Source of the DNA: Candidatus Altiarchaeota archaeon
Lineage (GTDB): Archaea > Altiarchaeota > Altiarchaeia > IMC4 > SCGC-AAA252-I15
Assembly: GCA_043813075.1 (NCBI GenBank)
Contig: JBDRLL010000009.1
Location: forward strand, 1-35,941
Length of the DNA: 35,941 nt
Direction: 5' to 3'
Shown here: positions 1 through 35,941 of the stretch, one piece after another
Position numbering within the stretch: position 1 is the first letter of the stretch
How the letters are laid out: each line of letters opens with the position of its first letter
The notes under the pieces: generated by a model
Seen by the model: only the letters and a program-made list of their open reading frames with translations
What the model was told of the DNA's origin: nothing
Database searches by the model: none
Program-made: the position numbers and the translations under genes

Positions 1-97
1 GGAAAAAATGAAAACAGCATGCAACGAGGCTGGCTCAACGCTTGGAGAAAGGATGTACGCCTACAGACACCTAGGCTTCATACCAAAATCCATATGA
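1..97 (+). CDS. 3' end of a gene entering the window (EKMKTACNEAGSTLGERMYAYRHLGFIPKSI*); weak resemblance to CofG/CofH-type radical SAM C-termini
   Basis: Frame open from position 2 to TGA at 95-97. The product guess rests only on a G..L.ER...Y pattern. Confidence 0.35.
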   Translation, partial: EKMKTACNEAGSTLGERMYAYRHLGFIPKSI

Positions 98-166
98 TCA
101 TGAAAACCCCTCAGGAATGCCCCAGACCCCTCTTTTTAAGGGGAAAACAGTAAATCAAGATGAAAG

Positions 167-1285
167 ATGAGGCCCACCGACATACTATTGGATGACGAGA
201 CGCTGTTCAAGAGCGAGGAAGTCTTCACGCCAAGCTACGTGCCAGACGACTTCACGCACCGGGACGACCAGCTGAAGGAGATGTCGCTCTCCATCAAGCC
301 CGGCTTGAGGGGGGTTAACCCGATAAACACGCTGATACACGGTCCCCCGGGGACTGGGAAGACTACTGCCATGAAGTACCTGTTCAATCAGGTCAACGAG
401 ATGTCAGGCAAGCTGAAGACTGTTTACGTTAACTGCGAGGACAACAACACCAGGTTCAGCATATTCTCCAAGATACATGAGGAAGTCTTCGGGCACAGCC
501 CACCGGACACGGGTAAGCCGTTGAACACTGTGAAGGAGAAGGTGTTCAAGAAGCTGGAGCGGGAGGGCAAGAGCCTCTGCGTCTGCCTCGACGAGATGGA
601 CTTGCTGTTCCTGAACAAGACGATAGACAGCCTGCTTATAGACTTGTTGAAGGCGCACACGACGTACGGCTACGACAAGGTGGGGGTCATCGGCATAATG
701 ATAGACGAGACTATTATAAACGACCTGGAGGCTAAGACCATGAGCGTGTTCAACCCGGTGAGAGTATATTTCCCGCCGTACTCGAGCAGCGAAGTATACG
801 ACATACTCGCGAGGAGGGTGGACTACGGACTCTATGATGGAGTCATCACAGACAAGCTGGTGGAATACATAGCAGGGAAAACCAGTGAGGTGGGAGACCT
901 TAGAGTGGGCATAGACTTGATACGCAGGTCCGCTATGCTCGCTGAAAGGGACTCGGAGAGGAGGATAAGCAAGCAGCATGTGGAAGAGGCGTTGGAAAAG
1001 GACTCCAGGCGGGTGGGTCTGGTGGAGACTGTTAAAGTGCTTGATGAAGACGAGAGGAATCTCCTGGAGCTGATATCACGCAACGACGGCATGAAGTCTG
1101 GTGACGTGTACAAGAGGATTAAGGAGGATACTGGGGTCGGAGTGAGGAAGTACAATGACATGATAAAGAAGCTGGAGTACTACAAGCTGATAGATACCGT
1201 GGCTGCTGAAGGCAGGGGGCAGAGCAGGTACATCAAGCTCAGAAACACGTCTGAAGAAGTGGACGCTGCTTTAAACGGCATTTAA
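167..1285 (+). CDS. cdc6: Orc1/Cdc6 replication initiator (AAA+ ATPase with winged helix)
   Basis: N-terminal F.P.YVP....HRD, Walker A GPPGTGKT, Walker B LDEMD, FPPY, GDLRVGIDL sensor region, C-terminal GRGQSR wing. Confidence 0.96.
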   Translation: MRPTDILLDDETLFKSEEVFTPSYVPDDFTHRDDQLKEMSLSIKPGLRGVNPINTLIHGPPGTGKTTAMKYLFNQVNEMSGKLKTVYVNCEDNNTRFSIFSKIHEEVFGHSPPDTGKPLNTVKEKVFKKLEREGKSLCVCLDEMDLLFLNKTIDSLLIDLLKAHTTYGYDKVGVIGIMIDETIINDLEAKTMSVFNPVRVYFPPYSSSEVYDILARRVDYGLYDGVITDKLVEYIAGKTSEVGDLRVGIDLIRRSAMLAERDSERRISKQHVEEALEKDSRRVGLVETVKVLDEDERNLLELISRNDGMKSGDVYKRIKEDTGVGVRKYNDMIKKLEYYKLIDTVAAEGRGQSRYIKLRNTSEEVDAALNGI

Positions 1286-1327
1286 AACCTATTTAACTAG
1301 GATTTTAATACTTAACTGGTGTCTTGA

Positions 1328-1954
1328 ATGCCCCAGCCATACGTGATACTGGACTTGTGCATGAGTGTTAACGGAAAGCATGTTGAAGGCGGCCAGCACA
1401 AGAACCGGCTTAACGAATACAGGAAGCAGGAGCTCAGGGGCAGGGTAGACGCGATAATCGTGAGTTCCGGTGACATAGTGAGGAACAATCCAGAGTTCCC
1501 TGTGAACACTTCCATCAAGAAGGAGCCGGAGATAGTTATAATAGACAAGCACTGTGAGACGCCGCCAAAGTCCGCCGTACTGAAGGACGAGCGCAAGAGG
1601 ATAAAGGTGATAGTCAGCAAGAGCGCTTCACCAAGCAGGATAAAGGATTTAAGGGGGGTGAGGGAGGATCTGGAGGTCCTGGTTATAGGCGAGCACACGG
1701 TAAACCTGGATAAGACGCTTTGGGAGCTGCACAATAACGGCCTCCACAGGATTCTCGTCGAAGGGGATCCCGCGTTGAACACTAGGATGCTGCGTGAACG
1801 TCTGGTGAACGAGGTCTACGTGATGGTCTACCCCATGATACTTGAGGGTAAGGAGAACGCTTTTGAGGATAATGTTGAGGGTGACAAGCAGATGCAGTTG
1901 GAGGGCATACTGCAGTACGGCGACCATACTGTAATGCACTATGTCATAAGGTGA
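1328..1954 (+). CDS. RibD C-terminal/ArfC-like reductase (DHFR fold), divergent
   Basis: PYVIL...MSVNGK, ELRGRVDAIIV, RILVEG, LVNEVYVMVYPMIL match the RibD_C layout, but key motifs deviate. Confidence 0.8.
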   Translation: MPQPYVILDLCMSVNGKHVEGGQHKNRLNEYRKQELRGRVDAIIVSSGDIVRNNPEFPVNTSIKKEPEIVIIDKHCETPPKSAVLKDERKRIKVIVSKSASPSRIKDLRGVREDLEVLVIGEHTVNLDKTLWELHNNGLHRILVEGDPALNTRMLRERLVNEVYVMVYPMILEGKENAFEDNVEGDKQMQLEGILQYGDHTVMHYVIR

Positions 1955-2013
1955 CGCCGCCTTGAATCTGTGGGGGATGATTTATTACAAGTTAGTCTAA
2001 TAGAATTAGATTC

Positions 2014-3873
2014 ATGTTCCACGGTGAAATGGACGCAAAAACGATAGGCAGGGTATTCTACCTTGCTGTGGCGGTTGGCATAATCTTCCAGTCGACGCTC
2101 GTATTCTACCCGAAAGGATTCAACGGGGATGCTGCGGACAGCAGCAACCGGGCGGCGGACATGCTTGAGGGCAAGATAGACTTGTACACCGAGGACAATG
2201 AAGGATACATGCATTATACGCTGTACATACTCCCGCTCGCAGTGCTCTTCAAACTGTTCTTCCTCGAGGAGTATTGGGTTAAGATCCTGATAGTAGCATA
2301 CAACCTGGTCTTCCTGTTCTTCCTCCACCAGCTCGCGAAGACATGGTTTGACGAGAAGGTTGCGAGAATCACGCTGATACTCGGCCTGTACTCATCGTGG
2401 GTCACATACCAGTTCAACATATGGGTGCCGACCGCAACCATGATGCCTGTCGCAGCCATAGCCCTCGCTGAAAACAAGGATAGGAGGTGGAAGACTCTGG
2501 GTTTCCTATTGTGCGGGTTCTCATTCTACTTCTTCCACACCAACGAGGTCGTGATCATAACATACCTCGTGCTGTACGCGCTATTCAACCACAGGGACTA
2601 CAGGACCACCGTGACGATGATAGCCATAGCAGTGCTCGTAGCCTCGCCTGCGATAACCGCGACAATCAAGGATGTTGGGAAAGACAAGGTGTTTTCGTAC
2701 GTGGTCAAACTCGCTGAAAAAGGATTCAACCAGCAGCAGAAGGTGACGAAACTATCGCAGAAGGGGGAGATAGGTGAGACAAAGAAGGGCTTCGCTACAA
2801 GAGTGTTTGACGCTTTCATAAACGATAGGGACAAGAACGAGTTCAAGATGGGCAGGTGGAATTACGGCGCCAACCCCATACTGGTGCTATTGTCCACAGC
2901 ATCCGCATTATGGATGGGCGTGAAGCTTGTGTTCATCATAAGGGAGAAGAGGCTGGAGAGGAGGCTTCCGGAATTCTTCCTTCTGAGCGTGATGACAATA
3001 TTCTTCGTGGGAATCGGATTCACACCATTCATAGAACCCAGGGTACTATACTTCGCAAGCCCGGTGATACTCATGCTTTCCGGCATTCTAATCTCGGAAT
3101 TCAAGGGGAACATGAAGTACATTACGCTGCTGCTAGTCATACTCTACTGCCTCCAGGAGGTTGCGGGACATGCTGAATACTTCATGAGCGACGAGCTGAT
3201 AGGCAAGAGCGGCAGGTACAAGAGGTGGAAGGCGGGACTAAGGGAGACAACGGAATACCTTGTCAGCAAGAATCCGGAGGGAGTGATCGTGGAGCCGGGG
3301 ATGCAGCACCAGGTGAGCTTCTACAGGAGGATGTTCGGGGAAGACTCATTCAAGATGGTGAGCGGCGAGAGATACTTCAACGAGAAGAAGACAGACAGAG
3401 ACGACTACCTGGTGAACTGGGACCGGGGCAACGACAAGGAGAAGAAGACTCAGTTAGGGGAGAAATTCCTGATAGACCACATCGTCTACGACGCCTTCGG
3501 CGGTAAATCAGTCAGGATATACAAGAGAGTCAGGGATGAACCCTCCGTTGAGAAGAAGTCCAGCAGAAGGATAAGAAAGATGAAGGTCAAGAAGGAGATA
3601 CTTGAGACCAAGGAAGTGCTGGAGGAGGCGACAGTGGAGGGGGGTGAAGCCGCTGTTAAAGACGAAGGCCGTGAAGTGGATAGGAAGGACATAAGATACA
3701 AGACCATAAGATGCCATAAACTCAGGAAGAAGCTGGCGGAACAATGGTGCTACGTGAGGGCGGCTATAGAGACGAAGAACCCGTGGATATGCGGGCTAAT
3801 CGACAGGGAACAGTACAGGGAGTCATGCTATGAGGGCATAGAGAATCTGAAGTATGCTAGAGAGGCCATTTGA
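2014..3873 (+). CDS. Polytopic membrane protein, probable GT-C (PMT/ArnT-like) glycosyltransferase with Cys-rich C-terminal tail
   Basis: About 10 hydrophobic segments, an EPRVLYF loop, a soluble domain, then WCY...NPWIC...RESCY. Confidence 0.55.
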   Translation: MFHGEMDAKTIGRVFYLAVAVGIIFQSTLVFYPKGFNGDAADSSNRAADMLEGKIDLYTEDNEGYMHYTLYILPLAVLFKLFFLEEYWVKILIVAYNLVFLFFLHQLAKTWFDEKVARITLILGLYSSWVTYQFNIWVPTATMMPVAAIALAENKDRRWKTLGFLLCGFSFYFFHTNEVVIITYLVLYALFNHRDYRTTVTMIAIAVLVASPAITATIKDVGKDKVFSYVVKLAEKGFNQQQKVTKLSQKGEIGETKKGFATRVFDAFINDRDKNEFKMGRWNYGANPILVLLSTASALWMGVKLVFIIREKRLERRLPEFFLLSVMTIFFVGIGFTPFIEPRVLYFASPVILMLSGILISEFKGNMKYITLLLVILYCLQEVAGHAEYFMSDELIGKSGRYKRWKAGLRETTEYLVSKNPEGVIVEPGMQHQVSFYRRMFGEDSFKMVSGERYFNEKKTDRDDYLVNWDRGNDKEKKTQLGEKFLIDHIVYDAFGGKSVRIYKRVRDEPSVEKKSSRRIRKMKVKKEILETKEVLEEATVEGGEAAVKDEGREVDRKDIRYKTIRCHKLRKKLAEQWCYVRAAIETKNPWICGLIDREQYRESCYEGIENLKYAREAI

Positions 3874-5074
3874 CCAGGTATAAGAACCAGGTGAACGCCG
3901 ACACCATCAGTACCAGTGGGATGATCTTCCTGTAGACTGCCTTGAAATCCGCCTTATAGTATTCCCGCGTCAGCACAAGACAGAGGTGCGCTGGAGAAGC
4001 CATTACTCCCATGAAACCCCCGACATATGCCAGCATGAAGTAGCTGTAGTTGAATGACCCATTACTTATGAACACAGACAGCAGGGGGAACGTCATGCCA
4101 ACGTAGCCGACCGTCAAGCCCAACAGCATGCCCACTATGAACGGCACTATGAACAATATCAGGGGTATTGGAATGCCGTAGCCGACAAAAAGCTCCGGGA
4201 GTTGGCTGACCCCGCCAGTCTCCTCGATAACAGACTTGAACACCATAACGCTCAGTATCAGGAATACGAGGCTGGGTGTCACAGACTCCCTGAATACCGC
4301 CGACGAGAAACCCCTGAAAAAGCGGGTCTGCAGGAACAAGACGGTCAGAACCGCGATGAGGGATAGTATCAAGTCCACGCCAAACACGATGTTGGCTGTT
4401 ATCACAACAGCTATAGGCCATATGGACTTCACGAGAGCCCAGACGGCCGCCATCTTATCGTGTTTCCCGCCGGAGGACTTGGGCTTCCCTATGGGAGCCA
4501 GTATCAGCAGGATGCCGACAAGAACCGCGAATATGTTGGTCGGCCCGTTCGTGAGGAGTATGTCCCGTAAGGTTATGCCGAATAGCGTGCTGGCGAGTAT
4601 TATCCCCGGATAAAGGGGGAACGTGTACTCCCACACGTGGCGGAACCAGTAATTCACCATAGTCTTCGACTCAGGGCCCAACCCAACCTTGTCAGCGACC
4701 TCGCCAGTCAATGGGGCGGATAGCATGGCTCCCCCAGGCATGGGCATCAAGCCTATGAATGCAGGTATCGCAGCCATGACTATGCGGGCGTCAGCAACCA
4801 GCTGCCCCATGCTCTTAACAACCATCCGCAGGTTCTCCATCCGCTTCAACACGTTGCCGAGCAGGGTTATCAGGAGGACTACCGCCAGCAGATTAAGGGT
4901 CTTTGAGTCTATGCAGGAGTATAGGGCGGTGTATGCTATCTGCCGGGGGGAGAGCCCGAACAACAGCCCGAACAATGCCGCTCCGGAAGTCAACGCCAAA
5001 CCCACGTTGACGTTACGCCGAACCAGGTATACCAGCAGCACGAATACCGTCAGGATCTTGGCCAACAATAGCAT
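3857..5074 (-). CDS. DUF401 family membrane protein
   Basis: PAFIGLMPMPGGAMLSAP, NYWFRHVWEY.FPLYPG and SPAHLCLVLT.EYY motifs. Confidence 0.88.
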   Translation of the reverse strand: MLLLAKILTVFVLLVYLVRRNVNVGLALTSGAALFGLLFGLSPRQIAYTALYSCIDSKTLNLLAVVLLITLLGNVLKRMENLRMVVKSMGQLVADARIVMAAIPAFIGLMPMPGGAMLSAPLTGEVADKVGLGPESKTMVNYWFRHVWEYTFPLYPGIILASTLFGITLRDILLTNGPTNIFAVLVGILLILAPIGKPKSSGGKHDKMAAVWALVKSIWPIAVVITANIVFGVDLILSLIAVLTVLFLQTRFFRGFSSAVFRESVTPSLVFLILSVMVFKSVIEETGGVSQLPELFVGYGIPIPLILFIVPFIVGMLLGLTVGYVGMTFPLLSVFISNGSFNYSYFMLAYVGGFMGVMASPAHLCLVLTREYYKADFKAVYRKIIPLVLMVSAFTWFLYLVKWPL

Positions 5075-5111
5075 CTCCTATTTATTATGTGGTGTTGAAA
5101 AATATACTGCG

Positions 5112-6392
5112 ATGAAGCCTGTAGTACAGTTGGCGCTCGACTTCGTGGACTTTGACAGGGCGTTGAAGTCTGCGAGGGAGGCTGCCGGAAGCGTGGACTG
5201 GATTGAGGCGGGCACCCCCCTGATAAAGTCTGAGGGACTTGACGTGGTCAGGAGGCTGAAGGAGGAGTTCCCTGGAAAGACTATTGTCGCTGACATGAAG
5301 ATAATGGATGCAGGCAGGATGGAGGTTGAGGCGGCAGCCAAGGCGGGCGCGGACGTGGTGGATGTGTGCGGGCAGGCGTCTGAAGCAACCATAAGGGAGT
5401 GTATAGAGGCGGCGAGGAACTACGGCTGCAGGATAATAGTCGACTTGATTGGCGTGGAAGACGTTGTCGCGAGGGCCATGGAGTCGGCAGGCTGGGGCGC
5501 AGACTATGTTTCAGTTCACACTGCCATTGACGAGCAGATGGAGGGCAAGAACCCTTTCAATCTGCTGAAGGAGGTTGTGGAGTCTGTTGACGTGCCGGTG
5601 GCTGCCGCGGGAGGATTGAATTCCGAGACCGTCGTCGATGCAGTAGAATCCGGTGCCCGCATACTCATAGTGGGGGGTGCGATAACGAAATCCGAGGATG
5701 CTGGGAAGGCTGCGGCGGAATTCAGGAAAGCCATGGAGTCGGGGGAGAGGGTTGAGACAAGCCTGTTCAAGAGGACTGATGACGTCAGGAGGATACTTGA
5801 GGGTGTTTCAACCGCAAACCTGTCTGACGCACTCCACAGGAAGAGCATTCTGGAGGGTGTTAACAGCATAACGCCGGGAGCCAGGATAGTGGGCCGCGCG
5901 GTCACTGTGAGGACTTACCCCGGGGACTGGGCGAAGCCTGTTGAGGCAGTCGACGTTGCCGGCGAGGGTGACGTTATAGTCGTGGATGCCGGGGGTGTTG
6001 GCCCTGCGTTGTGGGGTGAGCTGGCTTCAGAGAGCGCCCTGCAGAGGAGGATTGAGGGCGTCGTAGTGTACGGTGGCGTGAGGGATGTAGGGGAGATAAG
6101 GAAGATGGGTTTCAAGGTGTTCGCAAGCCATGTGTCCTCGAACGCGGGAGAGCCCAGGGGCTTTGGAGAGATAAACGTGCCTTTAACCATCACGGGAAGC
6201 CTGATTAGGCCGGGTGACTGGATTGTGGGCGACGATGACGGCGTTGTCGTACTGCCTGCCGAGAAGGCTGTCGAGTATGCTAACCGCGCGCAGGATGTGT
6301 TGGAGAGGGAGAACAGGATTAGGAAGGAGATACGCGAGGGCGGTACGCTGAGCAAGGTGACTCACCTGCTGAAGTGGGAGAAGAGAGGATAG
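5112..6392 (+). CDS. hxlA: 3-hexulose-6-phosphate synthase fused to an RraA-like (HMG aldolase family) domain
   Basis: Start reassigned to ATG 5112 (MKPVVQLALD). HPS motifs IEAGTPLIKSEG and ADMKIMDAG. RraA motifs STANLSDAL, GRAVTV, ALWGEL, GGVRDV, GDWIVGDDDGVVV. Confidence 0.9.
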   Translation: MKPVVQLALDFVDFDRALKSAREAAGSVDWIEAGTPLIKSEGLDVVRRLKEEFPGKTIVADMKIMDAGRMEVEAAAKAGADVVDVCGQASEATIRECIEAARNYGCRIIVDLIGVEDVVARAMESAGWGADYVSVHTAIDEQMEGKNPFNLLKEVVESVDVPVAAAGGLNSETVVDAVESGARILIVGGAITKSEDAGKAAAEFRKAMESGERVETSLFKRTDDVRRILEGVSTANLSDALHRKSILEGVNSITPGARIVGRAVTVRTYPGDWAKPVEAVDVAGEGDVIVVDAGGVGPALWGELASESALQRRIEGVVVYGGVRDVGEIRKMGFKVFASHVSSNAGEPRGFGEINVPLTITGSLIRPGDWIVGDDDGVVVLPAEKAVEYANRAQDVLERENRIRKEIREGGTLSKVTHLLKWEKRG

Positions 6393-6401
6393 TATCTTAA
6401 G

Positions 6402-8306
6402 ATGAATTGGTCTGCATTGAATAATGGCGTCCTAGTCTTCTTCATCTCGCTTATCGCATACCTGCTGACCTTATGCCCTACGGTCTATGGGGGCGATAGC
6501 GGGGATTTCATAACAGCAGCCTACACGCTTGGAGTACCACACCCCACCGGCTACCCACTGTACACGATCCTGGGAAAGTTGTTCACACTATTGCCGGCAG
6601 CATCCATCGCATACCGGGTGAACATGCTGTCAGCGGTCTCCGCCGCACTCGCGTCCATGATGGTGTGCATGACAGTATACGAGAGGGTGGGGAAGACTGT
6701 GCCGTCGATGGCGGCGGGTCTTGCGCTCGCATTCACAAGGCCTTTGTGGGGTGAGGCTGTTGTCGCTGAAGTCTACGCCCTGAACACATTCTTCGCAGCA
6801 CTTGTCTTTTATTTCGCCTTCAGGTTCAGGAAAGGCAGAGGCAGCGGTGACTTGAACATGCTCGCATTCTCCTCAGGCCTCGCGCTCACCAACCACCTTA
6901 GTTTCGCATTATACCTGCCTGCGATAGCATGCCTCGCCCACGACGGAAGGCCCCTGCGGGAATACAGGAGGCTGGCGTACTACTTCCTGATACCCCTAGT
7001 GATATACCTCTACATTCCCATGAGCGCCATGAGGGGGGGATATGTCTGGCATGATCCGACGAGTGCGTCAGGCCTCCTTGACTTCATAACAGCCAGGGAA
7101 CACCGGATGGTGCACACCACATCCGACATTGGAGCTGGTATTTCAAGGAGCATCGAGGGTTTGAAGGGGATTGTCTTGGGGCTCGGCTTCATGGCCCTGC
7201 TCGCCATTATCGGCGCATACACTCTGAGGGGGGACAAGGAGATTCTATTATCCACACTGCTCCTGGTTGCGGTCGAACTCGTCTACATGGGATTCCTCCA
7301 CAACGTCTCCATGGAGCTGGTCACCTTCGGGCTTCCAGTGACCGCGTTGCTGGCAGTCTACTCAGGCCTCGGATTCTCATACCTGATGGACAAGTCTGAC
7401 GAGCTGTTGAATGCCGGGTTCTTCACGGCCATGGTGCTCGCTGCAATCCTTGCATCATCAGCCTACGGGAACTATCACGTGTCAGACAGGAGTGAGAACC
7501 GTATCGCATACTACTATGGCCTGAACATCCTGAACAACCTGCAGCCGGATGCGTTATTGCTCATGGAGAACGACAACAACATATTCATACTCAACTACCT
7601 TCAGAAGGCTGAGGGCGTGCGCCCGGACGTGCTGCTGGTGGATAGAGTGTGCGTACTGAACGATGAGTTCTACGGGGAAGACGTTAAGAAGCTGGGGGAG
7701 GCTGGATTCTACGAGAGAAGGAGTAGTGTGGAGTATGATGCAGTCAAGTCGGGCAGGCCGGTGTACTACACCAACAGGGTCAGCGACCTGCCTGAGAAAG
7801 TCTTCCTACTACAGGAGGGGCTCGTGTACCGTGCATACCAGGAGGGGGATGTCCCATTGAAGTATCGCTGGGGGGATTACGGTTTGGAGTCTTCTCTTGG
7901 AGACTTTCACCTAGACTACTTCACGCGGGAGATACTGTCCACATACTATCTGAGGAAGGCTGACTCGCTCCACGCTGAAGGGAAGCTTAACGGCGCCATG
8001 TCCTACTACCGGAGGGCTTCTGACGCTGCAGGCAACATCATGCAGGCCCGCTACAACATAGCGTTGAGCTACATACAGAACAGGATGTACAGCAGGGCTG
8101 TGGGCGAACTCAACAAGGCGATAATAATAGAGGAGGATGCTGGAGCCCTAGGCAACCAGTGCTTCGTCCTAATACAGTTGGGAGACTTCTACACCGCCAG
8201 GAGGAATTGCGAGAGAGCCCTGGAGCTTAATCCAGGAGACAGTGTAGCGGAAGCCAACCTGGAGTACATCCGCTACATAGAAAGGCAGACGCTGCAAGTC
8301 ACGTGA
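6402..8306 (+). CDS. DUF2723/TMEM260-like membrane glycosyltransferase with C-terminal TPRs
   Basis: GDSGDFITAAYTLGVPHPTGYPLY, AEVYALN, LALTNH and NDN motifs; C-terminal TPRs (ARYNIA, ALELNPGD). Confidence 0.9.
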   Translation: MNWSALNNGVLVFFISLIAYLLTLCPTVYGGDSGDFITAAYTLGVPHPTGYPLYTILGKLFTLLPAASIAYRVNMLSAVSAALASMMVCMTVYERVGKTVPSMAAGLALAFTRPLWGEAVVAEVYALNTFFAALVFYFAFRFRKGRGSGDLNMLAFSSGLALTNHLSFALYLPAIACLAHDGRPLREYRRLAYYFLIPLVIYLYIPMSAMRGGYVWHDPTSASGLLDFITAREHRMVHTTSDIGAGISRSIEGLKGIVLGLGFMALLAIIGAYTLRGDKEILLSTLLLVAVELVYMGFLHNVSMELVTFGLPVTALLAVYSGLGFSYLMDKSDELLNAGFFTAMVLAAILASSAYGNYHVSDRSENRIAYYYGLNILNNLQPDALLLMENDNNIFILNYLQKAEGVRPDVLLVDRVCVLNDEFYGEDVKKLGEAGFYERRSSVEYDAVKSGRPVYYTNRVSDLPEKVFLLQEGLVYRAYQEGDVPLKYRWGDYGLESSLGDFHLDYFTREILSTYYLRKADSLHAEGKLNGAMSYYRRASDAAGNIMQARYNIALSYIQNRMYSRAVGELNKAIIIEEDAGALGNQCFVLIQLGDFYTARRNCERALELNPGDSVAEANLEYIRYIERQTLQVT

Positions 8307-9270
8307 ACCATGAGTCAAGCGTCTTCTGGCTGAAGTCCTTGAAGCTGTTGCGTACGTCAGACACCGCCTTACGCACCCTGTTTTCACTGAAGTCATGGCG
8401 GCCGCATAACAATTCAACCAGTGATTCCTCGTCTATAGAACCCCATTCGAGGGAGTAGTCTTCGACTACTGGGGGGTTGAGGAATATCTCCCGCACCTCG
8501 TCAATGTCGAAGTCAAATTCGAGTTCTCCCATAGCATCCTCCTTCACAGCCTTAAGCGCCTTCTTAGGGCCTATCCCCTTCACCCCGGGGTCGAAGTCTG
8601 TTCCCACCAGTATCGCCACGTCTATCAGCTGTTCCCGAGTCAAACCAAGACTGCTGAGCGAGTCCTTTAGATCCACAAGAGACAACTCCAGCTTACCGCT
8701 CATCGTCAGCCCCTTAACGAGCCTGGGCGCTCCGAACAGTAGGGCGTCATAATCCTGGCTGCCAACAGCCCACGCCTCACCCTTCACGCACAGGTAGACG
8801 CACTGCGCCTCCCCCTCGCCTGGAGCCTGTATGAATGGTATGCCCATGTGGCAGAGGAGGTTCTTGGACTCCTCCAGCATCTCGCCAGTCACTTTAGAAG
8901 TCCTCTTAGCGTACTTTAGGGCGTCGTCCATCCGACCCTCCCTCTTCGCGGCCTCCATCTCCCCCATAGCCTTCTCCTTCGCCATCCTCCGCTCACGGAG
9001 GGTGGTCTTCTTGAGTTCAGGCGGTTCTCCATCGAACACGTACACAGGCTTGACGCCCAACCGCAGAAGGTTGGCTGTCCGATACAGGAGTCCCGTAAGG
9101 TGGGATGTGACCCTCCCATTGGAGTCCATGAGCGGAGTGCCGTCAGGCTGCCGTATGGACGAGAGGAACTGGTATATCGTGTTGAGCGCGTCGACTGCTA
9201 TCGTCTTCCCCTTCAGATCATCGAAGGTGATGTCCTGGTGAGGGATTATGTCCCTCAGGTTCACTCCCAT
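8299..9270 (-). CDS. fen: Flap endonuclease 1
   Basis: MGVNL, YQFLSSIRQPDG, EGEAQ, SQDYDALLFG, GTDF..G..GIGPK; C-terminal PIP box QKTLDSWF. Confidence 0.98.
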   Translation of the reverse strand: MGVNLRDIIPHQDITFDDLKGKTIAVDALNTIYQFLSSIRQPDGTPLMDSNGRVTSHLTGLLYRTANLLRLGVKPVYVFDGEPPELKKTTLRERRMAKEKAMGEMEAAKREGRMDDALKYAKRTSKVTGEMLEESKNLLCHMGIPFIQAPGEGEAQCVYLCVKGEAWAVGSQDYDALLFGAPRLVKGLTMSGKLELSLVDLKDSLSSLGLTREQLIDVAILVGTDFDPGVKGIGPKKALKAVKEDAMGELEFDFDIDEVREIFLNPPVVEDYSLEWGSIDEESLVELLCGRHDFSENRVRKAVSDVRNSFKDFSQKTLDSWFT

Positions 9271-9276
9271 GCGTAA

Positions 9277-10158
9277 TCACTTGAAGCCGTATAACCGCCG
9301 TATCCATTCCGGCGCAAGGTTGTCGCGGAGTATTATGGCCTCCGCGTGCAGCGCCCTGTCGTCTCCCCGGAGTATTATCCTGCCGTCCTCAACGCTTATC
9401 GAGTCCTCGTCAGACACTTCCAGGACTATTGAAGGCGCTATGCCAGCGCAGTCGTATGACTCGTTCCCGCCAGTCCAGTTCTCGACGAGCGTGTGGAATG
9501 GCTGGGGACTGCAGGTGCCGTTCTCCATGAGGAACGGGTATATGAAGAACTCGTTCGCGTCGATTTCCGACTGATTCATGATTCCGTCGCCGTTCACGTC
9601 CACCCGCTTCGACTGCATGAAGCTGAGCACTCCAACTATCTCCGCGTACCCGCGGCCCGCATTCATCTCGCCCTTCGAGTCCAGTATGACGCTCATGCTG
9701 CCAGCGTCCCTGATGAACCATCTGAGGGAGCTGAATTCAGGGCAGTCTATACCCTCCCGCGCGCAGATGAAGGCGTGGCATGAGTCAAGTAGGTCCTGCT
9801 GTGAGGCCCCCCTAATCCACGCCTCCCTTGAGCCCAGGTATACTCCAGTCTCCCCAGACTCTATGTTTATCTTATACCCCTTTATGCTGGGCTGCGATAT
9901 TGCGGAGAGGCCGAACTTACAGGTCAACTCCATGTCAGAGTTGGTGGTATTGTACAAGGCTATGTACTCGTATCTAGGAGTCTGGAAGTCCTTCATGGGT
10001 ATCTCAGACACTATCCTGACTCCAGACACGTAGCTTGTCGTGGTTTCAGGGCGCGACATGAAGTAGAATAACGCCATCAACACCAGCAGGAGGACTGGCA
10101 GCATGTTCCAGTACTCCCTCCTCCACCAGCCCTTTCCGGATTCACCATCCTCAGACAT
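9277..10158 (-). CDS. Membrane-anchored exported hypothetical protein with an EF-hand-like loop
   Basis: N-terminal TM helix (LPVLLLVLMALFYF), several Cys, DVNGDGIMNQSE loop; 6 bp upstream of fen. Confidence 0.7.
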   Translation of the reverse strand: MSEDGESGKGWWRREYWNMLPVLLLVLMALFYFMSRPETTTSYVSGVRIVSEIPMKDFQTPRYEYIALYNTTNSDMELTCKFGLSAISQPSIKGYKINIESGETGVYLGSREAWIRGASQQDLLDSCHAFICAREGIDCPEFSSLRWFIRDAGSMSVILDSKGEMNAGRGYAEIVGVLSFMQSKRVDVNGDGIMNQSEIDANEFFIYPFLMENGTCSPQPFHTLVENWTGGNESYDCAGIAPSIVLEVSDEDSISVEDGRIILRGDDRALHAEAIILRDNLAPEWIRRLYGFK

Positions 10159-10194
10159 GCTAATCTAATAGTAGTTAACTTTTAATATTAGAGT

Positions 10195-10764
10195 ATGCGG
10201 TTCCAGCAGCAGAAGAGCAAGGCCTTGAACGACTACAGGGCGTCAGTCAGGGTGGGTGACGTGGACGAATCCCTGATACCCCTGCTGGATGAGATAAACA
10301 GGATGGAATCATACTACACGACATCAAGCTGCGGGGGGAGGATAGCGCTCCTGGAGGAGCTGGGCGGCAAGGGCTTGAACAGGTTCATCAGGAAATGGCA
10401 TGATAAGGCCAGCGTTGAAGACGTCATGAAAGCCATGGGTGAATGCAGCACTGAACTATGGTTCAAGTGCGAGCCCCCCATACTCCACGTGGTCGCGAAG
10501 AGTCTGGAGGATGCGAACCATTTCCTCCATGAGGCGAGGGAGGCTGGCTTCAAGAGAAGCGGGCTGCAGTCGTCAGGTGAAGACAGGAACGTGCTTGAAG
10601 TATTGAGCACCGAGTCCATCAACACACCCCTGGTGGTAGATGGAAAAATAGTTGTGGCAGAGGAATATGTGAGAATCCTTGTTGAAGACGGCAACAGAAA
10701 GCTTGAATCCGGTTGGGTTAAGATAGAGAGGCTCAGGGAGAGGCTGTCACGCGGCCCTGGCTAA
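10195..10764 (+). CDS. taw3: tRNA wybutosine methyltransferase Taw3/TYW3
   Basis: GDVDE.LIPLLD.IN, YYTTSSCGGRI, KWH, PPILHV, AGFKRSG. Confidence 0.95.
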   Translation: MRFQQQKSKALNDYRASVRVGDVDESLIPLLDEINRMESYYTTSSCGGRIALLEELGGKGLNRFIRKWHDKASVEDVMKAMGECSTELWFKCEPPILHVVAKSLEDANHFLHEAREAGFKRSGLQSSGEDRNVLEVLSTESINTPLVVDGKIVVAEEYVRILVEDGNRKLESGWVKIERLRERLSRGPG

Positions 10765-11718
10765 ATCCTGTTCCGGCCTCCGGGGCTCTACGCCAGTCCG
10801 TATCGCATTGTTGTAGGCGTAGGCTAGTGTGAGTGCCGCTGCTGTGGTGAACTCCGGCTGATGGGAGATGATGTTGCGGAATACGGGAGACCGTTCTATC
10901 GCGTCGAATATCATCGACGCCTGCTGCGACTGGGGGTCGACGCCGAAGTCCCGCTTCAAGTCTATGCCAAGTTCAGCGTCAACGCGCCTGAACTCCCTCT
11001 CCCGTTCAGCCATCGCGGCCTTAAGCCGCTCCATCTTAACAGTCCCGTCTTCAGAGTCTGAAGTGTCTGTGCCTCCGAAGCCAAGTATGTTACCGCCTGC
11101 CGGGCGGACGCCGCTGATGCGGGAGAACCATACGGGATCCAGGGACCTGGCTAGGAGCGTCATGGAATGAGCGAAGTCGAAGTCTTCACGCCGCTCGACC
11201 TCCGCCCTCGCCTCCACAGTAGAAGCTGCTACCACATACTTTTGGGCGTTGGGGTCGACTGACACAGCATGCAATTCATCATAGTAGTCTGCCTGGATTC
11301 CCTGCGCCCTCTTCTCCTCGACACGCCTTTTCGCGACCTCATCCTGGTTCTTCAACACAGCCCTGGATGACGCTACAAGATGCTTCTTCTCGACAGGACC
11401 GTCCCCCGCAATCCTCTGAGCGGACTCCTGCATGGAGTGAACAAGGAATTTCACCAGGTCAACGCTCTCGTCAGCCATATCCTCACGGGTCTTAACGCCC
11501 TGTTTTATCAGCTTCTTCCTGTTTCTCCTGAAGTCCTGGATGCGCCTGAAGATGCCGTACATCTCAGACTCCTCCCCAGAGACTATGTCAAGGTTCTTCA
11601 AAGCAATCTGCCGGGTAGCCTCGTCCAAACCGTGCCTGTCACCCTCAAGAATACTCCTGAACGTCTTCTCGATACGGCCTATAGGCTGGCCCGGATTCCG
11701 CTGAGCTTCCTGGGGCAT
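10747..11718 (-). CDS. Hypothetical helical protein (orphan)
   Basis: 323-aa ORF filling the taw3-rtcB gap, with a TATA-like TATTTAAG about 25 nt upstream; no family recognised. Confidence 0.7.
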   Translation of the reverse strand: MPQEAQRNPGQPIGRIEKTFRSILEGDRHGLDEATRQIALKNLDIVSGEESEMYGIFRRIQDFRRNRKKLIKQGVKTREDMADESVDLVKFLVHSMQESAQRIAGDGPVEKKHLVASSRAVLKNQDEVAKRRVEEKRAQGIQADYYDELHAVSVDPNAQKYVVAASTVEARAEVERREDFDFAHSMTLLARSLDPVWFSRISGVRPAGGNILGFGGTDTSDSEDGTVKMERLKAAMAEREREFRRVDAELGIDLKRDFGVDPQSQQASMIFDAIERSPVFRNIISHQPEFTTAAALTLAYAYNNAIRTGVEPRRPEQDLARAA

Positions 11719-11773
11719 ATATAGTAAAGCGAAGTCGAGACTTAAATAACATACAACACAATGATTCTATGCC

Positions 11774-13183
11774 ATGAAGCCTGAGAAAAAAAGAGACGGA
11801 GTATGGGAGTTCAGGGATGAGGGGATGAACGTTCCCGCCAGGATATACGCTTCAGACAAGCTCTTCAACGAGATTGAGGAGGGAGTCTACAAGCAGATAA
11901 GCAACGTCGCCAGGCTGCCGGGGATACTCGATGCCGCCATGGTGATGCCTGACGGACACTACGGGTACGGCTTCCCCATAGGAGGTGTCGCAGCATTCAA
12001 CATGGAGGAGGGTGTGATAAGCCCCGGGGGAGTCGGCTACGACATAAACTGCGGCGTCAGGCTGATGACATCCAACCTTCCGGCCAGCGAGGTCGTGCCA
12101 AAACTCAAGCAGCTGACAGACACCCTATTCGATAACGTGCCTTCCGGTCTAGGGAGCAAGAGCAGGCTAAGGTACAGTGAAGGCGAGCTGGAGGAGGTGT
12201 GTGTCGCAGGAGCCGGATGGGCTGTGGAGAAAGGCTTCGGCTTCAATGAGGACTTGAAGCACACGGAGGAGGACGGGTGCATACCCGGAGCAGACCCCAG
12301 CAAGATAGGCCAGAAGGCGAAGTCGAGGGGGAGGCCCCAGCTGGGGACCCTTGGTTCAGGCAACCACTTCCTGGAGATACAGAAGGTCGAGAAGATTTAT
12401 GACGCGGAAGTCGCGAAGAGGTTTGGGATAACAAGCGAGGGACAGGTCACAGTGATGGTGCACTGCGGGTCGCGCGGCCTAGGGTATCAGGTCGCAGACG
12501 ATTACATCGGAGTAATGCTCAACGCCGCGAGGAAGTACGGCATAAAGCTGCCTGACGACGAGCTCGCGTGCGCGCCATTGAAGAGCAGGGAGGCTGAGGA
12601 CTACATAGGCGCAATGTACTGCGCAGTCAACTACGCGTTCGCCAACCGCCAGTTCATAACCCACTGGGTGAGGGAGTCCTTCAACAGGTTCTTCGACGAC
12701 GCCGAACTCGACCTCGTGTACGACGTATGCCATAACATAGCCAAGTTCGAAGAGCACGGAGACTACGGGAAAGTCTGCGTCCACCGTAAGGGCGCTACAA
12801 GAGCATTCGCCGCAGGACGCAAAGAGATTCCAGAGGATTATAGGGACGTCGGCCAGCCCGTGCTGGTGCCGGGAGACATGGGCACAGCATCATACATCCT
12901 CGTCGGAACGGACACTGCCATGAAGGAGTCGTTCGGGAGCGTCTGCCATGGAGCAGGCAGGTGCATGTCAAGAGCAAAAGCCAAGAGGAGCGTGGACGGC
13001 GAACAAGTCAGGAGAGACCTGGAGCGTAAGGGGGAGGTAATCCGGGCGGCAAGCCACCACGTGTTGGCTGAGGAATGCAGCCAAGCCTACAAGGACGTGG
13101 ACGAAGTAGTCGGAAGCGTGAAGCTGGCGGGACTCGCGAAAATAGTCGCCAAAGTCAAGCCCCTAGGTGTGGTAAAAGGCTGA
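11774..13183 (+). CDS. rtcB: RNA-splicing/repair ligase RtcB
   Basis: MPDGHYGYGFPIGG, GYDINCGVR, LGTLGSGNHFLE, HCGSRG, HNIA, HRKGATRA, PGDMG, CHGAGR, AYKDV. Confidence 0.98.
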   Translation: MKPEKKRDGVWEFRDEGMNVPARIYASDKLFNEIEEGVYKQISNVARLPGILDAAMVMPDGHYGYGFPIGGVAAFNMEEGVISPGGVGYDINCGVRLMTSNLPASEVVPKLKQLTDTLFDNVPSGLGSKSRLRYSEGELEEVCVAGAGWAVEKGFGFNEDLKHTEEDGCIPGADPSKIGQKAKSRGRPQLGTLGSGNHFLEIQKVEKIYDAEVAKRFGITSEGQVTVMVHCGSRGLGYQVADDYIGVMLNAARKYGIKLPDDELACAPLKSREAEDYIGAMYCAVNYAFANRQFITHWVRESFNRFFDDAELDLVYDVCHNIAKFEEHGDYGKVCVHRKGATRAFAAGRKEIPEDYRDVGQPVLVPGDMGTASYILVGTDTAMKESFGSVCHGAGRCMSRAKAKRSVDGEQVRRDLERKGEVIRAASHHVLAEECSQAYKDVDEVVGSVKLAGLAKIVAKVKPLGVVKG

Positions 13184-13269
13184 AAAACACATAAAAACAC
13201 CCATGGACATTGTACAGCTTTTATAGTTTGGATGTGTATATATAACACTAAAAGCCCTATGAGTAAAAG

Positions 13270-13611
13270 ATGGACATCGACAACATACAGTCATTAGACG
13301 AGCTGGAAGTCGAAATCCCAGTCCAACTGGAAGATGGTTCTATAGAGAGGAGGATACTCTCCTGGCAGGAATACTACATTCTAGAGCAGAATAAGAGCCG
13401 GGGGAAGGGTAAAATGGATATTGACGACATAAAGTCTTTAGAAGACTTGGAAGTGGAGTTCCAGGTCGACGACGGGAAGGGCGGTAAGAAGGACGTCAGG
13501 ATGACGTGGAGCGAATTCATGACCTCAGACCAGGTGCCGAAGGAATTCATGATGAAGATGTTAAAGTCGAGGGAAGACGACTTATCCAACAAAGACAGGA
13601 GGGTTAAATAA
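13270..13611 (+). CDS. Small acidic protein made of two related 'MDID' modules (A+B fused)
   Basis: MDIDNIQSLDELEVEIPV...W.EY repeated at Met49 as MDIDDIKSLEDLEVEFQV...W.EF; homologous to the ORFs at 14696 and 14841. Confidence 0.85.
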   Translation: MDIDNIQSLDELEVEIPVQLEDGSIERRILSWQEYYILEQNKSRGKGKMDIDDIKSLEDLEVEFQVDDGKGGKKDVRMTWSEFMTSDQVPKEFMMKMLKSREDDLSNKDRRVK

Positions 13612-13613
13612 AG

Positions 13614-14690
13614 ATGGCTACAATGACGATTAGGCCGGGAGTAAGGACTCCTGGGGATTTGAGGGTTGACGGGGTGCCGCCAGAAGTCTCAGGACATCAG
13701 CCAAAGCTGCCTGCAGAACTCGCCAGGCACGGGACAGACGCGGACGCTCACGCTACTAGGGTGAACAGGATACTAGGCGACTACAAGGAGCAGGAGAGGC
13801 GCGGTGGAGGAGTGCCGATGGTGCACTTGAGGTACGCCAGCAGCCCATGCAACATCGCTGAAGCACACGTGGCCGGAGCCGCAGTAATGAGGCTCGTAGG
13901 CAAGTGGGAGGACGCAGAGAAGGCTATGACAGACATACTGGGCGCGAGAGAGAGCATGGACTCAGGGAAACCACTGCTGATACCTAAGGGTAGCGCTGAG
14001 AGAGACTATCTGGAGGAACAATTATCACACTTCTACAGGGACTGGGCAAGACAATTAAGGACAACAGGGGCTACACCAGACCAGGTGGCTGCTAGGACAA
14101 ACCAGGCAGTACAGGCAGCATCAAGGATAGGAGACACCACCAGAAGGACGACAGCCCTAAGCGAGATGCTGACAGTCCACGGAGTAGCCCAAATGGGCCA
14201 GGGACAATACGCTACCGCAGAATCCACGCTAATGGCAGCGGAAAGCACCTACGCGGCGAGAGTCGCATTAGGGGGACCAGCAGACCCGCTACTGTGCGAG
14301 GGCATACAGAGGAACCTTGCTGCCTCAAGGATAGGCCAGGGAACGACCCCGAAGGTGCAGGAGGGCGTTAGGATGCTGGGCGCGATACACGACAGCTACG
14401 GCGCAGCACCGCCAGCAAGCAGGAGCGAGGACGTGTACGTGAACCTGCTTTACGGACAGGCGCTGCTAAAACAGTCAGGCATAGTCGAAGGATACCCTGT
14501 CCCGCCGGCTGATGAGACAATCACTCAAGGCCAGGCCGTGATAAACGCGAAGTACGGTGCAGACAGGACCAGGAAGGCGGAGCATGAAAGTTTCCTAAAG
14601 TCACGGGAACAGCTGCACGACACGGGTTCGGCCGTACTGCAGGAGAGGACAGACCTACAGGACTTCAAGGTCTACGTGGTCAAGAGGTAG
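13614..14690 (+). CDS. Helical TPR-like protein C1, paralogue of the N-terminal part of 15055-17847
   Basis: Starts 2 nt after the upstream stop; motifs align with C2; TPR-like QMGQGQYATAESTLMAA. Confidence 0.85.
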   Translation: MATMTIRPGVRTPGDLRVDGVPPEVSGHQPKLPAELARHGTDADAHATRVNRILGDYKEQERRGGGVPMVHLRYASSPCNIAEAHVAGAAVMRLVGKWEDAEKAMTDILGARESMDSGKPLLIPKGSAERDYLEEQLSHFYRDWARQLRTTGATPDQVAARTNQAVQAASRIGDTTRRTTALSEMLTVHGVAQMGQGQYATAESTLMAAESTYAARVALGGPADPLLCEGIQRNLAASRIGQGTTPKVQEGVRMLGAIHDSYGAAPPASRSEDVYVNLLYGQALLKQSGIVEGYPVPPADETITQGQAVINAKYGADRTRKAEHESFLKSREQLHDTGSAVLQERTDLQDFKVYVVKR

Positions 14691-14695
14691 ACGAA

Positions 14696-14830
14696 ATGGA
14701 CATAGATGACATTAGAAGCCTTTCAGACATCCAAGTCCAAATCCCCATAAAGAACCAGGACGGGAGCATAGGGAAGAGGGTGCTCAACTGGGACGAGTAC
14801 ATGGTACTTATAGCCCAGAAGGAGAAATAA
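14696..14830 (+). CDS. 44-aa 'MDID' module A' (MDIDDIRSLSDIQVQIPIKNQDGSIGKRVLNWDEYMVLIAQKEK), absent from the ORF track
   Basis: ATG 14696, TAA 14828-14830; aligns without gaps to residues 1-40 of the 13270 ORF. Confidence 0.85.
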   Translation: MDIDDIRSLSDIQVQIPIKNQDGSIGKRVLNWDEYMVLIAQKEK

Positions 14831-14840
14831 TCTAAGCGAA

Positions 14841-15053
14841 ATGAACGGCATGGATGTCGACAAGATATCATTCGAAGAGCTTGAAGTAGAAATCGAAGTG
14901 GATGACGGGAAAGGCGGCAAGAAAAAGAAGATAATAAAATGGGGTGACTTCATGAATTCGGAAGACATCCCTAAAGAACAAAGGATGACTATACTCGAGG
15001 CCAGGAGAAAGAGCCTCGAAGAAAAATCCAAGAAAACAGAGGTCAAAAAATAA
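14841..15053 (+). CDS. 70-aa 'MDID' module B'
   Basis: LEVEIEVDDGKGGKK...WGDFMNSEDIPKE matches LEVEFQVDDGKGGKK...WSEFMTSDQVPKE of the 13270 ORF. Confidence 0.85.
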   Translation: MNGMDVDKISFEELEVEIEVDDGKGGKKKKIIKWGDFMNSEDIPKEQRMTILEARRKSLEEKSKKTEVKK

Positions 15054-15054
15054 G

Positions 15055-17847
15055 ATGGCGACGGTAACCGTAGACACTCAATTCAGGCAATTCAGGACTG
15101 ATGCTCCAGGAACAGGGACAGAAAGGCTGATGGGCCACCTGCAGAGGTCGGCTCCGGACGTTGAAGCGCAGACACAACTATTGCGCGACATAGCGAAGGC
15201 TTACGACACTGCCGGCGGCGGAACGCCCCTGACGATACTAAGACACGGCGGGACTCAACTCAACGGAGACCAGGCCCACATAGTCCTAGCAGCATTCATG
15301 TACCAGAACGGACGGCACGAGGACGCGGCGAAAGTCCTGGAAGACAGGCTTACGGAAAGGATGATTCCGGGAGACGCCAGCTCGCCACTGAGGATGACAG
15401 ACCCGGACATGATAAGGCAGTACAGGCAGAACATCATAAAAATACGGATGGATCAGGCCAGGGTTAGGGCCGGCGCCGGAGGCGCTGACACGATCAGCGA
15501 CTGCGAGACCATACTGGGGAAGGCCATGCAACAGGCAAGCGCCATGACCGGGGCGATGGGGACTGCGGAAGGCGACGAGAAATACGGCTCCATGCGGGAC
15601 GCACAGAACCTGCTCGGATGCATACGATTCCAGGAAGGCAAGCACATGGACGCTGTGGCGGCATTCGACGCCGCCCTGGGACAGCACGGGAACGTGACGG
15701 GAAGCAGTCCAGCGGATGCCGAAGGCCAGAGGCTGCGGCGGAACAAGGCCGCGGCACTAATCAAGTCAGACAACATGACCCACGTCCAAGAGGGCGTTGA
15801 AATCCTTGCCACAATCAGGAGCGAATGGAATACTGCGGGAACACCAGACGCGCAACGTTCCGACAGCGGCATGATGAACATGATATACGGGATGGCGAAA
15901 CTCAAGCACGCAGGGTCAAGCCCCCGCGGCGCAAATTCAAGCACATTCTCGGACGCAGACGTGGATGGTTTCATCGTGGAGACTGAGAACATAATAAACG
16001 CCAGACACGCCGGAGACAGGACACTCGCCAACACGAGGAAAGACCTGCTGAAGGAGAGGGAGAAGTATTACGACGACAAGGACGTTGAAGTGACTGAGGT
16101 CATAAACCTGACTTCACGGGAGCTCATCGACGGCGAAGTGCTCGCCACAACAAGCAGCACAAGAACTCCAGGACCAGGACCATCACCGCCGGTCACAACA
16201 CCGCCAGGCTCACCGCCAGTCACAACACCGCCAAGCACCAGTACGACGACGCCTGACCCGAGGCTTGCTCCAGGTTTGGCTGGCGCCAGGGCTAGGGCGA
16301 CGGAGACTGTGGAGACACTGCTCAAACACGATCACACTTACAGGACACTATCAGAGACGAGCGGCAAAGACCCTGCGCTCGCTACCGCAGACACTGCGAT
16401 AGCCGCGAAATACAGGGACGGCCTGATAGAATTGTATGCTGCAAGGGACTCGCAGATGCAGGGCGACCCGAGGGTTGAGGCCGCTTTAACGCGTGCGAGA
16501 GACTTGTTCAGGGACTGCAGGATACATGAGGCAAGCCCGCTAGTCAACGGTGCTACGGGGAGAAGCCGGCTGAGCGGCGCATTCACCCGGGCCATGGAAA
16601 CGGAGACCGAGCTCGCAGGCCACTACCGTCTGATAGGGGGCAGGAACTCCGACAGAAAGACGGCCGCAGCCCAAGCAAGATCATACCACAACGAGGCTGA
16701 AACCATCATGAGGACCCAGTACGGGGCAGACTACGACGCAGGCAACGCCGCTGCGATAGGGCGGCGTGCGGACGCCAGCGACTACATATTCTTCAAGGCA
16801 GCTCAGGCCGAGATGCATGTGAGATGCAGGAGCCAGTTGTGGACTAGAAGCCACTACAGGGCTGCTGACAAGGCGCTGGACGAAGCCGGGATAGCTGCCA
16901 ACGAGACCACTGCAAGCAAGGGAGTGATGCTCACTGTAACATACCTCGCCAAGGCAAGGGCAGGCATAGAATACGAGCAGGAGGCCCTGCTGACGAGGAA
17001 GGGCAAGTTCAGGCACCTGGACCACGCTGCTGAAAGCGCCAACGACGCGCTCACTGAGACAGGCAACAGAAGCAACTTCGCTTCAGAGCAGGAGCAGTCC
17101 GCAATGAGGAACCACGCTAAAGACTCGCTCATAGGAGTCATAAAACACCTGGGGCGTGAGAGCGACAGGCTAGGGAGAAGCTGGATACCTGGCGGGAGAC
17201 AACGCGTGAGAGACGCTGCAAGGGAATCAGTAAAGCATGTCGTAAAGGCGTGCAGCGACGACTTTGACGCGATGACTGCGGCAGGCCACACGTACAGTGG
17301 GTCAGACCCGACATATGAGGTAGACTACATATTCAAGGCGTCACTGGGCACTCTAGCGAGGATAGAGCGTGGCAGAGGAAACCTCTATGACGCGCTGCAG
17401 CTGGAACACCAGAGAGGCCAGTTGGACGGCGGAGCAAACCACAGGCCAGTGGACGATGAGGGAATCCGGAGGGCTTACAACAGTGGGATGCAGAGCGGAA
17501 ACTCGCAGGACTTCTACAGGGCCATGCTCATACACACCGGCACCTCAGCGTCAGCAGCCTCAGCGCTAAACGCAGGACAGGTGGAAGGCCAAGGCAGGCT
17601 ACAGGCCGAGACCATGGCAGGCAACGTCTCAACAGGAGGTTCAATAGACTTCCACGAGAGGATGCTATTGTACGGCATAATGAGGAGCGAGAGGAGCGAG
17701 TACGACAGGAAAGTCTCATCCACAAAGCCGGCGATACTCACCGAGAACACTGCTAGAAGAGACTTCGTGAACAACATTTCAGCAGGGTTCACTGACGACA
17801 CCTTCGAAGTCGAAGGCGGCGGACAGGTGAAGGACCTCAGGATATAA
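15055..17847 (+). CDS. 930-aa helical TPR-like protein C2: C1-like domain, Pro/Thr linker, C-terminal extension
   Basis: Starts 1 nt after the upstream stop; TPR-like NLLGCIRFQEGKHMDAVAAFDAAL; linker TPGPGPSPPVTTPPGSPPVTTPPSTSTTTPDP. Confidence 0.88.
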   Translation: MATVTVDTQFRQFRTDAPGTGTERLMGHLQRSAPDVEAQTQLLRDIAKAYDTAGGGTPLTILRHGGTQLNGDQAHIVLAAFMYQNGRHEDAAKVLEDRLTERMIPGDASSPLRMTDPDMIRQYRQNIIKIRMDQARVRAGAGGADTISDCETILGKAMQQASAMTGAMGTAEGDEKYGSMRDAQNLLGCIRFQEGKHMDAVAAFDAALGQHGNVTGSSPADAEGQRLRRNKAAALIKSDNMTHVQEGVEILATIRSEWNTAGTPDAQRSDSGMMNMIYGMAKLKHAGSSPRGANSSTFSDADVDGFIVETENIINARHAGDRTLANTRKDLLKEREKYYDDKDVEVTEVINLTSRELIDGEVLATTSSTRTPGPGPSPPVTTPPGSPPVTTPPSTSTTTPDPRLAPGLAGARARATETVETLLKHDHTYRTLSETSGKDPALATADTAIAAKYRDGLIELYAARDSQMQGDPRVEAALTRARDLFRDCRIHEASPLVNGATGRSRLSGAFTRAMETETELAGHYRLIGGRNSDRKTAAAQARSYHNEAETIMRTQYGADYDAGNAAAIGRRADASDYIFFKAAQAEMHVRCRSQLWTRSHYRAADKALDEAGIAANETTASKGVMLTVTYLAKARAGIEYEQEALLTRKGKFRHLDHAAESANDALTETGNRSNFASEQEQSAMRNHAKDSLIGVIKHLGRESDRLGRSWIPGGRQRVRDAARESVKHVVKACSDDFDAMTAAGHTYSGSDPTYEVDYIFKASLGTLARIERGRGNLYDALQLEHQRGQLDGGANHRPVDDEGIRRAYNSGMQSGNSQDFYRAMLIHTGTSASAASALNAGQVEGQGRLQAETMAGNVSTGGSIDFHERMLLYGIMRSERSEYDRKVSSTKPAILTENTARRDFVNNISAGFTDDTFEVEGGGQVKDLRI
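16183..16233 (+). repeat. Intragenic 24-bp tandem repeat x2 (SPPVTTPP) in the Pro/Thr linker
   Basis: tcaccgccggtcacaacaccgcca (16183-16206) and tcaccgccagtcacaacaccgcca (16210-16233), one mismatch. Confidence 0.9.
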
Positions 17848-17855
17848 GCAACACA

Positions 17856-17890
17856 TTGGGGGCTTAATCCCCCCAAATCATTTTCTTTCT
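17856..17890 (+). terminator. Hairpin plus T-rich tract ending the cassette operon
   Basis: TTGGGGG/CCCCCAA stem (17856-17876) followed by TTTTCTTTCT, between convergent genes. Confidence 0.6.
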
Positions 17891-17898
17891 GAGTAGGA

Positions 17899-18040
17899 TC
17901 GCATGCTTCGGCAGGGCAGAATCACTTCTCCTCAATACTCTCCTCAACCCTCATGCCGAAGCACCTGCTCCCTACGGTCGCATGCTTCGGCAGGGCAGAA
18001 TCACTTCTCCTCAATACTCTCCTCAACCCTCATGCCGAAG
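17899..18040. repeat. Exact 63-bp direct repeat (17899-17961, 17978-18040) duplicating the aroB' 3' end, with a palindromic junction
   Basis: tcgcatgcttcggcagggcagaatcacttctcctcaatactctcctcaaccctcatgccgaag occurs twice with a 16-bp spacer. Confidence 0.95.
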
Positions 18041-19029
18041 TGCCGTCCGCCCTCCTCCAGGTACGCGAGAATCCGATCCCCCTTCTTAATCTTCGCGACA
18101 GACAAAGGACTCCCACCCTCCTTAACAAGGTTGATGGTCTCCGCATTCTGCAAGAGACTCTTAATCTTACGGCCGTCCTTAACAGCCTCCACCAGGATCA
18201 GCGGCCTCTTCTCTATCTTCAGCCTGCCGACTATCAGGACGCGCGTGTTCCCGTCCTTGTCTACGGCCAAGACTTCATCGCCGGCAGACAAGTCGCTCAA
18301 GTACTTGGTCTTCCCGCCGGGCACGAGAGTGTACGCGTGCACCGGACCCGCGTTCACCCTGAAGGGCCTGGCTGCGACGTACTCCGTCTGGAGGGTCTCG
18401 CTGTGCACCAGCAGGAGGCCGTTGCTCTGGCTGCCCACCAGCATTCCCTCACCCAACTTGAACATGCTGGCAGTGTCGACGCACACGCGGTCGCCCATGC
18501 CAACCTGCCTGACGTCAGAAACCTCGACCACACAGAGGCCGAGACGCTCCTGAGACAGTGACTCAACATACTCCCTTATCTTCTTCACAACCTTCCCGTC
18601 AGCGTTGACTAGAACCCCGTCAGCGCCGACCTCAAGGGTCTCCAGGACGGTCTTAGCCTCGTCGAAAGAGCAGACCTCGACGATGACCTTCGCCTTCTCC
18701 TTCTGCAATCCCGCCAGGATGTTCTCCAATGGGATGACCCTCCAGTCCGTGGCCTTGAAGACGACGTGGCTGAATGACTTCCCGTCCTTCACCACCTTCT
18801 CCTCCCCGGACTTGTCTTCGATTACTGTGAGCGAAACATCCCTGCCTATCTTCAAGTCCGCGGAATCCCCCTCAGAGACGACTGTGATGCCTCCGAGCCG
18901 ACGGACCTTATCCTCCTCACCGGGGTTCACCAGGACCGCGTCCACACCGGACTCCAGTCCGCCGGTAATCCTCTTCTTCCGTTCATCCCAGACGGCGTCT
19001 CCGTCAGCCCTAACCCATACCAGCTTCAT
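18001..19029 (-). CDS. aroB': 3-dehydroquinate synthase II (archaeal type)
   Basis: DWRVIPLEN, LEVGADGV, GDRVCVDT, RPFRVNAGPVHAY, LQNAETI, GRHFGM. Confidence 0.96.
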   Translation of the reverse strand: MKLVWVRADGDAVWDERKKRITGGLESGVDAVLVNPGEEDKVRRLGGITVVSEGDSADLKIGRDVSLTVIEDKSGEEKVVKDGKSFSHVVFKATDWRVIPLENILAGLQKEKAKVIVEVCSFDEAKTVLETLEVGADGVLVNADGKVVKKIREYVESLSQERLGLCVVEVSDVRQVGMGDRVCVDTASMFKLGEGMLVGSQSNGLLLVHSETLQTEYVAARPFRVNAGPVHAYTLVPGGKTKYLSDLSAGDEVLAVDKDGNTRVLIVGRLKIEKRPLILVEAVKDGRKIKSLLQNAETINLVKEGGSPLSVAKIKKGDRILAYLEEGGRHFGMRVEESIEEK

Positions 19030-19063
19030 TTTATTCCCTTATACTCCTTAAGTTTAAGGAATA

Positions 19064-19435
19064 ATGTCATTTATAAGAAAACTATTTAAACGCAGTGGCG
19101 GCATGAAGCAGGCGATAGTGGTCCGCACGGACCTGGGGATGGGCAAGGGCAAGCTGGCAGCCCAGGCGTCGCACGCGTCATTGACGGCGGCAGACAGGAG
19201 CCCCCACAGGAAGGAGTGGGTCAGTGAAGGCCAGAAGAAGACTGTGCTGAAAGTCAGCGGAGAGGAGGAGTTGATACGGATACTGCAGGAGGCCAAGGAC
19301 TACGGGCTACCGACGGCGCTGATAGAGGATGCTGGCCACACGCAGGTGGAGGCTGGCACGAAGACGTGCGTTGGTATAGGGCCCGCGCCGGAAGAGGAGA
19401 TAGACAAGGTGACTGGACGCCTGAAGTTACTTTAA
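19064..19435 (+). CDS. pth2: Peptidyl-tRNA hydrolase Pth2
   Basis: KQAIVVRTDLGMGKGKLAAQASHA, DAGHTQV, GIGPAP...IDKVTG.LKLL. Confidence 0.97.
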   Translation: MSFIRKLFKRSGGMKQAIVVRTDLGMGKGKLAAQASHASLTAADRSPHRKEWVSEGQKKTVLKVSGEEELIRILQEAKDYGLPTALIEDAGHTQVEAGTKTCVGIGPAPEEEIDKVTGRLKLL

Positions 19436-19436
19436 A

Positions 19437-20870
19437 ATGGAGCATGAATTGAAGCTGCCGGGAGATCCGGAAGGGGCTGTGATGAGGTTCGCGCCAAACC
19501 CCAACGGGCCGCTGACCATAGGGCATGCGCGGGGCGTGGTGGTCAACAACCATCTCGCCAGAAAGTATGGCGGAAGGTTCATACTCCGGTTCGACGACAC
19601 AGACCCTAAGGTGAAGAAGCCGCTGGCTGAAGCCTACGACTGGATTATGGAAGACTGCTTGTGGCTCGACGCCAGACCAGACGAGAAGATAATAGCGTCC
19701 GAGAACATCGGGGAATACTACAGGCACGCGGTAGAATTGATGAAGCTGGGGGGCGCGTACGTTTGCACGTGCGAGAGGAAGGCCTTCAAGGCCATGAAAG
19801 ACCAGAGCATAGAATGCAAGTGCCGGAAGGCGGGGGCAGACGATAATCTCGCGGGATGGGAGAGGATGCTTGACGGCACGTACGGGGAGGGAGAGGCCGT
19901 TCTTAGGGTGAAGACAGACATAAAGAACCCGGATCCCGCGTTGAGGGACTGGGTCGCGTTCAGGATAACCCACGGCGACCACCCGATAGTGGGTGAGAAG
20001 TACAGGGTCTGGCCGATGCTTGACTTCGAGTCCGCTATAGAGGACCATGTGAGGGGCGTCACCCACATCATAAGGGGTAAGGACCTGCTGGACTCGGGGA
20101 GGAAGCAGGAGTACGTCTACAACTACTTCGGCTGGACGTATCCGGAGGTGATACTATGGGGCAGGATAAGGCTCGAAGAGTTCGGGAAGTTCAGCACAAG
20201 CCAGATGTCCGCGGACATCGCGTCAGGCAAATACGAGGGGTGGGACGACCCCGCGCTGCCAACGCTAAAGGCGTTGAGGAGGAGGGGTGTGACGCCGGAG
20301 GCTATAACAGAGTTCATGCTCGGCCTCGGGTTGAGCAACACGGACATCAGCGCGAGCATGGAGAACCTGTACGCGATAAACAGGAAGATCATAGACCCTG
20401 ACGCCAACAGGTACTTTTTCGTCAAGAACCCGGTGAAGATGATTGTGAAGGGTTTGCCTGGCATGACGGTGAGGCTCCCACTCCACCCCACCTTCAGGGG
20501 CAGGGGCCTGAGGGAGCACTGCCTGAAGGAGGACAACGAATGCTTCTACATATCGAAGAGTGATGTGGAAAAGATGACTGGAGACTTCGTGAAGCTCATA
20601 GGACTCCCCTGCGTGAAAGTGACTGGTACTGGAGGGGACATTGTGGAGGCGGAGTTCATAAGGGAGAAGCCGAAGAAGACCCAGAAGATACAGTGCCTCC
20701 AGGACTACGCTGAATGCGTTGTGAGGAGGCCTGACGGCGTGGATGAGGGGTACTGTGAGCCCCAGTGCAGGGATTTGGATGTTGGCACTGTAGTGCAGTT
20801 CGAGAGGTATGGCTTCTGCAGGCTTGAGGGCAAGGAGGGCAGGCTCTCTTTCGTGTACACCCACGACTAG
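19437..20870 (+). CDS. gltX: Glutamate--tRNA ligase (archaeal type, short N-terminus)
   Basis: RFAPNPNGPLTIGH, LRFDDTDP, THIIRGKD, KFSTS, GWDDP, QFERYGF. Confidence 0.95.
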   Translation: MEHELKLPGDPEGAVMRFAPNPNGPLTIGHARGVVVNNHLARKYGGRFILRFDDTDPKVKKPLAEAYDWIMEDCLWLDARPDEKIIASENIGEYYRHAVELMKLGGAYVCTCERKAFKAMKDQSIECKCRKAGADDNLAGWERMLDGTYGEGEAVLRVKTDIKNPDPALRDWVAFRITHGDHPIVGEKYRVWPMLDFESAIEDHVRGVTHIIRGKDLLDSGRKQEYVYNYFGWTYPEVILWGRIRLEEFGKFSTSQMSADIASGKYEGWDDPALPTLKALRRRGVTPEAITEFMLGLGLSNTDISASMENLYAINRKIIDPDANRYFFVKNPVKMIVKGLPGMTVRLPLHPTFRGRGLREHCLKEDNECFYISKSDVEKMTGDFVKLIGLPCVKVTGTGGDIVEAEFIREKPKKTQKIQCLQDYAECVVRRPDGVDEGYCEPQCRDLDVGTVVQFERYGFCRLEGKEGRLSFVYTHD

Positions 20871-21769
20871 TGGTCGAATGAGACTATCTTCCGGAACGCT
20901 TGGTAGCGTTCCTCTATGCTGCGGTTGGTCGTCTTCCTGAGTCCGTTGACGCTGAAGTCCTCCACCACAAAGCTGGCTATCACGCTGCCCAGGACTATGC
21001 TCTTGCGGAAGTATTCGTCTGTCAGCTCGCCGTGCTTCGCCAGGTGTCCGATGCATCCGCCTGCGAAACTGTCTCCCGCCCCAGTCGGGTCGACAACGTT
21101 CTCTATGGGGAATCCAGGCATGCCGAAGAACCCGTCGTCTCCGAAGTATAGCGCGCCGTGCTCGCCCTTCTTGATTATCACCTTCGAGCCGCCTATCTCC
21201 CGGAGCATGCGCCCCGCCTTTATGAGGTTTGGTGTCTTAGAGTACTGGCGGGCCTCCTCCTCGTTGATTATTATCCCGTCCACTCTGCTGAACACCTCCG
21301 TCAGAGATTCGTTCTTGCCCTTTATCCAGTAGTTCATGGTGTCGCAGATGCAGTATTCAGGCTTCACCTTGTCCATGACTTGCAGCTGTATGTCAGGGTC
21401 TATGTTGGCTAGGAAGAGTATCCTACACTTCTTGTATTCCAATGGTATCTTGGGCTTGAATGAGGCGAGGACGTTCAGATCCGTCTTCAGCGTCTTGGCG
21501 ACGTTCATGTCGTACTCGTAGGCGCCCTCCCAGTGGAATGTCTTGCCTGAAGTCTTCTCCACCCCGTCGAGGCTGATGCCGCGCGATGATAGGAACCGCA
21601 TGTGCTCTTCAGGGAAGTCTTCGCCCACCACCCCGATTATCCCGCATCTGGTGAAGTAGCTGGCTGACAGGCTGAAGAACACTCCGGAACCCCCGAGCGC
21701 GTTGTCGACCCTGCCGAAGGGGGTCTCGATGCTGTCCAAAGCCATGGTGCCGACGGTCACAACGTCCAT
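20867..21769 (-). CDS. PfkB family sugar kinase
   Basis: LGGSG and VDPTGAGDSFAGG signatures. Confidence 0.93.
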   Translation of the reverse strand: MDVVTVGTMALDSIETPFGRVDNALGGSGVFFSLSASYFTRCGIIGVVGEDFPEEHMRFLSSRGISLDGVEKTSGKTFHWEGAYEYDMNVAKTLKTDLNVLASFKPKIPLEYKKCRILFLANIDPDIQLQVMDKVKPEYCICDTMNYWIKGKNESLTEVFSRVDGIIINEEEARQYSKTPNLIKAGRMLREIGGSKVIIKKGEHGALYFGDDGFFGMPGFPIENVVDPTGAGDSFAGGCIGHLAKHGELTDEYFRKSIVLGSVIASFVVEDFSVNGLRKTTNRSIEERYQAFRKIVSFDH

Positions 21770-21892
21770 GAGGTTAAATAATCTAACCCACTGTTAAAAA
21801 AAACACAAATCCTTAAAATAACAGATAAATGAGTATATTATAAGATTATTTTTTATTATATAATTATTTTTGTTTGCGTTGGGGCGGGCATA

Positions 21893-22033
21893 TTTATAAA
21901 GCAACACTCCCCATACTATCTACCAGACTAAACCCCCGGTATCAGGGGTGTGCTATAGAAACGCGACTGAAAAGCACGCGTTCCAAACCAGATGAACCGA
22001 TGAAGAAGGTAAAAAAAGAGGTGAGGTAGCAAA
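21893..22033 (+). promoter_or_regulatory. rpl7ae promoter (TTTATAAA) and structured leader with a K-loop-like motif and SD
   Basis: TATA 21893-21900; hairpin GTGTGCT/AGCACGC; ACC-AGATGA-ACCG-ATGAAGA-A-GGT (21987-22010); GAGGTGA at 22018-22024. Confidence 0.6.
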
Positions 22034-22393
22034 ATGAGTTACGTAAAATTTGAAGTTCCAAAGGAACTACAGGAAAAAACACTAGACGCCATAGAACAGG
22101 CAAGAGACACGGGAAAGGTGAAGAAGGGGACGAACGAAGTCACCAAATCCGTTGAAAGGGGAAACGCAAAACTCGTAGTCATCGGAAGCGACGTTGAACC
22201 ACCGGAAGTGGTAATGCACATACCGATGCTCTGCGAAGAAAAGAAGATACCGTACTTATACATCCCAAAAGCAGACATAGGAGACGCAGTAGGCATACAC
22301 GTGCCGACCGCAACATGCTGCATAACAGAGGAAGGCAAGGCGAAGGAACTCGTAAACGAGATAAAAGAGAAGCTCGAGGAGATAAAGAAGTAA
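22034..22393 (+). CDS. rpl7ae: 50S ribosomal protein L7Ae
   Basis: [38 protein letters not shown]. Confidence 0.98.
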
Positions 22394-22394
22394 A

Positions 22395-22586
22395 ATGGTC
22401 CTAGCAGAAGTCGTAAAGATAATAGGCCGCACGGGGATATACGGGGAAGTGATGCAGGTCATGTGCAAGATAAATGACGGCGAGAACAAGGGTCGCGTGA
22501 TAAGGAGGAACGTCAGGAACCCCATAAGAAAAGGCGACATACTCGACCTGAGGGAATCCGAGAGGGAGGCTAAGCCCCTCAACTAA
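22395..22586 (+). CDS. rps28e: 30S ribosomal protein S28e
   Basis: AEV..IIGRTG..GEV.QV, RNV..P...GDIL.LRESEREA. Confidence 0.96.
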   Translation: MVLAEVVKIIGRTGIYGEVMQVMCKINDGENKGRVIRRNVRNPIRKGDILDLRESEREAKPLN

Positions 22587-22588
22587 AA

Positions 22589-22933
22589 ATGGACTGCAAT
22601 TTCTGCGAAAGGAAGATACCAAAGGGTAGTGAAGTCATATACGTCACCAAGAAAGGCAAGGCACTGTACCTATGCTCCAGCAAATGCGAGAACAACATGG
22701 TCAAGCTCAAGAGAAAAGCAAGGAAGACCAAGTGGACTGCGGAATACAGGAGGGAGAAGGACGCGAGACTGAAGCTCCTCGAACAAGCCAGGAAAGACAA
22801 GAAGACTGTTGAACCCAAAAAGGAGGAGAAAGCCGAAGCAGCTGAAGAAGATGAATTGGGGGAGGAACCCAAGGAAGTGAAGAAGGCTGCGGTAAAGGCA
22901 AAGAAGAAGACCTCGAAAAAAAGTAAAAAATGA
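22589..22933 (+). CDS. rpl24e: 50S ribosomal protein L24e with a charged C-terminal tail
   Basis: CNFC..KI..G, CSSKC, KWT. Confidence 0.93.
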   Translation: MDCNFCERKIPKGSEVIYVTKKGKALYLCSSKCENNMVKLKRKARKTKWTAEYRREKDARLKLLEQARKDKKTVEPKKEEKAEAAEEDELGEEPKEVKKAAVKAKKKTSKKSKK

Positions 22934-23367
22934 AGACCCTCATAATAATCAGGCCATACGCAGTGCAGAGAGGCCTGGTAGGCGAGATCCTGTCAAGGTT
23001 CGAGAGGCATGGCATAAGGATTGCCGGGCTTAAGGTCACGAAGATGACCAGGGAGCTGGCCGAGGAACTATACGCCCAGCACAGGGGGGCTGAATTCTAC
23101 GACAGGCTCATCAAGAACATGACTTCCGACCCGCTGGCAATAGCCGTCCTGGACACCGACGTCCTGGACCCTGACAGTGCGGTGGCACTGGTCCGCAAGA
23201 TAATAGGCGACACCGACCCTGCGAAGGCTGAGATGGGCACTATACGCGGAGACTTCGGGCTTAGGATAGACCAGAACATAATACACGCTTCAGACAACAG
23301 TGACAGCGCGAAGAAGGAGATACCAATGTTCTTCAAAAAAGAAGATCTTGTTGAATACACCAATTAG
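22930..23367 (+). CDS. ndk: Nucleoside diphosphate kinase
   Basis: VQRGLVGEILSRFE, GTIRGDFG, NIIHASD (catalytic His). Confidence 0.95.
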   Translation: MKTLIIIRPYAVQRGLVGEILSRFERHGIRIAGLKVTKMTRELAEELYAQHRGAEFYDRLIKNMTSDPLAIAVLDTDVLDPDSAVALVRKIIGDTDPAKAEMGTIRGDFGLRIDQNIIHASDNSDSAKKEIPMFFKKEDLVEYTN

Positions 23368-23374
23368 GGATAAA

Positions 23375-23806
23375 ATGACTACGATATACGATGTACCGGT
23401 AAGGGAACTTATAGATGAGGCAGCCAGGGACCTGAAGGATAACGTGAAGCTTGAGCGCCCCGAATGGAGCACATACGTCAAGACGGGAGTGAACAAGGAG
23501 CGGATGCCTGAAGACCAGAACTGGTGGTGGACGAGGGCAGCGTCAGTGCTGAGGAAGATATACATTGAAGGACCCATCGGAGTCCAGAAGCTGAGGGTCA
23601 AGTACGGCGGCTCCAAGAACAGGGGGCGCAAGCCGGAAGAGTTCAGGATGGCCAGCGGAAAGATCATAAGAACCATCCTCAAGGAGTTCGACGATGCGGG
23701 ATTCACTGAAAAGGTTAAGGGCGGCAGGGTGATAACCGCGAAAGGCCGCTCGTACCTGGACAAGATTTCAGCAAAGATAGAAAAGGGAGAAGATGTCGGA
23801 GCTTGA
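23375..23806 (+). CDS. rps19e: 30S ribosomal protein S19e
   Basis: Start reassigned to ATG 23375 (MTTIYDVP); PEW..YVKTG, WWWTRAASVLRKIY, GRVIT.KGRSYLD. Confidence 0.97.
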   Translation: MTTIYDVPVRELIDEAARDLKDNVKLERPEWSTYVKTGVNKERMPEDQNWWWTRAASVLRKIYIEGPIGVQKLRVKYGGSKNRGRKPEEFRMASGKIIRTILKEFDDAGFTEKVKGGRVITAKGRSYLDKISAKIEKGEDVGA

Positions 23807-24131
23807 CGAGCTAAGACAGAAGAGGATACGCCAGCTGGTGCAGCAGCAGTCCCAGCAGAATATTCAAGAACAGCTTCAGGAACAGATGAGGGCTGAGGAA
23901 GTCAACTCCCAGATAAAGCACATCGTCAGCAAGCTGATGGATTCTGAAGCCAGGGACAGGCTCAACAACATAAGGCTTGTAAAGCCGGAATTCGCGAGGC
24001 AGGTTGAAGTCCTACTCATACAGATGTATCAGACAGGGAGGATAAGGGAGCGTATGAACGACGAGACCTTCAGGGCAATCCTCGACAAGATAAGGTCAGG
24101 AAAGAGGGAAGGAACCATAACCAGGAAATAG
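23793..24131 (+). CDS. PDCD5-like (DUF122) DNA-binding protein
   Basis: ELDELRQKR, EARDRLNNIRLVKPEFA..VE..LIQ; usual neighbour of rps19e. Confidence 0.92.
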   Translation: MSELDELRQKRIRQLVQQQSQQNIQEQLQEQMRAEEVNSQIKHIVSKLMDSEARDRLNNIRLVKPEFARQVEVLLIQMYQTGRIRERMNDETFRAILDKIRSGKREGTITRK

Positions 24132-24135
24132 ATGC

Positions 24136-25305
24136 TTAAAGCCCCAGGTCGCTCAGATCATCTTCCAGCGAGTCGCCCCCACCAGACTTTGGCGGGGACT
24201 CTATGCCCGCAGAACCGCCCTCAAGCTCGTAGCCGAGCTCTCCGAGCACGTCAGTGTCGATTGGTTTGACGACAGCCCTCTTCTTAGAGATTATTACCGC
24301 AGCCATTATCACACACAACCCCAGGATTATGACAGCCCAATTCGTCTTCGTGAACGGGCCTATCATCTGGTTCTCAAGCGTGAATATCCTCTCCTTCGCC
24401 TGCGTTACTTCGTCGGTGAGCATGACCTGCTGGGCTTCAAGCGTGCCCTTCTCCGTCTTCAGGGTCTCGATGTCATTCCCCAGCTTCGCGTTCTCAAGCT
24501 TCAACTCCCCTATCATTATCTGAAGCGTCTGCACGCTCTGGTTCTTCGGCGTCGGGTCAGAGGGGATGCTAAGCCAGTCTATTATGTTCAAACCGAAGTT
24601 CTTGTTGTTGTAGGACTTGATGTTCTTGTCGGAGAGTATGTCTGAGTCCCCCAGCACGAAGACGACTCCGTCGCCGAACAGCGAGGATGCTGCTATGCAC
24701 GGGCTGCTGCCTGCGGGAAACGAGCCTGTGTCAGAGTAGGTGTTGTCATCCCCCTTTAGGACGCACAACGTGTTCCCGGAGAGGACGAAGCCGTTGGAAC
24801 CGTAGACGCCGACCTTGGTGACGCCAAGCTTGAGGGTCCGTATCTCAGGGTCCTCGCCGAAACGGTTCACTGTGAAGTGATTCCTGTTCTCGCCAATCTG
24901 GTCTTCAGTGTCGATGAGGATTCCGGAGTCGACTGTCACGCCAAAAGGTATTGAAAGCTGGTTAGCCCTCCCGTCGCCAGCACCGTTTATGAAGAGGCCC
25001 TTCCCCTGCTGGAGCACGAACCATATTATGGAGGATATCTCTGCGGTCTCAAGATTCTTGCCGATCTGCTGGACAACCAGTATGTCATAGTTGGCTAGAG
25101 AATCCTTAGTCAGCTCTCCGCGGGTTATGGAGGCCACCGTATAGCCCTTGCTTTGGAGGGATTTAGCGAACTCACTGTATCCCTTCTCTATCTTATACTC
25201 GTCCGCAGTGCCGACCTCGTAGAACAGCACCCTAGCTGCCGAAACGTGGGATGAGAGTATCGTCAAAACTAGGGTTATTGTCGCAAAAAATCGCATGAAC
25301 TCCAT
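24136..25305 (-). CDS. Exported GldG/DUF4350 (GIFT-like) domain protein with coiled coil, C-terminal TM and acidic tail
   Basis: Signal peptide, L..YDILV, GKGLFI, GDGVVFVLGDSDI.SD....NKNF.LNIIDWL, heptad segment, TM WAVIILGLCVIMAAVII. Confidence 0.65.
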   Translation of the reverse strand: MEFMRFFATITLVLTILSSHVSAARVLFYEVGTADEYKIEKGYSEFAKSLQSKGYTVASITRGELTKDSLANYDILVVQQIGKNLETAEISSIIWFVLQQGKGLFINGAGDGRANQLSIPFGVTVDSGILIDTEDQIGENRNHFTVNRFGEDPEIRTLKLGVTKVGVYGSNGFVLSGNTLCVLKGDDNTYSDTGSFPAGSSPCIAASSLFGDGVVFVLGDSDILSDKNIKSYNNKNFGLNIIDWLSIPSDPTPKNQSVQTLQIMIGELKLENAKLGNDIETLKTEKGTLEAQQVMLTDEVTQAKERIFTLENQMIGPFTKTNWAVIILGLCVIMAAVIISKKRAVVKPIDTDVLGELGYELEGGSAGIESPPKSGGGDSLEDDLSDLGL

Positions 25306-25336
25306 TTTTATATCATTTATAATATATCAATAAAAG

Positions 25337-26014
25337 CTATCCGACATATGGTTTTACGGTTATTTCATTGGATATCTCAAGCACTAGAGCACGGCCGTCG
25401 GATATCCTGCCCACGTTGTAGACGGTAGTGTCTCCTATGTTATCCTGCCTGCCGCCGGACTCGTGTATGTGGGAGCATAACGCTATTTTAGGCCCGTATT
25501 CCTCGATTATTCTCCTCAGGGAGGTGCTGCCCACATGCAGTTTCCCGGGTATCTCATCGCAGTCCGTGTCCTTGGGGGGGAAGTGGGTGAAGAGCACGAA
25601 AGGCCTGCCGTCTCCCTTGACTGACTCGAACATGTCCTTGAGGCTGGAGTATATCTCTTCCTCAGACAGTTCGAATGGTGTGCCGAACGGCGTTGGATTG
25701 CTGCCGCCAAGACCTATTAAAACCGCGCCACCAGCCTTTATAACCGTCTTGTGGAAGTTAACACCCTTCTTGGCGAACAGGTCGACCACATCCTTCTGGT
25801 CGCAGTTCCCTGGCAGAGCCCTTACCTCATAGCCTTTGAATGACTCGAGCATGTATATCACATCGTGATTGTTCTCCACAGCATCCTTGAAGCCCCTGCT
25901 GTAGTCCCCCATCATGAAGACGTAGTCAAAGCCCTTCCCAGTCAGGGAGGATGAGAGGCGGTCGACAGCCTCCCTGTCACCGTGCAAGTCTGCGATGCAT
26001 AATATCCTCATCAC
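25337..26014 (-). CDS. Calcineurin-like metallophosphoesterase
   Basis: DLHG, GD, PGNCD, THFPP, HVGS, SHIHE. Confidence 0.93.
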   Translation of the reverse strand: MMRILCIADLHGDREAVDRLSSSLTGKGFDYVFMMGDYSRGFKDAVENNHDVIYMLESFKGYEVRALPGNCDQKDVVDLFAKKGVNFHKTVIKAGGAVLIGLGGSNPTPFGTPFELSEEEIYSSLKDMFESVKGDGRPFVLFTHFPPKDTDCDEIPGKLHVGSTSLRRIIEEYGPKIALCSHIHESGGRQDNIGDTTVYNVGRISDGRALVLEISNEITVKPYVG

Positions 26015-26048
26015 CTATAAATTAGCCTGAAGAGTATATATTTCAGAT

Positions 26049-26804
26049 ATGGATTCCATCACCTTCCTTGGGACTGGAGGGGGCAGGTTCGTCCTCCTGA
26101 CGCAGAAGAGGTATTCAGGCGGCATATGGCTGGAGTTGGGGGGAGTCAGGGTTGTGGTGGATCCCGGACCCGGATCCCTCGTCAGGGCGCTGGAATTCAA
26201 GTTTGACCCGGGAACCCTGGACGCCGTCTTCAGCTCCCACATGCACTTGGACCACTACAACGACGTTGAGGTTATGGTGGAGGCGATGACCCACGGGCTT
26301 GGCAGGAAGAAAGGATTGCTGGTGCTCCAGAAGGATGTCGTGGAATACATTTCAGAGTACCACAGGAAGTCTGTGGAAACCATCACGCCAGAGCCGGGGG
26401 AATTGTTCCATGTTAAGGGCCTCAGCGTCCGCGCGCTCCCGACACTACGTCACGCGGACTCCCTGGGATTCAGGTTCAACACATCAAGTGGGGCGGTCAC
26501 ATACTCGGGAGACACCGCATACGGGAAAGAAGTCGTCGAGGGATACGCCGGCTCCAGGATACTCATACTAAACACCATATTCCCATCCGGAAGCAGGGCT
26601 AGGACGCACCTATGCACAGACGATGCGGTAGAGATAGCCGGGGAAGTGAGGCCTGAACTGCTTGTTATAACGCACTTCGGCGTGCGGATGCTCGGCAGAG
26701 ACCCTGAGAGGGAGGCGGAGAGGATAAGCGGTGAGACTGGCGTCAGGACTGTCGCAGCCAGGGATGGGATGAGGATAAACGTCGGCACGCTAGGCCATGA
26801 CTGA
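26049..26804 (+). CDS. MBL-fold metallo-hydrolase
   Basis: FLGTGGGR, VDPGPG, SHMHLDH, YSGDT, THFG. Confidence 0.93.
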   Translation: MDSITFLGTGGGRFVLLTQKRYSGGIWLELGGVRVVVDPGPGSLVRALEFKFDPGTLDAVFSSHMHLDHYNDVEVMVEAMTHGLGRKKGLLVLQKDVVEYISEYHRKSVETITPEPGELFHVKGLSVRALPTLRHADSLGFRFNTSSGAVTYSGDTAYGKEVVEGYAGSRILILNTIFPSGSRARTHLCTDDAVEIAGEVRPELLVITHFGVRMLGRDPEREAERISGETGVRTVAARDGMRINVGTLGHD

Positions 26805-26853
26805 TTCTGATGGTGGGGGAGAGAATATAAAACACGTAAACAGTTAATAATAT

Positions 26854-27744
26854 ATGCCTTACGAGCGGCTGAGCATGGAGAAGCTTGGCTTGTTGATGAA
26901 CAAGATTCTCGACCCGCACAGGATGACGTTCAACGAGCGGGTGACTCTTAGCGAGAGCGGACGCGACCCTGATGGCGGTTCACTGGAAAAACTCCATGAG
27001 AGCGCTAATCCTGAGGACATGATCGCCTTCGGGGAGGTTATACAGAAGATCATCAGCACCTTGGAGGCGGAGAAGCCTGAAGGATACGTCAACAGGATAG
27101 GATTATGGTCCATCAGGGGGCTTGAACTCTACAAGTCCCTGTCAGACGAGTTCAACCCCAAGACAGCCATGGACGACCCGGGGACGGCTGCCAGACAGAA
27201 TAGCATTGCAGGGGAGATGGCTCTTAACCTCGGGAAGATAGCTGATTCCACAAAGAGGGTTGACAAGGCATACAATTACTACAACGAAGCATTCAAACAC
27301 TTTAAGAAGTCCGCTGAACAGTACGAGGAGAAAAAGCTCTTCGAGAACGCCTACATAGAGTATGTGAAGGCCTCCAGCATGGTCGATTGGATTATGGAGC
27401 ACATAAGGGAGGATAAGAGGGATGTGGCCATCGTCCAGGCCGCGTCACTGCACGTGTCGGCTGCGAGAAGCGCCTACGCGTACTCCGCCACCCTTACGGG
27501 AGACAGGAGCAAGGCGTTTGACGCTGGCAGGAAGAACATGGAGTCCGCCAGGAAGCATATCAGCGAGCTCTGGAGCATCGGCAGGGCAAACAAGGTGGAT
27601 GAAGTCTATAAGGCTTATGAGAAGGTGAGGCTGGAGTTGATCGACGATCCTGTAGTGCAGAACGAGCTCAGGCTGCTGGAGACGGGGAGGATATTCCTGG
27701 ACAGGCATAGGAACACTGTGGACGACATTAAACCAAGGAAGTGA
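26854..27744 (+). CDS. Hypothetical helical-repeat (TPR/SNAP-like) protein
   Basis: 296-aa ORF with TATAAAA upstream; AYNYYNEAFKHFKKSAEQYEE pattern. Confidence 0.7.
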   Translation: MPYERLSMEKLGLLMNKILDPHRMTFNERVTLSESGRDPDGGSLEKLHESANPEDMIAFGEVIQKIISTLEAEKPEGYVNRIGLWSIRGLELYKSLSDEFNPKTAMDDPGTAARQNSIAGEMALNLGKIADSTKRVDKAYNYYNEAFKHFKKSAEQYEEKKLFENAYIEYVKASSMVDWIMEHIREDKRDVAIVQAASLHVSAARSAYAYSATLTGDRSKAFDAGRKNMESARKHISELWSIGRANKVDEVYKAYEKVRLELIDDPVVQNELRLLETGRIFLDRHRNTVDDIKPRK

Positions 27745-27762
27745 ATATAGTTAAGGGTTATT

Positions 27763-28272
27763 ATGAACAAGCATAGGAGGATTATCAGGGGGGGTGAAGG
27801 GGGGATGGTCTCCCTGGATGAGGAGGTTAAGTCTGTGGAGGGTGAGATTGGCTTGCGTGAGATAATGCTGAAGACGACTGTGGGGGATAGGAGGGAGACG
27901 GTCGGCGACCAGATACCATCCGAGAGGGGGGTGTCCATAAAAGACGAGGTGGACAGCATGTTCGTGGAGAAGCCTCACGAGACCGCTGCCAGAGAATGGG
28001 GCGACCTCGTTAGGGCGACAGTCAGGAAGTGGAGGCACAGGCACAGGTTTGAAAAATGGTTTGAAGGCTATACTGACGAGGAAGTCGCAGCATGGGAGAA
28101 GGAGAAGTACGGGAGGAAGATAACCCATCAGGCAGTGCAACAGTCGGTCGCACACGCTCTCGGAGAATTCGGGAAGCTGGGTAGAGACGAGGAGCATGCG
28201 AGACACATACAGGAAACCATCAAGGCGGTCAGGAGTGATAGGCTTAGGCTTCGGAAGGCTACTCTACGGTGA
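27763..28272 (+). CDS. Hypothetical protein
   Basis: 169-aa charged ORF; start uncertain (alternative ATG at MVSLDEE). Confidence 0.6.
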   Translation: MNKHRRIIRGGEGGMVSLDEEVKSVEGEIGLREIMLKTTVGDRRETVGDQIPSERGVSIKDEVDSMFVEKPHETAAREWGDLVRATVRKWRHRHRFEKWFEGYTDEEVAAWEKEKYGRKITHQAVQQSVAHALGEFGKLGRDEEHARHIQETIKAVRSDRLRLRKATLR

Positions 28273-30031
28273 CACTCTTCGCAAGATTCCTCGGCTTGTC
28301 AGGGTCCAGTCCCTTAAGCACTGACACGTAGTAGGAGAACATGTGTAGTGGCACTATGTTGAGTATAGGCGTGACAACATCCATCGCCTTCGGTATGTTG
28401 ACGTCACAGCCGACTCCGACAGTAATCACGCGAGCGCCGCGCGCCCTAGCCTCCTGTATGTTGGACATCATCTTATCCCTCAACAGGCCGTCGCCGACCA
28501 CAGCGATGACTGTGGTGTCGTCGTCTATAACCGCGAGAGGCCCGTGCTTCAGTTCACCTGCAGCGTATCCTTCAGCATGCAGGTAGGTTATCTCCTTCAG
28601 CTTCAACGCCCCCTCAAGGGCCGTGGAATAATTAATGTTCCTGCCGATGTAGAAGAATTTCCTGACCTCAACACTCTCCTCAGCAAGCTTCCGGGTTTTA
28701 CGGTTATCTATCAGAGACTCTATCTTAACGTCCACAGACTCTAGCTCAGCCAAAGCCTTCTTCAACTCCAGCGAGCTGATTCCACGCCTCTTCCTGGCGA
28801 CATGAAGGCATAGTTTAGTGAGGGAGACCAGCTGGCCGACGTACGCTTTGGTTGATGCGACCGCTATCTCCGGGCCGGAGCGGGTGTATATGACCGCGTC
28901 GGATATCCTTGTTATGCTGGATCCGACGACGTTGACTATCGACGTCACATGAGCCTTCCTGCCCCTAGCCTTCTTTACTGCTGCGAGAGTGTCCGCAGTC
29001 TCCCCCGACTGTGAGACCACTATCAGCGCAGAGTCTTTGCCTAGAGTGTCCGCAGTAGAGTAGCGGAACTCGGACGCCACCACGGCTTCCGCGGGTATGC
29101 CGTATTTCTCGAGCACGTATTTACCTGTCAGGCATGCGTGGTAGGCTGTCCCGCACGCCACAAGGTATATGCGCTTGCTGGAGGCTATGTCAGCTGCCAT
29201 CGCCTTCAGCTCCACGTCATCGAAGTGGAATGCATTCCTCGCGGCAGCAGGCTCCTCGTGTATCTCCTTGAGCATGAAGTGCCTGTACCCTGACTTCTCA
29301 GCCTCCTTGAAGCTCCAGTCTATCCTCACCACCTTCTTATTCTTCCTCCTGCCGGTCTTGAGGTCGTATACAGCGTACCCATCCCTCGTTACCTTACCGT
29401 ACTCGTCATCCTCCAGTATCACAGTGTCCTTAGTGTAGGACATGAATGCGGGCGCGTCAGACGCTATGTAGTTTTCACCGTCACCGAGGCCGATTAGCAG
29501 GGGGCTCTCCCTCCTGGCGACGAATATCACGTCAGGGTCTTCAGACGACAGCAGAGTCAACGCGAAGCTTCCCTCAAGCATCTTCAGCGCATTCCTGAAT
29601 GCATGGAGGAGGTTGCCGTCATACTGCTCCTCAATCAGGTGGGCTATGACTTCAGTGTCCGTCTGCGAGGTGAATTTGTGTCCCCTGAGCTTGAGCTCCT
29701 TCCTCAGGCACTCGTGATTTTCTATTATGCCGTTGTGGCATACGGCGAATCTTCTGGTGCAGTCGGTGTGCGGGTGGGAGTTGACTTTCGATGGCACGCC
29801 GTGGGTCGCCCACCTCGTGTGCCCGACGGCGGTGTGGGATTTTATGGAGGAGGGCTTGACTTTAGCCCGCACTTCATCCACCTTGCCCTTGTCTTTGGGG
29901 GTTTTCACGGTGCCGCCGCTCACGTATGCTATGCCCGCCGAATCGTATCCCCGGTATTCAAGGCATTTCAGCATGCTGAAGATTATCTGGGCTGCTTTCC
30001 CTCCCCCCACGTAGCCTGCTATCCCACACAT
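28259..30031 (-). CDS. glmS: Glutamine--fructose-6-phosphate transaminase
   Basis: MCGI, LEYRGYDSAG, GHTRWATHG, SQSGETADT, ELKHGP, PRNLAKSVTVE. Confidence 0.99.
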   Translation of the reverse strand: MCGIAGYVGGGKAAQIIFSMLKCLEYRGYDSAGIAYVSGGTVKTPKDKGKVDEVRAKVKPSSIKSHTAVGHTRWATHGVPSKVNSHPHTDCTRRFAVCHNGIIENHECLRKELKLRGHKFTSQTDTEVIAHLIEEQYDGNLLHAFRNALKMLEGSFALTLLSSEDPDVIFVARRESPLLIGLGDGENYIASDAPAFMSYTKDTVILEDDEYGKVTRDGYAVYDLKTGRRKNKKVVRIDWSFKEAEKSGYRHFMLKEIHEEPAAARNAFHFDDVELKAMAADIASSKRIYLVACGTAYHACLTGKYVLEKYGIPAEAVVASEFRYSTADTLGKDSALIVVSQSGETADTLAAVKKARGRKAHVTSIVNVVGSSITRISDAVIYTRSGPEIAVASTKAYVGQLVSLTKLCLHVARKRRGISSLELKKALAELESVDVKIESLIDNRKTRKLAEESVEVRKFFYIGRNINYSTALEGALKLKEITYLHAEGYAAGELKHGPLAVIDDDTTVIAVVGDGLLRDKMMSNIQEARARGARVITVGVGCDVNIPKAMDVVTPILNIVPLHMFSYYVSVLKGLDPDKPRNLAKSVTVE

Positions 30032-30096
30032 CTTGTAGTAGACTATATTTTAAGTTTCTCGAATAATAATGAGTACACTAGTTGGGTTGATACTGT

Positions 30097-31149
30097 ATGA
30101 ACAAGAAGTATACGGGTGGTTGGACCGCCCTGGTGACGCCCTTTGAGAAGGATTATAGCGTCGACTGGGAGCGTCTAGAACACAATGTCGGATTCCAGAT
30201 GGAGGAGGGGCTTACTGGAGTGCTCCCGATGGGCACTACAGGGGAGTCGGCTACGGTAACGCACGAAGAGCACTCCAAGATAATCGAAAGGGTTAACGAA
30301 TACGCGGACGGCAATGCGCTCGTGCTCGCGGGCACCGGCTCGAACAGCACCGACGAAGCGGTATATGAGACAAGGAAGGCGGTGGACTGCGGGGTGGACG
30401 CGTGCCTCCTTGTGGACTGCTACTACAACAAGCCGTCTTCAATGGAGTTGAGGAGAGAGTACTACAACATAGTGCTCGGCGAGTTCCCTGACATGGACTT
30501 CATATCCTACGCAATACCAGGCAGGAGCGTGACAGTGCTGACGCCAGAGGACATGGCCATACTGAGGGGCGAGCACCCGAACCTTGTTGCAGTGAAGGAG
30601 GCTACCGGAGACTTCGAGAGGATGAGGAGGACCAGGAGCGTGACAGACGACGACTTCAACATAATCTCCGGAGACGACCCCAACACGTTCACCATGATGA
30701 CCGACAACCAGATAAGCGCGTCAGGAGTCATCTCAGTCATATCCAACATAACCCCAGGCCCTGTGGAAGAGTACACGCGCATGATACTCGACGGTAAAAT
30801 GGGTGAGGCCAGGAAGATTGACGAAGCCCTCGCGCCCCTATTCAACGTGGTCGGCGTCACCACAAAGGAGAAGCTCACTCTGCCGGACGGGAGTTCCGCT
30901 GAGGTGACGCAGAAGGTGCCTAACCCAGTACCAGTCAAAACCATGATGAATGGGCTCGGCATGATAGAGAACCTCTGCAAGCGGCCGATGGGCAGGCTCA
31001 GCAGGCAGGGCGTTGGGATGGTGAGGAAGGCTCTGCAGGATGTGTGGGGGAATTACCCGCATGCGCTGGAGCCGGTTGAAAAATACTATGACGTGAGCGT
31101 GGCTGAAAGGCTTGGAGACGACAAAATCTGGGATTCCCTCAGCTACTGA
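30097..31149 (+). CDS. dapA: 4-hydroxy-tetrahydrodipicolinate synthase
   Basis: TALVTPF, GTTGES, AGTGSNST, YYNKPS, Y.IPGRS, VKEA, SGDD, NPVPVK. Confidence 0.92.
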   Translation: MNKKYTGGWTALVTPFEKDYSVDWERLEHNVGFQMEEGLTGVLPMGTTGESATVTHEEHSKIIERVNEYADGNALVLAGTGSNSTDEAVYETRKAVDCGVDACLLVDCYYNKPSSMELRREYYNIVLGEFPDMDFISYAIPGRSVTVLTPEDMAILRGEHPNLVAVKEATGDFERMRRTRSVTDDDFNIISGDDPNTFTMMTDNQISASGVISVISNITPGPVEEYTRMILDGKMGEARKIDEALAPLFNVVGVTTKEKLTLPDGSSAEVTQKVPNPVPVKTMMNGLGMIENLCKRPMGRLSRQGVGMVRKALQDVWGNYPHALEPVEKYYDVSVAERLGDDKIWDSLSY

Positions 31150-32273
31150 ACGCGCTGAATATCTTTTCTGGAGAGCAGTACCGTGTCTCCGACGGGACCG
31201 CCCTGCTCGATAGCCCCGTTACCGCTCGCACGGGCGGCGTGTATGTAGTATGCAGAGAATGCTTCAGCTATCCTGTCGCGGCCTACACGCTCATCCGGGG
31301 CTAGACTCTTTTTCCTGGCTGCTTCTCCGTCAGTCTTCACGTCGACCACCACCCTGCTCCTCAAAGGGTCCCTGCCGGCAGCCTTAGCGGCGCCCATCGC
31401 AGCCACTAGGGCGGCTGTCTTATCCTCCTGAGGCCGCATGAATTCCCTGCCATCGAGGGTCAGGTCCATTACCGAGTCTAGGGATTCGTATGCTCCGTCA
31501 CGATCACCTTTATACGTATCCCATGATGAGAATCCTTTATGCGGACGGTCGCTTTTACTGAACTTGCGGTCACCAGGCTCGAATACTATGCTGTCTTCAG
31601 GCCGGTAGTTGACGCTGTATTTAGAATCCCTGTGGTCTTCATAAGACTCTAGGCGGCGGTGGTCTGGGCTTGCTGTTTTTAGTATGGGCCCGACGTGCAC
31701 GCGCATACCGTCCAACGGGAGTTCGTATAATGTCTCTGGATCGAACTTGCTGTTGTATTCAGGCGGCTCGTGCGCGACAAGCACTACAGGCCGTTTTCCG
31801 ACCACATCATCGACCTTGACGCCACCGTCATTGTGTGGGGATGGGAGTGGCGTGAGCTGCATCAGGCGTTTTGCATCTGACTTGACGAGGTTCCCGGGGC
31901 CCATGTCAAAGTCCTTGTCAGCGAAGCCCGCGAAGACGCCGCAGTATAGTGGAGTGTATGTTTTCCTGTCGAGGACGAGCGCCCTAGGCATCTTCTTTCC
32001 GGCTGGCTCGCCCTTCTTGTCCCAAGTCATCTTGCCGGTGTCAACGAGAATGACTTCGCCCTCGGGGCCACCGCATTTTATGAGATAATACCTGGACTGG
32101 GCTTCATGACTCCATTCTCTGATGTGTTCCGTTAGCGCTCCGACAGCACGCTGGTTCTCCTCGCGAGACCACTGGAGGAAGCCTTTAGCCCCCTGTTGAG
32201 CCAGGTCTTCAGGCTGTGGGACGAAGAATTTATCCTTCCTCGCCGCCGGGTCTAATGTCGCTGATTTAGCCAT
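31143..32273 (-). CDS. Hypothetical protein (orphan, alpha/beta character)
   Basis: 376-aa ORF with an AT-rich upstream region; no motif recognised. Confidence 0.7.
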   Translation of the reverse strand: MAKSATLDPAARKDKFFVPQPEDLAQQGAKGFLQWSREENQRAVGALTEHIREWSHEAQSRYYLIKCGGPEGEVILVDTGKMTWDKKGEPAGKKMPRALVLDRKTYTPLYCGVFAGFADKDFDMGPGNLVKSDAKRLMQLTPLPSPHNDGGVKVDDVVGKRPVVLVAHEPPEYNSKFDPETLYELPLDGMRVHVGPILKTASPDHRRLESYEDHRDSKYSVNYRPEDSIVFEPGDRKFSKSDRPHKGFSSWDTYKGDRDGAYESLDSVMDLTLDGREFMRPQEDKTAALVAAMGAAKAAGRDPLRSRVVVDVKTDGEAARKKSLAPDERVGRDRIAEAFSAYYIHAARASGNGAIEQGGPVGDTVLLSRKDIQRVQ

Positions 32274-32333
32274 TTTTCACGCTCAAAAGCTATTATAGTA
32301 TAAATTTGGGGATTATTAGATATTAAAGTTATT

Positions 32334-33308
32334 TCACTTGTCCCCGTATCCCAGGCCCCGCATGTGGTCGGGGAATCTGCTGGGCTCCTTGAGGAACACG
32401 TCTAACGCCGCCACAGCCTTAGCATATTCATCGCCCTTGGAGGCGTCTGCGATACCTGCCTGCCCGAATTCTCCAGCACGCATCCTCTTGGTCAGGTCTG
32501 CGTCGCCGACGCCGAACAAACCAAGTATCCTACCCACCCGCTCATTGTCCACTTTAGTTAGGCCGACGCCCATGCGTGGTTCCGCATACTGGATCCACCG
32601 GTGCACTGGCAGGGTACCGTGGGCAGAGTTCTGGAATTCCTGTTGGGTGTCTGTTGTGGCTGGGATTAGCTGGGCGTCAAGCCGCTCGTTGTATTCGAGT
32701 TCGCCTAGAGTGGACGCTACACGCATCATACGATACATGAACATTGTGGTGGGCGATACTTTCTCTTCGGAGCGTTTCCCGTATGCGGACAGCATTGAGT
32801 CGTACAGCACGCGGCACGCCCTCTCCCAGCCCGGCGCCTCCATGGGTGCTCCCGCCTGGGAGGCTGAAGCCTGTTCAGGGTAGACAAGGGACTGCAGACT
32901 CCTGAATGAGGCATAGTACCTGCCGCGCAATCCCTTTTCCGCATAGTCTGCCGGCCAGTGACTCCTATCTCTTGAAACCACGTTCAGCATGTCCTCAACC
33001 ACTTCCCCCGCGTTTGGCTGAGCCATCACACGTAGGAAGGCTGTGTACTCGCCCACACTCAAGTCAGCTGGAGTTAATGCCCTTGAGCTTACGATGAGGT
33101 GATGGACGTTGCTGGCAGCCCGGTCTCCGACTTCAGGCTGCGTTAGTGCGGCAGTCGACTTTATTATCCTAGCGTACCTCTGGCCTTCAATACGCCCTCC
33201 TGAAAGCCATTGGTCCACGTCACGCTTCAGTTGCTCGGGGGTAATAGTCCTCCGCATGTTGCCTGCCTGGCCTGCTGACTCTTGAAGACCGCCTGTCTCA
33301 GAAATCAT
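32334..33308 (-). CDS. Hypothetical protein, paralogue of 33352-34275
   Basis: Collinear shared motifs across the whole length (see findings). Confidence 0.82.
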   Translation of the reverse strand: MISETGGLQESAGQAGNMRRTITPEQLKRDVDQWLSGGRIEGQRYARIIKSTAALTQPEVGDRAASNVHHLIVSSRALTPADLSVGEYTAFLRVMAQPNAGEVVEDMLNVVSRDRSHWPADYAEKGLRGRYYASFRSLQSLVYPEQASASQAGAPMEAPGWERACRVLYDSMLSAYGKRSEEKVSPTTMFMYRMMRVASTLGELEYNERLDAQLIPATTDTQQEFQNSAHGTLPVHRWIQYAEPRMGVGLTKVDNERVGRILGLFGVGDADLTKRMRAGEFGQAGIADASKGDEYAKAVAALDVFLKEPSRFPDHMRGLGYGDK

Positions 33309-33351
33309 CTTAAAGTACCATATTTTAGGCCATATTGCCTTAAAAGAGGCT

Positions 33352-34275
33352 TTACCGGATGAATCTGCCCATGTTCTGCGGGAAGCCTGCGGGGTCCTTC
33401 AGGTAGGCGTCCAACCCCCTTATAGAGTCAGAGTAATTCCTGGCGACCACCAGATTCTGCTTCAAGTCATCTCGGAGGCTGAGGCCTTGACCGGCGAGTA
33501 CTGCCTCCAGGTGGTTTCCTTCACTCTCCCTCTTAAGGAACTTGCGTATGTCTGGCGCGTTCAAGTCAGGGTCCGTTAGCCCGAATCCCATGCGGGCCTC
33601 GCAGAAGTCGACCCACGAGTCTTCACTCACATATCCCTTGGATGTCTGGGTGAAGTCCATGCCGCACATCATGCTGGCTGACCGGAGCATACGGTACTGG
33701 AGCATCCACTGGGAATCCAGAGCAGTGCTCCTCCGGGCTTCGTATGTTTCAGCCATCAGCTTGTAGTCCCTCCGGACACGCTCCTCCCACTCGGGCATAG
33801 CCTCCTGCGGCCGTTCGCCGGCCAGTGAAACAGGCGGCCGGGATGCGCACGCGAACGCCTGTAGTTCGTTGAATGACCTCGTGAATCTGGCGCGCAGCCC
33901 CCGCTCCGTAAATTGAGGTCCGAAGTTCTCTTCCTGCGACGGCAGTGAGTTGAGTACTCTGCCCACGAAGTTTTCCGCGTTCGGCTTGGACATGGTGTCA
34001 AGGAATACTGCCAGTGTCCTGTCGTTCAGCTGCCCCCTCGTCTTAGGGTCGTAGTTCGTCAGGATGCTTGCCAGCTGGTTCTCTGACGCGCTGGGGTTTC
34101 TGGAGGCTTCTGCAACAGCCAGTACCAGTCTAGCGCGCCTCATGCCGTCTATGGAGCCGCCGTCAAGCCACCGCCCCAACTCTTCCCGCAACTCGGTGAC
34201 AGAGACCGTCTTCCTCATCCGTATGGCGCTCTCATCGTCTGCGCCAATGGTCCTGCCTCCGCCCTGACTGCCCAT
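33352..34275 (-). CDS. Hypothetical protein, paralogue of 32334-33308
   Basis: Collinear shared motifs across the whole length. Confidence 0.82.
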   Translation of the reverse strand: MGSQGGGRTIGADDESAIRMRKTVSVTELREELGRWLDGGSIDGMRRARLVLAVAEASRNPSASENQLASILTNYDPKTRGQLNDRTLAVFLDTMSKPNAENFVGRVLNSLPSQEENFGPQFTERGLRARFTRSFNELQAFACASRPPVSLAGERPQEAMPEWEERVRRDYKLMAETYEARRSTALDSQWMLQYRMLRSASMMCGMDFTQTSKGYVSEDSWVDFCEARMGFGLTDPDLNAPDIRKFLKRESEGNHLEAVLAGQGLSLRDDLKQNLVVARNYSDSIRGLDAYLKDPAGFPQNMGRFIR

Positions 34276-34313
34276 TATAGGATATTTTAGGAATCATTGG
34301 GTAATTAAGGGTT

Positions 34314-34886
34314 ATGGGAAATCTCGTGTTAGTGCCTGTGGGGAGTAGGGAACAGCACGGCCCCCACCTGCCTTTGGATACTGACACCATAATAGCTGAG
34401 GCGGTGGCTGGGAGGGTCGCAGGAGGACTAAAAGCAGTGTTAGGCACTACAATCCGTGTTGGCCTCTCTCCAGAGCACATGGACTTCCAGGGCACTGAAA
34501 CCCTCAGTGAAGAGGAGTTCAAGGCGGAGGTAAGGAAGGCTGTCGGCGAGTACGGTGACGTCGTGTTCATAAACGGGCATGGAGGAAACAACCGAACATT
34601 ACGTGAGATGGGCGTGAAGCACGTGAACCTTACGACGCTATTCAAGCCATACGACCATGCCGGCGAGATAGAGACCAGCCTGATTATGCACCTTCGCCCA
34701 GGACTTGTGAAGACCAGTGACATAAGGAAGCATGACTTCAAGTGGCCTGACAGGGAGGGGTGGCGGATGAAAGACTATTCAAGAACAGGGGTTCTGGGGG
34801 ACCCCACCAAGGCGACGGCAGAGAAGGGTGAGGGATACCTCCGGCAACTGGTGGAGGGCACTATAATAAAGATGAGAGAGGAATAG
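34314..34886 (+). CDS. Creatininase/ArfB family amidohydrolase
   Basis: PVGSREQHGPHLPLDTD, SPEH..F.GT, NGHGGN, DHAGEIETS, GVLGDPT. Confidence 0.9.
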   Translation: MGNLVLVPVGSREQHGPHLPLDTDTIIAEAVAGRVAGGLKAVLGTTIRVGLSPEHMDFQGTETLSEEEFKAEVRKAVGEYGDVVFINGHGGNNRTLREMGVKHVNLTTLFKPYDHAGEIETSLIMHLRPGLVKTSDIRKHDFKWPDREGWRMKDYSRTGVLGDPTKATAEKGEGYLRQLVEGTIIKMREE

Positions 34887-34887
34887 T

Positions 34888-35220
34888 TTACCCTGTCTTT
34901 CTCTGAGACGGGTGCAACATCTCCTTGACTTCAGCGTACCTGCTTAGTTTCCTTGCCAACTCAGGGTCTCTCTTCGCCTGAATGTTTAAGCCATCAAGGG
35001 TTAAACGCTCAAGATTTTCGCCAACATCACGAAGCTTTTCATCAAGTTCCTTTGGAATGCCAGTATGGCTCAAGAAAAAACCCTCAATCATGTTTTTAGG
35101 CTGTGACCTGGGCTCCATAACCTCGGGCAGTCCGAGATCCTTCCTCAACCTGAGGAACTCACGCTGTAATTCCTGCCTCTGATCCCCACTTAATTGTCCT
35201 ACTGAAGCCATTAACATCAC
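34888..35220 (-). CDS. Small hypothetical protein overlapping the nac stop codon
   Basis: 110-aa ORF whose start overlaps the nac TGA (GTGATG). Confidence 0.6.
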   Translation of the reverse strand: MMLMASVGQLSGDQRQELQREFLRLRKDLGLPEVMEPRSQPKNMIEGFFLSHTGIPKELDEKLRDVGENLERLTLDGLNIQAKRDPELARKLSRYAEVKEMLHPSQRKTG

Positions 35221-35558
35221 TTCTTCAAGTCCATTATCGCCTGCGCTATGTCGCCTTCAGCAGCCTCCAGCGCGGCCTTCGCCTTGGACTCCTGCACCCC
35301 AGCCTGCTGTGCGACCATCTTCACGTCCTCAGCGTCTATTGATACCTTAACCTCGCCCTCTTCCTCGCGGACGTCGCCGGACACCTGGAACATGTCCTGG
35401 CCTTGCACGACGGTCCTAACGACCTGCGGGTTATCCACTATGATGTCCTTGTCCACGCAACGTATGATGACCTGCTCGGCATCCATCTCCTCCATCTGGA
35501 TGCCCATCCTCTTCATCATCTTCTTCATCTGCTTGGGGTTCATGCCTGCCGGAATCAT
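35217..35558 (-). CDS. nac: Archaeal nascent polypeptide-associated complex protein
   Basis: MNPKQMKKMMKRMGI, EQVII, FQVSG, UBA-like DVKMVAQQAGV...GDIAQAIM. Confidence 0.96.
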   Translation of the reverse strand: MIPAGMNPKQMKKMMKRMGIQMEEMDAEQVIIRCVDKDIIVDNPQVVRTVVQGQDMFQVSGDVREEEGEVKVSIDAEDVKMVAQQAGVQESKAKAALEAAEGDIAQAIMDLKK

Positions 35559-35602
35559 TTTGTAAGTAATATGTTGTGACGCTTTAAAATATAATACTTG
35601 AG

Positions 35603-35941
35603 ATGAGGACCTTTATCGCATTGCCGTTAAGCATTGAGACTATTGAATCTCTCGCCAGGGTTGGAAGAGTATTATCTTCCTGTGGGGGGATGAAACTGGT
35701 GGAGCCTGAAAACATGCATGTTACCCTGAAATTCCTTGGGGAAGTCGGCGAGGATGATGTAGAGGGGATAATCGAGGGATTATGGTTCATCTCTGGCCAG
35801 AAATCGTTTAAGATTCAGGTGAAAGGTCTGGGAGTTTTTCCGAATATGGAGAACGTTAAAATCGTGTGGGCGGGCGTGAGCGAAGGTGAAGACCAGGTGA
35901 TGAAGCTTCAGGCATTGATAGAAAAACAATTAGCGGAATTA
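35603..35941 (+). CDS. thpR: RNA 2',3'-cyclic phosphodiesterase (2H family, LigT/ThpR), runs off the window end
   Basis: MRTFIA...VEPENMHVTLKFLGEV (HxT), GLGVFP, VWAGV; not in the ORF track because it has no stop in the window. Confidence 0.93.
   Translation, partial: MRTFIALPLSIETIESLARVGRVLSSCGGMKLVEPENMHVTLKFLGEVGEDDVEGIIEGLWFISGQKSFKIQVKGLGVFPNMENVKIVWAGVSEGEDQVMKLQALIEKQLAEL

Follow-up and report, generated by a model that had tools for sequence, protein, structure and literature searches.

In bacterial secretion needles, two small proteins and a TPR-like chaperone work as a set, and the type III needle co-chaperones YscE/YscG or PscE/PscG form a heteromer with the needle subunit; in known defence proteins, TPR arrays serve as sensors. 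The TPR domain of kinesin light chain with tryptophan-acidic cargo peptides (6swu and 3zfw), as well as bacterial BtubC (5o01), forms a right-handed superhelix of helical hairpins with ~6–7 repeats. In the stretch of Candidatus Altiarchaeota DNA analyzed here (35,941 nucleotides; hereafter the window), we found a locus in which small acidic proteins (A and B) are encoded directly before a large protein (C) predicted to have such a superhelical fold. Our preferred explanation, to which we give about an even chance of being right, is a lineage-specific, fast-evolving operon of two tandem paralogous units encoding an obligate complex of small subunits with a TPR scaffold. The cassette was seen in only two genomes, and we present it as a lead rather than as an established system.

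Organization of the locus

ORF reading placed two paralogous units, that is, five tightly packed genes in the order AB-C1-A'-B'-C2, on the + strand at 13270–17847, with intergenic gaps of 2, 5, 10, and 1 nt. The first gene (13270..13611) encodes AB, a 113-aa acidic protein (pI 4.6) in which module homology delimits an A module (13270–13407) and a B module beginning at an internal ATG (from 13414). It is followed by the genes for C1 (13614..14690; 358 aa), A' (14696..14830; 44 aa), B' (14841..15053; 70 aa), and C2 (15055–17847; 930 aa). Alignments divide C2 into an N-domain homologous to C1 (residues 1–360; 15055..16134), a Pro/Thr-rich linker evident in the translation (residues ~361–405; 16135..16269) with a 27-nt tandem repeat at 16183–16236, and a 525-aa C-domain (residues ~406–930; 16270..17847).

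The small proteins are related both between and within the units: A and A' are identical at 21/44 positions (E 3e-16), B and B' at 31/65 (48%; E 1e-13), and A and B at 16/40 (E 6e-9), A and B being themselves paralogues of one ~40-aa module. The A-B fusion hinges on a single base beside a G5 run (13400–13404), just after which a TAA at 13410–13412, one base before the ATG of B at 13414, lies out of frame by one base; otherwise A and B would be separate genes. A and B are acidic (pI 4.3–4.9), B' having a pI of 6.3, and the alignment shows the conserved motif W-x-[DE]-[FY], represented in B' by W-x-[DE]-F-M together with a conserved VDDGKGGKK. The family scan gave no match of A or B to a DNA-binding domain, and the ESM Atlas matches of AB were at chance level (0.80).

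Upstream of AB, an AT-rich stretch following the RtcB stop (13219..13246, + strand) contains TTTATA at 13221–13226 and TATATATA near 13238–13246, and TATA-like runs also precede the A gene of the sister species G001. We call this stretch promoter-like from a direct reading of the sequence against the archaeal TATA consensus, the promoter scan being of the sigma-70 type only. The B-to-C junctions are alike in both units (..TTAAATAAAGATGGCT.. and ..AAAAAATAAGATGGCG..) and correspond to ..GGAAAATAAAATGGGC.. in G001; all three share TAA-N(1–2)-ATG, a GGAGG/AGAGG-like motif precedes the start of each C protein, and C1 and C2 begin with MATMT and MATVT, respectively. C would be translationally coupled to B in each unit. 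Downstream of C2, a sequence scan revealed a hairpin with a 7-bp stem (5 G-C) and T-rich tails on both strands (17856..17889, with the stem-loop itself at 17856–17876), likely a terminator that serves both the operon and DHQS-II, a gene convergent to it. The order and 1–10 bp gaps of the genes, the two homologous but strongly diverged copies, the similar junctions giving MAT.T starts, the AT-rich region upstream, and the hairpin downstream had all been described in a sequence-only reading of this DNA, and each was confirmed here.

The neighbors are all housekeeping genes (TYW3, RtcB, DHQS-II, Pth2-like, and GluRS-like), and Rfam and tRNA scans of the whole window gave no matches. Contigs from three DNA runs covered the window in part. 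Immediately beside the cassette, 68 nt of the 3' end of DHQS-II are duplicated in tandem, and comparison with at least seven genomes of the family shows the cassette itself to be an insertion. A preprint (bioRxiv 10.1101/2020.07.22.215848) describes TPR proteins in viruses of this phylum. These features would suit what is left of an integrated provirus or other mobile element with cargo genes, a reading we nevertheless regard as highly improbable: the 68-nt copies adjoin one another and do not flank the cassette in the manner of att repeats, every ORF of the interval is accounted for with neither an integrase nor a PHROG match, no IMG/VR relatives were found, and the cassette is found at one and the same site in the two species of this genus. 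Moreover, the codon usage of the five genes is native, their scores falling at the 53rd–96th percentile among 1127 long ORFs of the genome.

Restricted distribution and fast divergence

The sister species carries a single-copy A-B-C unit in the same RtcB/DHQS-II slot, with its gene order conserved. Among the 61 genomes of the phylum searched, the cassette was present in two, both of one genus; elsewhere in the family, at least seven genomes have RtcB and DHQS-II as neighbors, 0.1–1.2 kb apart, and lack it, and in other genera the interval carries different cargo. In the explanation that we prefer, the RtcB/DHQS-II interval acquired the cassette in the common ancestor of a single genus.

None of the components had been assigned to a family from the sequence, and scans of Pfam, NCBIfam, PHROGs, and PADLOC likewise gave no match at curated cut-offs. 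Homologous-protein searches retrieved only C2 itself with C2 as the query (7998 scored candidates), only AB, B', and the B protein of G001 with profile A5 (22 candidates), and only C2 with profile A6 (8000 scored candidates); the last search missed the C protein of G001, and its reach is thus limited here. Exhaustive phmmer with C1 against 1.84 billion representatives gave three matches at E ≤ 0.001, namely C1, C2, and P0003, a 1751-aa protein of Ser/Thr/Asn-rich Ig-like repeats that was matched in 12 stretches and judged by eye to be compositional. Weak matches of profile A3 in longer frames of two further genomes (G006, E 0.004; G052, E 0.007) we attribute to chance. Scans of metagenome contigs (profiles A5 and A6) and of viral contigs of IMG/VR (A5 and A4) yielded no relatives, genome contigs searched with A5 yielded only that of G001, and among PDB sequences the best E value was 1.2 with A5, none reaching E ≤ 1 with A6. 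The literature consulted on tetratricopeptide proteins of Altiarchaeota does not deal with this locus, and our search found none on orphan genes of Altiarchaeum.

Between the present genome and G001, 16 flanking genes are 53–80% identical (median, 70%), whereas the cassette proteins are identical at 25% (C2), 26% (C1), 26% (A'), 40% (AB), and 57% (B'). The cassette family thus changes far faster than its housekeeping neighbors, and the low identity of the paralogues, C1 and C2 residues 1–352 sharing 27% (BLASTP E 8e-22; 29% in a second comparison), reflects very fast change within one genus rather than great age. The earlier proposal that the three-part unit had been kept through a long period of divergence is not supported. 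A resembles A' more (48%) than either resembles the G001 copy (31–32%), and C1 and the N-domain of C2 likewise match one another better (alignment score, 228) than they match the C protein of G001 (61–71), which probably dates the duplication after the split of the two species; the signal from B is mixed, B' being 55–57% identical to the B protein of G001 (55% in this comparison) and 48% to B. Presumably, the cassette was duplicated in this species and the extra copy then lost its C-domain. Relaxed constraint, if these genes are dispensable, is another possible cause of their fast divergence.

Divergence of C far beyond that of all 16 flanking genes, a lineage-specific duplication followed by domain loss, and the different cargo in this interval of other genera would fit a conflict system, in which C acts as a TPR-type sensor or decoy for a protein of a virus or episymbiont, A/B act as regulators or caps, and an arms race drives rapid diversification and duplication. 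Such a system would overlap in architecture with the scaffold that we favor and adds a commitment to an immune or conflict function. A viperin-TPR system is mentioned for archaea in part of one article (PMC12988326). We nonetheless consider the conflict reading rather unlikely: with PADLOC-DB 2.0, seven proteins gave no match above noise (the best being AB to oMTase, an orphan methyltransferase, E 0.018, 11.7 bits), the family scans disclosed neither a nuclease nor an ATPase nor any other effector domain, relatives are absent from the viral contigs searched, and the locus, all of its neighbors being housekeeping genes, is not a defence island. Its fuller form, a previously unseen three-part archaeal module against viruses or episymbionts with a rapidly diversifying cytoplasmic TPR sensor C whose N-terminal arm is capped by the acidic beta-hairpin A/B, duplicated and sub-functionalized in this species of a subsurface archaeal lineage, seems to us unlikely.

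Fold of the C proteins and the predicted B–C complex

The TPR-like character suggested for the large proteins was borne out by fold prediction. The AF2 model of C1 (mean pLDDT, 72.3; pTM, 0.72) is all-helical at residues ~80–340, where 11 helices have pLDDT mostly of 84–96. Its best Foldseek match was the TPR domain of KLC1 (6swu_E; E 7.2e-4, prob 1.0, TMq 0.39), and VIA aligned it with many TPR proteins over 190–250 residues at Z 14.3–12.5, including BtubC (5o01_A; Z 14.1) and kinesin light chain (3zfw_B; Z 11.5), values near 13–14 showing for helical repeats the arrangement only. With its stacked helical hairpins, the modeled C1 is a generic TPR superhelix at the fold level. TPR models of Pfam stayed below their cut-offs in C2 (best, Fis1_TPR_N at 18.0 bits with a cut-off of 25 and TPR_14 at 15.2 bits with a cut-off of 23.5), and none was found in C1, or in the C protein of G001 at E 0.001; a BFVD fold search gave nothing at E ≤ 0.001. 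The C proteins are soluble and probably cytoplasmic: the 19-residue Kyte-Doolittle mean peaks at ~1.0, giving no hydrophobic segment, and the large partner, as had been noted, lacks a signal peptide, and also a membrane segment. Rap, PlcR, and NprR are among the structural neighbors of C1 (VIA Z 13.9–10.6), which recalls RRNPP-type peptide signaling by a TPR receptor and a neighboring small-peptide gene. This reading, already disfavored, is barely plausible, since many unrelated TPR proteins reach an equal Z range, Pfam and NCBIfam show no HTH or phosphatase domain in C1, C2, or the C protein of G001, and A/B are folded modules of 44–70 aa encoded upstream of C and carrying no export signal.

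The counterpart of C1 is the N-domain of C2 only, to which hhalign detected no similarity in the C-domain (Prob 0.2). The C-domain is collinear with that of the C protein of G001 (25–26% identity in two alignments); its AF2 model is poor (pLDDT 45.1) but all-helical, and ESM Atlas gave TPR-like leads only (0.82–0.85, TM ≤ 0.41). It is probably also a TPR-like solenoid, in which, given the poor model, a hidden enzymatic domain is possible.

A complex model of C1 with AB scored 0.62, against 0.03 for the best of three controls. Of 80 solved complexes, 58 scored at least this high, as did 2 of 110 mismatched pairs, counts that hold only roughly here because a custom alignment was used, the input being an alignment of C from only three sequences, AB without an alignment, and one modeling job. 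The runs had at least 74% of their contacts in common, with a partner pLDDT of at least 69, and the predicted interface joins C1 residues 45–94 and 136–143 to AB residues 47–101. The B module alone was confidently placed on C1, and the A module, which the proposal of an AB–C1 complex had included, was not. We know of no similar solved complex, which makes memorization by the predictor unlikely. Residues 59–78 of C1 are disordered in the monomer model and lie within the interface in the complex model, which would fit folding on binding.

The model suggests that the B module binds the N-terminal arm of C1 (residues ~45–94) and may be an obligate partner of C. A strand of its beta-hairpin (AB 59–65) would pair with C1 strand 69–75, just after the conserved GGG-x-P (G65, G66, and P68 being invariant across the three C N-domains), and the Trp-containing helix region (AB 77–101) would pack against the first helices of C (C1 45–56 and 83–94). 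Further invariant residues (N234, A236, A237, I240, P266, A268, R270, S271, N277, N311, and A312) cluster in the last three repeats, the most conserved part of C, and this surface may thus be left free for a third ligand. Each unit encodes two small acidic paralogues, A and B (joined into one protein in unit 1), together with a soluble TPR-like C, and their complex would act as a sensor or as a capped scaffold for protein interactions.

The strand augmentation predicted here, with two small proteins encoded directly before a TPR-like C, could be read with the roles reversed, C being a dedicated TPR chaperone that keeps A/B soluble until they assemble into another structure, much as in the sets of bacterial secretion needles. 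This is quite improbable in view of the size of C (358–930 aa), far above that of its supposed clients, the highly charged A/B with no hydrophobic or polymer-like segment (maximum 19-residue hydropathy mean, 0.03 in AB), the absence of secretion or pilus genes nearby, and the faster change of C than of B, unusual for a chaperone. The same translational coupling and predicted binding would be compatible with a toxin-antitoxin or effector-immunity pair, in which the acidic small proteins neutralize a harmful C. We judge this very unlikely: the models of C, poor for the C-domain of C2, reveal helical repeats and nothing resembling a toxin fold, searches for TA and PADLOC families gave no match, A/B gave no DNA-binding match, and C1 keeps its small partners though it lacks the entire C-domain. 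Of the adaptor or antitoxin-type modules envisaged in the sequence-only reading, binding of the small to the large protein is thus upheld in silico; the antitoxin-effector idea gained no support, C having only helical repeats, no recognizable effector or enzyme domain, and no TA or defence matches.

Significance and relation to known systems

If a small beta-hairpin protein does clamp the N-terminal arm of a TPR solenoid as predicted, the locus would define two previously unrecognized protein families and, with them, a compact unit of protein interaction. It also illustrates cleanly how quickly genes can change in an archaeon not yet cultivated: within one genus, a cassette was apparently inserted between two housekeeping genes and duplicated in tandem, with one copy losing a domain and having two of its genes fused, and the C paralogues are down to 29% identity beside neighboring genes at 53–80% between species.

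Among known systems, the RRNPP receptors likewise place a ~350-aa TPR solenoid beside a small gene; unlike them, C has no effector or HTH domain, the small proteins have no export signals, the small genes come before the large one, and the host is archaeal. The YscE/YscG and PscE/PscG sets similarly align two small proteins and a TPR-like protein in a row, whereas here no secretion apparatus is nearby, C is 3–8 times larger, and there is no link by sequence or family. In type II toxin-antitoxin systems, too, translational coupling links a small acidic protein to a bigger partner, which here it is predicted to bind; neither the family scans nor the C1 model showed a family or fold of toxins or antitoxins, and the poorly modeled C-domain of C2 may hold a hidden domain. 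With TPR scaffolds in general, the resemblance of C is generic to the fold, no Pfam TPR cut-off being reached and the TM-scores being low. As with kinesin light chain, the partner of C is small and acidic with a conserved W-x-[DE]-[FY]; unlike the peptide in the concave groove of kinesin light chain, the Trp region is modeled against the N-terminal arm of C1, where a strand would be added.

Organization of the cassette and its modules

The five + strand genes of the cassette, AB (13270–13611, 113 aa), C1 (13614–14690, 358 aa), A′ (14696–14830, 44 aa), B′ (14841–15053, 70 aa), and C2 (15055–17847, 930 aa), are separated in the ORF list by 2, 5, 10, and 1 nt, in agreement with the sequence-only reading, which had placed five closely spaced genes at these coordinates. 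The similarity that it had seen between the two B-to-C junctions was also borne out, each consisting of a TAA stop, one or two bases, and ATGGC, and a GGAGG/AGAGG-like purine motif lies 8–14 nt 5′ of the C1, C2, and A′ starts. Likewise, the AT-rich upstream region corresponds to the spacer between RtcB (11774–13183) and AB, which contains TTTATA and TATATATA runs, and the downstream hairpin to a 7-bp hairpin (17856–17876) followed by a T-rich tail.

The proposed homology between the two units was confirmed by comparisons of C1 with residues 1–352 of C2 (27% identity, E = 8e-22), of A with A′ (21/44 residues identical, E = 3e-16), and of B with B′ (31/65 residues identical, E = 1e-13). Moreover, A aligns with B (16/40 identical, E = 6e-9; also in the A/B-module alignment, A3), and the two are paralogues of one ~40-residue module with the pattern M-D-I-D-x-I-x-S-L-x-x-L-E-V-E, a Gly-containing turn, and then W-x-[DE]-[FY]. 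Both are acidic, and B has an extra C-terminal helical extension (PKE..M..L). C1 is the counterpart of the C2 N-domain only; C2 continues through a Pro/Thr linker, with an internal 27-nt tandem repeat, into a 525-residue C-domain, for which a profile comparison detected no similarity to the N-domain. None of the cassette proteins contains a hydrophobic segment.

The A-B fusion hinges on a single base: the TAA at 13410–13412, immediately 3′ of a G5 run (13400–13404) and one base 5′ of the B ATG (13414), is shifted one position from the reading frame. The fusion may reflect a genuine mutation or a sequencing error in the homopolymer. A purine-rich GGGGGAAGGG stretch 5′ of ATG 13414 could also permit separate translation of B.

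Predicted fold of C and its interface with the B module

The AF2 model of C1, computed from a 3-row alignment (mean pLDDT, 72.3; pTM, 0.72), shows eleven confidently placed helices at residues ~80–340, preceded by a poorly ordered region (1–78). The model falls among TPR superhelices (Foldseek E = 7e-4; VIA-align Z ~14), values that for helical repeats are evidence of arrangement only. Its structural neighbours include kinesin light chain, BtubC, Rap, LGN, and APPBP2; RRNPP-like peptide signalling was considered a less likely role for the cassette than that of a complex built on C as a scaffold. The C2 C-domain was modelled poorly as all helices (pLDDT, 45.1), and its TPR-like Atlas neighbours serve as leads only.

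The model of C1 together with AB passed with a score of 0.62, the highest-scoring of its three controls reaching 0.03. Of 80 solved complexes, 58 attain the pass mark, and of 110 mismatched pairs, 2 do so; these counts apply here only as approximations, a custom alignment having been used. The runs had at least 74% of contacts in common, with a partner pLDDT of at least 69. The confident predicted interface is formed by the B module (AB residues 47–101) and the N-terminal arm of C1 (45–94, 136–143), and the closest predicted pairs, C1 70–74 with AB 59–63, would indicate strand pairing. The arm, which just follows an invariant G-G-x-P, is disordered in the monomer model and lies in the interface of the modelled complex, consistent with folding on binding. 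The A module received no confident placement in the complex model. These predictions support binding of the B module to C1. The reversed assignment of roles, with C acting as a chaperone of the small proteins, is regarded as less likely than C serving as the scaffold.

Restricted distribution, insertion site, and rapid divergence

The sister species of the same genus (G001) has one unit in the same order at the same RtcB/DHQS-II (3-dehydroquinate synthase II) site, encoding A (48 aa), B (68 aa), and C (921 aa), the last being collinear with full-length C2 at 26% identity. Profiles of the A/B module (A3) and the C N-domain (A4) gave convincing matches in only 2 of the 61 species genomes of the phylum in the searched collection, and A3 gave two further weak ones. 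An exhaustive search of 1.84 billion representatives with C1 retrieved nothing beyond C1 itself, C2, and a single repeat protein, the last judged to be a compositional match. Word-based searches, metagenome and viral scans, and a genome pattern scan revealed no additional relatives; near-identical fragments of the locus itself occur in three metagenome runs (one of biofilm, two of groundwater) belonging to two studies, and one of these runs is possibly the source sample.

The flanks are housekeeping genes, namely a FEN1-type nuclease, TYW3, RtcB, and DHQS-II (18001–19029, − strand) by Pfam, and Pth2-like and GluRS-like genes identified by eye and kept in relatives. Seven further genomes of the family, representing four genera, have RtcB 0.1–1.2 kb from DHQS-II, as counted from 19 DHQS-II loci with 1.5-kb flanks, in the rest of which RtcB is outside the flank or the contig ends. 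Unrelated genes occupy the interval in two other genera (G004 and G007). These results indicate that the cassette was inserted in the ancestor of one genus, and the insertion site is a variable convergent intergenic slot. By eye, the G004 interval (locus L037, 2140–6331) encodes a 904-aa protein with a terminal HELAH-type motif and a 209-aa protein, and that of G007 (L035, 2020–5054) a 230-aa cyclophilin-like protein, a 209-aa homologue of the G004 one, and a 562-aa unknown.

When 37 window ORFs were compared with the 22.8-kb G001 contig, 21 were matched. The 16 flanking genes among these are 53–80% identical (median, 70%), as against 25% for C2, 26% for C1, 26% for A′, 40% for AB, and 57% for B′. 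A/A′ and C1/C2 N-domain are mutually closer than to the G001 copies, which indicates that the duplication is probably younger than the species split; B gives the reverse signal, more weakly. The C copies nevertheless share only 29% identity. Codon usage is genome-typical in all five genes, indicating that they are residents and not recent arrivals; a mobile-element remnant is considered a less likely reading of the cassette than the scaffold complex.

Two ORFs in the syntenic span have no G001 match. One (6402–8306) encodes a 634-aa protein, unrelated to the C family, in which a TMEM260-like O-mannosyltransferase domain is fused to canonical TPR repeats, and it gave no tblastn match on the syntenic contig. 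The other (10747–11718, − strand), flanked by TYW3 and RtcB, encodes a 323-aa orphan that matched nothing in Pfam, PHROG (viral families), or PADLOC (anti-phage defence models). The equivalent G001 slot holds a 280-aa orphan (locus L004, 10867–11709, + strand) with no detectable similarity to it, and a 452-aa orphan (L004, 3524–4882, + strand) additionally lies between DHQS-II and the Pth2-like gene of G001. The housekeeping neighbourhood thus has several slots occupied by unrelated orphans. Elsewhere, 22034–24131 has the lowest GC (0.47) and highest AT-skew (0.49) of the window and carries five small + strand ORFs, 62–80% identical in G001.

Adjoining the cassette terminator is a 68-nt tandem direct repeat (17894–17961 and 17973–18040; 97% identical, 79-nt period), a second copy of the last 13 codons of DHQS-II, its stop, and 28 nt downstream. 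A 109-nt contig from a groundwater run covers the join (17932–18040), and the DHQS-II-to-C spacing in G001, only 79 nt, has no space for the repeat, which could have arisen through slippage or represent a recombination scar.

A candidate scaffold complex

The best-supported reading of the cassette is an obligate complex of small subunits with a TPR scaffold, in which the small subunits and C would be made stoichiometrically via translational coupling. Invariant Asn, Arg, and Ser residues mark the conserved distal repeats of C (residues ~230–312), which probably engage a further partner. Its rapid divergence, its duplication, and the variability of its insertion slot are hints that the cassette has a role in conflict; PHROG, PADLOC, and Pfam scans found no defence, toxin, or mobility signature in it, and housekeeping genes surround it. 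A toxin-antitoxin pair is considered less likely than the scaffold complex. Uncultivated archaea commonly carry orphan operons, and this one is of value for its concrete, testable predicted interaction and strikingly rapid evolution. Collectively, the cassette is a real, orphan, genus-restricted operon that defines two undescribed protein families and has an interaction supported by modelling; its architecture varies an established pattern in which a TPR scaffold is paired with a small partner.
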